Shown: positions 1-64,000 of the stretch, piece after piece
Layout: every line of letters begins with the position of its first letter
Numbering within the stretch: position 1 is the first letter of the stretch
IMG/VR virus record: IMGVR_UViG_3300028588_000020
Coordinates: 6,035-70,034 of that record
DNA: 64,000 nucleotides
Direction: 5' to 3' (one strand)
Source: a virus
Translations under genes and position numbers: made by a program
Notes under the pieces: model-generated
The model's input: only the letters and a program-made list of their open reading frames with translations
The model's database searches: none
What the model was told of the DNA's origin: nothing

Positions 1-77
1 TTGCCGACTGGCAAAAGCGCGATCAATTCCGCCAGCGTACCAACGCGGCATAACCCACCACACCCGAGATCCACACC

Positions 78-509
78 ATGATGAACACCGCCCGCAAAAC
101 CGATTTTTCCATTCTGCTCGATGGCATCGGCACCTTCACGTTCAACCGCAAGAGCTACGGCGCGCAGATCAAGATCGATGCCGTGCGCGCCCGCATCCTG
201 GGCGCCAACTACGACATCGAGAAGGTCGACGCCACCCTGAACATGCACGCCTCGCTGGTGGGCCTGTACAGCGCCCTTGTGGTGTCCTGCCCGCCGGGCT
301 GGGAGAACATCGAGCAGGTCGATATGACCGAGGAACCGGATCTGGACAACAAGATCCTGGAGCTCTACATGGAGCTGCGCGCGCGGCTGGACTCTTTTCG
401 AGTCAAAAAAGGCCCTGGCAGCGGCAACTCGGCTGGCCAAGCAGGAAGCCCGGCAGATGCAGGGCACGATGGAATTCTGGATCCGGCGCAAGTACAACCT
501 GCTGCCTAA
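78..509 (+). CDS. Tail assembly chaperone (lambda G-like)
   Basis: Small acidic ORF two genes upstream of the tape measure gene; position is typical of tail chaperones. Confidence 0.55.
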   Translation: MMNTARKTDFSILLDGIGTFTFNRKSYGAQIKIDAVRARILGANYDIEKVDATLNMHASLVGLYSALVVSCPPGWENIEQVDMTEEPDLDNKILELYMELRARLDSFRVKKGPGSGNSAGQAGSPADAGHDGILDPAQVQPAA

Positions 510-744
510 CGATCCACGTTTCCTGGCGCTCACGCCGGCCGAGATCGAGGCCGAATATTGGGCGCACCAGTATGCCGAGAAGGGCGTGCCCGATGAGATC
601 GTGGACGAAAACTTCGACGATAACGTGGAAAACATGGATGCGCTGTTCGGCACCGAGCCGGACGAGCCGTCCACTACCGAGCCACCAGTCGAGCTGGTGG
701 TAGAAAATGAATTTGAGGACGTGATCAATGACCAACGGCATTAG
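457..744 (+). CDS. Tail chaperone extension (T-like), possibly translated by frameshift from 78..509
   Basis: Overlaps the upstream ORF in the +1 frame, which is open from 328; directly precedes the tape measure gene. Confidence 0.5.
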   Translation: MQGTMEFWIRRKYNLLPNDPRFLALTPAEIEAEYWAHQYAEKGVPDEIVDENFDDNVENMDALFGTEPDEPSTTEPPVELVVENEFEDVINDQRH

Positions 745-3700
745 GATCCCGGTCGGGGCCGATCTTTCGACCCTGAATCAGGATCTCAACAAGTTCGGCC
801 AGGATGCCAAGCGAGTACTGAACAGCCTGGGCGGCTCGGCCACCATTGACACGACCGCCGCCACGAAAAGCCTGGAAGATCTCGAAAAGACGATCGAGCA
901 GGTCAACAAGGCGCTCGCGGGCACCAGCTCGAACGAGGTAGGCAGCAAGACACTGGACAGCCTGTCCGATGGCCTGGAAGAAGCGGTCAAGAACGCCAAC
1001 GCCCTGTCCAACGCGATGGGTGGCGCCGGCAGCAAAACCGCCTCGGGCATGGCCAAGACCGTGGCCGAGACGCGCAAACTGCTGGCCGATCTGGAGAAGG
1101 CCAAGAAGCTGCAGGCCACCTTGGCCAAGCAGGGTCATACCCTGTCCACCTGGCAGGCTGGCGAGCTCGAAAAAGACTTCGCGTACATGCGCGACAACGC
1201 CACCGGCGCGGCCAAAAAGCGCCTGGGCCAGTTCGGCAGTCTTAACTCGCTGTCATCGAACTGGCGCAGCCTGGCCAGCAACGAAATGGCCGCGCGCCGG
1301 CACTACAACGACGTGCTTCGCCAACTCGGCCTGAGCGCACCTGGCGGGGCCCCGACGCCGGCATCGGAGCAGGGCGGTTTTGCCAAGTTCATGATGCAAT
1401 CCATGCGCCGCGCCGGCGCCGGGATCTTCCACGCGGCCACCCCGGGCGGCGGCGTCGGCGCGGCGATCGCGCAGGGCGCCGTGGCCGACGCGGCTGCGGG
1501 CCCCGGGATTATGTCCATGGGCGGCGGCGGCCGCCTGCTCGCCGGCGGCGCGCTGGCGCTGGGCGCCTATGGCGCCATCAAGGGTGTCTCGGCGATCGCC
1601 GGCAAGGTCAGCAGCTCCGAGGAGGAGCAAACCGCGTATTCGGACCTGCTGCGCCAGATGGGCGCCACCACCAGCACGTTCGAGGATCTGCGCAGCTCGG
1701 TGCGCTCGGCCGCGCAGGGCCTGGACCTGTCCTACGCCGATGGCGCCAAGCTGGCGCAGGCCTACGTGCGCGGCGCCGGCATCGATGGCCTGAGTGGCCA
1801 GCAGCTCACTGGCGAAATGCGCACGGCCGGCGGCTTCGGCCGTGTGCTGGGCCTGGATCCGGATGCCGGCATGGGCATCATGGGCACGCTGCGCCACAAC
1901 AAGGTGTCGAAGGACAACGCCGATAATCGCCGCTTCGCCATGATGATCGGCGAGGGCATCGCCAAGGCTGGCGTGTTCAGCAAGGCCGACGACGTGCTCT
2001 CGGCCGTGGCCAGCTACACCCAAGTGGCCACCCGCGCCTCGCTGAACCCGGCCAACACCGAGGGATACTTTGGCGCGATGTCAAACCTCATGGGCATGCG
2101 CCAGGCGGGCCTGGATCCGGCCGGCGTCGGCCAGATGCTGGGCACGGTCGACCAGTCGTTCCGCAACCCGCACGGCGAGGCGCAGCGCAATTTCCTGCTG
2201 GGCGCCCTACAGAACTCGATGCCCGGGATGAATGCGGTGGACATGGGCTTCATGCAGGATGCCGGCATGTTCGCCACCGCCGGCAAGGTGTTCGGCAAGG
2301 GCAGCGCCGCCTATGGCGCCGCCGATGAGGCCACGCGCCGGCGCTACGACGGCTACGCCTCGCAGGGCAACAACAAGACGTTCTACGATATGGCCATGGG
2401 CAACATGGCCGGCATGGGTGGCGACGATCAGCGCAAGAACATGATGGGCCTGTTCGGCCTGAACGATTCGCAGGCGGCCGCCTTGCAGAAGGCCACCAAG
2501 GCCAACGGCGGCAACCTGTCGCAGACGGTCAGCCGCCTGGGCGCCATGTATGGCGTCGATCCCACCAAGCTGGGCGATACGTCCCTGCGCCACATGCTGG
2601 AGGTGGAATACGGCGATCCGTCGAAGCTGCAACAAAAGGCCAAGTGGATGGCATCGCAGGAGCTCTCGGCCACCGAGCGCACCCAACTGGAAGGCGCGAT
2701 GAAAAACCCGGGCGAGGGCAACAGCAATCTCAAGAGCGTGCTGGTCCAGCTCGGCGCCACGCGCAACATGGAGCAGAACGAGGGCGACGATTCCCGCCGT
2801 AACACCGCCAACCTGTCGAACATGGCCAGCGATATGGCCACCAAGCTGATCCCGATAACCAACGCGATCCGCGAGGCCGTCATGGCGATCGCCAACAAGA
2901 TGACCGGCGGCGCCTTCAAGGACAAGTGGGGCAATTCTGACAAGCTCAACAGCGAGCTGCAGGGCCAGATGGAAGGGCGCACGGATCCGACGAGCCGCCG
3001 GCGCACGATCGCCCACTTCTTGCAGCGCGTGAACGAGAACGAGGGCGACTACACCCCCGAGCTGCGCACCAAGCTGCAAGCCATGTACGACGAAGCGGCA
3101 GAGGCGGCGCCGATCGACGGCAATGGCGGCAACATGCCCAGCAGCCGCGCCTCGATCAAGGACAAGGATCTGCAGGCCATGGCCAAGCAGATCGCCGAGC
3201 CCAGCAAGTACGACTCGATCTTCAAGGCCTCGGCCGCGAAATACGGGGTGGACTGGCGCGACGTCAAGCAGCTCGGGGTGCAGGAGTCGCGGCTACAGAA
3301 ATTTGCCGTCAACACCAACGAGAACGGCACCAAAGATATCGGCATCATGCAGCACAACAGCCGGTATGCCGGCGAGCGTGGCCTGACCGATGCCAATATG
3401 TTCGATCCCGAGGCGAACATCGATGCCGGCGCCAAGCTGTGGGCAGGCCTGCTCAAGGCGAACAAGGGCAACGTGGCCAGCGCGTTCAAACAGTACAACG
3501 GCAGCGGCCCGAGGGCCGAGCAATACGCCGCCAACGCCATGAAGCTGCGCGAGGCGGCGCGCGCCGCCGAGGCCGCCCCCGGGGCGTTCAGGGCCGCGCC
3601 GGCCAACCCCAAGTATGACCCGAGCAAGCCCTACGGCGTCGGCGATGCCTGGGACGAGATCTCGAACAAGGTGATGGGCACCAAGCTCCCGGCCGGCGCG

Positions 3701-3844
3701 CCCACCAGCCAGAAACCGGACCAGGCGTCATTGCGCCTGCAGGGCGATTTCCGCCTGTTCGATCAACAAGGGCAGCGCGAGCTTGCGTCGCCGATCGAGG
3801 TGGCCGGCATCACCGCGCCACGTGCTGCGGGGATGCGCGCATGA
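728..3844 (+). CDS. Tape measure protein with C-terminal lytic transglycosylase (SLT) domain
   Basis: 1038 aa, Ala/Gly-rich and helical; SLT motifs YGVDWRDVKQLGVQES, DIGIMQ and DPEANIDAGAK at about 3240-3440. Confidence 0.85.
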   Translation: MTNGIRIPVGADLSTLNQDLNKFGQDAKRVLNSLGGSATIDTTAATKSLEDLEKTIEQVNKALAGTSSNEVGSKTLDSLSDGLEEAVKNANALSNAMGGAGSKTASGMAKTVAETRKLLADLEKAKKLQATLAKQGHTLSTWQAGELEKDFAYMRDNATGAAKKRLGQFGSLNSLSSNWRSLASNEMAARRHYNDVLRQLGLSAPGGAPTPASEQGGFAKFMMQSMRRAGAGIFHAATPGGGVGAAIAQGAVADAAAGPGIMSMGGGGRLLAGGALALGAYGAIKGVSAIAGKVSSSEEEQTAYSDLLRQMGATTSTFEDLRSSVRSAAQGLDLSYADGAKLAQAYVRGAGIDGLSGQQLTGEMRTAGGFGRVLGLDPDAGMGIMGTLRHNKVSKDNADNRRFAMMIGEGIAKAGVFSKADDVLSAVASYTQVATRASLNPANTEGYFGAMSNLMGMRQAGLDPAGVGQMLGTVDQSFRNPHGEAQRNFLLGALQNSMPGMNAVDMGFMQDAGMFATAGKVFGKGSAAYGAADEATRRRYDGYASQGNNKTFYDMAMGNMAGMGGDDQRKNMMGLFGLNDSQAAALQKATKANGGNLSQTVSRLGAMYGVDPTKLGDTSLRHMLEVEYGDPSKLQQKAKWMASQELSATERTQLEGAMKNPGEGNSNLKSVLVQLGATRNMEQNEGDDSRRNTANLSNMASDMATKLIPITNAIREAVMAIANKMTGGAFKDKWGNSDKLNSELQGQMEGRTDPTSRRRTIAHFLQRVNENEGDYTPELRTKLQAMYDEAAEAAPIDGNGGNMPSSRASIKDKDLQAMAKQIAEPSKYDSIFKASAAKYGVDWRDVKQLGVQESRLQKFAVNTNENGTKDIGIMQHNSRYAGERGLTDANMFDPEANIDAGAKLWAGLLKANKGNVASAFKQYNGSGPRAEQYAANAMKLREAARAAEAAPGAFRAAPANPKYDPSKPYGVGDAWDEISNKVMGTKLPAGAPTSQKPDQASLRLQGDFRLFDQQGQRELASPIEVAGITAPRAAGMRA

Positions 3845-5661
3845 AGACATTCAGCCCACGCGCCGAGGTGCGCCTGCTCAAGACTGCCCGCCGCAGCGAG
3901 CTGGGCGCCGGCCTGCAAGCGGCCGCGCGCTACCAGCAGCTCGAATCGATCGACCTTACCCCGTACCTCATGGAGCAGACGCCGATCGACGTGGTCCAGT
4001 ACATCGGCGGCGGCGCCGGCACCTGGAGCATGACGCTCGCCGATCGAATGATGCCCGAGTACAAGGAAACGCTGTACGCCCTGATCGAGCCCATGGATAT
4101 GATCGAGATCCGGATGGCGCGATCGCCGCACGAGTATCAGGGCAAGTCCGGCGCCAACAGCTACAAGCTGCCGGTGACCATGCGCGGCTTCGTCAGCAAC
4201 ATCGAGCGCCACCGTTCGATGAGCGGCGGCGCGCCGGTGCGCCGCATTCAGGTGTCCGGCCACGACTTCGGCAAGATCCTCGATATCCTGCGCATCTACT
4301 ACCTGAACAACTCGGCCATTGGCGACAACATCCTGGGCGAGCTCAAGTTCTTCCACAAGTATGCCGGCCTGGATCAGGCCAAGATCATGGGCGCAGACGA
4401 GTTCGTGCGCTTGGTGCTCGACAAGCTGATCAACCCGTTCATCGATCGCCTCACGGTCAACGCCAGCGGCGACAAGGTGGGCGCGGCCGTCGTGCGCAAG
4501 CTGGCCGCCGAGGTCAGCATCGAAGGCACGGTGTCGCCCCTGGGCGTGTCCCTGTTCAGCGATGGCTCGGTGCGCCAGTTCCTCGACCAGTTCCTCGACG
4601 TCGGCGCCTTCAACGAGCTGTTCGTGGATGACCGCGAGGATGCGTCGGTGCTGGTGGTGCGCCCCAACAAGTTCCTCAACCTGAGCAACGAGGCGATCCA
4701 AGGCGCGGCCACCCCCGCCCCCACGGCCAGCCCGGGCAAGGACAACCGCGAGGCCGAGCTGGCCGCCGCGAACGAGGAGCTGGCCAAGGCCAAGGCCGAA
4801 TGGAAGGTACAGGACGATCTCCACTGGAAGCTGCTGGCCGACACGCAGGATCGGATCAGCCGGCGCGATCAAGCGCTGGCCGCCGGCGATCGCGTCGGCT
4901 ACGAGCAGTACCAGTCCGAAGCGGAAATGATCTACCGGCGCGCGCAAACGGTGGGCGCCGAGGCCAAGGCCCTGTTCGAGAAGGTCAAGGCGGCCGAGGC
5001 CAAGGTGGCGGCGCTGCAGCCTGGCGGCACCAGCGCGCCTGCGACGCTGCCTGGCGCGGCCGAGGCGGTCGTGATTCCGGACGTCGAGATCGAGTCGATG
5101 GTGGAAGGCCGATCGGATGGCGGCGTGGCCAACTACTTTTGGGTGGCCAACAGCGGCTGGCAGGTGATGGAAGACATCACCGTCAAGCAGCTCGCCGCCG
5201 CCGGCAACGCCAAGGATTACGCCCTGTTCGATTACATCAACACCAACCCTGCGCGCTACGGTTTCCGCAAGATGGAAGTCACCAGCAGCATGGGGCCGAG
5301 CAACCAGTCCTATGGCGAGGCGCTCACGGCTGATCAGTCGGTATCGGAGACGGACAAGCGCATCGCCTGGCTCACCAAGCGCCGCAAGATCCTGGCCGAG
5401 CAGAATAAGGATAACGCGGTGCTGGAATTCGGCCACATCGCCGTGCAGGGCAACGAGCGGATCCGCCGGGGCATGTATGTGGCGCTGCAATACGGCGATT
5501 ATCAGGCGCTCTACTACGTCACCAGCGTGCGCCACCGCTACGTGCCGTTCCAGTCCTTCAAGACCATTCTTTCGTTCGAGCGCGGTACCGGCTTCGTTGT
5601 GCGCGCCCAGCGCGCGGCCGGCGCCTACCTGGCCGAACTCAACATGAAAGGCGCTGTATGA
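3841..5661 (+). CDS. Baseplate hub protein (gpD/gp27-like)
   Basis: Lies between tape measure and spike; C-terminal GNERIRRGMYV...YYVTSVRHRY motif resembles hub proteins. Confidence 0.6.
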   Translation: MKTFSPRAEVRLLKTARRSELGAGLQAAARYQQLESIDLTPYLMEQTPIDVVQYIGGGAGTWSMTLADRMMPEYKETLYALIEPMDMIEIRMARSPHEYQGKSGANSYKLPVTMRGFVSNIERHRSMSGGAPVRRIQVSGHDFGKILDILRIYYLNNSAIGDNILGELKFFHKYAGLDQAKIMGADEFVRLVLDKLINPFIDRLTVNASGDKVGAAVVRKLAAEVSIEGTVSPLGVSLFSDGSVRQFLDQFLDVGAFNELFVDDREDASVLVVRPNKFLNLSNEAIQGAATPAPTASPGKDNREAELAAANEELAKAKAEWKVQDDLHWKLLADTQDRISRRDQALAAGDRVGYEQYQSEAEMIYRRAQTVGAEAKALFEKVKAAEAKVAALQPGGTSAPATLPGAAEAVVIPDVEIESMVEGRSDGGVANYFWVANSGWQVMEDITVKQLAAAGNAKDYALFDYINTNPARYGFRKMEVTSSMGPSNQSYGEALTADQSVSETDKRIAWLTKRRKILAEQNKDNAVLEFGHIAVQGNERIRRGMYVALQYGDYQALYYVTSVRHRYVPFQSFKTILSFERGTGFVVRAQRAAGAYLAELNMKGAV

Positions 5662-6461
5662 ACCTGGCCCGAGTCGTAGCGGTCCACCCTGAAAGCCACC
5701 GGGTCGACCTGCTGTTTTTGGCCACCAACCAGCGTGTGCCTGGCGTGCGTGTAATGTCCGGCGCCGCCAGTTCTTCCAGCGGCATGTTCGGCCTGGCCAC
5801 GCCCACCTCGCAGAAGGCGGCCGACCCCTACGACGATCCCACCAAGGGCGACCGGGTGCTGATCGCGTGCGTGGGCTACTTCGATGGCCAGCCGGTGGTG
5901 CATGGCTTCATCTTCCCCGAGGTGTCCGAGATCCTGTTCGCGGATCCCGATCGCGTCATGCACCGCACGCCCTCGGACTTCTATCACACCGTCGACGGCG
6001 CCGGCAACGCCGAATGGTTCCACCCCTCGGGCGCCTACGTGCGCATCGCCACGGACCCGGCGCACGAGGACTTGCGTGGCAAGGATTACAACGGCAAGTT
6101 CAACCCGAAGCGCAACGCCGGCAACAAGGTGCACATTCACATCGAGCAGGCTGGCGGCACCGCCTCGGTGAACATCGCGCCGGACGGCGCCATCGTCATC
6201 AAGAGCGCCGCCACGCTGCTGGCCGAGGTGGCCGATACCGTCACCGTCAAGGCCGGCGGCGCGACCACGGTCGAGGCCCCGAGCGTGCTGATCGATTCGC
6301 CCGAAACGCACATCACTGGCACGCTGCTGGTCGACGGCGCCGTTACAATCAAGGCCGGCATGACGTCCACCGGCGACGTGGTGGCCGATGGCATTTCGCT
6401 CACAAAACACCCGCATGGCGGCGTGAAAGCAGGCCCTGATACCTCGGGCAAGCCGCAGTAA
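5658..6461 (+). CDS. Baseplate central spike (gpV/gp5-like)
   Basis: N-terminal OB-fold-like LARVVAVHPESHRVDL; C-terminal beta-helix repeats ending in the H-x-H metal motif SLTKHPHGGV. Confidence 0.8.
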   Translation: MNLARVVAVHPESHRVDLLFLATNQRVPGVRVMSGAASSSSGMFGLATPTSQKAADPYDDPTKGDRVLIACVGYFDGQPVVHGFIFPEVSEILFADPDRVMHRTPSDFYHTVDGAGNAEWFHPSGAYVRIATDPAHEDLRGKDYNGKFNPKRNAGNKVHIHIEQAGGTASVNIAPDGAIVIKSAATLLAEVADTVTVKAGGATTVEAPSVLIDSPETHITGTLLVDGAVTIKAGMTSTGDVVADGISLTKHPHGGVKAGPDTSGKPQ

Positions 6462-6504
6462 AAAAGGGGTAGCCGGCGCGCAGTCGTGACTGCACGCTGG
6501 AAAC

Positions 6505-7728
6505 ATGCCCCGTTCTCAATCCGCCGCCGACCGGCCTATCGCGTTCGCCCTGCACGACACGGCGCGCAACAAGCCGCACGAGATCTTCCAGATGAATATT
6601 CGTCCGGAGGATCTCACGCGCAACGAACCTTCGCGCATGAGCGTGAACCAGACCTTTGGCGGCGCCTGGGTCGATAGCTGGGGCCCGGGCGTGCCCACCG
6701 TGAACCTGGCCGGCACCACCGGCTGGGGCGCTGGCGGCCTGCCTGACGGCTTCGAGCAGTTCCAGAAGCTGCACGCCACCGTATTCCAGAAATGGCACGC
6801 CCTGCGCGCCGAGGTGGCCGCCGAGGGCAAGGATCCCAACGGCATCAAGCTGATCTTCTCCGATGGCCTGGACGACTTCGTGTGGGACGTGGCGCCCATG
6901 AATTTCACCCTGCGCCGCAACAAGAGCCGCCCGCTGCTGTCGCAGTACCAGATCGCCCTCACCAAGCTGAACGACGGCGTGTGGGAAAAGCCGGTCAAGC
7001 CGATCGCCGCCGGCGCGGCCGCGCTGGCTGGCCTGTCCTCGATCGACGGCGCGATCGCCAAGATCAACGATTTCGCCGGCAAGCTCAAGGGCACGGTTGC
7101 CGGCGTGCTGGGGCCGATCAAGGCCGGCGTCGAGGGGCTGGTCAAGCTCACCACCGGCGCGCTGCAGGACGTGCGCAAGCTGGTGGCCGCCGGCACGAAT
7201 CTGGTGCGCAGCACCCTGGCGCCAGTGCTGGAGATCGCGCAGGGCCTCACCAAGGCGGCCTCGAACGTGATGAAGATCGTGGCCGATATCAAGAGTATCC
7301 CCATGCAGATCAAGAACGAGTTCATGAAAGTGGGCTCGGCCTTCAACAACGCCTATTGCCTGCTGCGCAACGCATTCAAGCTGCAAGGCTACCTGCCGCA
7401 GTATGCCGGCCTGTATGGCTCCTCGAACTGCGCCTCGACGGTCGTGGGCATGGTGTCGCCTTACGTGAACCAGAACGTGTTCCCTTCGCTATTCCCGGCC
7501 ACATCGGCCCCGGTGTCGGTCAGCGCCTCGGCCGAGAAGGCGATCGGCGCCGTGGCCAACCTGGACCCGCTCAAGCCGCCACCGCTGGCCGAGCTGGGCG
7601 GGCAGCTCAACACCATCAATACCGGCGTCACGCTCACCCCGGGCGCGGCCGACAAGGCGATCGCCTCGGCCAAGGCCACCCTGGCCAGCAACACCGGATC
7701 CTCGAAAGGCGTCAGTGGATATCTTTGA
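6505..7728 (+). CDS. Baseplate/tail-tube initiator-like structural protein
   Basis: N-terminus (NIRPEDL...QTFGGAWVDSWGPGVPTVNLAGTTGW) resembles tube-fold baseplate proteins; consistent synteny. Confidence 0.5.
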   Translation: MPRSQSAADRPIAFALHDTARNKPHEIFQMNIRPEDLTRNEPSRMSVNQTFGGAWVDSWGPGVPTVNLAGTTGWGAGGLPDGFEQFQKLHATVFQKWHALRAEVAAEGKDPNGIKLIFSDGLDDFVWDVAPMNFTLRRNKSRPLLSQYQIALTKLNDGVWEKPVKPIAAGAAALAGLSSIDGAIAKINDFAGKLKGTVAGVLGPIKAGVEGLVKLTTGALQDVRKLVAAGTNLVRSTLAPVLEIAQGLTKAASNVMKIVADIKSIPMQIKNEFMKVGSAFNNAYCLLRNAFKLQGYLPQYAGLYGSSNCASTVVGMVSPYVNQNVFPSLFPATSAPVSVSASAEKAIGAVANLDPLKPPPLAELGGQLNTINTGVTLTPGAADKAIASAKATLASNTGSSKGVSGYL

Positions 7729-8329
7729 ACGCGAAGCGCCCAACGTCCGGCTGGCCGAAACCAGGCGTGGCGACACGCTGCGCCGCATCGCGCTGCGCGA
7801 GCTGGGCACGGCCGAGCAATGGATCGAGCTGGCGCTGGTCAACGCCCTGCGCCCGCCCTACATCGTGGACGAGGAGCTCGATCGGGCCGATGGCGTGCTC
7901 GTCGCCGGCGACGCCATCAAGATCCCGGCGGCCAGCTCCTCGGTGTCGGCCGATGCGAATCCGGACGAAGTGTTCGGCCGCGACGTGCTGCTGCTGCGCG
8001 GCCAGCTCCAGATCGATGCCGGCGACCTGGCGGTGCACGGCGGCCTGGATAACTTCCTGCAGGCGCTGCGCAACCGCCTCACGGTCAAGAAGCGCGAGCT
8101 GGGCTACCACCCGACCTACGGCAACTTCGCTGACTGGCTGCGCGGGCGCGGCAACGGCCCCGCCATCACCAACCTTGCCGCTTTCTACATGAAGTCGGCC
8201 TTGCTCGAAGAACCCCGCGTGGCCGAGGTATCGCGCTGCATCGTCACGGTCGACGGTGACGTGCTGCGGATCGATGCCGACGTGGTTCCCGTCGCAGGCC
8301 GCGTGATCAACTTTACAACGGGGCTCTAA
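7715..8329 (+). CDS. LysM-like + gp25/gpW-like baseplate wedge protein
   Basis: RRGDTLRRIALRELG...W (LysM-like) followed by ALLEEPRVAEV (gp25-like). Confidence 0.7.
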   Translation: MDIFEREAPNVRLAETRRGDTLRRIALRELGTAEQWIELALVNALRPPYIVDEELDRADGVLVAGDAIKIPAASSSVSADANPDEVFGRDVLLLRGQLQIDAGDLAVHGGLDNFLQALRNRLTVKKRELGYHPTYGNFADWLRGRGNGPAITNLAAFYMKSALLEEPRVAEVSRCIVTVDGDVLRIDADVVPVAGRVINFTTGL

Positions 8330-9453
8330 TGTCCGATTTCCAGCTACGCAATTTCGCCTCGATCGCTGCGGCGATGATGAACCACGCCAAGGCCACGCAG
8401 GACAAGGTAACCGATTTCGAGATCGGTTCCGTCGCCCGCACCCTGATCGAGGCGCCCGCCATCGAGGTGGAGGAGCTCTACCAGAAAGTGTTCGCCGGCA
8501 TTCTGGACGCCATCCCGACGAGCATCTACAAAGCCTTCGATTTCGAGCTGGTGGGCAAGGCGGCCGCGCGCGGCACCGTGCAGGTGCAGTTCGCCGGCCC
8601 GATCGCCGAGCCGTTCATCATCCCGGCCGGCACCGTGTTCATCACCACCGCTGGCGCCCTCAAGTACACCTCGGCGCAGGCCGTTGGCGTGGCGCTGGGC
8701 GCCACCAGCGTGGGCGTGATCGTGTCGTGCACGGTCGAGGGGAAGGCCGGCAACATCGGCGCCAACGCGATCGTGGCCACCGAGGGCTACACGCTGCCGA
8801 TCGGCGCCACCCTGGCCAACCTGCCATTCACCAGCGGCACCGATGGCCAGACCGAAGCCGAGCGCAAGGCGCGCTTCGCCGAGTTCATCGTGTCGCTCTC
8901 GCGCGGTACGGACAGCGCCGTGCGCTACGCCGTGCGCCAGGCGCGCATCACCAGCGAAAGCGGCGTCCTGATCGAGTACGTCACCCGCATCGGCATCGTG
9001 GAAGTGCCCGGCCTGGCCACGGTCTATGTCTATGGCTCGTCGGGCGCGCCATCGGCCGAGCTGCTGGCCACCGCGCAGCGCATCGTGGACGGCTATGTCG
9101 ATCCCATCACCGGCGCCACCACGCCCGGCTATGTGGCGCTGGGCGTCGAGGTGCGCGTCGAGCGCATGGTCGAGCGGGTCATCCCGGTGGGCCTGCAGGT
9201 CGAGCTGCTGCCCGGGTTCGCCGGCAGCACCAGCACCCGCAACGCGATCACCGAGCTGCTCGATAGCCTGTTCGAGTCGATCGAATCGGGCTCGATCCTG
9301 TACGTCGACCAGATCGTGAACGCCGCCCTGACCGTCACCGGCGTGCGCAGGGCCGCCGCCAGCAACAACACGAATATCCAGTGCGGCCCGAACGAGGTGC
9401 TGGTGCTGGGCGCCCTGACCGTGAAATTCGAGGGCGAAGACGATGATGCGTGA
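8329..9453 (+). CDS. Baseplate J-like wedge protein
   Basis: IPAGTVF, GKAGNIGANAI and FTSGTDGQTEAERKARF motifs. Confidence 0.9.
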   Translation: MSDFQLRNFASIAAAMMNHAKATQDKVTDFEIGSVARTLIEAPAIEVEELYQKVFAGILDAIPTSIYKAFDFELVGKAAARGTVQVQFAGPIAEPFIIPAGTVFITTAGALKYTSAQAVGVALGATSVGVIVSCTVEGKAGNIGANAIVATEGYTLPIGATLANLPFTSGTDGQTEAERKARFAEFIVSLSRGTDSAVRYAVRQARITSESGVLIEYVTRIGIVEVPGLATVYVYGSSGAPSAELLATAQRIVDGYVDPITGATTPGYVALGVEVRVERMVERVIPVGLQVELLPGFAGSTSTRNAITELLDSLFESIESGSILYVDQIVNAALTVTGVRRAAASNNTNIQCGPNEVLVLGALTVKFEGEDDDA

Positions 9454-10921
9454 GCGCCTGCTGTCATCGATCTATAGCGCCTTCGACAAGGATCCGCACG
9501 GCCAGACGGCATTCCGCCTGCGCCACCCCGATGGCGTGGCCTGGAAGGTGCGTGATCGCGTCCTGACGGCATCGACCGAGGCCGGGGCGCCGTTGGCCGT
9601 GGTCGGCCTGCGCGATCGCACCATGGGCCAGGTGATGGCCGAGCTGCAGGCGGCCGGCTGCACGATCGCCTACAGCAATCCGGATCTGGTCGACCGCGCC
9701 GCCGATATGCTGCTGACCGGCGCCGGGCGCCAGTCGCAATCGAACGGCGATGCCTTGCAGGCCTACGATTCCCTGCTGTGGTCCATGCTCGATGCCTATG
9801 CCGTCGCCCTGGAAGACGCCGACGCCGATATCGTCGCGGCGATCCGCCAGCTCTACCTCGGGGAAGCCGGTGGCGAATGGCTGGAAGTGTGGGGCGAGTA
9901 CTTCGGCCTGCCGCGCAACGATGACGAGCTGGACGAAGCCTACCGCGTCCGGATCGTCGTGGAAACGCTGCGCCCGCGCGTGAACCGCCTGGCGATCGAG
10001 GATGCGATCAAGAGCACCACCGGCAACAGCGTGGCCCTGTACGAGCCCTGGCGCGACCTGTTCATCCTGGGCGGCTCCGCGCTCGATGGCGCGCACCACA
10101 TGCCCGATGGCCAGTTCTGGACCCACAACGTGGCGCAGCCTACCTCGGAAAAGCCGATCGACTGGACGCCGGTGCTGGCGCTGATCAACCGCAGCCGCCC
10201 GGTGGGCACCATCATCGCGCCGCCGCGGTTCAATGCGCATCTGTCGGCCGAGCTCGAACTGGATCCGCTGCAGGCGGTCAAGGTCGGCGTCGAGCACGTG
10301 CACGGCGGTACCGCCGTGGCCAAGCGCGGCAACCGGCTCGATGCCTTCGCCCTGGGCGACGCAGAGCCCGATATCGTCAACTACAAGGCCGCGATCTCGC
10401 AGCTCATCACCGGCAGCAACAGCGAACCGCTGGCCAACTCGGCGCCGATCGACGCCGGCCGCCGCAATATCCGCCGCGCCAACATTGTGCTGTCTGACAG
10501 CGATCCGGTCGGCGCCATCAACGCGGTGCTGCCGCGCTCCTACTGGATCCAGCCCGAGGACGATATGCGCCTGTCGGGCACCTCGGCGCTGTCGCACTAC
10601 GACGGCCGGATCCGCCTGGGCATGGTCAACGAGATCCGCACCCTGTTCGCCCTGTCGCTGGCCTTCTCGGACTTCGGCGGCGCCGTGGTGACGATGGGCA
10701 TCACCGAGACGCGCGTCATCGGCCCGGTCGAATGCCCGCTGCCGGTCGAGCAGCTCGAAGTGGGTATCGAATTCGTCAACGCCGAGATCTGGCCGGTGTC
10801 GGAATACCTCAATCCAACGGCCGCCATGTGGGGATTCAGCGGCGCCGGCGCATGGGCGCAAGACAGCGAAACGGGCTGGGAAGAAAACGTTATTTGGGGC
10901 AATGGTTTGCCGCAGTCGTGA
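9443..10921 (+). CDS. Baseplate/tail protein (gpI/gp7-like)
   Basis: Follows J; GEWLEVWGEYFGLPRNDDELDEAYRVRI motif. Confidence 0.55.
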   Translation: MMRERLLSSIYSAFDKDPHGQTAFRLRHPDGVAWKVRDRVLTASTEAGAPLAVVGLRDRTMGQVMAELQAAGCTIAYSNPDLVDRAADMLLTGAGRQSQSNGDALQAYDSLLWSMLDAYAVALEDADADIVAAIRQLYLGEAGGEWLEVWGEYFGLPRNDDELDEAYRVRIVVETLRPRVNRLAIEDAIKSTTGNSVALYEPWRDLFILGGSALDGAHHMPDGQFWTHNVAQPTSEKPIDWTPVLALINRSRPVGTIIAPPRFNAHLSAELELDPLQAVKVGVEHVHGGTAVAKRGNRLDAFALGDAEPDIVNYKAAISQLITGSNSEPLANSAPIDAGRRNIRRANIVLSDSDPVGAINAVLPRSYWIQPEDDMRLSGTSALSHYDGRIRLGMVNEIRTLFALSLAFSDFGGAVVTMGITETRVIGPVECPLPVEQLEVGIEFVNAEIWPVSEYLNPTAAMWGFSGAGAWAQDSETGWEENVIWGNGLPQS

Positions 10922-10954
10922 CGACATACTCAACAATAAAGGAGCTTTTCAACA

Positions 10955-11437
10955 ATGGCGATTCTCGTAAATGTGGGCCGTGCTGCGGTAGCAGCGGCCA
11001 TCAAGGCAATGCCTCTGCACCTCGGCTGGGGAACCGGCCGGGCTGCATGGGACAACACCCCCGAACCCGAACCTGTGCTGGCCACCGAGCTGGTCAGCGA
11101 GATCGGCCGGCGTGAACTCACGCAATCGCTGTACGTGGTCCCGGATCCGAACGGCGAGATCATCGTGCCGAACGGCCGTTTCTCGGTCAGCGAGAAGCCC
11201 ACGAACAACCTGTACGTGCGCTTCAACTTCGACTTCAACGACGCGGCCGCATCCGATATCCGCGAAGTGGGCGTGTTTGTCGGCACCAAGGTCGAGGCAG
11301 GCCTGCCGGCCGGCCAAAAGTATTTCACGCTGGCGCAACTGCAATCGCCTGGCCAACTGCTGGCCCTGGAGCGCCTTCCAAAATTCACCCGTAACGCGGC
11401 CGTGCGCCAGACGTTCGAGTTCGTCATCATTTTCTAA
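10955..11437 (+). CDS. Tail collar / fiber attachment protein
   Basis: LGWGTG...LVSEIGRR...IREVGVF motifs typical of fiber N-terminal/collar domains. Confidence 0.6.
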   Translation: MAILVNVGRAAVAAAIKAMPLHLGWGTGRAAWDNTPEPEPVLATELVSEIGRRELTQSLYVVPDPNGEIIVPNGRFSVSEKPTNNLYVRFNFDFNDAAASDIREVGVFVGTKVEAGLPAGQKYFTLAQLQSPGQLLALERLPKFTRNAAVRQTFEFVIIF

Positions 11438-11445
11438 GGGTCGCC

Positions 11446-13410
11446 ATGGCTGATCAGCTCTTGCACTACAACAACCGCTTCGATCCGTCGAAGGACTACG
11501 ACCAGCATATGTTCCGCTCGGGCTACGTCCTGCAGGCGGCCGAGCTTAACGAGATCCAGTCGAATGTCGCCAACCGCGTCAAGGGCATCGCCGATGCGCT
11601 GTTCAAGGATGGCGATCTGATCCGCGACGCGGGCATCAACATCAATGCCAACACCGGCCTGGCCAAGTGCGCCGCCGGCGCGCTGTACCTGCGCGGCGCC
11701 GTGCGCGGGGTCAATGCCCGCGATATCACCATCCCGCTGACGGCCGTCGTGTCGATCGGCGTGTACCTTGTCGAAAAAGTCATCACCGAAGTGGACGATC
11801 CCGCGCTGCGCGACCCCGCCTCGGAAGTGCGCAACTACCAGGAACCGGGCGCCGGCCGCATGCAAGTCAGCGCCGTGTGGGGCTGGCAGGCGCCGGGCAA
11901 CTCGGACGGCCAGGCCGGCGAGTTCTACCCGGTCTACACCGCCGATTTCGGCGTGCTGCGCGTGAAAGCCGTGCCGCCGCAGCTCGACTCGGTGTCGCAG
12001 GCGGTTGCCCGCTATGACCGCGATTCCACCGGCGGCAGCTACGTGGTGTCCGGCCTGAAAGTCACCAAGCTGCCCGACGTCGCTGGCCAGCAGCAGTACA
12101 GCGTGGCCGCCGGCGGCGCGCGCGTGAACGGCTACGCCGTCGACCTGCCGGCATCGCGCCGCATCGGCTACCCGGCCGCCGCCGAGATCAAGCTGATCGA
12201 CGCCGAGCCGTTCCTGTCGGCCACCAATGGCGCGCAGCGCGTCACGTTCGATCGCACGCCGGTGCAGAACATCACGCAGGTGCGCATCACCAAGCAAACG
12301 ACGTCCGAGATCGTGCACGGCGCATTCAACGGCGCGCAGGATCCGCTGCCCGAGTCCTCGATTGTCGAGATCGTGTCGATCACCCAAGGCGGCACCGTGT
12401 TCGTGCAGGGCACCGACTTCAAGCTCACCGGCCAGCGCGTGGACTGGTCGCTGCCGGGCGTCGAGCCAGGCATCGGCACCACGTATTCGGTCGTGTACCG
12501 CCACATCGCCACCGTGCAGCCTACTGCCGTCGACGCCACCGGCTTCACCGTCACCGGCGCCGTGGTGGGCACCCTGATCCTGACCTCGTACAACGTCAAG
12601 CTGCCGCGCTTCGATCGCCTGTGCCTCACGCAAGACGGCACCTTCCAGTGGATTCAGGGCACCTCGACGGACTTCAACCCGGTCCCGCCGCAAGTGCCGC
12701 CGCTGCTGCTGCCGCTGGCGCAGGTGCGCCAGTCCTGGGATGGCGCCGAATCGCTGGTCAATGATGGCCTGCGCGTGATCCCGATGAAGGATCTGGAGCA
12801 GCTCAACACGAACATGCAAACGCTGTTCGATCTGGTGGCGCAGCAAAACCTCAAGTCGGATCTGAACGCACGCAGCTCGGCCGCCAAGAAGGGCGTGTTT
12901 GTCGACCCGTTCCTGAACGATGGCCAGCGCGATGCCGGCATTGCGCAGACCGCTGCGATCGTCAACGGCGAGCTGATGCTGCCGATCTCCTGCGAGTACA
13001 TGCAGCCAAACGCCGACGTGAAAGTGCCAGTGTCGCTGGCGGCAACGTTGTCTGTCGTGTTCGAGCAGCGCGCCATCACCGGCTCGATGAAGATCAACCC
13101 GTACATGGGCTTCGCGCCGATCCCGGCGTCGCTGCAGCTCGATCCGCCGGTCGACCGCTTCACTGTCACGAATAACGTGTACACGAGCGATGAAACCAGC
13201 GTCATGGTCGACACGCACTGGAGCTACCACGAAAACGGCATCGTCGAGGTAACGGTCACCACCCAAAACCAAACCCGCCTCGCATCGACCACTACGCTGC
13301 CATTCCTGCGCGAGATCGATATCGAGTTCCAGATCGACGGCTTCTCGCCGAACGAGGCGCTTTCCGCAATCACTTTCGACGGCATCGGCGTTATCCCGAG
13401 CGCTGTCTAA
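11446..13410 (+). CDS. Baseplate-associated structural protein, DUF4815-like (N-terminal part)
   Basis: FRSGYVLQAAELNEIQ, NYQEPGAGR and KGVFVDPF motifs. Confidence 0.7.
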   Translation: MADQLLHYNNRFDPSKDYDQHMFRSGYVLQAAELNEIQSNVANRVKGIADALFKDGDLIRDAGININANTGLAKCAAGALYLRGAVRGVNARDITIPLTAVVSIGVYLVEKVITEVDDPALRDPASEVRNYQEPGAGRMQVSAVWGWQAPGNSDGQAGEFYPVYTADFGVLRVKAVPPQLDSVSQAVARYDRDSTGGSYVVSGLKVTKLPDVAGQQQYSVAAGGARVNGYAVDLPASRRIGYPAAAEIKLIDAEPFLSATNGAQRVTFDRTPVQNITQVRITKQTTSEIVHGAFNGAQDPLPESSIVEIVSITQGGTVFVQGTDFKLTGQRVDWSLPGVEPGIGTTYSVVYRHIATVQPTAVDATGFTVTGAVVGTLILTSYNVKLPRFDRLCLTQDGTFQWIQGTSTDFNPVPPQVPPLLLPLAQVRQSWDGAESLVNDGLRVIPMKDLEQLNTNMQTLFDLVAQQNLKSDLNARSSAAKKGVFVDPFLNDGQRDAGIAQTAAIVNGELMLPISCEYMQPNADVKVPVSLAATLSVVFEQRAITGSMKINPYMGFAPIPASLQLDPPVDRFTVTNNVYTSDETSVMVDTHWSYHENGIVEVTVTTQNQTRLASTTTLPFLREIDIEFQIDGFSPNEALSAITFDGIGVIPSAV

Positions 13411-13425
13411 CAGGAGTAACAACAC

Positions 13426-14637
13426 ATGGTAGCTCTCGCAGCAAACAACCTGGGCCAGCTCAGGGGCAAATTCCGCGTGCCGGCCAACGTGCCGGCCGGG
13501 CGCAAGGAAGTCATCGTGTCGGGCTCGCAGGGTAGCCGTGGCGGCGCACTGTTCATCGGCGAGGGCACGATGGAAACCTACGCCCTGAACCGCCTGATCA
13601 GCACCCTGATCTACCGCTACGATCCGCTGGCGCAGACGTTCACAATGAGCGCGGCCGAGCAGGTCAAGGCCATCGACCTGTACGTGCTCACCAAGGGCGC
13701 CAAGCCGATCCGCGTGCAGATCCGTGAAACCGGCTTCGGCGTGCCGTCGCAGGTCGTGCTGTGCGAATGCGTGCTGCCGGCGGCGCAGATCACCGCCGGC
13801 ACGTGGAACCGCTTCGCGTTTCCGGCGCCTGTCAGCCTGTCGCCGAACGTCGAATATGCGATCGTCATCCTGTCGGACGAAGCCGAGCCGGCTGTCGGCA
13901 TCGCCGAGCTGGGCAAGTACGATTCCGCCTCGGCCTCGTGGGTCACGAGCCAACCCTACCAGGTGGGCGTGCTGCTGTCGTCGTCCAACGCCTCGACTTG
14001 GACGCCAAAGCAGGATGGCGACCTGGCGTTCCGCATCATCGGCAACAACTACACCGAGGCCAGCAAGTCGGTGGCCCTGGGCACCATCCCTGTCACCAAC
14101 GCCACCGATATTCGCCTGCAGGGCCTGATCGAGTCGCCTGCCGTGGGCGCCTCGGGCCGCTACGAGCTCACGCTGCCGGATGGCCGCGTGTTCCAAGTGG
14201 CCAATGGCCAGGTGCTCAAGCTGTCGGCGCCGATCAGCGGCAACATCAACGTGCGCGCGATCCTCACCGGCACGGCCAAGCAGTCGGCCATCCTGCACCC
14301 GGGCACCTTCATCGCTGCCGGCAAGATCGCCAGCACGGCCGACTACATCACGGCCGCGATCGAAGCCGATGCCCTGGGCGCCAATATCCGCGTGGTCTAC
14401 GACGCCATCGTGCCATCGGGCGCCACCATCCGCGCCTACTACAAGGGCCTCGATGACGGCGACCAGTGGATCGAGCTGGGCAGCGATAAGGCCCCGATCC
14501 CGCTGGGCGACGAGCTGTACGAATTCAGCTTCAAGGCCGATGCCGTCAAGGAAGCGCGCGTGCGCATCAAGCTGGTCCTGACCGGCACCGCTGCAGCACG
14601 CCCACGCGCCCGCAACCTGCGCGTCACCGTCCTGTAA
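13426..14637 (+). CDS. DUF4815-like structural protein (C-terminal part)
   Basis: AGGAG RBS; YDPLAQTF, LLSSSNASTWTP and DLAFRI motifs; same frame as the upstream gene. Confidence 0.65.
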   Translation: MVALAANNLGQLRGKFRVPANVPAGRKEVIVSGSQGSRGGALFIGEGTMETYALNRLISTLIYRYDPLAQTFTMSAAEQVKAIDLYVLTKGAKPIRVQIRETGFGVPSQVVLCECVLPAAQITAGTWNRFAFPAPVSLSPNVEYAIVILSDEAEPAVGIAELGKYDSASASWVTSQPYQVGVLLSSSNASTWTPKQDGDLAFRIIGNNYTEASKSVALGTIPVTNATDIRLQGLIESPAVGASGRYELTLPDGRVFQVANGQVLKLSAPISGNINVRAILTGTAKQSAILHPGTFIAAGKIASTADYITAAIEADALGANIRVVYDAIVPSGATIRAYYKGLDDGDQWIELGSDKAPIPLGDELYEFSFKADAVKEARVRIKLVLTGTAAARPRARNLRVTVL

Positions 14638-14659
14638 TTTTTTCACCTGACCGCCGCCA

Positions 14660-17600
14660 ATGATCGATCAAAAAAGCCCCAACCAACAATACCCGCTGCC
14701 GCACGCGGATAACGCGCTTGCCTTCGATAACCCACGGCTGCGCGCGACGATCATCCAGATCGACGGCGAGATCTTCAACCTCACCAGCATCGCCACGGCC
14801 GCCAAGGCCGTGACCGATACGGTGGCGGCGGTCGCCGGCGCCAACAAGCTGCTGCGCCTCGATGGCGATGGCCTGCTGCCGACTGGCGTCACCGGCAACG
14901 CGGCCACGGCCACTAAGCTGGCCACCGCACGCACCATTTCCCTGACCGGCGGCGCCACCGGCTCGGTATCGTTCGATGGCTCGGCAAACGCCGCCATCGC
15001 CGTCACCGTGCCGTTCGCCAACCTGTCGAACAAGCCGACCACCCTGGCCGGCTACGGCATCACCGACGCCGCCACGGCTGCGCACTCGCACACCCTCAAA
15101 GTGGGCGATGGCACCGTGCAGAAGGTCGACTACACCATCGCCGAAACGTTCCACATCGTCGCCGGCGCGAACGTGTCCCTGGCCTGGGACAACACCAACA
15201 ACAAGGTGACGATCTCCACCAGTGGCCAGCTCTCGGGTAACGTCGACACGGCCTCGAAGCTGCAAAACTCGCGCACGATCTCGGTGTCGGGCGACGCCAC
15301 CGGGCAGGGCGATTTCGATGGCTCGGCCAATGTCGATATCGCCATCACGGTGCTCGATGACAGCCATGCGCACACCTTCGCCAACCTGTTGGCCAGGCCC
15401 ACCACGCTGGCCGGCTACGGCATCACCGACGCGCAGGCGGCCATCGCCGGCGCTGCCAGCACCATCACCGCCAGCAACCTCACGGCCAGCATGGCGCTGA
15501 TCTCTACGGCCTCGGGTAAAGTCGGGGCCAGCGTCACCAGCGCCGCAGAGCTGGGCTACGTCAAGGGCGTCACCTCGGCCATTCAGACCCAACTGAACGC
15601 CAAGCAGGCCTCGCTCGGCTTCACGGCCGTGCAGCAGGGTACCGGCACCGGCCAAAGCGGCAACGCGGTCAAGATCGGCTGGACACCAGACGCCACCGGC
15701 CTCAAGGCCACGGTCGATTCCACCGATCTCGGTTACATCTACACCTCGGCCTCGGGCAAGCGCGTGCCGTTCGCCGATCTCACCGGCAAGCCCACCACGA
15801 TCGCCGGCTACGGCATCACCGACGCGCCCCTGAAAAATGGCACCGGCGCCACCGGCACCTGGCCGATCGCCATCACCGGCAAGGCCGCCACGTCCGACGA
15901 CGCGGCCGCCCTGGGCGGCTACAACTCGGCCTATGCCATGCTGCAGCGTCGCACGCGGATCCACGCCACGGACGGCACCTCGCTCGATGACAGCGTGCTG
16001 GGCCCCGACATGGGCTTCTCGTTCGGCGGATCCGGCGAGCCGATCGGCCCGTTCCTGTCCTTCGGCGGCCAGGGCAGCAATTTCGCCTATACGGCGCAGC
16101 TCGGCACTGACTACCTGAACGGCAAGGTGTTCAAGCTGCGCACCAAGAACGGCGATTCGGGCGCCTGGAACCCATGGCGCACGCTCATCACGGACGAGAA
16201 CATCGCCGGCTTCGCCACGGCCCGGGATGGCTCGAATGCCACCGGCACCTGGCCGATTGCCATCACCGGCGCGGCGCCATGGGCGCAGGTCAGCGGCAAG
16301 CCATCGACCCTGGCCGGCTACGGCATCACCGACGCGCAGCCGGTCGACGCGGAGCTCTCGGCGATCGCCGAGATCGCCGCTACTGGCTTCATCGCGCGCA
16401 CCGCCGCCGGCGCCGCCGCTGCCCGCACCATCATCAATGGCACCGGCATTGCTGTCGCCAACGGCAACGGCATTTCCGGCAACCCCACGATCGGGCTGGC
16501 CAACACCGCCGTGGTCGCCGATTCGTATGGCTCGGCTACCGCTGTCGCCGCCTTCACGGTCGACGCGCAAGGTCGCATCACGGCCGCCACCTCGATCAAC
16601 GTCACGCCGCCATGGTCGGCCATCACCGGCAAGCCCATCACGATCGCCGGCTACGGCATTACGGATGCCTACACCAAGTCGCAGGTCGACGCGGCGATCG
16701 TCGCGGCCACGCCAGCATGGTCGAGCCTGGGCGGCAAGCCCACCACCGTGGCTGGTTTCGGCATCACCGATGCCTACACCAAGGGCGAGATCGACAACAT
16801 CATCGCCGGCCTGGACGTCAAGCCATCCGTGCGCGTGGCCACGACCACCAACATCACCCTCTCTGGCACGCAAACGATCGACGGCGTGGCGCTGGCTGCG
16901 GGCAACCGCGTGCTGGTCAAGGATCAGGCCACCGCTTCGCAGAACGGCATCTATGTCGTGGCCGCTGGCGCCTGGGCGCGATCGCTCGATGCCGATTCCA
17001 GCACGGAAGTGACCCCGGGCTGCTATATGTGGGTCGAGCAGGGCGCTACCAATGGCGATAGCGGCTGGGTTCTGACCACCGATGGCACGATCGTGTTGGG
17101 CACCACCGCGCTCTCGTTCGCGCAGTTCAACGGCCTGGGCCAAGTCACGGCCGGCACCGGCCTGGCCAAGAATGGCCAGACGATCGGCCTGACCAACACC
17201 GGCGTGGTGGCTGGCAGCTACGGCGGCACCAGCGCCATGCCCTACTTCACAGTCGACGCGCAAGGCCGCATCACGAGCGCTGGCACTACCACGATCCGTC
17301 CGCTGTGGGCCAACATCGACAACAGGCCCACCACGTTCGCCGGCTATGGCTTCACGGACTTCGCACGTCGAGACATCGCGTCCAACACGGAAGATCTGAA
17401 CTGGCTGCACACGCCGGGCATGTATCGCCTGAACGCCGGTCACGGCGGTATGCCGCCTGGCAATGGCTTCGGCCAATTGCTCGTAGTGCAGGGCGGTGGC
17501 GATACTTTCGCCCAAATGTATTTCGACTACGCAAACGGCGATATGGCGTGGCGTGCAGGCACTACCAGCCTGTCGATCCTGACCCCATGGACGCGAGCCA

Positions 17601-18325
17601 TCAACACCGGCAACGTCAATGCCTGGGTGCTGGGCGCCGGCGGCTACGCCCCGGGCATCAAGGCCGGCGACACCAACCACATTGGCGGCGCCACCTGGGC
17701 CGGCTATACGTGGACCGGCAGCCAGCAGTACGTCACCAACTATGGCGACGTCTACTCGGGCAACGTCGCTATGGACCGCCACCAGTTCCACGCCAACGAT
17801 GGCGGCCCGACTGGCTGCTCGTTCCATCGTGCGTGGAATGGCGGCGGCTATGCCGTCAACTTTGCGCTCGACAAGGACAACATCCTCAAGATCGGCGGCT
17901 GGTCGGCCGCGCCTGACCTGTTCTGGTTCGATATGTCCGGCAACTTTACCGCCAAGGGCAACGTCGCCGCCTTCTCGGACGTGCGCCTCAAGCGTGATTG
18001 GCTGAATGTCACCAGCAATTTTGTCAAGAAGTGGGCCGGCATCACGCGCGGCTCCTACACCCGTATCGACCTGGCCAAGGGCAACCGCTTCGCCGGCGTG
18101 TCGGCGCAGGACGTGCAGGAGATCCTGCCGGAAGTCATCGGCACCGGCGCCCAAGGGATGCTCACCCTGGACAACGCCGCAGCGGCGATCGTCGCCACCG
18201 CCGAGCTGGCCACGCTGGCAGTGGAGCAGGGCGAGCAGCTCGAACGGCACGAGTCGAAGTTCGAGATCTTCATGGAACAAATGGCGGCCCTGGCCAAGCG
18301 CGTAGAAGCACTGGAGAAAGCATGA
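14660..18325 (+). CDS. Tail fiber protein with C-terminal intramolecular chaperone (peptidase S74-like)
   Basis: Repeated KPTTLAGYGITDA, VRVATTTNITLSGTQTIDG, and C-terminal FSDVRLK plus coiled coil. Confidence 0.9.
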   Translation: MIDQKSPNQQYPLPHADNALAFDNPRLRATIIQIDGEIFNLTSIATAAKAVTDTVAAVAGANKLLRLDGDGLLPTGVTGNAATATKLATARTISLTGGATGSVSFDGSANAAIAVTVPFANLSNKPTTLAGYGITDAATAAHSHTLKVGDGTVQKVDYTIAETFHIVAGANVSLAWDNTNNKVTISTSGQLSGNVDTASKLQNSRTISVSGDATGQGDFDGSANVDIAITVLDDSHAHTFANLLARPTTLAGYGITDAQAAIAGAASTITASNLTASMALISTASGKVGASVTSAAELGYVKGVTSAIQTQLNAKQASLGFTAVQQGTGTGQSGNAVKIGWTPDATGLKATVDSTDLGYIYTSASGKRVPFADLTGKPTTIAGYGITDAPLKNGTGATGTWPIAITGKAATSDDAAALGGYNSAYAMLQRRTRIHATDGTSLDDSVLGPDMGFSFGGSGEPIGPFLSFGGQGSNFAYTAQLGTDYLNGKVFKLRTKNGDSGAWNPWRTLITDENIAGFATARDGSNATGTWPIAITGAAPWAQVSGKPSTLAGYGITDAQPVDAELSAIAEIAATGFIARTAAGAAAARTIINGTGIAVANGNGISGNPTIGLANTAVVADSYGSATAVAAFTVDAQGRITAATSINVTPPWSAITGKPITIAGYGITDAYTKSQVDAAIVAATPAWSSLGGKPTTVAGFGITDAYTKGEIDNIIAGLDVKPSVRVATTTNITLSGTQTIDGVALAAGNRVLVKDQATASQNGIYVVAAGAWARSLDADSSTEVTPGCYMWVEQGATNGDSGWVLTTDGTIVLGTTALSFAQFNGLGQVTAGTGLAKNGQTIGLTNTGVVAGSYGGTSAMPYFTVDAQGRITSAGTTTIRPLWANIDNRPTTFAGYGFTDFARRDIASNTEDLNWLHTPGMYRLNAGHGGMPPGNGFGQLLVVQGGGDTFAQMYFDYANGDMAWRAGTTSLSILTPWTRAINTGNVNAWVLGAGGYAPGIKAGDTNHIGGATWAGYTWTGSQQYVTNYGDVYSGNVAMDRHQFHANDGGPTGCSFHRAWNGGGYAVNFALDKDNILKIGGWSAAPDLFWFDMSGNFTAKGNVAAFSDVRLKRDWLNVTSNFVKKWAGITRGSYTRIDLAKGNRFAGVSAQDVQEILPEVIGTGAQGMLTLDNAAAAIVATAELATLAVEQGEQLERHESKFEIFMEQMAALAKRVEALEKA

Positions 18326-18993
18326 AACAGTACCAACTCACCATCCTGGGCACGGCCCTGAATACGGCCGGCGCGATCGCCTCGGCGCAGTTCTCGATCG
18401 CGCTGTCGGACAGCGCCCTGGGCTACCTGGCCAACTCGACGCCAAGCCACGCCGCGATCGCGGCGCCAGGCGACGCGGCGCCAGGCGAGATCCGCGCGCT
18501 GGTCGAGGCCTCGCGCGAATATGCGCACGCCAAAGCCATGCTCGATATTGGCTACAGCAGCGCCGCCCCGGGGCAGGGTGCGCCGCTGGCCACGGCAGTG
18601 GCGCCGGCGCCTGCGCTCACCGATGCCGAGCAGCGCAAGCTGTGGGTCAGCGCGGTGGACGACACGATCGCCGTGATGATGTTCAAGTTCACCAGGTTCC
18701 AGATGGGCTACGTGAAGCGCGAGGCGGCGGCGATCGCCTACCGCGATTCGGGCTACACGATCGACCCGACGATCTGGATCACGCGCTTCGCCGATAACAA
18801 CCGCCTGTCCTATCCGGATGCCTGCGAGCGGATCCTGACGCAGGCCGAGGCCTACCGCGTCGGCCTGGAGCAGCTCGAAGCGTTCCGCATGGACAAGTAC
18901 CAGATCGAGCGCGCGCCCACGCAAAAGGTGGCGCGCGAGGCGTACAACGCGATCATGGCCAACGCCCAAGCCGTCTACGAGGCCCTGCCATGA
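18322..18993 (+). CDS. Tail fiber assembly-type protein
   Basis: ATGA overlap with the fiber stop; MKQYQLT start lies within track ORF 17998..18993. Confidence 0.55.
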   Translation: MKQYQLTILGTALNTAGAIASAQFSIALSDSALGYLANSTPSHAAIAAPGDAAPGEIRALVEASREYAHAKAMLDIGYSSAAPGQGAPLATAVAPAPALTDAEQRKLWVSAVDDTIAVMMFKFTRFQMGYVKREAAAIAYRDSGYTIDPTIWITRFADNNRLSYPDACERILTQAEAYRVGLEQLEAFRMDKYQIERAPTQKVAREAYNAIMANAQAVYEALP

Positions 18994-19469
18994 GTCTGCC
19001 TGGAAGCGGCCGTGTTCAGGCCTCGGACGTGAACGTCGAAATTGGCCGTGCATGGAACGCAGGCTTCAACCTGGGCGATCCGGCCGTGCGCGCGCTGGCC
19101 GGGCTCACCGCGCCAAACACGTATATCAGCTTTGCCAACTTGTGGGGCAAGTCCAGCTATACACCCATGAGCGGCGGCAGCGACGGCATCCGCTATCGCA
19201 ACACGTCGACCACGCTGCAAACCCATACCGGCTACTGCTACCTCAATCTGTCCGGCGGCGTCGGCCCCTTCACCTACCTGTGGGAGTGGGAAGACAACAC
19301 CGGCCTGCTGGTGCTGTCCGATACCACGCTCAGCCGCTGCATCGTCACCTGGCGCACGCGGCAGGGGGAAATGCAGGCGTACCTGCGCTGCACGATCACC
19401 GATAGCACCGGCCGCCAGTACCAGATCCGCTGGATCGAGGTCCAGTTCGCCATTGGCCAACTGTCGTAA
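18990..19469 (+). CDS. Small tail-associated beta-sandwich protein
   Basis: N-terminal LPGSGRVQASDVNVEIG resembles fiber-associated proteins; translationally coupled to the upstream gene. Confidence 0.5.
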   Translation: MSLPGSGRVQASDVNVEIGRAWNAGFNLGDPAVRALAGLTAPNTYISFANLWGKSSYTPMSGGSDGIRYRNTSTTLQTHTGYCYLNLSGGVGPFTYLWEWEDNTGLLVLSDTTLSRCIVTWRTRQGEMQAYLRCTITDSTGRQYQIRWIEVQFAIGQLS

Positions 19470-19495
19470 CCCTTTTTTCAACCACCACGTTAATC

Positions 19496-20059
19496 ATGCC
19501 GAACAACAAAAGCATCAAGGTTATCTTCACCCGCCGGACGTTCAATCCGATGTCGCTGCTGATCCGCTGGATGGTCCCGCGCAGCCGCACCACGCTGGCC
19601 GGATCCTCGCATTCGATGGTGGTCGACGGAGACACCGGGCACGTGATCGAGGCGCACATGCTCGACGGCGTGCGCCGCGTGCCGATCGCCACCGCCATCA
19701 AGGGCGCCAAGGTGGTGCGCATCGCCGTGTACGAGGTCGCAGACGCCAAGGCGGGCCTGGACTGGTGGCGCTCGCAGATCTGCCAGTACAAGCCGAACCT
19801 GCCGCGCTGGATGCCTGCCTGGCTGCAGGCGCCGGTGGGCGTGGTGTTGCGCCTGATCCACAACAACTACGATTTCAAGGGCGCCGTAGGCATCGGCATC
19901 GCGCCCGATCGCAACTGGCAGGATCCGATCAACTGGAGCTGCTTCGAGGGAACGGCCCGCACTATCAAGGAAGCCGGCAGCGACGTGTTTGCCGAGTCCG
20001 GCTACATGACGGAAACCATCCTGCTGGCCGTCAAGCACAGCACCGTGCCCGCCCTGTAA
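19496..20059 (+). CDS. Permuted papain-like (NlpC/P60, YiiX-like) protein
   Basis: His motif SHSMVV precedes Cys motif WSCFE (circularly permuted order). Confidence 0.55.
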   Translation: MPNNKSIKVIFTRRTFNPMSLLIRWMVPRSRTTLAGSSHSMVVDGDTGHVIEAHMLDGVRRVPIATAIKGAKVVRIAVYEVADAKAGLDWWRSQICQYKPNLPRWMPAWLQAPVGVVLRLIHNNYDFKGAVGIGIAPDRNWQDPINWSCFEGTARTIKEAGSDVFAESGYMTETILLAVKHSTVPAL

Positions 20060-20129
20060 ATAGGTCTTGCGTGTAGGAAAATCGTGACGCCATAGTCGGG
20101 GCATTCTCCTACAGCAGATTGCCTCGACC

Positions 20130-20591
20130 ATGAACCCGAACGCCAACAACGATATCAGCATCAAATTTGCCCACATGGAAGGCAAGGTGGAGCGCATCGA
20201 GGCGATCGTGGAGCGCATCGAAAAGGCGGTCAGCGGCGTCTTGAGCCTGGACCGCACGATCGCCGAGGTGGCACTGCAACAGAAGCACATGGCCGAGAAG
20301 CTGGCCGACGTGCGCCAGGACGTTGCCGAGTGCAACGCTACCCACAAGGCCGGCCTGGATCAGGTGGCCGTCAAGCTGGCGCTGGTGTCGGACAAGCACA
20401 ACGAGCTGGAGAACAAGAGCGCGGGCGCGCTGCGCGTCATGGGCTGGATCTCGGGCATCATCGTGACTGTGATGCTGTCCTGCGGCGCCTGGGTGTTCAA
20501 CCGGGCCACCGAGAATGCGCGCCTGCTGTCGGTGCAGCAGGTGCAGATCGAGCGCCTGCAAAAGGAAGTGGCCGAGCAGCGGCCGAAATGA
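20130..20591 (+). CDS. Coiled-coil membrane protein, holin-like/lysis-associated candidate
   Basis: N-terminal coiled coil plus one TM segment (VMGWISGIIVTVMLSCGAWVF); has its own late-promoter motif upstream. Confidence 0.45.
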   Translation: MNPNANNDISIKFAHMEGKVERIEAIVERIEKAVSGVLSLDRTIAEVALQQKHMAEKLADVRQDVAECNATHKAGLDQVAVKLALVSDKHNELENKSAGALRVMGWISGIIVTVMLSCGAWVFNRATENARLLSVQQVQIERLQKEVAEQRPK

Positions 20592-20620
20592 AGAAACCCG
20601 CCAGATGGCGGGTTTTTCTT
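20591..20620. terminator. Bidirectional intrinsic terminator between converging operons
   Basis: AAGAAACCCGCC-AGAT-GGCGGGTTTTTCTT. Confidence 0.85.
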
Positions 20621-21014
20621 AGAAACTCGGGTCGCGGTACTTGTCGCGCACTCCGATTTTCAAGCCCTGGCCGTTCGTCTTGACCCAGCGGCCGGTAGCA
20701 TCGTTCTTCCTCACCTGCGACCACATGCCGCCTTCCTCGCGGCGGAAGTGCCGTTTGCAGCCGTTCGGGTTCGGCGTGAACTCGTACTCGGCCGAGCCAT
20801 CCATGCCGCTGCCCTTGACCACCTTGCTGCTGTCGTCCTGCACCGTGACGAAGGTCAGCTTGCCCACCTGGAAGATCTCCACGATCGTGCCGGCGTCGCG
20901 GTCGGTCCACGAGAGCAGCGTGGCGCCCATGCCCAGCTCGGGCTCGGGCTGGCCAACCACGCCGCGCGCTTGCAGGTGGTTGATGACACTGGCAGTTTGG
21001 GTTCCGAGCTTCAT
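20619..21014 (-). CDS. Hypothetical phage protein
   Basis: AAGGA RBS; directly downstream of an operator-containing promoter. Confidence 0.7.
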   Translation of the reverse strand: MKLGTQTASVINHLQARGVVGQPEPELGMGATLLSWTDRDAGTIVEIFQVGKLTFVTVQDDSSKVVKGSGMDGSAEYEFTPNPNGCKRHFRREEGGMWSQVRKNDATGRWVKTNGQGLKIGVRDKYRDPSF

Positions 21015-21056
21015 GGCGTTTCCTTTGAATGAGTGGTTTGGATGGATTGGACTATA

Positions 21057-21071
21057 TAACGCAATGCGTTA
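21057..21071 (-). promoter_or_regulatory. Palindromic operator filling the spacer of a sigma70-like promoter
   Basis: Minus strand TTGCAG-N17-TATAGT with TAACGCATTGCGTTA as the spacer. Confidence 0.8.
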
Positions 21072-21320
21072 GCCTGCAAGCGGTATTTTGTCATCCAGAA
21101 AATCCTCGCCCATGACGACCCGCAGGATCTCATCGCCGTGCATTGGCCGATCGAACCCGGCGCGGCGCAGCAGCTCGCGGCCCAGCGCATCATGGGCCGC
21201 ATGGAACTTGGCCAGCTCCTCGGGCGTCATCCAGTCGGTAACCGTGTCGGACGTGGCGCCGAACAGGATGAAACTGCCCTCGACGGCGAGGGCGATGCGC
21301 TTGGCCTGGCGCTGGTTCAC
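21069..21320 (-). CDS. Hypothetical phage protein
   Basis: Coupled (ATGA overlap) to the upstream gene. Confidence 0.65.
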   Translation of the reverse strand: MNQRQAKRIALAVEGSFILFGATSDTVTDWMTPEELAKFHAAHDALGRELLRRAGFDRPMHGDEILRVVMGEDFLDDKIPLAG

Positions 21321-21661
21321 TGGTGGCCAAAACCGATGACGATGAAAGGGGATTCCTGGCGATTCTCGGGCAGGTTGCCGACGTCGCCGTTCGGGCGCAG
21401 CAGCTTGGGCACCGGGAACATGCCGAGATCGTTGAGTTTGTCAGCCATCTGCTCTTGCGTCATGCCGCCGCCGGTTTTCTCGGCGCCGTATGGCGCATAG
21501 CCGTCATCGAGCGCGACGAGCGTGTACAGGTCCGGCCCATCGTAGGCATGCGGCTGCGGCACGCGGATCAGCAGCAGCGGCACGTTGAAGTGGCTGGGAT
21601 TGTGCGGCTGCTGGTTTGTGACGGCGATGCCGGGGATGATGTTTTCAAAGTGCCATTTCAT
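21317..21661 (-). CDS. Hypothetical phage protein
   Basis: GGAG RBS; in an operon. Confidence 0.65.
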   Translation of the reverse strand: MKWHFENIIPGIAVTNQQPHNPSHFNVPLLLIRVPQPHAYDGPDLYTLVALDDGYAPYGAEKTGGGMTQEQMADKLNDLGMFPVPKLLRPNGDVGNLPENRQESPFIVIGFGHQ

Positions 21662-21675
21662 GGGTGGTGCTCCGG

Positions 21676-22203
21676 TTAGGTAGGATCGAACGGGCGCTGC
21701 ACGGCATTGCCGCCCGGTGTTTCAGTGACAAGGCGCTGGTCGAAGCCGAACGGCACGCGCGCGCCTTCGGGCAGCACCCACAAGTGATACTGGTTCGCCG
21801 AGTCGACCAGACGGCTTTCGGCGGGGAAGATCTCGACGGCCTCGCGCTCGGGGCCGCACAGCTCGTTCTTGATGCGCTGTAGGTCGCGCCAGTCGTGTAC
21901 GGCCGCTTTGTCGAGGCGCTTGATCGAGAGGTGGTGCATGACGCCGCCATCGGTGGGCAGCTCCCGAATGTTCACCTGATAGCGGGAATTGATGACGATC
22001 GTTTCCCGCTCGATGGCGCGGTAGACTTCCAGCACTTCCTCGATCGGCCGGCCGAGGCGCGCGGCCTGATCGGCCACGGCCTTACGGTCGATCGGCGGCA
22101 GGGCGCCGCGCTCGAATGGCGTCCACGGCGGCACGGCCACCGGGTTCAGGGCCGCCGCCCAACGAGCAGCGGTGCGGGCTTGGTTCTGTTTCTTGGTGCT
22201 CAT
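21676..22203 (-). CDS. Conserved phage protein (DUF7694-like)
   Basis: HDWRDLQRIKNELCGPEREAVEIFPAESRLVDSANQYHLW motif. Confidence 0.7.
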   Translation of the reverse strand: MSTKKQNQARTAARWAAALNPVAVPPWTPFERGALPPIDRKAVADQAARLGRPIEEVLEVYRAIERETIVINSRYQVNIRELPTDGGVMHHLSIKRLDKAAVHDWRDLQRIKNELCGPEREAVEIFPAESRLVDSANQYHLWVLPEGARVPFGFDQRLVTETPGGNAVQRPFDPT

Positions 22204-22205
22204 GG

Positions 22206-22541
22206 TTATCCGCAGGTTTGAAGGTCGAACGATGGAGCGAGGTTCGCCGGCTCGCAGTAGCTACGCTGGCGGGCATAGCGCAGGTCGACGCGGAACTGGT
22301 AAATCTGTCCGGCATGGTCAGTGAAGCTGGTATGCCACAGGAAGCGGTTTGTCTCGCCGCCGGTCACCACCATCCCACGGATCCAGCCGAAGGTGCTGCC
22401 GGCCTTCTCCATATGCCAGACCGTGTTCATCAGCACGTAATCGCCGTGGTTCGTTCGGACAAAGGCCTCGCCGATGTTCAGCTCAGGCGGCAGCTTGCCT
22501 GCGGCCACGAGAGCCGCGATCTGGACCGCGTTCGTGCTCAT
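22206..22541 (-). CDS. Hypothetical phage protein
   Basis: MSTNAVQ start within track ORF 22206..22982; ATGA-coupled. Confidence 0.6.
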   Translation of the reverse strand: MSTNAVQIAALVAAGKLPPELNIGEAFVRTNHGDYVLMNTVWHMEKAGSTFGWIRGMVVTGGETNRFLWHTSFTDHAGQIYQFRVDLRYARQRSYCEPANLAPSFDLQTCG

Positions 22542-22936
22542 GCGGCCACCGCCGCAGCAGCTTGGCCAGGGATCCACGCGGCGCGTTTCCAGCCGCCGCC
22601 ATACTGATCCGTCATCACGTGCCCGAGCTGGATCACCTGCAGGCGCTTGGCCGTCGCCTCGATCTCGGCGATCGTCATCTTGCGCAGGCCTTCGGCCGGC
22701 GCGTAGAACACGTGGGCGCCGCTGCCGGTGATGTTGGCCGTGCGGCGCTCGCGGTCGAGCGAGAGGCGGCAGTCGCGCAGCGGGTGGCCGCCGGCGGCAT
22801 TGGCCATGATGGCCAGGATGGTGCGGGCGCACTCCTCGGCGTTCTCGAAGTCGAACTCGGCCGGCAGCGGCAGCGATTCGGTGGGCCTCACGGCGGTCGG
22901 CTTGCGTCCATAGGACAGGGTGGCAAATTTCAGCAT
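22538..22936 (-). CDS. Hypothetical phage protein
   Basis: AAGGAG RBS; downstream of an operator-containing promoter. Confidence 0.65.
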   Translation of the reverse strand: MLKFATLSYGRKPTAVRPTESLPLPAEFDFENAEECARTILAIMANAAGGHPLRDCRLSLDRERRTANITGSGAHVFYAPAEGLRKMTIAEIEATAKRLQVIQLGHVMTDQYGGGWKRAAWIPGQAAAAVAA

Positions 22937-22974
22937 GGCGGCGCTCCTTGGGTGGTTGGTATGGCCAGACTATA

Positions 22975-22989
22975 TAACGCAATGCGTTA
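22975..22989 (-). promoter_or_regulatory. Palindromic operator in a sigma70-like promoter
   Basis: TAACGCAATGCGTTA; minus strand TTGCGT-N18-TATAGT. Confidence 0.8.
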
Positions 22990-23026
22990 GTGACGCAAGC
23001 CCTTTTTTATCTCCCCGGGGGTCGGA

Positions 23027-23230
23027 TTAGGCGTAGGCCGCGACCGTCGATCCCTTGTAGCGGATCATGCTGCCATCGGCATAGAGAAAATCGGCGTAGT
23101 AGCCCGAGTGGCTGATCTCGCCGTCGACCGCATTGCCCTCGGCCCAGCGGCGGATCTGCGATGCGGCGGCCACCTGCGCGAGGATCTCGTGGGCCTTGCT
23201 GCGCGTGTCGGTGACGTAGGTGTGTTGCAT
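23027..23230 (-). CDS. Hypothetical phage protein
   Basis: GGAG RBS. Confidence 0.6.
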   Translation of the reverse strand: MQHTYVTDTRSKAHEILAQVAAASQIRRWAEGNAVDGEISHSGYYADFLYADGSMIRYKGSTVAAYA

Positions 23231-23246
23231 GGTTTCTCCAGTAGGG

Positions 23247-24083
23247 TTACGGGCGCAGCATTTCGGCTTCGTCCTCGATCTCGGCCGCGTCGACGTGCAG
23301 CAGCTCCTCCCACGACCAGCTCCGGCCCAGCCCGGCCACGGTTTTCAGGCCGTGCTTGCCGAAGCGCGCATTGCGCTCCATGGCCAGGCCACGGTGGAAC
23401 AGGATCGGGTGCGTGTCGCGCAGCTCGATGACCTCGCTTTTCTTCATGGCCGGGCAGAACCAGCATGATGACTTGGGCGGTACCGGCAGGCCGGCGCCCA
23501 CGATCAGCGCGATGCAGCCGGCGCGGTCGATCTTCCACTCTTGCAGCGGGTACCAGTAGTCGTACTGGTCGGCATCGGGGTGGCCGGCCTCGGCTTTCTT
23601 GGCGACGGCCTTGTCGGCCTTGGCGCGGCGCCGGCAGTCCTGCGCGCCGTTGTCGTAGCCGATCGCCTTGACCACCTTGACGCCGGTGGCCCATGCGTCG
23701 ACGGCCGGTTGCCAGGACTTGAGGAACTTGTGCTGCGGCTCGACCTTGAACACGAGGCTGCACGAGTGCATGCCGAACGCGAGCGAGGGCAGGGTGTCGT
23801 TGGCCAAGCATTTGCCTTCGAGCGTGTCATACGGCGCTCGGGTGGGCACGTAGCGCACGATCGTGAGCTGCGGGAACCCGATCTTGGCCAGCCACGCATT
23901 GATGACGGCGATGTAGGCGTAAGTCGTGGGCTTCTCGCCGCCGGTGTCTGCGAACAGGATGGCGTCGGGGCGGATCCCGCGCCGCCACATGGCCACCAGC
24001 ATGGCCGTGGAATCCACGCCCACGCCGTAGGCCACCACCAGCGGGGCCTTGGCGACGAACAGCGGCAGCGTGGTGCCGATCAC
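23247..24083 (-). CDS. PP-loop / PAPS-reductase-like enzyme (possible DNA modification)
   Basis: VAYGVGVDSTAM PP-loop variant, ILFADTGGEKP and KSSCWFCP; GTG start coupled to the upstream stop. Confidence 0.7.
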   Translation of the reverse strand: MIGTTLPLFVAKAPLVVAYGVGVDSTAMLVAMWRRGIRPDAILFADTGGEKPTTYAYIAVINAWLAKIGFPQLTIVRYVPTRAPYDTLEGKCLANDTLPSLAFGMHSCSLVFKVEPQHKFLKSWQPAVDAWATGVKVVKAIGYDNGAQDCRRRAKADKAVAKKAEAGHPDADQYDYWYPLQEWKIDRAGCIALIVGAGLPVPPKSSCWFCPAMKKSEVIELRDTHPILFHRGLAMERNARFGKHGLKTVAGLGRSWSWEELLHVDAAEIEDEAEMLRP

Positions 24084-24307
24084 AGGAAACTTTGCAGGGT
24101 TTCGATGTGGGCCACGGCGCAGGCGGTATCCTGGGTTTCGCCGTGGGCAAAGTTCGTCATGTAGGTGGCCACCGGCTGGAGCAGGCGCGCATGGCGGAAC
24201 TTGGCGGCCAGGGCGATCATCGGCTTGCGGCTGCAAGTTTCGATCTCGCCACCGGCCACGGCTTTCAGCAGGGCGATCGCTTCGTGCAGGTCTTTTTCGG
24301 TGTGCAT
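24080..24307 (-). CDS. Hypothetical phage protein
   Basis: GAGGAG RBS; downstream of an operator-containing promoter. Confidence 0.65.
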   Translation of the reverse strand: MHTEKDLHEAIALLKAVAGGEIETCSRKPMIALAAKFRHARLLQPVATYMTNFAHGETQDTACAVAHIETLQSFL

Positions 24308-24340
24308 AGGGTGCTCCTCGTTGTTGATGAGCAGACTATA

Positions 24341-24355
24341 TAACGCATTGCGTTA
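24341..24355 (-). promoter_or_regulatory. Palindromic operator in a sigma70-like promoter
   Basis: TAACGCATTGCGTTA; minus strand TTGCAA-N17-TATAGT. Confidence 0.8.
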
Positions 24356-24391
24356 GTTTGCAAGAGCCGGTAGAATCTTTCTTGTGCCAGA

Positions 24392-25417
24392 TCAGCCCGC
24401 CGCCAGTTGCTCCGCGATCGCGTCGTTCATGCGCATGTTCTTGAGCATATCGGCCAGCTTCATGCGCGCGCCTGGTGGCGCCGGCGGCAGCGGAGCGGCC
24501 GGGATGGTAGCGCGCACGCCATCGGTCAGCGGCTTGACCTCGCCGGCCTCGATCTCGGCCAGCAGGGTGGTGATCTGGTCGACCTTGGCGTACCCGAGCA
24601 TGGTACCGCCGTCGAGCAGCTCGACGCGGCCGTCGCTCATGAAGCGGTAGACCACCCCGCCAGAGCCCACAAAGCGCTTGCCAGCGTGTTGCGCGGTGCG
24701 AGCCTTGGCCTGCACCTCATTTTCGATTTGCGCGGCGACACGGCCCGCCTGGTCAGCCCGAGAGGCATAGTCGTCCGGTTTGGCGATCAGGGATTCGAGG
24801 TAGCGGTAGGCGCGGTGGCCAGCGATGCCCAGCTTCTGGATCTGGACCTTGGCGCAGGTGGCGACGTGTTCGAGCTTGTGGCCAGCCTTGTAGGCCAGGC
24901 CGCGCAGCTTTGCAATGCCAGACGGTTTGATGCCGAGCTGCTCGGGCAGGGCTTCCAGCTCGGGTGGCAGCTCTACGGGTTTTTGCTGTTCGCTTTTTTC
25001 TTGGGAATCCTCAAGGTGATCCTTTAAGTTTAGGTCTATATATAGGCCGTCGGACATTGTTGTCTCATGGGCTTTTTTGAGGGGCAGGTTCAGCATCTTG
25101 GCCAAGGTCGGCATGAGCGCCAGGTGCAGGTAGGTGAACGAGCCCTTGTCGTCGCGGCCGTCGCCGACGCGCTCGATCAAGGCGAGCTTCTCCAGGGATT
25201 GCACAGCCCGCTGCACGCTCTTGGTGCTGAACCCTGACTCCTCGGCCAGACGCCGGCTTTGGGCGTACAGGGTCGCGCAGCCGTCGTTCTTGTCGACGCG
25301 GGTGACGATAGCCTTGAGGATGGCCCGGGTGGCGTCGGTCAGGACGTTCAGGCAGGGGTGGGATTCAACGAGCAGGATGGCCCGCTGGATGACTTTGGGG
25401 AAATGCTCGTATGGCAT
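24392..25417 (-). CDS. Plasmid-type replication initiator (winged-HTH Rep)
   Basis: RRLAEESGFSTKSVQRAVQSLEKLALIERV HTH; probable start MPYEHF; antisense promoter and terminator in its leader. Confidence 0.6.
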   Translation of the reverse strand: MPYEHFPKVIQRAILLVESHPCLNVLTDATRAILKAIVTRVDKNDGCATLYAQSRRLAEESGFSTKSVQRAVQSLEKLALIERVGDGRDDKGSFTYLHLALMPTLAKMLNLPLKKAHETTMSDGLYIDLNLKDHLEDSQEKSEQQKPVELPPELEALPEQLGIKPSGIAKLRGLAYKAGHKLEHVATCAKVQIQKLGIAGHRAYRYLESLIAKPDDYASRADQAGRVAAQIENEVQAKARTAQHAGKRFVGSGGVVYRFMSDGRVELLDGGTMLGYAKVDQITTLLAEIEAGEVKPLTDGVRATIPAAPLPPAPPGARMKLADMLKNMRMNDAIAEQLAAG

Positions 25418-25491
25418 CACCAAAGATTCTATGGTTGGAATGCAATGTTGCAAAATAATCACCTTAACCACAATAAAGTGGCTTGTATCGG

Positions 25492-25520
25492 TTGACACGG
25501 GTGCTATCTGCAAATACCAT
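25492..25520 (+). promoter_or_regulatory. Sigma70 promoter antisense to the rep leader
   Basis: TTGACA-N17-TACCAT. Confidence 0.75.
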
Positions 25521-25525
25521 CGGAC

Positions 25526-25599
25526 TTGTTATGAGGTCTTAGGTATTTGCAACAGCAGATTCATAGAAAAGCCAGCATTTTCCCGATGCTGGCTTTTTT
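25526..25599 (+). ncRNA. Putative ~75-nt counter-transcribed copy-control RNA
   Basis: Lies between the promoter above and the 12-bp hairpin AAAAGCCAGCAT/ATGCTGGCTTTT followed by a T-run. Confidence 0.55.
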
Positions 25600-25738
25600 A
25601 TTTCCTGAGCGTAATCTTTCTATTTCATAGCGGAATCACAATTTGTCGATTGGAACGCGACGGCCGATTCTGAACTGACTGTTGCGGAAAATCAAGGCCT
25701 TTTGTTGAGGTCGCTGTGACATTCATTCTACTCTGACA

Positions 25739-26368
25739 TCATTCCTTGGCATGTTTCGCCAGCGCGGCCCTGCGCTGGATCTCCTTCGTGTACTCGCTGA
25801 ACTCGGCCGGCGTGATCGGTTTCGACACCTCACGCATCCAGGCGATCGACGCGCGCGCCGCCTGTAAATCCCTCACGTGCATCGGCATATCGTACTTGAT
25901 CTTATTGGCCAGCTTGCGCAGGCCGTCGATCGGCGCCGGGTCGTGCTCGCGGTCCTCGGCGATCAGCATGTAGGTGGCGCAGACGGCATTGAACGATTCG
26001 ATGATCGGGTACTGCTCCTGCTCGCCATCTGGCTGGAAGACGGCCAGGTCGCGGTGCGGCGCGGCCGGGTCATCGATCACGTTGTATTCGCCGGTGGCCT
26101 CGAACTCGGCCAGCCACTTTTCGATCGGCTCGAACGTGTGGTCGAGGCGCTTCTGGTTCAGCGGGTCGCCCAGGGGCGTGCTGTTGATGCGGTCGATCTC
26201 CAGGTTGCGCGCCTCGTGCTGCAGGGCCAGGGCGATATCGGCTAGGGTGGGCACTTGCGGTTTGGCGAAGATCATCAGGTGCATGTGCGGATCCGCGTCG
26301 ACCGGGTGGGCTGGCGCCAGGGCGGCGGACAGGGCGTTCTTGCGTGACTTGTTGGTAGGGAGGTGCAT
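25739..26368 (-). CDS. Hypothetical phage protein
   Basis: Plausible composition; in an operon. Confidence 0.65.
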   Translation of the reverse strand: MHLPTNKSRKNALSAALAPAHPVDADPHMHLMIFAKPQVPTLADIALALQHEARNLEIDRINSTPLGDPLNQKRLDHTFEPIEKWLAEFEATGEYNVIDDPAAPHRDLAVFQPDGEQEQYPIIESFNAVCATYMLIAEDREHDPAPIDGLRKLANKIKYDMPMHVRDLQAARASIAWMREVSKPITPAEFSEYTKEIQRRAALAKHAKE

Positions 26369-26370
26369 GG

Positions 26371-26676
26371 TCAATCAATCTCGGAAACTGGTGGGTTGGT
26401 GTCAACGGCGGCCACGAGGTCGAGCTGGCGCACGTCGGTCTTGTCGATCTTGTAGATGAAGCCAGGGCGGCCCTTGTGCGGCTTGCTTTCGCAGTCCGGC
26501 AGGCCGGCGGCCAGGGCAACCCGGCCGACTTCCTTGCAGATCGTGTGGTGGCGCTTGCGGAACATGCAGCCCCGGCACTCGTCTGTTTCATCAACATCGG
26601 CGTCGCCGTAGTAGTCGATCAGGGAGAGAGCCGGGCGAGCGGTGAACCAGACGCCCTCGAATGTTGCTCGAAGCAT
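26371..26676 (-). CDS. Cys-containing hypothetical protein
   Basis: CRGC...C...C motif. Confidence 0.6.
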   Translation of the reverse strand: MLRATFEGVWFTARPALSLIDYYGDADVDETDECRGCMFRKRHHTICKEVGRVALAAGLPDCESKPHKGRPGFIYKIDKTDVRQLDLVAAVDTNPPVSEID

Positions 26677-26690
26677 CTTTTTGTTGCCTG

Positions 26691-27128
26691 TCAGAAAGGA
26701 ATGTCGTCCTCGTAGTGCGGTGCAGACTGCTGCGGCTGGCGCGGTGCAGGGCGTGCGGCTGGCTGGCGCTGTGGCGCGCTGTAGCCGCTGCTGGCGTCGT
26801 CCTTCTTGCCGAGCATCTGCATGTTCTCCAGCTTGACCTCGGTGGTGTAGCGCTTCTCGCCGTCCTTGTCGTAGCTGCGCGTGGTGAACGCGCCCTCGAC
26901 ATAGACCTGCTGGCCCTTCTTGAGGTACATGGCGCAGATCTCGCCGAGTTTGCCGAAGGCCACCAGCGGCACGAATTCGGCCCTCTCGACCTTCTGGCCG
27001 CCGGCGTTCGTATAGCTGTCGTTGACGGCAATGGTGAGCTTGGTGACGGCGGTGCCGTCGCCCATGGCGCGCGCTTCGGGGTCGCGCACGAGGTTGCCGA
27101 TAAAGGTGCAGCGGTTGAGACTTTTCAT
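26691..27128 (-). CDS. ssb: Single-stranded DNA-binding protein
   Basis: LNRCTFIGNLVRDPE, YLKKGQQVYVEG and acidic DDIPF C-terminus. Confidence 0.97.
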   Translation of the reverse strand: MKSLNRCTFIGNLVRDPEARAMGDGTAVTKLTIAVNDSYTNAGGQKVERAEFVPLVAFGKLGEICAMYLKKGQQVYVEGAFTTRSYDKDGEKRYTTEVKLENMQMLGKKDDASSGYSAPQRQPAARPAPRQPQQSAPHYEDDIPF

Positions 27129-27176
27129 TGATGATCCTTGGTGAAGTGGCCGGCGGTGCCGGCCAGGTGGTGATGG

Positions 27177-28943
27177 TTAGGCGGCTTCGAGTTCGGGTTC
27201 AGTGGTGGCCACTTCGCCACGCTGGATCCAGATTGGCTCGATGTTGTCGGGCAGGCCCTGCGGCACGGCTTTCAGGGTGCCGAACACCAGCGCGCACTCG
27301 ATCTGGCCAGCGTCGGCCATATCGGCCAGCCAGTACAGCAGGGCGGGGCGGTGGTTAATGTCGAGGACGTCGAAGCGGTCGAGGACGATCAGCTTGAGGC
27401 CGGCCAGTTGCGAGATCGCGCCGGCGATCATGGCGTCGGCCATCCACTTCTCGGACTCGGACAACAGCGAATACAGGCGCGAATTCGCGGTGATGGTCAT
27501 ATCGGGGCGGATCGCCATCTGGAACCATCCAGTGTTGATCGCGGCGTCGCGCAGCAGCTTGTTGATCGGTTCGAGCGCCTTGGCCAGGATCTGGCTCGGG
27601 ATGCCGTCCGGCGCGAATTGCTCGGCCACCTTGAGCCAGCCGACGACGTCGAGGTGGTGGGCCTTGGCGGCGGCGGTCTTTTCGTCACGCTTGAGCGCCG
27701 CTTCGCGCAAGTCGGTCAGGCCGGCCAGGTCGGTGCGCGCTTCCTTGAGCTCGGCATTCAGGGCCGTGACTTCGGCCTTGAGGGCGGTGATCGATTCCTC
27801 GTTCACCGGCTCGGCCGCGCCCAGCTCGGCCAGCTTGGCGGCGGCCGCTTCGGCGGCGGCGATATCGCGCTTGTCGTTGGCCACGCTGGTGAGCATCAGG
27901 TCGCGCGACTTGATCATGGTTGGCAGCTTGGCGGCCGCGTCCGGATCGTGCGCGCCGCGCACGGACCCGAACTCGCCCTCGTAGCGGTCGATCAGTACGT
28001 CGACTTCCTTGGCCAAATCTCCTTCCCACTCCAAGCCGTCGATGAAGCGCGCCAGCTCATGGACCAGCCCCTCTTTCGGCTTGGTGCCGGCTTTCGCCTG
28101 CAGCGTCTTGACTTCGGCCTCGTAGCTGTCGAGCGCTTCCTGATCGCGCACCAGCTTATCCTTGGCGCGCTGGAGCCCGGCCGCCTTGGCAGTGGCCGCG
28201 TCGATCTCGGCCTTGCGGTTCTTCGCATTGGCCAGCTTCTCGTTCAGGCCGCCGAGCTGCTGCTGCTTCTCGGACAGCGATTGTTCCAGGTTGACCACGC
28301 GGGTGGCCGCTTCATCGATCGCTTCATCCTCTGGCGCGGTCACGGCTGGCGCTTCCCACTCGGCCGACTTGAGCGAGCCCCAGGTGCTGCCGGCGATGGT
28401 TTTCCAGGCGCCTTTGGCTTCGGTGGCCTTTTGCTTGGCGATCTCGCACGCGGCCGGGAAACCCGAGCGCAGCATCGGGATGGTCAGTTCGATGCGCTTC
28501 TCGTCCACGCCTGCCTCGGTCAGCAGCTCGCGGATTTTCTTGGCGTCCGGCTTCGACTTGGTCAGCACGGTCAGGAAGGCGCGGCGATCGTCGGCCGACA
28601 TCGAGGCGAAGCGCTGGGCATCCAGCACGCTGGCCAACTGGTCGCCTTGAACCGCGCCATCGGGCAGGGTGTGCGTGCCGGCCGGGAGCTGGTATTCGTA
28701 CACGAGGCCATCGGCTTCGAGCTTGACGAACCCTTCCTTGGCGCCATCGGTCACCATCAGCGGATAGTCCTTCTTGAGGCCGACGCGCAGGGTCACGCCT
28801 TGAAACGCCAGGCGCAGGCTTTCCTGAATCGAGCTTTTGCCGGCGCCGTTGAAGCCGCAGAACAGGGTGATCGGCTGGTTCAGCACCACCGAGATATCCG
28901 AGGCGCCCAGGACGTTACGCACGCGCAGTTGATTGATTTTCAT
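27177..28943 (-). CDS. SbcC/Rad50-like coiled-coil ATPase
   Basis: Walker A GFNGAGKSS, long coiled coil, signature LSESE, Walker B IVLDRFD. Confidence 0.85.
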   Translation of the reverse strand: MKINQLRVRNVLGASDISVVLNQPITLFCGFNGAGKSSIQESLRLAFQGVTLRVGLKKDYPLMVTDGAKEGFVKLEADGLVYEYQLPAGTHTLPDGAVQGDQLASVLDAQRFASMSADDRRAFLTVLTKSKPDAKKIRELLTEAGVDEKRIELTIPMLRSGFPAACEIAKQKATEAKGAWKTIAGSTWGSLKSAEWEAPAVTAPEDEAIDEAATRVVNLEQSLSEKQQQLGGLNEKLANAKNRKAEIDAATAKAAGLQRAKDKLVRDQEALDSYEAEVKTLQAKAGTKPKEGLVHELARFIDGLEWEGDLAKEVDVLIDRYEGEFGSVRGAHDPDAAAKLPTMIKSRDLMLTSVANDKRDIAAAEAAAAKLAELGAAEPVNEESITALKAEVTALNAELKEARTDLAGLTDLREAALKRDEKTAAAKAHHLDVVGWLKVAEQFAPDGIPSQILAKALEPINKLLRDAAINTGWFQMAIRPDMTITANSRLYSLLSESEKWMADAMIAGAISQLAGLKLIVLDRFDVLDINHRPALLYWLADMADAGQIECALVFGTLKAVPQGLPDNIEPIWIQRGEVATTEPELEAA

Positions 28944-28975
28944 GTTGGTTCCTTGTTCGGTTACGGGTGGTTCGA

Positions 28976-30109
28976 TTAGTCGACGCTCATGGCGCCACGT
29001 GCGCGGCGGCCGGCTGGCGCTGCTTGCTTCTCTGCCGCTGCCGGTGCTGCCGGTGCGGCCGGCTGCGCTGCGGCGCCGCCCTTGCTGGTGAGCTGCTCGC
29101 GGCGGGTGCGGTAGGCCTGCTGCAGCATCTGTTCTTCCTCATCGGATCCGGCCACGCTCTGGATGAAGTCAGATTCGAGATCGAGGACTTCAACGTCGCC
29201 GATGGTGCTCAGGCGGTCGGCCAGCTTCTCCACGGCGCTGCGCTCGTCCACGGTGCCCTGCTGCTGGTGGTGCTGTTGCTGCTGCACTGGCGCGCTTTGT
29301 GCGGCCGGCTGGGCCTGCTGGGCCGGCTCGTCGTAGCTCTGCTGGTCATCGTCGCTCGGCACGTAGACGAAATTCTGGTCGATCACCAGTTCCTGCCCGC
29401 GCTCGCTGGCAGTCTCGGCCGCGACCGCCTTGTCCAGATCCTGCGAGCTCGGCAGGTATTTCATGGCTTGCAGCAGCACGATCTTGCGGGCGTACATTTC
29501 CATGTTGTTATCGTCTTTCAGCGCGTAGTGGCGCCCGCCGACCTTGTTGAACTTGTTCAGGTGCTTGATGACCTTGGCGATGGTCCAGCACTCGATAATC
29601 GGAAAATCCTGATCCTTGATACGGCCGATCGCATAGACGTGCGTGGCCTGGCTCCAGTTGTCGGAATCGCCTTCTGGCTTGTGGCGCAGGAACGGATCGC
29701 CGCCCAGCTCGTAATCGAATTTGTCGCCCTTGTAGACGACGCCGGTCCATGCCGTTGCGCGGCCGGTGCGCGCCACCAGATCGATCAGGCCCTTCCAGCC
29801 CGGCACGAATGAGCACTTGCCCTTGTAGGCCACGAGGTAGCCGCGCCCGTTGCACAGGCCGATGCCCGAGTTGATCGCGTTCGAGACGGCCGTGTAGAAG
29901 GTTTCCGGCGTCGATTCTTGCAGATCCTTGCTGTTGCTCAGCATGATGGCGGCGGCGCGGATCTCGCGGTCGACCTTGACCGATTCCGAGGCGCCAGCGC
30001 CCAGCAGGTCTTTCTTGCGGTCGAGCATGGTGAGCTTGTCTTTCACCGGGTGGGCGACGGCGGTGCCGGTGTTATTGCCGGCGCGCATTGCTTGAAGATT
30101 GGTAGCCAT
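28976..30109 (-). CDS. recT: RecT/Redbeta-family recombinase
   Basis: GYLVAYKGKCSFVPGWKGLIDL, VVYKGDKFDYELG and MYARKIVL motifs. Confidence 0.9.
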   Translation of the reverse strand: MATNLQAMRAGNNTGTAVAHPVKDKLTMLDRKKDLLGAGASESVKVDREIRAAAIMLSNSKDLQESTPETFYTAVSNAINSGIGLCNGRGYLVAYKGKCSFVPGWKGLIDLVARTGRATAWTGVVYKGDKFDYELGGDPFLRHKPEGDSDNWSQATHVYAIGRIKDQDFPIIECWTIAKVIKHLNKFNKVGGRHYALKDDNNMEMYARKIVLLQAMKYLPSSQDLDKAVAAETASERGQELVIDQNFVYVPSDDDQQSYDEPAQQAQPAAQSAPVQQQQHHQQQGTVDERSAVEKLADRLSTIGDVEVLDLESDFIQSVAGSDEEEQMLQQAYRTRREQLTSKGGAAAQPAAPAAPAAAEKQAAPAGRRARGAMSVD

Positions 30110-30121
30110 TCTGTAGTGCTC

Positions 30122-30994
30122 CTAGTCGTGGAAAATGCAGGTGTCCCAGCGCGCGCAGAATTTTTTGCTGCACAGTTGGGATTGTGGGTTGGCGGGGAAA
30201 AAACCGGATTTCAGCATGATCGCCGCCTGTTCGATCAGCCCCTTGGTGGTGCCCTCGCCCAGCAGCGGGCGCTTGCCGTCGAGGATCCGCGACACGCCGG
30301 TCATGGCTTGCTTCGTCGTCTGCAGGCCGATGATCTGGCCGCCGTAGGTTGGTTCCTTGGCGGTGTGTTCGTACATGAGCTGGTACGCGCCGAGCTGGGC
30401 GCCCTTGCCTTTCAGCGATACCTCGCCGTTCTCGATGATCCGCGAGCCGGTCTTGACGTCGGGGATGATCACGCCGCCCTCGGGTACCAACAGGCCGCCG
30501 CTATTCGGGATCAGCAGCTCGTGGTTCGTGCCCGGGATCGGCTGCACGTGGTAGCGCGCCACGCGCGCCCTGTCCATGGTGCCGGTGAGGCGGATGATCA
30601 GGTCGTCGCCGACGTCGATCTCCAGCGGGTCGAGCTTCATTTCCACGCTCTTGAAATCGAACTTCGGCGCCACCTCGACGCAGTATTTCACGGTGAGCGC
30701 CAGCCCGATCGTTTCCGCTTCGCCCAGGTTGATCGTGCGGTCGGACTTGTAGTCGACCTCGCCATCGGGATTCTGGAGCGCATCCACGAACACCTCGGCC
30801 GCGTCGTCGGGGCGGATCCGCTTGCCGTCGAGGCGCGCCTGGTCGAATGCGGCCGTGCCGGCGTGGATCGCCGTGCCCAGCGAGGCACGCAGCGAGGAAG
30901 GCCTGCGCATGCCCAGCAGATGCTCGGCTTCCCACTTGTAGGCGCAGTCGAAAAGGGCGCCCCACGAGGAGGCGCGGATGGTGACAGTTCTCAT
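30122..30994 (-). CDS. PD-(D/E)XK exonuclease partnering RecT
   Basis: CAYKW...GTAIH, GTMDR, IPDVKTG, QLGAY and C-terminal CSKKFCARWDTC. Confidence 0.85.
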   Translation of the reverse strand: MRTVTIRASSWGALFDCAYKWEAEHLLGMRRPSSLRASLGTAIHAGTAAFDQARLDGKRIRPDDAAEVFVDALQNPDGEVDYKSDRTINLGEAETIGLALTVKYCVEVAPKFDFKSVEMKLDPLEIDVGDDLIIRLTGTMDRARVARYHVQPIPGTNHELLIPNSGGLLVPEGGVIIPDVKTGSRIIENGEVSLKGKGAQLGAYQLMYEHTAKEPTYGGQIIGLQTTKQAMTGVSRILDGKRPLLGEGTTKGLIEQAAIMLKSGFFPANPQSQLCSKKFCARWDTCIFHD

Positions 30995-31266
30995 TTCAGG
31001 TGGATCAGCTTGATGTGAAGGCTGTTCTGGATCTGCTGCTGGCGGAGCTGCTCGGCCTCGGCCTCGGCGATCTGTTCATTCAGGGCCGCGATGTGCTGTG
31101 GATACAGCGTCATGGCCAGCTTGTTGTTCTGGATCCGGCGCTCGGTCAGCGCCATCACGACGCGGGTGTGATCGAGGCGCAGGTGCAGGATGGCACGCTG
31201 GGCCCGAACCAGCAGGGTGCGCGTCACCGATGGGCGGCGTGGCGTGGCGTAGGTGCGGCGGATCAT
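30991..31266 (-). CDS. Coiled-coil hypothetical protein
   Basis: MIRRTY start; ATGA-coupled. Confidence 0.6.
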   Translation of the reverse strand: MIRRTYATPRRPSVTRTLLVRAQRAILHLRLDHTRVVMALTERRIQNNKLAMTLYPQHIAALNEQIAEAEAEQLRQQQIQNSLHIKLIHLK

Positions 31267-31403
31267 GCTGCCACCTTGAAGGCGCAGCCGGCGCCCAGCA
31301 CCATCACCAGCAGGACCACCACGACGATGGCGCACTGGATGCGCTCGGAGCGCTTGATACGGCGGTAGTTGTTAAATTCGTTGATGCGTTCGATGCTGGA
31401 CAA
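31263..31403 (-). CDS. Small membrane protein (46 aa, not in the ORF track)
   Basis: TTG start with GGGGGT RBS; own translation MSSIERINEFNNYRRIKRSERIQCAIVVVVLLVMVLGAGCAFKVAA. Confidence 0.55.
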   Translation of the reverse strand: MSSIERINEFNNYRRIKRSERIQCAIVVVVLLVMVLGAGCAFKVAA

Positions 31404-31421
31404 TTGACACCCCCCTTGGTT

Positions 31422-31487
31422 AAAAAAATAGCCGGGAGGCCGGTGCGTAGCACCTTTGGCGTGTCGTACATACTCGGCTTCTCCCGG
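31422..31487 (-). terminator. Leader hairpin plus U7 (possible attenuator) of the recombination operon
   Basis: CCGGGAG-GCCGG pairs with TCGGC-TT-CTCCCGG; T7 follows on the minus strand. Confidence 0.5.
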
Positions 31488-31532
31488 TCTTTCTCTGAAG
31501 CTGAATTCCTATGAACATGAGTGTAAAGGGAC

Positions 31533-31547
31533 TAACGCATTGCGTCA
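31533..31547 (-). promoter_or_regulatory. Operator overlapping the -35 of the leftward recombination-operon promoter
   Basis: TAACGCATTGCGTCA; minus strand TTGACG-N17-TACACT. Confidence 0.75.
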
Positions 31548-31760
31548 AGCGGAACAAGAAAAATATTTGTAATCCCCGGTTAAATATATTTTCCAAGAGG
31601 CATTGACGGCCCGCACCCGCTTTGACACAATTTGCCTGCTGGGAAAATTGCGAACAAGCAATCGCATCGCCTGATTAACCTGTTGAAAATGAAGCGGAAT
31701 GCGCAACACAAACACCAAGATTTATATTTCCGCGAAGCATTTTAAGCAGGTTGTTCCAGA

Positions 31761-32156
31761 ATGAGCAAGATCACCGATTCGGCCGAGGGAATGGACTGCC
31801 GGCTGCGCCTGCCGGGCGTTTGCAACGGCAATCCGGACACCACCGTATGGGCGCACAGCAACCGGATCGCCCACGGCAAGGGCCGCAGCCTCAAGGCGCA
31901 CGACCCGTTCGGCTGCTACGCCTGCTACGACTGCCACGCCGTCTACGATCGCCAGCGCAACCGCCCGGCCGGCATGACCCTGATCTTTGTCGAGCTGGAG
32001 TTCGACCGCGCCATGGCCGAATCGCAGGCCATCCTGATCGATCGCGGCATGTGGGATGGCGTCACCATCCCCGAGCGCGCCACGAAGCGCCCGGCCAGGT
32101 CGCGCAAGATCGCGGTGGTGGGCCTGTCGGCGCTGCAGCGGATGGCCAGCCGATGA
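31761..32156 (+). CDS. DUF1364/YbcO-like nuclease-domain protein
   Basis: CRLRLPGVCNGNPDTTVWAH...ACYDCHAVYD. Confidence 0.8.
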   Translation: MSKITDSAEGMDCRLRLPGVCNGNPDTTVWAHSNRIAHGKGRSLKAHDPFGCYACYDCHAVYDRQRNRPAGMTLIFVELEFDRAMAESQAILIDRGMWDGVTIPERATKRPARSRKIAVVGLSALQRMASR

Positions 32157-32947
32157 GCGCCCGCGTCACCGCCCTGGTATGGGCGCGCTACCCGAACGGC
32201 GCCGGCGAAATGCTGCTGGCGCTGGCGCTGGCTGACCAGTGCACCGATGGCGGCGAATACATCGCCGTCGACGTCGCCCGGCTGGCCAAGAAAACCCGCC
32301 AGGCCGATGACACGGTGCGCGGCCAACTGCGCCGCATGATGGCCGATGGTTGGCTCGAACAGATGGAAGGCTCGAAGGCCTACCGCATCGCGCCGGCCTG
32401 GCTGTCCGGACAAGCGCCGGCGCCGGCGGGCAAGCCTGCGCCCGAGCTCAAGAAGATCCCGCGCGCCACCCGCCTGACGGCCGAGTGGATCCTGCCCGAG
32501 GAGTTCAAGACCTGGGCGCTGGCCACGTTCCCCGCCTGGACTCCCGAATTCGTCGCCGCGATCGCCGAGCGGTTCCGCGATCACTGGATCTCGGCCAGCG
32601 GCCAGCAGGCCAGCAAGGTGGACTGGTCGGGCACGTGGCGCAACTGGTGCCGGAAAGAGCCGGCCGTGCCGCCGGTGGCCACCGCCGCCGCTGTCGCTGG
32701 CCAGTGGTGGACGTCGTCGGCCGCGATCGATCGCAAGGGCGCCGAACTGCAGCTCACCCGCATCGATGGCGAACTCTGGATCCAGTGGCGCGATCGCGTG
32801 TTCCGCGCCGCCGGCGACGGCCCCTGGGCAAAGACACTGTACAAGGCGCCGGATCCTGCCGGCGTCAATTTCACCGCAGTCGGCGCGCTCGCCGGCGCGC
32901 TCGCACACCTCAAGGGAAACCCGAATGCTGCTGGAAAAGTTCAATAA
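32153..32947 (+). CDS. HTH replication/O-like protein
   Basis: N-terminal MLLALALAD...RLAKKTRQADDTVRGQLRRM; C-terminal FRDHW...DWSGTWRNW; the true start lies inside track ORF 31751..32947. Confidence 0.65.
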   Translation: MSARVTALVWARYPNGAGEMLLALALADQCTDGGEYIAVDVARLAKKTRQADDTVRGQLRRMMADGWLEQMEGSKAYRIAPAWLSGQAPAPAGKPAPELKKIPRATRLTAEWILPEEFKTWALATFPAWTPEFVAAIAERFRDHWISASGQQASKVDWSGTWRNWCRKEPAVPPVATAAAVAGQWWTSSAAIDRKGAELQLTRIDGELWIQWRDRVFRAAGDGPWAKTLYKAPDPAGVNFTAVGALAGALAHLKGNPNAAGKVQ

Positions 32948-33173
32948 AGAGCCAGGCTACAACCCGAACGCCCTGATCGACGGCCTGGTCAAGCAGATGA
33001 ACCTGAAAAACGATGCGGCCCTGGCGCGCATCCTCGACGTGCAGGCCCCGATCCTGTCGAAGGTGCGCAACCTGCGCGCGCCGGTTACCTCTGGCCTGCT
33101 GCTGCGCATGCACGAGGTCACGCGCACGCCGGTCAGCACCCTGCGCAACATGATGGGCGTGCGTTCCCGATGA
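32925..33173 (+). CDS. XRE/Cro-type HTH protein
   Basis: YNPNALID...LKNDAALARILDVQAPILSKVR. Confidence 0.75.
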   Translation: MLLEKFNKEPGYNPNALIDGLVKQMNLKNDAALARILDVQAPILSKVRNLRAPVTSGLLLRMHEVTRTPVSTLRNMMGVRSR

Positions 33174-33493
33174 ACTGGTGCGAATGGTGCGAAGCCGACT
33201 CGGGCCGCATGAACGCCAAGCGGGCATGCTGCATCGCGCGCGGCCTGGCCAAGCAGCCGTTCCTGCGCCGTGTCGAGGCGATCGCCGCCGTGCGCGCCAG
33301 CGAGGGCGAGGATGCCGCGCGCGAGCTGGTCGACCTGGTGCTGAACTGGATGGCCACCCGCTTGTGGAACCTGCCCAAGACCGAGCGCGTGGCCGCGTAT
33401 GATGCCGCCGCCAAGAATGGCTGGCTGCGCGCCGAGCTGGAGCGCCTCACCAAGTTCGTGAAGCAGGAATACGACCGCAGGAGCGCAGCATGA
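33170..33493 (+). CDS. Hypothetical protein with CxxC
   Basis: ATGA-coupled. Confidence 0.6.
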   Translation: MNWCEWCEADSGRMNAKRACCIARGLAKQPFLRRVEAIAAVRASEGEDAARELVDLVLNWMATRLWNLPKTERVAAYDAAAKNGWLRAELERLTKFVKQEYDRRSAA

Positions 33494-33960
33494 CGAAGGC
33501 TCGCAAGGCTGGCGCTGTGCGCCTGACACAGGCAGCGGTCGACGCGCATAACGCGCGGGTGGGCAGCTCGCGCACGCCGGCGGCCGCGTCGGCGCCAGCA
33601 GCAGCCGGCGGCCTGCAGCGCTTTCAGGCGATCGGCCGCGCGCCCAAGTCGGACCTGAACAAGACGGAGCAGGAATACGCCGGGATCCTGGCCGTGCAGC
33701 AGCTCGCCGGCGAAATCACCTGGTGGAAGGCGCACCCGTTCAACGTGCGCCTGGCCGATAACACGTTCTACGAAATCGACTTCCTGGTGATGCTGGCCGA
33801 TGGCCGCCTGGAGATCCACGAAACGAAGGGCGAGTACACCACCGACAAGGGGCAGATGAAGATCAAGCTGTGCGCCGAGGTGCTGCCGGTGATCCCGATC
33901 GCCAAGATGATCAAGCTGGCCAAGAAGAACGGCGGCGGCTGGAAACGAGAGGACTACTGA
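33490..33960 (+). CDS. DUF1064-like PD-(D/E)XK endonuclease
   Basis: NKTEQEYA...YEIDFLV...HETKG. Confidence 0.75.
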   Translation: MTKARKAGAVRLTQAAVDAHNARVGSSRTPAAASAPAAAGGLQRFQAIGRAPKSDLNKTEQEYAGILAVQQLAGEITWWKAHPFNVRLADNTFYEIDFLVMLADGRLEIHETKGEYTTDKGQMKIKLCAEVLPVIPIAKMIKLAKKNGGGWKREDY

Positions 33961-34439
33961 TGCACGCCATTTTCGAGAAGCTGCCCGGCGGCCTGCTGCG
34001 CCCGGTCGATGAAGCGGCCGAGCTGTTCGTGGCCGGCGTCAAGGTCGGCGCCGGCGTCAAGGTCGACGTCACCAAGGTGCGCAACCTGCGATTCCACCGC
34101 AAGGCCCTGAAACTGATCCGCACCGGCTTCGAGCACTGGAATCCGGACGCGGCGCCCGATGCGGTGCGCATCGACGGCATGGTGCCGGCCAAGGACTTCG
34201 AGTCGTTCCGCGAGAAGATCCTGATCCTGGCCGGCCACTGCGACGTGGTGTTCGCCCTCGACGGCTCGTTCACCTTCAAGGCCCGCTCTATCTCGTTCGC
34301 CAATTGCCCCGAGCTCGAATTCCAGCGCATCTACAAGAGCATTCTGGACGTCGTGTGGGACCGCATCATGCAGCACGCGAACTACCGCAACCCGGCCGAG
34401 CTCGATGCCGTGGTCAATCAACTCCTGACGTTCACCTGA
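33960..34439 (+). CDS. DUF1367/NinB-like protein
   Basis: RNLRFHRK, FESFREKILILAGH and ARSISFAN motifs. Confidence 0.75.
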   Translation: MHAIFEKLPGGLLRPVDEAAELFVAGVKVGAGVKVDVTKVRNLRFHRKALKLIRTGFEHWNPDAAPDAVRIDGMVPAKDFESFREKILILAGHCDVVFALDGSFTFKARSISFANCPELEFQRIYKSILDVVWDRIMQHANYRNPAELDAVVNQLLTFT

Positions 34440-34447
34440 AAGCACCC

Positions 34448-35044
34448 ATGCGGCCGCCTGCACCTGCTGTCATCTATTTCGCCGTCGACGGCTTCGACGG
34501 CAAGTTCTTCACGTGCGCCCGCTACGGCACGATGTCGCCGGGATCCTGCTCCAAGAATTTCGCGGCCGCGCCCGAGGCTGCGCGCCGGGGCACGCGCCTG
34601 GAGGCCTGCATTGGCTGCGATGTTGGCCAGCACCATACCGATCCGGTGGCGCTGCCGAAGCCGGTGCCGGCGCACCAGTCGTTCGCGTACCGCCAGATCT
34701 GCGTGCGCTGCCGGCACAGTGGTGATGACGACGAGAGCCGCCTGATCGGCCGCATGCGCCTGGTGCGCGGGCAGACCATGTGTGTGTCCTGCTACAACCG
34801 CGAGCGCGAGGTGCTCAAGGGGAAGAACGCCAAGGGCGCCCGGCCGAAGAAATGGCGCCACCTGTTCTACGTGCGCATCGCCAGCGTCGAGAACGGCGCC
34901 ATGCGCATCGAGCAGTTCGATCACCCGGTGCGCGATCGCCTGGAGGCGATGCTGACGATCCTGCGCCGCAAGGATGGGCCGAGGGTGATGGGCTGGACCA
35001 CCTCGCGCTCGATCGTGCGGGCTGACGTCGAGGAGCTGGCATGA
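34448..35044 (+). CDS. Multi-CxxC zinc-binding protein
   Basis: CIGC, CVRC and CVSC motifs. Confidence 0.65.
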   Translation: MRPPAPAVIYFAVDGFDGKFFTCARYGTMSPGSCSKNFAAAPEAARRGTRLEACIGCDVGQHHTDPVALPKPVPAHQSFAYRQICVRCRHSGDDDESRLIGRMRLVRGQTMCVSCYNREREVLKGKNAKGARPKKWRHLFYVRIASVENGAMRIEQFDHPVRDRLEAMLTILRRKDGPRVMGWTTSRSIVRADVEELA

Positions 35045-35451
35045 TCGAACCCTCGAACGTCATGAGTCAGATCGACCTGTTCTCGGGCACGGTCAGCCCG
35101 GCCGGCCCGGCGCCGGTCACGCTGTCGAAGCCGCGCGCCCCGGGCAAGGGCGGGTGGGAGCTGGTCGACCACGCCTGCCGCCACTGCATGGGCCGGGTGC
35201 TGGTGCGCACGCACAAGGGCATCCCCCTGGAGGCGCGCTGCGCTGAGTGCGGTGCGCGCGCCGACGCCGGCCACGCCGAGATCTGCTGCTGCGGCGCCGA
35301 GTGCGGCCGCGCCGGCTTCGTGCTGGAATGCTTCCGCAACCCCGAGATCACGCCGGCCGTGCCGCAGGAAGTACTCGTGCGCGAGAAGCTGGTGATCGAG
35401 CGTCGCGGCAACCGCCGGCGCAGCAACCCGGTGGGCCATTCGGACCTTTGA
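35041..35451 (+). CDS. Cys-rich zinc-binding protein
   Basis: CRHC, CAEC and CCCGAEC motifs. Confidence 0.65.
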   Translation: MIEPSNVMSQIDLFSGTVSPAGPAPVTLSKPRAPGKGGWELVDHACRHCMGRVLVRTHKGIPLEARCAECGARADAGHAEICCCGAECGRAGFVLECFRNPEITPAVPQEVLVREKLVIERRGNRRRSNPVGHSDL

Positions 35452-35517
35452 TCGAAAACGCTTGATCTTCAAAGTCGTGACGACACACTGCCAAACATCG
35501 AACAACGCAAGGGCAGT

Positions 35518-35814
35518 GTGATGAACAAGAAGGAATTCCTACGGCAGGTCGCGGTGACGGCAAATGTGTCCGTGTCGCTGGCCGAGCTGGTGCTGGATGC
35601 GTCGGCCAAGGTAGCCGCCACGGCGCTGGCCAGCGACGGCGAGGTGCGCCTGCCCGGGATGGTGACGGTGGTGGCCAAGCCCTACGCGGCGCGCCCTGGT
35701 CGCAACCCGAAGACTGGCGCAGTGGCCAACGTGCCGGCGGCGATCCGCCTGCGCGCGAAGGCCTCGACCGCCCTGGAGCAAGCATTTGCAGCCGCGAGGC
35801 AGCAGCAAGGATAA
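35518..35814 (+). CDS. HU-family histone-like DNA-binding protein
   Basis: MNKKEFL...GEVRLPG...ARPGRNPKTG. Confidence 0.92.
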   Translation: MMNKKEFLRQVAVTANVSVSLAELVLDASAKVAATALASDGEVRLPGMVTVVAKPYAARPGRNPKTGAVANVPAAIRLRAKASTALEQAFAAARQQQG

Positions 35815-35944
35815 GCGTGTTTCGTCAAACTGCTGGTACCAGCGCGACGGGTTTCCGGGCGTAGTCTCTCCCGCTTCATGGATGGCAGGAGGTAGACATG
35901 GGCAGATGGTACCGCCCCCCAACACAAGAACAACGGGAGACGGA

Positions 35945-36169
35945 ATGCGGATTTTGATTATTGGCGGCGGCATGCTGGCGCGCGTGGCGCTGGCCGCGCT
36001 GGGATGCGGCGCGATCGCCGTTGAACCGCTGGATCTACCGTCATTCGAGATCGAGCCCTGGCGCCTGGCCGAGGTTTCCGCCTGTCCCGCCTACGATTAT
36101 CCCCGCCCCGCCAAGTGCGTGATCTCTCACCGGCCGAAGGCCCGGCCCGAGCAGCTCGAATATGGCTAG
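35945..36169 (+). CDS. Small hypothetical protein
   Basis: GGGAG RBS; MRILIIGGG start. Confidence 0.5.
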   Translation: MRILIIGGGMLARVALAALGCGAIAVEPLDLPSFEIEPWRLAEVSACPAYDYPRPAKCVISHRPKARPEQLEYG

Positions 36170-36329
36170 ATGGCTTGGCTATGTGATGGCTAAAAGGGCA
36201 AGGGATAGCGCCGGGTTACAGCCCGGCGCAACTACAAGAGAGCACCGTCATGGTCGACAAAGTGCAGCAGCAAGGCGAGCGCCTGAAAGCGCTACAAGAG
36301 CAGGTCCAACAACACTTAGGGAAAAAGCA

Positions 36330-36926
36330 ATGAGCAAGAGCAAGAACAAAATCGGTATGTACGGCTGGCTGGCAATCGCCGGCGTCATCATGGCGGGCCT
36401 GACCGCCTATCATGGCATGGACTGGCGCTGGCCAGTGGCGCTGATCTTCGGTAGCGGTGTCATGCTGCTCCAGCGCTTCAAGGTCAAGCCGGCGCTGATC
36501 GTGGTGGACGTGGTTTCCAGCTTCGCCCTGGCCGCCCTGGCCGTGATGCGCTTCGGCGACGGCCAATACGTGCAGGCCGGCCTGCTGGCGCTGCTGGTGC
36601 TGCTGGCGATCGTGAGCGCCTATGCCCAAGGTTTCCGCGTGATCCGCAAGGTCGCCATGGGCGAGAATATCCCGGGCTTCTACGGTATCGCCTGGGTCAC
36701 CTACAACGCCCCGGTCGCTTACTGTGCGCCGGTCCCGCTGAACCTGGTGATCGGCCTGGCGCGCGGCGTGTGGTTCTGGCTGCGTCACGGCTGGCGCGAT
36801 ATGGCGGTGACCACCCATGCGGCGTATGCACAGGGCCTGCAAAAGGGCCGCGAGCAGGTCGCGCAATCGTGGGGCGATGAACCCGCCAGCGCAGTGCGCC
36901 GCCAAGCCGCTACCGCACAGCGTTAA
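36330..36926 (+). CDS. Multi-pass membrane protein
   Basis: MSKSKNK start; about four hydrophobic segments. Confidence 0.65.
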   Translation: MSKSKNKIGMYGWLAIAGVIMAGLTAYHGMDWRWPVALIFGSGVMLLQRFKVKPALIVVDVVSSFALAALAVMRFGDGQYVQAGLLALLVLLAIVSAYAQGFRVIRKVAMGENIPGFYGIAWVTYNAPVAYCAPVPLNLVIGLARGVWFWLRHGWRDMAVTTHAAYAQGLQKGREQVAQSWGDEPASAVRRQAATAQR

Positions 36927-36944
36927 AAAATTGCAGAAAAGGAC

Positions 36945-36974
36945 TTGCGCGCATTGCGTTAGTCCGGTTAAGAT
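36945..36974 (+). promoter_or_regulatory. Operator-overlapped promoter of the ncRNA cassette
   Basis: TTGCGC-N18-TAAGAT with GCATTGCGTTAG operator half/near-site. Confidence 0.7.
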
Positions 36975-36980
36975 TCGTTC

Positions 36981-37737
36981 CGTTGAGTTTCAAGGCGTAA
37001 GCGCCGGGGATTCAGCGCAGGAAGCAGAATAGACCGCGAGCACTTACGGGGAGTTCGCTAGTCGTAGTCAATCCAGCATAGCGTTCCCCTAGCTGCATGG
37101 GGCTGGACCCGAAGAACGCGAGATCGTGGAAGTCATGGCCGTAACCATCGGCCGAAGCGATCTAGGTTGAGGCTCGGTTACCGTCGTTTTCGAGCCCTAA
37201 CTGATAAGCCACCACCGGAAAGGCACCACGCACTATAGTCGTGGGCGTGGACGGAGCAGGCTTATCAGTTGGGAAACCAACGAAGGAAAGCGGATACAAG
37301 GCGGCGACGCGACGGTCGGGCAGAAGCGGAAAGAACCTGCTACGACGGCTAGGCACCGTGGAAACGTGCTTTTGGGTGCGCACCGGAGACGCACGTTAGG
37401 CCGGCATGGGGATCCTCGCAAGAGGGCCTTCATGAGGTGGGGTTTCATGCAAAGCAGCGAAGGGCAAGCGCGTGTAGGACGGATAGTTGCGCCGGTCATG
37501 AAACCTCGCCCCATGAGGGCATCGGTCGGAATGGTAGCCACCAACAGGCATCTTTGCGCAGGTAAAGCAAGGGCGCGGTGGCGCTGCCGGTCGAAGCCCG
37601 CCAAGCTGCGATAGACCACGATCGAGGGCCGAGAGCCGGGTGAAGGTAGCCCGGGGGCGCCGCTTGATGCGCGGATGAGCAGGGCGAATGGCAAGCTACG
37701 GGCCTGACTTACGCCGGGGGGAAAGAACTCGGCACCA
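36981..37737 (+). ncRNA. Large ornate structured RNA A (~755 nt; GOLLD/ROOL-like size and context)
   Basis: 5' and 3' ends pair (36994-37001 with 37708-37715; 36985-36990 with 37725-37730); 24-bp and 15-bp helices; many GNRA loops; ends in ACCA. Confidence 0.7.
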
Positions 37738-37741
37738 GTTT

Positions 37742-37817
37742 CGCGGGGTAGAGCAGTTGGCAGCTCGTCGGGCTCATAATCCGGAGGTCGCAGGTTCGAG
37801 TCCTGCCCCCGCAACCA
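37742..37817 (+). tRNA. tRNA-fMet (CAT)
   Basis: CGCGGGG acceptor with C1:A72 mismatch, CTCATAA loop, TTCGAGT T-loop and encoded CCA. Confidence 0.97.
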
Positions 37818-37819
37818 GT

Positions 37820-46045: not shown

Positions 46046-46969
46046 ATGCAGCCCGAAGCCACCGGCAAATACCCAGCGTTCCGCGCCTTTCAGCATAAGC
46101 ACCTTGTCTACGCCATCGCCGTGGTCAGCGTGGCGCGTGCTGCCATCGATCCCGACGAGCATCCCCTGGCGGCCGCCTACCGCCCGCTGGTGGTGGGCTA
46201 TGAGGATGGCGCCCAAGAGACGATTGGCCTGAATGATCGCCGCATCGCTTTCAGTCCTCACCCTGTCCCGGGCGACTACCTTGTGCGGGCCGATGGCGTC
46301 GAGCGCTTCGTGCCAGGGCACGAGTTCTACAACACCTACGTCAGCGCGGATCTGCCCACCGTGCGCCGCCTGTCGCGCCTGATCCCGGTGGAGCACACGC
46401 CGCCGCGCCCGGCCGAGGATCTGCTGGCCGGCGGCAAGGTCAATACCGCCGAGCTGGCCCGCCGCTGGTCGAACCTCGAAGCCTGCACCTATCCGCCGGT
46501 GGCGCCGATCGTGGTCAATCCCAGCCCGACGGATCTGGCCGAGCTCAAGACCATCCTGGCCCACCAGAACCGCACGCCACGCATGCCCATCGTGCGCATG
46601 GTCGATCGCCCGCACCCGGCGGATCTGTCGGTCAACGACGTGTTCGATCTGACCGACGATGCCGAGCGCCTGCTGGGCATTTCGCGCGAGCTGCTGTTCG
46701 CTGGCCCGGTGCTGATCCCCGATCCTGAGCTGGCGCCCGGGTTCGAGCGCATCACCCACGTGCCGGCGCTGTCGCTGCTGGAGCACCGGAAAGACGACTG
46801 GTTCGAGGTGCGCGTGCATAACAACCGCGTGCATGGCGTGGTGATCCTCAAGCGCGAATGGCTGATGGCGCACAAGCCCGAGGTGGGCGGCGCCATCCGC
46901 ATGGCCACCGATGGCCAGCACGAGTATTTGCCGCCGGTTATCACACCCGAAAAAGTCGTGACGCCATAG
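46046..46969 (+). CDS. Hypothetical protein with PGDY-type motif
   Basis: PVPGDYLV...F..TY and WLMAHKPEVGG; late-promoter motif upstream. Confidence 0.65.
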   Translation: MQPEATGKYPAFRAFQHKHLVYAIAVVSVARAAIDPDEHPLAAAYRPLVVGYEDGAQETIGLNDRRIAFSPHPVPGDYLVRADGVERFVPGHEFYNTYVSADLPTVRRLSRLIPVEHTPPRPAEDLLAGGKVNTAELARRWSNLEACTYPPVAPIVVNPSPTDLAELKTILAHQNRTPRMPIVRMVDRPHPADLSVNDVFDLTDDAERLLGISRELLFAGPVLIPDPELAPGFERITHVPALSLLEHRKDDWFEVRVHNNRVHGVVILKREWLMAHKPEVGGAIRMATDGQHEYLPPVITPEKVVTP

Positions 46970-47015
46970 TTCCTTCACTTTCAAGGCGAAAGCCATTAAC
47001 TAGGAGTTGTACCTG

Positions 47016-47459
47016 ATGAAACTGTTCCAATCGCTGTCCCGCATCCTCGCCGCCCGCATCCTCGCCATCGAGCCAGTGCAGCACCAGCCAGCGCAGACCG
47101 CTGCCGCTGCCGCCGCCCAGCAGGCTTTGCCGTCGCATGCCCTGCGCACCGATGCGGAAACCATGCACGTGGGCGCCGAGTGGATGGCCAACCACCGCCC
47201 CGAGGTCGGCGGCTTCATCGTCATGAACGAGCAGCAGCAGGCCAGCTATGCGCCGGCCCACGCCATCATGACCGGCTTCATCTGCATCGGCGAGGTCGAT
47301 CTGGCTGGCCAGCAGGCCCCACAAGGCACGAACGCGCCCGAGGCGGCACCAGCACCAGCCGAAGCGCCGCAAGCGCCAGCAGCGCCCGTTCCTGCCGTCC
47401 GTGGCGCCCGCACCAAGGCCGCCGCCCGCAAGCCATCCACCCGCGCACGCAAAGGCTGA
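47016..47459 (+). CDS. Hypothetical protein (paralogous W..HxPxxGG motif)
   Basis: AGGAG RBS; WMANHRPEVGGFIV. Confidence 0.6.
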   Translation: MKLFQSLSRILAARILAIEPVQHQPAQTAAAAAAQQALPSHALRTDAETMHVGAEWMANHRPEVGGFIVMNEQQQASYAPAHAIMTGFICIGEVDLAGQQAPQGTNAPEAAPAPAEAPQAPAAPVPAVRGARTKAAARKPSTRARKG

Positions 47460-47461
47460 CC

Positions 47462-48061
47462 ATGTACCCATCCGCACCGATCGAGATCCTCGGGATCGAA
47501 ATGCTGCCCGATGGCGGCGCCAACCTGATCCTGCCGGGCAACGGCACCGCCCTGGTCGGCCCCGACTGGCTGGCCCAGCAGCAGCCGCAGATCGGCGGCT
47601 ACATCGTGGCGCCCGCCGCCGAGAGCGTCTGGATCGCCCTGCCGCCGGCGCCGCGCCCGGCCGAGATCGCCCGCCTGAGCCTGAAACCGGGCGACACGCT
47701 GCTGATCTCGGCGCCTGGCAACCTGACGCGCGAGCAGCGCCACGCCCTGCACATGCAGGCGGCGGCCGTGGTCCCGGCCGACGTCACCATCGTGTTCAAG
47801 GAACCCGGCGTGGAATACAGCGTGATCGAGGCCCCGGCCCCGGTCGCAATCCCGCCTGAGATCACCGAGATCTCGCGCCTGAGCCTGCGCGCCGGCGATA
47901 CCCTGGTGTTCACCCATCCGGACGATATGTCGCTCGACGCCGTGGGCCGCGTGCTGGCGGAGCTCAACAAGATGACGCCCGAGGGCGTGATCGTCATGGG
48001 CAAGCCGAAGCGCATGGAGCTGTCCGTGGTCGAGGCTGGCGCCACCAGCGTGGAGGGCTGA
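47462..48061 (+). CDS. Hypothetical protein (paralogous motif plus internal repeat)
   Basis: WLAQQQPQIGGYIV; RLSL(K/R)xGDTL occurs twice. Confidence 0.6.
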   Translation: MYPSAPIEILGIEMLPDGGANLILPGNGTALVGPDWLAQQQPQIGGYIVAPAAESVWIALPPAPRPAEIARLSLKPGDTLLISAPGNLTREQRHALHMQAAAVVPADVTIVFKEPGVEYSVIEAPAPVAIPPEITEISRLSLRAGDTLVFTHPDDMSLDAVGRVLAELNKMTPEGVIVMGKPKRMELSVVEAGATSVEG

Positions 48062-48065
48062 TGCC

Positions 48066-48881
48066 ATGAGCGCGCTGCGCAAGATCTACCTGCAGGGCGG
48101 CCCTGACAGCACTGATATTCAGGTGTTCGACTCGGCCACTGGCGCCCTGATCAAGCACGTGGTCAAGATCGAGCTGACCATCACGCCCGAGGGCGGCGCG
48201 CTCGCCCACATCACCACCGTGCACGCGGTCGACGGCTTCGCGCTGCTGGCCAGCGGCGAGGTCGAGGAGCTGCCTGGCGCTGCATTCCGCCTGATCTCCG
48301 ACGACGAGCGCGAGGAAGCGATCGCCGCCGGCGGCGTGGATCCGGCCAGCGTCGGCTTCTATGCCAGCCCGCTGGGCGTGCCGATCGAGGAGCCGGCCGC
48401 GAGCGTCAACGATATAACGATACCTGGCGCTGCCGCCTACACCGCCGAACCGGATCCGGCCGGCAGCGAGTTCCGCCTGCACCCGGCTGACGCGCCAGTG
48501 GCCGAGGAGCTGCTGCCCGGCCTGAACGCGGCGATCGCCGCTGCCCCGGTCACCCTGTGCCGCCCCCAGCGCCTGCGCAAGCCGCGCGTGGCCAAGCCCA
48601 AGGTCGAGGAGCCTGGCCTGATCGAGCAGATGCCCAAGCCGGCCGAAGGCGTGCGCCGCGCCCCGCCGCCCGAGGATATCAGCGAGGCGGACAAGGAATT
48701 CCTGCGCACCGTGCTGGCGCCGCCCGAGCCGGATCTGTCGGCCGAGGACAAGGATGAGCTGACTATGCTGCTGGCCAGCGCCAACACCACCGCGCCCGAG
48801 CCGCGCGCTACACTGCCGCCTGGCACGCCCTGGCCGTTCGACACTAAACCCCGCCTGTTCGAGAGAAAACCCGATGCTTGA
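48066..48881 (+). CDS. Pro/Ala/Glu-rich hypothetical protein
   Basis: In operon; plausible codon usage. Confidence 0.6.
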   Translation: MSALRKIYLQGGPDSTDIQVFDSATGALIKHVVKIELTITPEGGALAHITTVHAVDGFALLASGEVEELPGAAFRLISDDEREEAIAAGGVDPASVGFYASPLGVPIEEPAASVNDITIPGAAAYTAEPDPAGSEFRLHPADAPVAEELLPGLNAAIAAAPVTLCRPQRLRKPRVAKPKVEEPGLIEQMPKPAEGVRRAPPPEDISEADKEFLRTVLAPPEPDLSAEDKDELTMLLASANTTAPEPRATLPPGTPWPFDTKPRLFERKPDA

Positions 48882-49062
48882 TATCGACACCGTCACCACC
48901 GTGGGCGGCGAAACGATCGTCGTCCCGCTGCAGTACAGCCGCGATGAGCCGCTGGCCAAGGCCTACCCGGCCGCCGCGCTGCTGGATGGCCCCGGCTGGA
49001 CCTGTATGAAGTGCGGCCACCGCAACCGCATCACGGCCGCCATGTGCATCGAATGCGAATGA
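48874..49062 (+). CDS. RanBP2-type zinc finger protein
   Basis: WTCMKCGHRNRITAAMCIEC matches W-x-C-x2-C-x3-N-x6-C-x2-C. Confidence 0.65.
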   Translation: MLDIDTVTTVGGETIVVPLQYSRDEPLAKAYPAAALLDGPGWTCMKCGHRNRITAAMCIECE

Positions 49063-49095
49063 CCCCACCCACCACCACCGAAACACCCTGAATCC

Positions 49096-49878
49096 ATGAG
49101 CAACCTGATCCTGGCCGATGCCCTCGGCACCATCTACCACCAACCTGCGCCAGCGTCGGCACTGCCGCCCGCGCCCGCCTTCGAGACCCTGGGAGCTGAA
49201 CCCTTGAACCTGCTGCAGCGTTACAAAACCAACACCGTGGGCCGCGACTTCGTGGTCGGCGATCTGCGCGGCTGCACCGAGCTGCTGGACGAGCTGCTCG
49301 CCGAGATCGGTTTCAACAAGCGCGTCGACCGCCTGTTCGCCACCGGGAACGTGGTCGGCGATGCCGGCAAGAACAAGGCCGCCGTGATCGAGCTGCTGCG
49401 CCAACCCTGGTTCAAGACCGTGGGCGGCAACCGCGAGGAAATTCTGATGCGCGAGTGGGTCGCGGCCGGCTCACCCGGGAACGTGGTCGAGGTGATCGAC
49501 CTGATCGCGGATCTGCCCCTGGTCATCGTGGTGGGCGAGGGCAGCACCAAGTTTCAGGTCATCCACGGCGAGTTCCTCGGCCCCGATGAGGCCCTGGAAG
49601 ATATCCTGGAGAACGCCACCACGCACAGCACCCTGCCGCTGTCGCTCACCTGGGGCCGCGATCTGATCGACGGCAAGGTCGACGCCAGTGTGCAAGAGGG
49701 CCTGTCGCCCACGTTCAGCGGCCACGTGCCGGTGCTGCAAGTGTCGGCCCTGGGGAGCCAGATCTACATCGACACCGGCGCCGGCCTGCCCGATCGCGCC
49801 GGCGAGGCGAACGGCCTCACGATCGTGGAGCCGAAGACGGCCGAGATCTGGCGCTCGAAGGCAAGCGCGCACGCTTGA
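49096..49878 (+). CDS. Metallophosphoesterase (NinI/PrpA-like), catalytic motifs degenerate
   Basis: GRDFVVGDLRG, GNRE, IHG, GHVP and IDTGA. Confidence 0.8.
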   Translation: MSNLILADALGTIYHQPAPASALPPAPAFETLGAEPLNLLQRYKTNTVGRDFVVGDLRGCTELLDELLAEIGFNKRVDRLFATGNVVGDAGKNKAAVIELLRQPWFKTVGGNREEILMREWVAAGSPGNVVEVIDLIADLPLVIVVGEGSTKFQVIHGEFLGPDEALEDILENATTHSTLPLSLTWGRDLIDGKVDASVQEGLSPTFSGHVPVLQVSALGSQIYIDTGAGLPDRAGEANGLTIVEPKTAEIWRSKASAHA

Positions 49879-49944
49879 CCACCCGAGGCCGGGCGGGCAC
49901 ACTGGCTCGGCGATTGATTAAGTCTTGGGAAACGGAACCGTTTG

Positions 49945-49974
49945 GGGCGGGCTTGCGGGCCTGCCCTTTTTTTT
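49945..49974 (+). terminator. Intrinsic terminator
   Basis: GGGCGGGC/GCCTGCCC stem followed by T8. Confidence 0.8.
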
Positions 49975-50062
49975 GCAAGTTTTCCCGCTTTTATGCAAAT
50001 TCATCCCGGTTTTGTGCATTTTTTCCCGCTTTGATGCGGTTTTATGCACATTCGTGGTGACT

Positions 50063-50326
50063 TTATGCAGTCACCATCGAGCGGTAGCCGCGCGCCACGG
50101 CGCGATCGAACGCCTCGCGGATGGCGTCATTGCTTTCCACCATCACCGGGCCGAGCAGCTTGGGACTGTAGGTGCGGCAGCGCGTCTTGTCGGGGCAGGA
50201 TGCCGAGAGCGTGGCCGGCATCCCGAAGAACGCGATCAGGGACAGGCGGTATTCGCCGAATTGGCCAAGGTCGATCTGCTGGATCATGGGCGCTCCTGAT
50301 GGTGGTGGGATAGTGCCGCTGGACAA
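50063..50326 (-). CDS. Small hypothetical protein
   Basis: AGGAG precedes the internal ATG (MIQQIDLG); AT-rich upstream region. Confidence 0.5.
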   Translation of the reverse strand: MSSGTIPPPSGAPMIQQIDLGQFGEYRLSLIAFFGMPATLSASCPDKTRCRTYSPKLLGPVMVESNDAIREAFDRAVARGYRSMVTA

Positions 50327-50527
50327 TATCCTGACAAATTGATATCAGTCAAGGCATTTCCCCTGATTATCAATAAAAATCGTCAAGTTTGGCGCGCTGC
50401 GCTGGTGCTGGCGCTGGGCGATAGTGGCCACTTACACAATGCGGCCGCTGCCATGCCGAATCGGACCCCCTGTAGCGCTGGGCGGCTGTCGTGACGGTAG
50501 GGTTGTGCAATCTCCACAAGGACGGCT

Positions 50528-53500
50528 ATGCACAACCCAAATTTCTACGGCGGGCACGCCCCGCTGCTCATGTTCGCCAAGGCCACGCAAAAAAAGCAGG
50601 TCTGGATCCCGCAGTTCACCAAGCAGAACGGCCAGGTGGTGGGTGGGCACTTCGCTCACGTGCACGTTACCGACGATCACGATGATCACAAGGTGGCCAG
50701 CGGTCAGGGCTCGCACTCGCAAAAGAAGGCGCACGCCGCGCTGTCGGCCGAGGAGCCGCATTTCGCCGGCATGAGCCCGGCCGACAAGGCGGCGCTGATC
50801 ATGCACCACGCTACGCAGATTCAGGATGGCGAATCGGCCGCCGCGCGCCTGGCCACCCTGCGCAAGAAGCTGCTGGGCGGATCCGCGCCCACCCCCGGCG
50901 AATGGAAGCACTTCCACGCTGCCCCGGCCGACAAGAAAGAGAAGATCACCGCCGACGTGCAGGAAGCGGGCCACGGCGATCTGATGGCCACGCTGTATGC
51001 CGAGTGGGAAGCCAAGCAGCCCGCCGCGCCGCAGGAAGCGCCCGCCAAGGCCGCCGAACCGAAAGCCGAGGGGAAAGCCGCACCCGAGCCCGAGAAGGCC
51101 GCCACGGCCCCTGAGATCAAGGGCGAGGGCATGGCTTCGCTGGAGCGCCTGAGCAACAAGATCGACGGCCTGCTCAACGACAAGACGGCCGAGTCGCTGG
51201 CCGAGCTGCAAAAGATCGAAGCCAGCCTCACGCACCTGCTGCCCGAGCTCAAGCCCGAGGCGCAGTTCGCCGCCGATGGCCTGCTCAACTACCTGTCACA
51301 GGGGATCGAGGAGGGCAAGGCGGCGCTGGAGGCCGCTGGAAAGAAAGCGGCCGAGGAGAAGGCCGCCGATTTACCACCCGCCCCGAAAGCCGCACCACAG
51401 GCCGATGCCGGTGGAAAGGAAACGGCCGCGCCGGCGAAACCTGCCGATCCGGTCAAGTTGCCTGCTGGCGCCCCAGCCAAGCCGAACATCGTGGGCTCGC
51501 TGTCGGCCAAGGCCGTGGTCGACGCCATCGAGCAGGCAATGGCCGAGGGCAGCTTGGCCAAGCTCGATGATGCGATGGGCGACGTGCCGATGACCAGCAC
51601 CAAGCTGAAATGGCAGAAGGTCAAGGATTACGCCGGCAAGGCGCACGCCTTCATCGAGCAGCAGATCAAAAAGCAGCACGACGAGGCGTTCGTGGCCGAG
51701 GCACAGCCGGAAAAGCCCACCATTACACCTGGTGGAAAGACGGAAGATCTGGATCTGCCATACCCGCAATTTCCCGAGGGCCTGACCGGCCTGCTGGCCT
51801 ATGCCACCAACATCAAGGTGGGCCTGCACAGCATGAGCAAGTCCACCATCCGCCAATCGATCAAGGAGATCGAAGGCGCGCTCGATGGCACCACGCCGGC
51901 GCCGGAAAGCAACGCGGCCAAGGTGCTGGCCTATGGCCATGCGGCGGTGGCGTTCATCAAGGCAATGCAGAAGAATCCGAAGCTGCACGAAAAGATGAAG
52001 GCGGCCAAGGCGGCCGAGAAGGCGGCAAAGGCCGATGCCAGCCCGCACGAGGGCGATACCAAGGAAGGCGTGGGCGGCACCCTGGTGCTGAAAGACGGCC
52101 ACTGGATCCTGCAGGGCGCGATCGGCGCGCCGGCGGCCGACTTCATGAAAGAATCGCTCGATGGGCCGCTGCTGGCCAAGGAAGCGGCCGAGGCCTGGCT
52201 GGCCGCCAACCCGGGTAAGGAAGCCGAGCTGTCGGCCGCGCTGGTCGACGTCGTCGGCCTGGCCAGCATCGCCACGGAAATGGGGATCGCCCCGGCCGCT
52301 GCAGCAGCGCCAGCACCAGCCGCGCAGGCATGGGAGGAAGCCGCCACCGAAAAAACGAAGATCGCCGCCAGCGCGCACGCCACGCAGGAGCTGGTGAACA
52401 AGCTGCACGACGCCAAGGTCGCCCTGTCCAACACCAACGCCAAATCGTTCAATCCCAAGGTCGACGCGATCGTCGCGGCCCTGGAAGCGGGCGACGCCAA
52501 GGCGCTGCTGGGCATGGGCTTCGGCACCAACACCTACGGCAAGAAAGCGGCCAAGCTGGCCAACGACGCGCTCGCGCACCTGGGCAGCTCGCACACCGTC
52601 ACCGCTGGCCAGAAAGCCGGCGCGCATGCCGGCCTGCAGGACGCTGCGCCGGCGCCAGCGGCCGAGGTCACCGAGCAGCTCGATACCGCCACCGCCAAGC
52701 TGCAACTGCCGCCGGATCTGGAAGGCAATTTCGAGATCTGGAACTTCGCCAATACGCTCAAGCTGCAACCGAAGCAGCAGCCTGGCGCGCCGGTGTCCGA
52801 GTGGGTCGATGGCGAGGATATGGCCGCCTACGAGGCCCTGGACCAGAACCAGAAAGTGGCCCTGCACGCGGCCATCATCGCGCACGATCCGGCCGGCGCC
52901 GGCGAGCAGCTCAAGGCATGGCTGGACTGGCACTACAACAAGGATCTGGCCACGGCCCTGCCGCCGGTACCGGAAGGCGTCGCCGGTGTCGAGCTGGGCG
53001 CATGCCAAGAGGCGCTGGCCGCCGCCAAAAAAGGCGATCTCAAGACGCTCACCATCATGGCCGATTGCTGCAACGAAATGAGCGTCGGCACCAAGCTGAC
53101 GGATTACGTCAACACCCTGGTGGCGCAGGTCAAGGCCGCCGGACCAACGCCGCCATCGACCACCGGCATGACTGCCACGGTGATGGGTTCGCTGCAGGAT
53201 GCGATCGATGCGTTCAAGGCTGGCGATCTGCACAAGCTCGGCATGTGCAAGTTCAACGTGGCCGGATTCGAGAAGTTCGCGGCGGTCGAGAAATACATCG
53301 ACGAAGCCATGGCGCATCTACACGCCTCGGCTGCACCCGCACCAGCAGCGCCAGCCGTCCCGGCCGCCCTGTCGTTCGATGAGTTCCTGACGCAAGTGCC
53401 GAATGTGCCCGAGATCCCGAGCGCCAACTACACCGCACTCAAGAACATGGTCACCGCCGGCAACCACAAGAACGTGGCCGATATCGTGGCCAACTTCAAG

Positions 53501-56086
53501 GGCGCCGGCGGCATCACCGGCAAGATCGCCGAGGTGGCCGAGGTGGCGCTGAACGCCATGAAGAAAAAGGCCGGCATGCCAGTGATGACCGGGAACCCGG
53601 CGCTGGACGATCCTGCCGCTGATGGCGAAGCCGGCGCCGCCGCCGAGCAAGGCCCGAAGGATGGCGACACCAAGCAGGGCGCAGACGGCATGCTGGTGTT
53701 CCAGAACGGCCGCTGGCACAAGATGGGCACCGATCCCAAGGTGCTGGCGCAGAAGGCCAAGAGCGTGCCGATCCCGGCGCTGTCGGGCAAGTATGCGATC
53801 AACATGAAGCAGACCATGAAGGCGCTGCAGGCGCTGGCCGCCGCCGAGGGCGCTACCGGCCTGGCCAAAATCGTCAAGGTCCAGTCAGACGGCAAGATCA
53901 AGATCAACAAGGGCGCCGGCAACCTCAAGAGCTGGGTTCCGCTGATGCCTGGCGTGAGCGCCGGTGTTGGCGGCAACGCGATGGCCATGGCCGACTACGC
54001 CAAGGCCCTGTTGGGCGCCATGGAAGGCACCAAGGGATCGAGCGCGCCGCAGGCGCCAGCACCGGCCGCCGCAGCGCCGAAAGCCGCGCCAAAGGCCGCA
54101 GCGCCAGCCGCAGCCACCATCGCCACGCCCACGATCGAGAAGGTCGGCAAGATCACCGCCATGGTGGCCGACAAGTGGGAGCAAACCGGCCCGCAGAAGG
54201 GCAGCAACCCGGGCGGCAAGTTCAAGGATGCCAAGGGGCAGGAGTGGTACTGCAAATTCCCGAGCGATCCGGACACGGTGATGAACGAGCTGCTGGCGGC
54301 GAAGTTCTACCAGATGCTGGGCTCGCCGGTACCGGAGCTGCGCCTGGTCAAGAAAGACGGCAAGCTGGGCATCGCCTCGAAGTGGGTGGACGGCATGAAA
54401 AAGGGCACGGCCGACGAGCTGGCCAGCGCACCTGGTGCGCACACCGGCTTCGTGTTCGATGCCTGGCTGGCCAATTGGGACGTGGTGGGCCTGTCCAACG
54501 ATAACCTGCTGCTGGGCGCGGACGGCAAGGCGCTGCGCGTCGACGTGGGCGGCTCGCTCCTGTTCCGCGCGCAGGGCGGCCCGAAAGGCGCCGCGTTCGG
54601 CGAGAACGTCACCGAGCTCGATTCGCTGCTCGACGCCGGCAAGAACCCGCAGTCGGCGGCCGTGTTCAAGAACGTCACCACGGCCGATCTGGAAGCCGGC
54701 GCCAGCGTGCTGGCCAAGATGCACCCGAGCCAGATCAAAAAGCTGTGCGTCACCTTCGGCCCGGGCACCCGCCCCGAGCAGGAAGATCTCGCCGCCAAGC
54801 TGGTGGCGCGCCGCCAGTACATTCTCGACAAGCTGGGCATCGCCGATCCCTGGAACGTCGCGCCGCTGGACAAGACGGCCCTGCCGGTCAACCCGGCCGA
54901 TATGCCGCCGCCGATCGACTTCTCGAACTACCAAGGCACCGGCAAAGGCCTGTCCTCGAAAGAGCACATCAACAAGCAGAACACGATCGATGATGCGGCC
55001 CTGATCGAGTTCGCCAAGAAAGGCAACCTCAAGGCCTTGCAGGAATACCACTACGATGCCTACGACAAGGTTTCGGGCGCGTACCTGGGCAAGAAGCCGA
55101 TCGGCGAGCACCCGAGCAAGGACATCAAGAATCACCACGCCTCGCTGTGTGACCTGCTGTCGGCCGTCGCGCACCCGCCAGTGCAGGGCCTGGACCTGCC
55201 CCCGATCGGCGGTGGTTCGATCGAGGAAGTGTCCGAGGCGGCCGGCTACGTCAAGCCGGGCGAGAACATCAACACTGTCTCGTCCGACAAGGTCGTGGGC
55301 TACTGGATGAAGCTGGGCCACGTGGGCGCCGATGCGGTCAAGGATCTCATGCCGGCGAAAACGTCGTTCCTGACCAAGGATTTCGTGGCCAAGGCAAAGA
55401 GCTGGTACAAGGGCGTTTCCGAGCCCACCAAGGCGCTGGTGAACACCATCCTCGACTCGGGCGCCGGCAACCGCTTCTGGAACGAGGGCAAGAAACACAT
55501 CAAGCTCAACTCGTATAAACACACCTATGACGGCGGCGCGCAGACCCTGGCCAGCACGATCTATCAGGAAGCGTTCGAGTTCGAGGAAGGCCAGACGGTC
55601 GGACGCTGGATGAACCTGCCTGACACCATGAAGGAGCAGCTCCTGAAAGAGGGCGCCGGCCTGGTGCTGCAAAACGCCGACTCCATGTGCGCCTCGATCT
55701 TCAAGGACTGGGGCAACAACGCCAAGTTCGGCAGTGGCGCCTTCGTCAATATCCGCTTCGCCAAGGGCGCCAAGGCCATGGCGTCGCTGGGCTGCGGCCG
55801 CTTCTCGTCCTCGAACACCAATGCGGACGGCGAATATATCCACGCCGGCGGCGGCGGCGAAATGGAAGTCACCACCCTGATGGGTCAGCGCTTCGTGGTG
55901 CTGGAAGTCAAAAAAGGCAACGCATCGAGCCCGAACGGCATCACCCTGGAGCTGCTGGCGCTGCCGCCGCACGAGGGCTACGTGGCCGAGCTGGGCAACA
56001 TGGCCGCGCTCGGTAAATCCCTCACGCTGGGCGCTAACGCATTGCGCAAGATGGTATTATTCTTCCAACCTGTAGAGAGCAAATAA
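50528..56086 (+). CDS. Giant multidomain protein (probable internal virion protein) with a PI3K/HipA-like kinase domain and a C-terminal ADP-ribosyltransferase-like domain
   Basis: WYCK...NELLAAKFY...DAWLANWD...DN...RVDVGGSL (54170-54600); R/SxxS/ExE pattern GRW, SMCAS, EMEV (55590-55910). Confidence 0.75.
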   Translation: MHNPNFYGGHAPLLMFAKATQKKQVWIPQFTKQNGQVVGGHFAHVHVTDDHDDHKVASGQGSHSQKKAHAALSAEEPHFAGMSPADKAALIMHHATQIQDGESAAARLATLRKKLLGGSAPTPGEWKHFHAAPADKKEKITADVQEAGHGDLMATLYAEWEAKQPAAPQEAPAKAAEPKAEGKAAPEPEKAATAPEIKGEGMASLERLSNKIDGLLNDKTAESLAELQKIEASLTHLLPELKPEAQFAADGLLNYLSQGIEEGKAALEAAGKKAAEEKAADLPPAPKAAPQADAGGKETAAPAKPADPVKLPAGAPAKPNIVGSLSAKAVVDAIEQAMAEGSLAKLDDAMGDVPMTSTKLKWQKVKDYAGKAHAFIEQQIKKQHDEAFVAEAQPEKPTITPGGKTEDLDLPYPQFPEGLTGLLAYATNIKVGLHSMSKSTIRQSIKEIEGALDGTTPAPESNAAKVLAYGHAAVAFIKAMQKNPKLHEKMKAAKAAEKAAKADASPHEGDTKEGVGGTLVLKDGHWILQGAIGAPAADFMKESLDGPLLAKEAAEAWLAANPGKEAELSAALVDVVGLASIATEMGIAPAAAAAPAPAAQAWEEAATEKTKIAASAHATQELVNKLHDAKVALSNTNAKSFNPKVDAIVAALEAGDAKALLGMGFGTNTYGKKAAKLANDALAHLGSSHTVTAGQKAGAHAGLQDAAPAPAAEVTEQLDTATAKLQLPPDLEGNFEIWNFANTLKLQPKQQPGAPVSEWVDGEDMAAYEALDQNQKVALHAAIIAHDPAGAGEQLKAWLDWHYNKDLATALPPVPEGVAGVELGACQEALAAAKKGDLKTLTIMADCCNEMSVGTKLTDYVNTLVAQVKAAGPTPPSTTGMTATVMGSLQDAIDAFKAGDLHKLGMCKFNVAGFEKFAAVEKYIDEAMAHLHASAAPAPAAPAVPAALSFDEFLTQVPNVPEIPSANYTALKNMVTAGNHKNVADIVANFKGAGGITGKIAEVAEVALNAMKKKAGMPVMTGNPALDDPAADGEAGAAAEQGPKDGDTKQGADGMLVFQNGRWHKMGTDPKVLAQKAKSVPIPALSGKYAINMKQTMKALQALAAAEGATGLAKIVKVQSDGKIKINKGAGNLKSWVPLMPGVSAGVGGNAMAMADYAKALLGAMEGTKGSSAPQAPAPAAAAPKAAPKAAAPAAATIATPTIEKVGKITAMVADKWEQTGPQKGSNPGGKFKDAKGQEWYCKFPSDPDTVMNELLAAKFYQMLGSPVPELRLVKKDGKLGIASKWVDGMKKGTADELASAPGAHTGFVFDAWLANWDVVGLSNDNLLLGADGKALRVDVGGSLLFRAQGGPKGAAFGENVTELDSLLDAGKNPQSAAVFKNVTTADLEAGASVLAKMHPSQIKKLCVTFGPGTRPEQEDLAAKLVARRQYILDKLGIADPWNVAPLDKTALPVNPADMPPPIDFSNYQGTGKGLSSKEHINKQNTIDDAALIEFAKKGNLKALQEYHYDAYDKVSGAYLGKKPIGEHPSKDIKNHHASLCDLLSAVAHPPVQGLDLPPIGGGSIEEVSEAAGYVKPGENINTVSSDKVVGYWMKLGHVGADAVKDLMPAKTSFLTKDFVAKAKSWYKGVSEPTKALVNTILDSGAGNRFWNEGKKHIKLNSYKHTYDGGAQTLASTIYQEAFEFEEGQTVGRWMNLPDTMKEQLLKEGAGLVLQNADSMCASIFKDWGNNAKFGSGAFVNIRFAKGAKAMASLGCGRFSSSNTNADGEYIHAGGGGEMEVTTLMGQRFVVLEVKKGNASSPNGITLELLALPPHEGYVAELGNMAALGKSLTLGANALRKMVLFFQPVESK

Positions 56087-56577
56087 TGGAACGCAAACCT
56101 GACACCGATCTGCCGCCGTCAATCGAGGCCGGCATGCAATCGAACTACCTGGGGAGCCCGATCGTCGTGGGCAAGCTGGTCGAGGCCGAGCTGGTCGAGA
56201 TCCTCGGCTGGGTGAAGGCGCGCGCCGCCGGCACCATGCAGGCCGCGCAGATGGCCAGCCAGGCCAGGATCCGCGCCAAGGAATTCTCGGCGATCTTCGC
56301 CGGCGAGCGCGATGAATACAGCCCGATCGTGGGCTGGAACACCCGCGTGGGCGGCCTGAACGAGCAAATCAAGGTCGACCTGTCGCACTACTGGCAGAGC
56401 CAGCGCGGTGCGCACGGCAATGACCCGTATGAGGTGCTGTATATGTGGCTGGTATGGGCCGTGGTCGATTCGCTGTCGGTAGACGATAACGATCTGTCCG
56501 ACGTCACCATGGGCGGCCGCGTGGCCGGCCTGATCCGCCTGCTCACCGGCAGCACCGCGCGGAGGGCCGCAGAATGA
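56086..56577 (+). CDS. Hypothetical protein between the kinase/ART and Nudix genes
   Basis: TAATG-coupled; an operator-like site lies just upstream at 56034-56050. Confidence 0.7.
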   Translation: MERKPDTDLPPSIEAGMQSNYLGSPIVVGKLVEAELVEILGWVKARAAGTMQAAQMASQARIRAKEFSAIFAGERDEYSPIVGWNTRVGGLNEQIKVDLSHYWQSQRGAHGNDPYEVLYMWLVWAVVDSLSVDDNDLSDVTMGGRVAGLIRLLTGSTARRAAE

Positions 56578-57488
56578 GCAAGAACGCGGTCCTGTTCGTG
56601 AATGACAAGCCCATCGCCCTGGTCACCAGCTTTGAAGTGCCGCTGCTGAAAGCCCACGTGAAGGGCTTCACGAAGCGCGACGGCACCTACGTGGCGCCGC
56701 ACGATACCAAGGCGAAAACCAAGCAGATAGCGCTGTTCGGCAATCCCAAGGGCATCGTGGGCGCGCAGTTCGGCGGCACCACGCCGATCGGCAAGAAGCC
56801 CGGCAGCCTGTTCGCCAGCGGCCCGGCGTCGACGCAGTATCCGGATGCGGAAGATCACCCGCAACTGAACGACAAGGGCTATCCGGTCCAGATCAACAAG
56901 CCGAGCCAGCCCACGGCGCCAGGCACCTGGACCAACCCGGCTGCGCTGGCCACCTTCGTGCCCGATGGGGATGCGCCTGACTTCATCAACGGCGTGGCGC
57001 TGGCCGAATGGACCGATGCGCCCACCTCGCTGGCCATGTGGGCCGCCGTCCCGGGCACCATGCCGGATCTGCAGGAGCCGCCCATGCCGGATGCGAAAAT
57101 GTCGGATGGCAAGCCCAAGGAACACGCTGCCGGCGTCCTGATCGAGGAGCCCGATGGCCGCGTGTGGGTCATGCGCCCGACCAATGGCTTCGGCGGCTAC
57201 GAGGCCACGTTCCCGAAAGGGCGCGCCGACGATGGCCTGTCGCTGCAAGCCTCGGCCATCAAGGAAGCGTTCGAGGAAACCGGCCTGCAAGTCGAGATCA
57301 CCGGCTACCTGGGCGATATCGAGCGCACGACCACGGTGGCGCGCTACTACACCGCGCGCCGCGTCGGCGGCACGCCGCAGCACATGGGATGGGAAGCGCA
57401 GGCCGTGCAGCTCGTGCCGCCGGCGCTGCTGCCGATGGTGCTGAACTCGCCGATCGATCACAAGATTATCGCAATGCGTCAAAAATAA
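56574..57488 (+). CDS. Nudix hydrolase with N-terminal KAHVKGFTKRDG motif
   Basis: Nudix box FPKGRADDGLSLQASAIKEAFEETGL. Confidence 0.85.
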   Translation: MSKNAVLFVNDKPIALVTSFEVPLLKAHVKGFTKRDGTYVAPHDTKAKTKQIALFGNPKGIVGAQFGGTTPIGKKPGSLFASGPASTQYPDAEDHPQLNDKGYPVQINKPSQPTAPGTWTNPAALATFVPDGDAPDFINGVALAEWTDAPTSLAMWAAVPGTMPDLQEPPMPDAKMSDGKPKEHAAGVLIEEPDGRVWVMRPTNGFGGYEATFPKGRADDGLSLQASAIKEAFEETGLQVEITGYLGDIERTTTVARYYTARRVGGTPQHMGWEAQAVQLVPPALLPMVLNSPIDHKIIAMRQK

Positions 57489-57500
57489 TCACACAAAAGA

Positions 57501-57517
57501 CTAGCGCAATGCGTTAG
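57501..57517 (+). promoter_or_regulatory. Palindromic operator overlapping a promoter
   Basis: CTAGCGCAATGCGTTAG; TAGCGC-N17-TAAGAT. Confidence 0.8.
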
Positions 57518-57568
57518 TGTGGGTTAAGATCCTTTCCGTTGAAACTCAAACCGAAAAGGAAATTAACC

Positions 57569-58246
57569 ATGTGGATCCTCGCCAACAACGCATTTCTCTC
57601 GATCGTAGTCCCGGGCAAGGATGAGGCGCCGGCCGGCAGCGGCCTGCTCCTCGTCCGTTCCCGCCGCCTGCAGTACATCAAGAACGTGTTCCCCGAGGCC
57701 GTCATCACCAGCCAATCGGGCCGCGACTACCAGTTCCGCACCCTGCTGCCGGCCGCCGAAGTCGGCGCCGCGATCGGCAAACTGGTCAGCGAGATCTCCT
57801 ACCCGAACTTCAAAGGCTCGATCCGCGAGGATGCCCTGCATACCGCATGCAATCAGGTCTGGCACGTGATGGCGCGCCTGCAGCCGGTTCGCCCCTACGG
57901 CCGCTACCCGCTGCTCCAGCGCGCGCCGGCCCGCGCCACTTCGATGGCCGCCACCAGCTCGGGCAGCGACAAGGCCAGCGTGCCGCTGGTCAAGCAAACC
58001 CCGGCCGAGGGCCATCTGCTCGCCGTGATCGCCACCGTGCGCCAGTGCTTGGCCAACACCGCTAACCGGATCCATCACGAGGAGTCGTTCGACACCACGA
58101 CCGGCCGCGTCAGCGTTATCGGCCGCCCAAGCGATCGCGGCAGCAACCGCATCGATCTGCAACTGGACGGCAAGCGCATCGGCCGCAATGCCCTCGATAT
58201 CAAGCTGCGCGGCCAGTACGTGCTCGACGGCTCGGCCAAGGCCTGA
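57569..58246 (+). CDS. Conserved phage hypothetical protein
   Basis: AAGGA RBS; MWILANNAFLSIV...LLVRSR...DYQFR...YPNFK motif. Confidence 0.7.
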   Translation: MWILANNAFLSIVVPGKDEAPAGSGLLLVRSRRLQYIKNVFPEAVITSQSGRDYQFRTLLPAAEVGAAIGKLVSEISYPNFKGSIREDALHTACNQVWHVMARLQPVRPYGRYPLLQRAPARATSMAATSSGSDKASVPLVKQTPAEGHLLAVIATVRQCLANTANRIHHEESFDTTTGRVSVIGRPSDRGSNRIDLQLDGKRIGRNALDIKLRGQYVLDGSAKA

Positions 58247-58248
58247 TC

Positions 58249-58671
58249 GTGGCGGCCGCTCTCAAGTTCCCGATCGAGCTCAAGCTGACCGTTGGCCAGC
58301 GTGAATTCCTGCTCGATCGCCTCGATGCCGGCGGCGCGCTGGCCGAGTGCATGATCGATACGTTCGAGGACGAGCCGGCCATGCACCTCTCGTTCTCGGA
58401 GTGGGAAAGCAAGGCCGAGGTGCTGGCCGCGTGCATGCGGCACGTGAACCACTTGGGTGGCTGCACCATCCTGATCGATGACAAGTTCGAGATCGAGCTG
58501 CTGGTCGACGCGCTGGTGGGATCCACGCTGCTGGCGCGCCTGCGCGAGGGCCAGCACGAATCGCCGGCCGCCGCCCGCGACTACGCCGGCGGCAAGCGCA
58601 TCGCCGCCAAGCTGCAGCAGATTTTTACCAAGCTGTTCGGCCGCGAGGTCGAATGCCCACCCGTTGAGTGA
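58249..58671 (+). CDS. Hypothetical protein
   Basis: In operon. Confidence 0.6.
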   Translation: MAAALKFPIELKLTVGQREFLLDRLDAGGALAECMIDTFEDEPAMHLSFSEWESKAEVLAACMRHVNHLGGCTILIDDKFEIELLVDALVGSTLLARLREGQHESPAAARDYAGGKRIAAKLQQIFTKLFGREVECPPVE

Positions 58672-58679
58672 GGAACAAC

Positions 58680-59144
58680 ATGACTGACGCCACCACCGCG
58701 CGCCTGATACCCACGTTCGCCGAGCACATGGCCGACCACGACCGCTTTCATGCGATCGCCGAGCAGATTCTGGATCTGCACTACAAGAGCCCGGCCGCGC
58801 TGGCGCATTTGAAGCGCGTGCCCGAGCTGGAAAAGTTCTCGATGGGCACGCGCGGCGATCGCGCGTATATCTACTGGATCATTCGCTGGCCAGGCGGGGA
58901 ATGCGATCGCGGCAATTTCTTCGTTCCGCCCGCCTGGTTCGATGACTTCGACCCGGCCGCCATACAGGCTTTCTTGCAGGAAGCGGCCGAGAAGATGGCG
59001 CGCGAGATCGAGGCGGCCGAGGCCGAGGCCAAGCGCCGCGAGCAAGACCTGCGCGATACGATCGCCAAGGCCGAGCTGGGCAACGCCATCGCCATCGTGC
59101 GCGCTGCCGGCTTCGAGGTGCATTTGCCACTGAAAAATGACTAG
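58680..59144 (+). CDS. Hypothetical protein
   Basis: GAGGA RBS. Confidence 0.65.
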   Translation: MTDATTARLIPTFAEHMADHDRFHAIAEQILDLHYKSPAALAHLKRVPELEKFSMGTRGDRAYIYWIIRWPGGECDRGNFFVPPAWFDDFDPAAIQAFLQEAAEKMAREIEAAEAEAKRREQDLRDTIAKAELGNAIAIVRAAGFEVHLPLKND

Positions 59145-59157
59145 CGCATTGCGTTAG
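59141..59157 (+). promoter_or_regulatory. Palindromic operator overlapping a promoter
   Basis: CTAGCGCATTGCGTTAG; TAGCGC-N17-TATGCT. Confidence 0.8.
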
Positions 59158-59202
59158 TAGCTGGTATGCTTCGTTTCATTGAAAGTCAACAAGGAACGAA
59201 GC

Positions 59203-59604
59203 ATGCTCACCACCGCCAAGCGCGGCCGCAAGGCCACCACCGGCCGATTCGATACCCGCGAGATCCTGTGCGCCTTTGTGTGGCATCTGTACCTGAACAC
59301 TCCGATCAAGCCCACCATCATCGCGCTGCGCGCCAAGGTGCCCACCGGCACGGTCTGCCGGATCCTCAACAAGCGCGAAGGCCACCCCGATGACGTGCGC
59401 GCCGCCGCCCTGGCGGCCAACGCGGCCGAGGTGGCGGTGCTGTTCAAGAGCTACGATCGCGCGGGCTGGTGGATCGATCGCATGGGCCAGATGGAATTTC
59501 TGGATGACCAGCTCACCGGCGCCGGCGTCACGTTCCAGCCCGAGTTCTACCAGTCCACGTTCCGCGACTTCGATCGCCTCAACTTCCACGGCTACATCAT
59601 CTGA
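59203..59604 (+). CDS. Possible HTH DNA-binding protein
   Basis: AAGGA RBS; KPTIIALRAKVPTGTVCRILN is HTH-like. Confidence 0.55.
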   Translation: MLTTAKRGRKATTGRFDTREILCAFVWHLYLNTPIKPTIIALRAKVPTGTVCRILNKREGHPDDVRAAALAANAAEVAVLFKSYDRAGWWIDRMGQMEFLDDQLTGAGVTFQPEFYQSTFRDFDRLNFHGYII

Positions 59605-59605
59605 T

Positions 59606-59728
59606 TGTTTCACGTGGAACAAAGGCACTCTGATGCCCATTGTTTCACGTGGAACAATCGCTGATGGGTCACCCGCTGTTTCACGTGGAACAATTTGCGG
59701 CCGATGCTTCACTGTTTCACGTGGAACA
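59606..59728. repeat. parS: Array of four chromosomal-type parS sites
   Basis: TGTTTCACGTGGAACA at 59606, 59641, 59677 and 59713. Confidence 0.9.
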
Positions 59729-59756
59729 AAATCTCAACTACCGAAAAGGACCATCC

Positions 59757-60035
59757 ATGATCACCAAAGAAACCGAGGCCGAACTGGCCACCCTGCGCGC
59801 CAAACAGGCCGAGTTCCTCGCCCGCGTCAAAGCACGCGGCGGCAACGTACTGGAATTCACCGCCCCATGCTGCGGCGGCAAACAGGAAACCCATGCGCCC
59901 ACCACGCCGATCGAGCCGGGCGAGCGCCCCTGGTCCTCGATGGCCACCTGCACCAACTGCGGCGCCATGTACATGAAAAACACCTACCACGACCACGTGG
60001 CGGCCGCGATCCCGCCGGAATTGGAGAAGGCATGA
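59757..60035 (+). CDS. Small zinc-ribbon protein
   Basis: PCCG...CTNCG; AAGGA RBS. Confidence 0.65.
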   Translation: MITKETEAELATLRAKQAEFLARVKARGGNVLEFTAPCCGGKQETHAPTTPIEPGERPWSSMATCTNCGAMYMKNTYHDHVAAAIPPELEKA

Positions 60036-60916
60036 AGCGCCGGCCCCTGCTCATGATCGCCTGCTCGGGCGCGAAAAACCCGGGCACGCACAAGGCCATC
60101 GACCTGTATCGCGGCGTGATGTTCGACGTGCTGCGCAAGTGGATGCCGGAAGGCGATCGCGCGCCCGAGATTTTCATCATTTCGGCCAAGCATGGCCTGG
60201 TGCACCAGCACCAGCTCCTGGCCGATTACGAGCAGCCGATGACGCCCCGCCGGCAGCAAGAACTGCTGGCCACCGGCTTCGATCTGGATCCGTTCAAGGG
60301 CCAGCAGTTCACCGACGTGTTCATCGCCGGCGGCGCCATGTACCGGGCGATCGGGCAGGCCTACGTGGGCTACCTGATGGCGGCCGGGATCCTGCTGCCT
60401 GACGCCGGCGTGAACGCCACCACCGGCGGCATCGGCTTGCAGCGCAGCCAGCTCGGAGCCTACCTGCGCAGCCTGGCCGATATGCCCGACACGGTCAGCC
60501 GCGTGCGCGGCGCCGGCGGCAACAAGCGCGGCGAGCTGCACCAAGTGCTGACCATCAAGAGCAAGGGCGGTTGCCGCGCCAAGCCTTGCCGCACGTGCCC
60601 ATGGCGCCCCGAGAACACCGGCGAGTTTCCGGCCGAGGCTTTCCGCCACTCGGCGCCCACGGCCTACGATGCGGCGCTGTCGCTGTTCTCGTGCCACGAG
60701 TCGGGCGCCAAGAAACCAGCCACCTGCGCCGGGTTCCTTCTGCGCAATTCGAGCCATAATCTCGGCGTGCGCCTGGCCCAAAGCATGGGCACGCTCGATT
60801 TGAAAAAGGTGCACGACGGCGGCGCCGAGCTGTTCCCGAGCTACCGGGCCATGGCGATCGCCAACGGTGTGGATCCCGAAGATCCAGTTTTACAACCATG
60901 CAGGGATGATAATTAA
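60032..60916 (+). CDS. Two-domain protein (DUF6884-like + Cys/His DUF6283-like)
   Basis: IACSGAK...AIDLYRG...ISAKHGL; PCRTCPWR...SCHES...CAGFL. Confidence 0.6.
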   Translation: MKRRPLLMIACSGAKNPGTHKAIDLYRGVMFDVLRKWMPEGDRAPEIFIISAKHGLVHQHQLLADYEQPMTPRRQQELLATGFDLDPFKGQQFTDVFIAGGAMYRAIGQAYVGYLMAAGILLPDAGVNATTGGIGLQRSQLGAYLRSLADMPDTVSRVRGAGGNKRGELHQVLTIKSKGGCRAKPCRTCPWRPENTGEFPAEAFRHSAPTAYDAALSLFSCHESGAKKPATCAGFLLRNSSHNLGVRLAQSMGTLDLKKVHDGGAELFPSYRAMAIANGVDPEDPVLQPCRDDN

Positions 60917-60917
60917 C

Positions 60918-61397
60918 ATGCAATACACGCCAATTCATGAACTGAAAACCGACCCCGAAGTGTTCGAGGCCGTCATCGACGGTTCGCTCACCCACAATAT
61001 CCGCCTCAACGATCGAGGCTTTGCCGTAGGTGATCTGCTGCACCTGCGCGAGACAGCCTGGACCGGGCAGCAGATGAAAGAGGGGAGCGAGCTGCGCTAC
61101 ACCGGCCGCGTGACGCTGCGCGAGATCAGCCATATCCTGACCGGCTACGGCCTGGCCGAGGGCTGGTGCACGCTGTCGTTCCGGATCTTCAACGTCGATC
61201 GGCCGGTGCGCCGCTTCACCTCGGTGGCCGGGTTCAGCAGCAACACGGCCTATGTCGAGTACAACCGTGGCGATTGCATGATCGTGCGCACCGATGGCAA
61301 GAACATCAAGGGCGATATCGGCCTGGAGCGCGCTGAGCAGTACGTGCGCGAGGGAACCTGGCGCGAGCTGTCGCTGGTCGAGGTGCCGCGTGGCTAG
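60918..61397 (+). CDS. DUF3850/ASCH-like (PUA-fold) protein
   Basis: HELKTDPEVFEAVIDG...IRLNDRGFAVGDLLHLRE. Confidence 0.75.
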   Translation: MQYTPIHELKTDPEVFEAVIDGSLTHNIRLNDRGFAVGDLLHLRETAWTGQQMKEGSELRYTGRVTLREISHILTGYGLAEGWCTLSFRIFNVDRPVRRFTSVAGFSSNTAYVEYNRGDCMIVRTDGKNIKGDIGLERAEQYVREGTWRELSLVEVPRG

Positions 61398-62079
61398 TCG
61401 CTACTCCACCCGCCCGGCCGGGCGCGGCGTGGCGGCCGCGCGCCAGCGCCGCGAGGACGACGAGAAGCTGGCAGCATCGCAGGCGGCCAAGGCCAGCGTC
61501 GCCCACCTGCCTGATGAACCGATTGTTCCACGTGAAACAACGGCGCCTCAAACAGCGATTGTTTCACGTGAAACAGTGGAGCCGCCCAGCGATTTCGATA
61601 TCGCCTGGCATGAGGCCAACGAGGACCGCCGGCCGAACAAGGCGCTGGCGCGCTACTGGTTCACCAAGGGCCGCGCACGCGGCTACGCCGCCGAGGCCGA
61701 CAAGAGCCGGCCCGAGGCCAAGGCGCTGCGCGCCCGCATCGCCGAGCTCGAAGCCATCAACGGCCGGCTGGCGGCCGACGTCGCCATGCTCGGCGGGAAT
61801 CCGATCGAGGCGGCCACGCGCGTGGTCATCGGTCCCGAGGTCGAGCACATCACGATCGGGACCACCGGCTACCCGATCGCCCTGGTGCGCCAAAGCCTGC
61901 TCGATGGCCAGCGCATGGTGGCGCGCACGCGGGATCTGGTCCTGACCATGCGCGAGCTGGTGATCGCCGCCCGCAAGCTGCGCCACTCGGCCGAGTGCAA
62001 GACCGAGCGCGCCAAGGATCTGACGTTCATCGCGCGCATCCTGCTCAAGGCCGAGAAGATCAGCCGGGAGGACGTATGA
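61390..62079 (+). CDS. Hypothetical protein containing two parS sites in its coding sequence
   Basis: GTG start overlapping the upstream stop. Confidence 0.6.
   Translation: MASRYSTRPAGRGVAAARQRREDDEKLAASQAAKASVAHLPDEPIVPRETTAPQTAIVSRETVEPPSDFDIAWHEANEDRRPNKALARYWFTKGRARGYAAEADKSRPEAKALRARIAELEAINGRLAADVAMLGGNPIEAATRVVIGPEVEHITIGTTGYPIALVRQSLLDGQRMVARTRDLVLTMRELVIAARKLRHSAECKTERAKDLTFIARILLKAEKISREDV
61524..61575. repeat. parS: Two further parS sites
   Basis: TGTTCCACGTGAAACA (61524) and TGTTTCACGTGAAACA (61560). Confidence 0.85.
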
Positions 62080-62561
62080 GCGTCGAGACACCTGGTGAAC
62101 GGATCCGCCGGCTGCGGCAGAACGTCATGATCCACTCCTACCTCTACTACGTCCTGAACGACACGATCGTGACGGATCACCAGTGGCAGGCCTGGGCCAC
62201 CGAGCTGGTCGACCTGCAGGCGCGCTGGCCAGGCTCGCACGGCCTGCTCGATGACGAGTTCGCCGGATGGGATGGGATCAGCGGCTTCGACTTCAAGTAT
62301 CCCAAGTGGATGGTCGACCACGCCCACTACTTGCAGCGCCTGCAGCACAACCCGGGCATGCGCGGCGCCAAGCCGGCCCCGGTGGTCTACACGTTGCAGG
62401 GCAAGCCGTTGGCGCCGGCCTGGACCGTTACAGCCCCGCCGGCGGCCGCAGAGGCCCCGCCAAGCGATCCGGCGCCCACCAAGCGCCGCGCACCCACCCG
62501 CCGCGCAGCGCCGGCCGTGGCGGCCCCGCAGGATCCGCCGGAACAGGCCAGCCTGTTTTAA
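62076..62561 (+). CDS. Stand-alone NAD-dependent DNA ligase N-terminal (Ia)-like domain protein
   Basis: IRRLRQNVMIHSYLYYVLNDTIVTDHQWQAWATELVDLQARWP. Confidence 0.6.
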   Translation: MSVETPGERIRRLRQNVMIHSYLYYVLNDTIVTDHQWQAWATELVDLQARWPGSHGLLDDEFAGWDGISGFDFKYPKWMVDHAHYLQRLQHNPGMRGAKPAPVVYTLQGKPLAPAWTVTAPPAAAEAPPSDPAPTKRRAPTRRAAPAVAAPQDPPEQASLF

Positions 62562-62568
62562 CGCACCA

Positions 62569-62593
62569 GGGGCCGCGCAATGCGGCCCTTTTT
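62569..62593 (+). terminator. Intrinsic terminator
   Basis: GGGCCGC/GCGGCCC stem followed by T5. Confidence 0.75.
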
Positions 62594-62650
62594 CCCTGAT
62601 ATTCCGGTCGTGACGCCAAGCTGAAAGCCTCGATTCAACAGAGGTTTTCA

Positions 62651-64000
62651 GTGACGCCGGTACGCATCAAATTCCCCAAGCTCACCCAGCAGCAGGCCGC
62701 GACCCGCGCGTCGACGGCGCGCTTTAACGTCGTCGCCGGCGGCGTCGAGTCAGGCAAGACCACGCTGGCGCTCGATATCGTGCTGGCCTCGAAGCTGGGC
62801 GCGATCGCCGGCGGATCCGTCGCCTACCTGCTGCCCGACGACGATGCCGTCGAGTCGGCCAAGCGTCGCGTGTACAGCCTGATCCAGCCGCTGATCTCGG
62901 GCCGGGCAGGCCTGAATCGCCTGAGCGTGGGCCAGCGCGGCCAGATCACGTTCCACGCGATGGACAAGAAATTCGACCTGTGGGATCAGTACACCCTGAT
63001 CGTGGTCGATGACGCGGTTGAGATCGAGCGGCTGCTGACCACGTGGGAATCGGCCCTGTCGGGCCTGCTGCACCGCCGTGGCCAGATCTGGTTCTTCGGC
63101 AAGCCGGCCGGCGTGTTCAACGACTTCGCCAAGCTGGCCGAGATCGCGGCCACCACCGATGACGGCGCGCTCTGGCATATGCAGTCGTGGGAGAACCCGC
63201 ACGCTGACCATGGTGCGATCGATCGGGACCGCGCCAACATGCAAGAGGAGGCGTTCCAGCAGGAGCGCGGCGGGTGCTTCGTGCAGGGCGCCGTGCAGCT
63301 CTCCACGGCGCAAACCATCATCGGGCGCGACGAGACCTTCGCGCAGTGGTGCGATCGCCTGGCGGCTGACGGCCTCAAGGTGGACGAGATCCCGTTCACC
63401 CTGGATAACCGGCCGGCCATGCGCTGGATCTACGAGCAGATCCCGAGCACGGTGGAAGAAGCCTACGACAAGCAGCTCGTGCTGATGAAGTGCGCGCAGG
63501 TCGGGTTCACCGTCATGGAGATCCTGGCCATGATCTACATGGCCATCAAATTCATGCCGGCCAAAATCGGCATGTACCTGCCGGACCAGAACCTGGCCAT
63601 CATCAAGAGCTCGGAACGGTTCATGCCGATTCTGCGCACCGTGCCATCGGCCTACAAGCTGCTGATCGAGGGCGACGGTACGCCTGGGCGCAGCAAGGGC
63701 GAGGGCAACGTGATGATCCGGAACATCGCCGGATCGCGCTTTTACTTCCTCTGGACGTCGGGCAAGGGCGCCACCGAGTCGGTGCCGCTCGATATCGTAT
63801 CCCTGGACGAAGTGCAGGAAATGCGCATCGCCGACATGGAGAAGGTGGCCGAACGTAAATCGGCGTCGCGCATCAAGTACACCCTGGCCGGGTCGACCGC
63901 GAACTGGCCGGACAAGGATATCCACTACCTCTACAAGAAGGGAACGCAGCACCAGTTTCACACCCGCTGCCCGAGCTGCGGCGCCGGCAAGCCGCTGGAC
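62651..64000 (+). CDS. terL: Terminase large subunit, lambda gpA type, with an extra N-terminal ATPase-like domain (partial; runs off the window)
   Basis: Own translation from GTG 62651 stays open: RFNVVAGGVESGKTT...VVDDA...SWENPH, then MKCAQVGFT...SLDEVQEM...CPSCG. It is absent from the ORF track, presumably because no stop codon falls in the window. Confidence 0.9.
   Translation, partial: MTPVRIKFPKLTQQQAATRASTARFNVVAGGVESGKTTLALDIVLASKLGAIAGGSVAYLLPDDDAVESAKRRVYSLIQPLISGRAGLNRLSVGQRGQITFHAMDKKFDLWDQYTLIVVDDAVEIERLLTTWESALSGLLHRRGQIWFFGKPAGVFNDFAKLAEIAATTDDGALWHMQSWENPHADHGAIDRDRANMQEEAFQQERGGCFVQGAVQLSTAQTIIGRDETFAQWCDRLAADGLKVDEIPFTLDNRPAMRWIYEQIPSTVEEAYDKQLVLMKCAQVGFTVMEILAMIYMAIKFMPAKIGMYLPDQNLAIIKSSERFMPILRTVPSAYKLLIEGDGTPGRSKGEGNVMIRNIAGSRFYFLWTSGKGATESVPLDIVSLDEVQEMRIADMEKVAERKSASRIKYTLAGSTANWPDKDIHYLYKKGTQHQFHTRCPSCGAGKPLD

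Follow-up and report, generated by a model that had tools for sequence, protein, structure and literature searches.

Gene context and transcription of the locus

The window, a 64,000-nt stretch of DNA with a G+C content of ~65%, corresponds to bases 6035-70034 of a 72-kb IMG/VR virus record (estimated completeness 77%) from an uncultured, myovirus-like soil phage. Baseplate, tail-fibre and lysin genes are present in the window. The region studied here is preceded by RecT, resolvase and replication-initiation genes and is followed by a small-terminase-like gene and DNA methylases. RNA A, a structured non-coding RNA of ~760 nt, lies on the + strand at 36981-37737. A tRNA-Met gene (CAU; 37742-37817, + strand), which was called by ARAGORN and matched the Rfam tRNA model with 61 bits, begins 4 nt past the 3' end of RNA A. 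A second structured stretch of ~700 nt, RNA B, occupies 37818-38524, and its folding z-scores were -6.2 for the + strand and -4.9 for the - strand. Partial homologues of RNA B were observed in the related phages L008 (~5090-5230), L010 (3517-3669 and 4522-4630) and L015 (6348-6426). The next feature is a tRNA-like gene at 38525-38598 with an 8-nt anticodon loop (38 bits with the Rfam tRNA model), in which ARAGORN reads the four-base anticodon GCAC. This gene could be a frameshift-suppressor-type tRNA or just a processing signal. Small ORFs are found from 38711 onward, downstream of RNA B and the second tRNA. The third-position G+C was flat across 36930-38600, and ~1.7 kb was therefore considered non-coding. 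A protein-coding reading of RNA A was ruled out by this flat profile and by the homologues described below, among which no ORF is conserved in frame.

A promoter was located on the + strand at 36945-36974, with the -35 element TTGCGC (36945-36950), an 18-nt spacer and the -10 element TAAGAT (36969-36974). It was not called by a generic sigma-70 scan. The operator-like word GCGTTAG (36956-36962) is inside the spacer, and the pattern GCGTTAG-N(4-9)-TANNNT occurred five times in the window against an expected 0.07. The consensus GACTWGCGC..GCGTTAG-N6-7-TAWGAT is common to four + strand sites (36945-36974, 39268-39298, 57500-57530 and 59140-59170), and the GCGTTAG sites are probably the regulon of one phage DNA-binding protein. 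Further sites of this promoter/operator system were observed at 21066, 22984 and 24350 on the + strand and at 31538, 39255 and 56040 on the - strand. GCGTTAG frequently falls within the palindrome CTAACGCAATGCGTTAG, in the spacer or at the -35 element of promoter-like sites, and GACTATATAACGCAWTGCGTTAG is common to three of the further sites. The layout of the RNA A promoter also precedes the homologues in L008, L010, L054, L011 and L014. On the basis of this conserved promoter, the transcript is predicted to start at ~36981, in agreement with the start proposed by the first-pass annotation. The predicted transcript opens with a leader hairpin, UUGA-GUU-UCAA (UUGAGUUUCAA; 36983-36993, + strand), of the form UUGAnnnUCAA, which opens the homologous RNAs too. 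The same hairpin follows three of the four consensus promoters, namely that of RNA A and those at 57511 and 59151, both of which drive protein genes.

No terminator-like site was detected by a scan of 36500-39500, including the interval between RNA A and tRNA-Met; this suggests that RNA A, both tRNAs and RNA B are transcribed together as a single unit. Parts of 36927-38600 were contained in 16 leaf-litter metatranscriptome runs. In three of the small leaf-litter runs, 14-20% of the sampled words of RNA A were present; these data are small libraries kept as contigs, and DNA carry-over is possible in the Logan contigs of RNA runs. The word matches argue for transcription of RNA A, not for its ends or its level.

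Homologues, covariation and domains of RNA A

Relatives of the small-terminase-like protein (40720-41355) with ~50% identity were found on phage contigs of 73-95 kb, and at the syntenic position each contig contains a stretch of 0.9-3.3 kb that is free of genes. Homologues of RNA A lie in these gaps in L008, L010, L011/L012, L015 and L014, and the L054 homologue was added by a metagenome scan. A homologue thus occupies the syntenic gene-free gap in six related phage contigs, and the family has seven known members. The 5' ~450 nt could be aligned for five to six phages; the 3' part differs between them in length and in the order of its modules. Outside these relatives, the searches returned little. 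With Rfam 15 at the gathering score, only tRNAs were matched in the window, and at ten homologue loci RNA A was unmatched to any family, including GOLLD and ROOL; no non-tRNA match was obtained at E<=10 (36800-39200) or at E<=1 (L054, L010 and L008). A blastn search of the region against 50,697 GenBank phages matched the tRNA alone. A 10-nt extension of the match upstream of the tRNA in Xanthomonas and Stenotrophomonas phages was rejected, as it lies in ordinary ~200-nt spacers. The protein encoded upstream at 36162-36926 had no relatives in any search, and the tail protein query gave distant cultured phages and no close viral contigs. A body pattern around the CACYATAG hairpin matched only the L008 record among viral contigs. 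The more distant small-terminase homologues (P0017 and P0019-21) belong to different integrative elements, which are without RNA A.

The fold of the single sequence was evaluated for 36981-37737. All of the motifs listed in the first-pass annotation were recovered in place, and its folding z-score check came out positive for the + strand, with a minimum free energy of -319.4 kcal/mol and a z-score of -4.85 against 20 shuffles. Against 100 dinucleotide shuffles, the z-score was -3.13, and one of the 100 shuffles was as low. The values for the - strand were -1.59 (20 shuffles) and -1.31 (100 shuffles). The fold signal of the single sequence is real, moderate and strand-specific.

Much larger signals were obtained from the homologues. 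In a MAFFT alignment of the first 280 nt, RNAalifold predicted 62 pairs, 30 of which had a compensatory double change. Across the 105 pairs of the 5' 450 nt, for which six sequences were aligned, canonical pairing was observed in 84.8% of the cells, compared with 36-46% in slid controls, in which the pairing partners were moved by 1-3 columns; compensatory double changes were found in 43 of the 105 pairs versus 12-20 in these controls. The best-supported helices were 37072-76/37103-07 (5/5 pairs) and 37032-43/37050-63 (7/9), together with the 13 pairs of the 15-bp helix of domain 2 and 37223-31/37238-46. Hence, the large, multi-domain + strand RNA that had been proposed from the letters alone was borne out by homologues with abundant compensatory changes, and so was selection on RNA rather than on DNA, for which the compensatory changes and the G-U pairs without A-C counterparts both speak. 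Some of the helices that were best in covariation ranked low in the single-sequence fold. UCCAGC/GCUGGA, for example, had an ensemble probability of 0.02, and all five of its pairs were compensatory. Single-sequence folding is a poor guide for RNA A.

Domain 1 (37032-37107, + strand) consists of the helix 37032-37043/37050-63 and the helix 37072-76/37103-07 (TCCAGC at 37072 and GCTGGA at 37102 in the DNA), which encloses the hairpin 37086-90/37098-102 with the conserved loop word GCUGCA (37092-37097). Compensatory pairs numbered 7/9, 5/5 and 2/5 in these three helices, respectively. The two stems that follow on the + strand, AGAUCG/CGAUCU (37121-26/37158-63; AGATCG at 37121, CGATCT at 37158) and GGCUCG/CGAGCC (37171-76/37191-96; GGCTCG at 37171, CGAGCC at 37191), are conserved with moderate covariation, and the U-A pair 37124/37160 swaps to A-U or G-C among the homologues. 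In L014, the most divergent of the relatives, a 70-codon ORF was called at 3932-4144, between the conserved promoter and leader and a stand-alone domain 2. It is either a small gene replacing domain 1 or a spurious ORF call.

Domain 2 (37196-37273, + strand) is a long irregular hairpin formed by the 15-bp helix 37196-37210/37259-37273, which was confirmed with one G-U pair, the internal-loop helix 37211-17/37252-57 and the hairpin 37226-30/37240-44. A covariance model of this domain (R1, built from 37155-37283) matched seven phages with E values of 4e-29 to 3e-6, and the matches include the divergent, stand-alone domain 2 of L014. The model had no match in the remoter small-terminase relatives L068-L074, in the other loci of the 3' element described below, or in 151 genomes of the order to which the host of a Nitrosospira prophage with that element belongs. 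In the model-fitted alignment, 93.2% of the cells were paired versus 22-47% in slid controls, and double changes occurred in 15 of 24 pairs versus 3-5; none of 500 shuffles reached any of the five measures. A structure-fitted alignment inflates pair counts, and the counts are to be read accordingly. As read from these alignments, domain 2 is the core module and signature of the family, and domains 1-3 are its conserved core.

The hairpin stem of domain 2 varies wholly between phages (CCACG/CGUGG, CCGAG/CUCGG and CUACC/GGUAG). The loop that it carries, CACUAUAGU at 37231-37239, contains the palindrome CUAUAG. Five of the seven members keep this loop, CACUAUAG; L010 has the altered form CACCAUAG, L015 has none, and the form CA-CUAUAG-U/C was found in the window, L008, L011, L054 and L014. 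It has 9 nt in a 2+6+1 layout, and the central CUAUAG is self-complementary. A fixed loop on a covarying stem marks a functional contact. More speculatively, the palindromic loop would be the best candidate for such a contact in RNA A, and its most economical reading, equally speculative, would be that copies of the RNA self-associate through a loop-loop (kissing) contact. The word CACTATAG was also considered as a T7-type promoter and was rejected. It occurs once in the window, and a search of the contig for a T7-like RNA polymerase gave no match, although this search was itself weak because the control genomes also gave none.

Domain 3 (37284-37426, + strand) contains the helix 37286-91/37368-73, the conserved word GUGGAAAC at 37358 (GTGGAAAC in the DNA) and a GNRA hairpin, CCUC-GCAA-GAGG (37413-17/37422-26; CCTC-GCAA-GAGG from 37414), which is CUGC-GAAA-GCGG in L054. 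It is followed on the + strand by the 24-bp hairpin at 37426-37520, whose helix 37426-37449/37497-37520 has precisely the one A-C and three G-U pairs noted earlier and a mean pair probability of 0.94. The basal ~16 bp around a CAUG core is kept with compensatory changes in L008, L010 and L054, according to a hand reading rather than a computed count. The GGUAGC module (37533-37585, + strand) contains the helix GCCACC/GGUGGC (37537-42/37577-82), which had 2, 4 and 3 compensatory changes at three positions among the homologues.

The 14-mer GGUGAAGGUAGCCC at 37639-37652 (+ strand) recurs in RNA B at 38187-38200 and is the sole similarity between RNA A and RNA B. A related word is kept in the homologues of RNA B, not in those of RNA A. 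The 14-mer was rejected as a family marker, since its matches in other viral contigs were chance matches in coding DNA. It may resemble the 3' end of 16S rRNA (GGUGAAG...AAGGUAGCC) minus 10 nt. The variation of the word in RNA B homologues (GAAAAUAGCC in L008) argues against 16S mimicry.

The conserved 3' element and the ends of RNA A

The 3' end of RNA A is formed by the element UGACUUACG-CCGGG-GGGAAAGAA-CUCGG-CACC (37705-37736, + strand; stem 37713-18/37728-33), and the same element terminates the homologues of RNA A. Twenty-two distinct instances were collected from phage and metagenome contigs, including unrelated phages with 35-65% G+C (L018, L019/L061, L022, L023, L024, L032, L033, L035, L039, L041, L044-46 and L053-55). 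The general form, UGACUUACGCCGG-NN-GGAAAG(U)AA-N-CCGGC, is ~35 nt long and intergenic; the scans gave a similar number of false matches in coding DNA, which were without the second half of the hairpin. Pair 5 of the stem was G-C in 8 instances, A-U in 13 and G-U in 1. The element has three G-U pairs and no A-C and was therefore read as + strand RNA. It often adjoins tRNAs, lying 8 nt before tRNA-Met in the window and 5 nt before tRNA-Asn in L039; in L023, it lies 75 nt after tRNA-Met. Two or three copies per cassette were found in L010, L054 and L055. Among the genomes of 185,579 species, the only true match was in a prophage of Nitrosospira sp. Nsp11 (L061), which was identical to the viral locus L019. 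No family in Rfam 15 corresponds to the element, and a literature search for its sequence returned only chance primer matches.

The element was also examined as an intrinsic terminator. This reading was rejected because CACCAGUUUC follows the hairpin in the window and the scan of 36500-39500 found no terminator-like site. A U run (CACUUUU) follows the element only in A+T-rich phages; in the window, ACCAGUUU follows. Possible roles of the element are end protection, a processing signal or a protein site, and the element alone may be a new RNA-processing or end-protection signal. Look-alikes of the tRNA T-arm (GGTGGTTCGATTCCATCC and similar words) were observed in L054 (oriented 4313-4330), L010 (~3100-3130) and L015 (~5060-5080). 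Within the homologous RNA cassettes, their positions are internal or terminal; none is called as a tRNA by ARAGORN, and they may be tRNA-like processing handles.

The first-pass annotation had described RNA A as a closed fold in which the ends pair. The words in question are present (GGCGTAAG at 36994 and CTTACGCC at 37708; GAGTTT at 36985 and GAACTC at 37725), and the complementarity of GGCGUAAG and CUUACGCC exists in the sequence, but its ensemble probability was only 0.26. The duplex energy was -12.8, compared with a mean of -12.4 for shuffled upstream sequence. More generally, the best duplex of the 5' arm of the 3' element with upstream sequence was no better than with shuffled upstream sequence, both for RNA A and for the other members. 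The end-to-end helix is missing from all homologues of RNA A; its 5' partner is not conserved, and a local 5' hairpin is found in the relatives instead. The pairing takes three bases of the conserved 3' hairpin, and the two compete. The outer GAGTTT/GAACTC pair is probably wrong, as GAACUC falls within the conserved 3' hairpin and GAGUUU within the 5' leader hairpin. Closure by the ends is thus lineage-specific at best and no better than chance. The proposed end at ~37737 fared better and fits the tRNA gene that bounds the 3' side.

Proposed maturation, alternative readings and known systems

RNA A is very probably a real, conserved structured RNA and a member of a new large phage RNA family linked to tRNA islands, as judged from the covariation and the syntenic homologues. 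We consider it fairly probable that RNA A is the first gene of an ncRNA/tRNA operon, is matured by RNase P and acts in trans. Transcription would start near 36981 and continue into tRNA-Met, RNA B and the second tRNA. Cleavage by RNase P at the 5' end of the tRNA (37741/37742) would then free RNA A; from the gene layout, this would be the most likely route to the 3' end in this phage. The terminal hairpin would protect or mark that end, and the mature RNA would act in trans as a folded RNA, as is thought for GOLLD and ROOL, rather than as a leader. Most homologues are without a tRNA, and RNase P is therefore not the general route to the 3' end.

The main rival, which is possible though doubtful, takes RNA A to be a string of smaller, independently folding modules (domains 1, 2 and 3, the long hairpin, the GGUAGC module and the 3' element) that are co-transcribed and then cut apart, as in other phage RNA islands that adjoin tRNA genes. 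The modules are indeed shuffled between phages. In L011, the 3' element comes directly after domain 3, ~535 nt from the promoter, and L008 has ~420 extra nt. In L008, L010 and L054, the long helix encloses the GGUAGC module in place of a simple distal extension; in the window, the module is outside the helix. Domain 2 stands alone before tRNA-Leu in L014, and given this arrangement and the shuffling, the transcript could be cut into smaller RNAs. The unsupported end-closing helix and the weak long-range consensus helices (37140-45/37375-80 was non-canonical in 9 of 36 cells) point in the same direction. However, only one promoter serves the whole length, and 36981-37705 is free of further promoter words, tRNAs and copies of the 3' element. 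Domains 1, 2 and 3 are colinear in five phages, and the helix 37286-91/37368-73 and the nested domains of the consensus argue for a joint fold. RNA A is best described as a promoter-to-3'-element unit of semi-autonomous domains, and the modular build of the family shows which parts are dispensable.

It is distinctly unlikely that RNA A is a cis-acting leader that controls or stabilises the tRNAs and the small ORFs from 38711 onward, for instance through antitermination or by serving as a scaffold for processing. Relatives retain the RNA without any tRNA, and known leaders come nowhere near ~750 nt and more than 100 covarying pairs. In Rfam, neither the RNA A region nor the homologue loci matched a riboswitch, T-box or leader family, and RNA B (~700 nt) sits between RNA A and the first ORF. 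What such a leader has in its favour is the single apparent transcription unit without a terminator, in which RNA A, both tRNAs, RNA B and the small ORFs are joined, and the promoter class and leader hairpin that RNA A shares with the protein genes at 57511 and 59151.

A DNA-level element, with inverted repeats acting in DNA as a replication origin, packaging site or recombination hot spot, is highly improbable. The position between the replication-initiation genes and the small-terminase-like gene would suit it, as would the shuffling of modules around the 3' element and the reverse complement of that element (GCGTAAGTC), which is the promoter-spacer word of the relatives L054 and L010. Nevertheless, folding is strand-asymmetric, G-U pairs occur without A-C counterparts, the compensatory changes preserve pairing and not sequence, and words of RNA A occur in RNA libraries; neither iterons nor an AT-rich unwinding stretch were found, and the sole repeat reported in RNA A was its own inverted-repeat match. 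That G+C-rich spacer DNA would fold in this way by chance, without selection on structure, is scarcely credible: such sequence forms long helices readily and the z-score was only -3.1 with 100 shuffles, one of them equal, but the homology is kept across phages whose flanking proteins are ~50% identical, and covariation is far above the controls.

Among known systems, the proposed 3'-end maturation resembles that of species 1 and 2 of the tRNA region of phage T4, which are stable non-tRNA RNAs that are co-transcribed with tRNAs and released by the tRNA-processing machinery. By analogy, the layout at the present locus (one promoter, no terminator, a tRNA 4 nt downstream) would fit this route. 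The T4 species are ~120-140 nt, compared with ~760 nt for RNA A, and most homologues of RNA A lack an adjoining tRNA. The gene of RNA A adjoins packaging genes, as does that of the packaging RNA (pRNA) of phi29; no sequence or fold similarity exists between the two, and no packaging RNA is known for phages with terminase-type packaging, such as this one. The loop CA-CUAUAG-U, with 9 nt and a central 6-nt palindrome, has the 2+6+1 layout of the loop of the HIV-1 dimerisation initiation site (DIS). To our knowledge, only a handful of bacterial and phage RNAs longer than 500 nt have complex conserved folds.

Among known RNAs, GOLLD and ROOL come closest to RNA A in genomic niche and size, and from the sequence comparisons RNA A is a member of neither. 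The covariance models of both families had no match in the window, in 36800-39200 (E<=10) or at the ten homologue loci. GOLLD (RF01998) is, like RNA A, a large (~800 nt), intricate phage or prophage ncRNA that is often near tRNA islands. One studied member adjoins tRNA-Met, and tRNAs can be linked to GOLLD (10.1101/2024.12.08.627333). The location of RNA A corresponds to that of GOLLD and ROOL, as it lies in a virus record with phage structural genes and with tRNA-Met 4 nt downstream. Conservation is reversed, however: in GOLLD, the 3' region is universally conserved and the 5' half is variable, whereas in RNA A the 5' ~450 nt is conserved and the 3' part is variable. ROOL (RF03087) is an ornate large RNA of phages and prophages near tRNA islands, is very abundant where measured and assembles without protein. 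It differs from RNA A in sequence and fold and is found mainly in low-G+C hosts, in contrast to the 54-62% G+C phages that host the RNA A family. Both GOLLD and ROOL, which lie beside phage tRNA genes, were recently shown to be protein-free nanocages. By analogy, RNA A might be the founder of a third, unrelated family of self-assembling phage RNAs that form a ring or cage via CACUAUAG, which we regard as unlikely; a second conserved loop holding UGCA / CUGCAG might perhaps join in this assembly. Given that the packaging module adjoins the gene and that promoters of the same class also drive genes near the virion-protein genes, such an assembly might serve virion assembly or protect the phage tRNAs. 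With a third unrelated family in the niche of GOLLD and ROOL, the placing of large folded RNAs at tRNA islands would look like a strategy to which phages have turned repeatedly, and not like two isolated curiosities.
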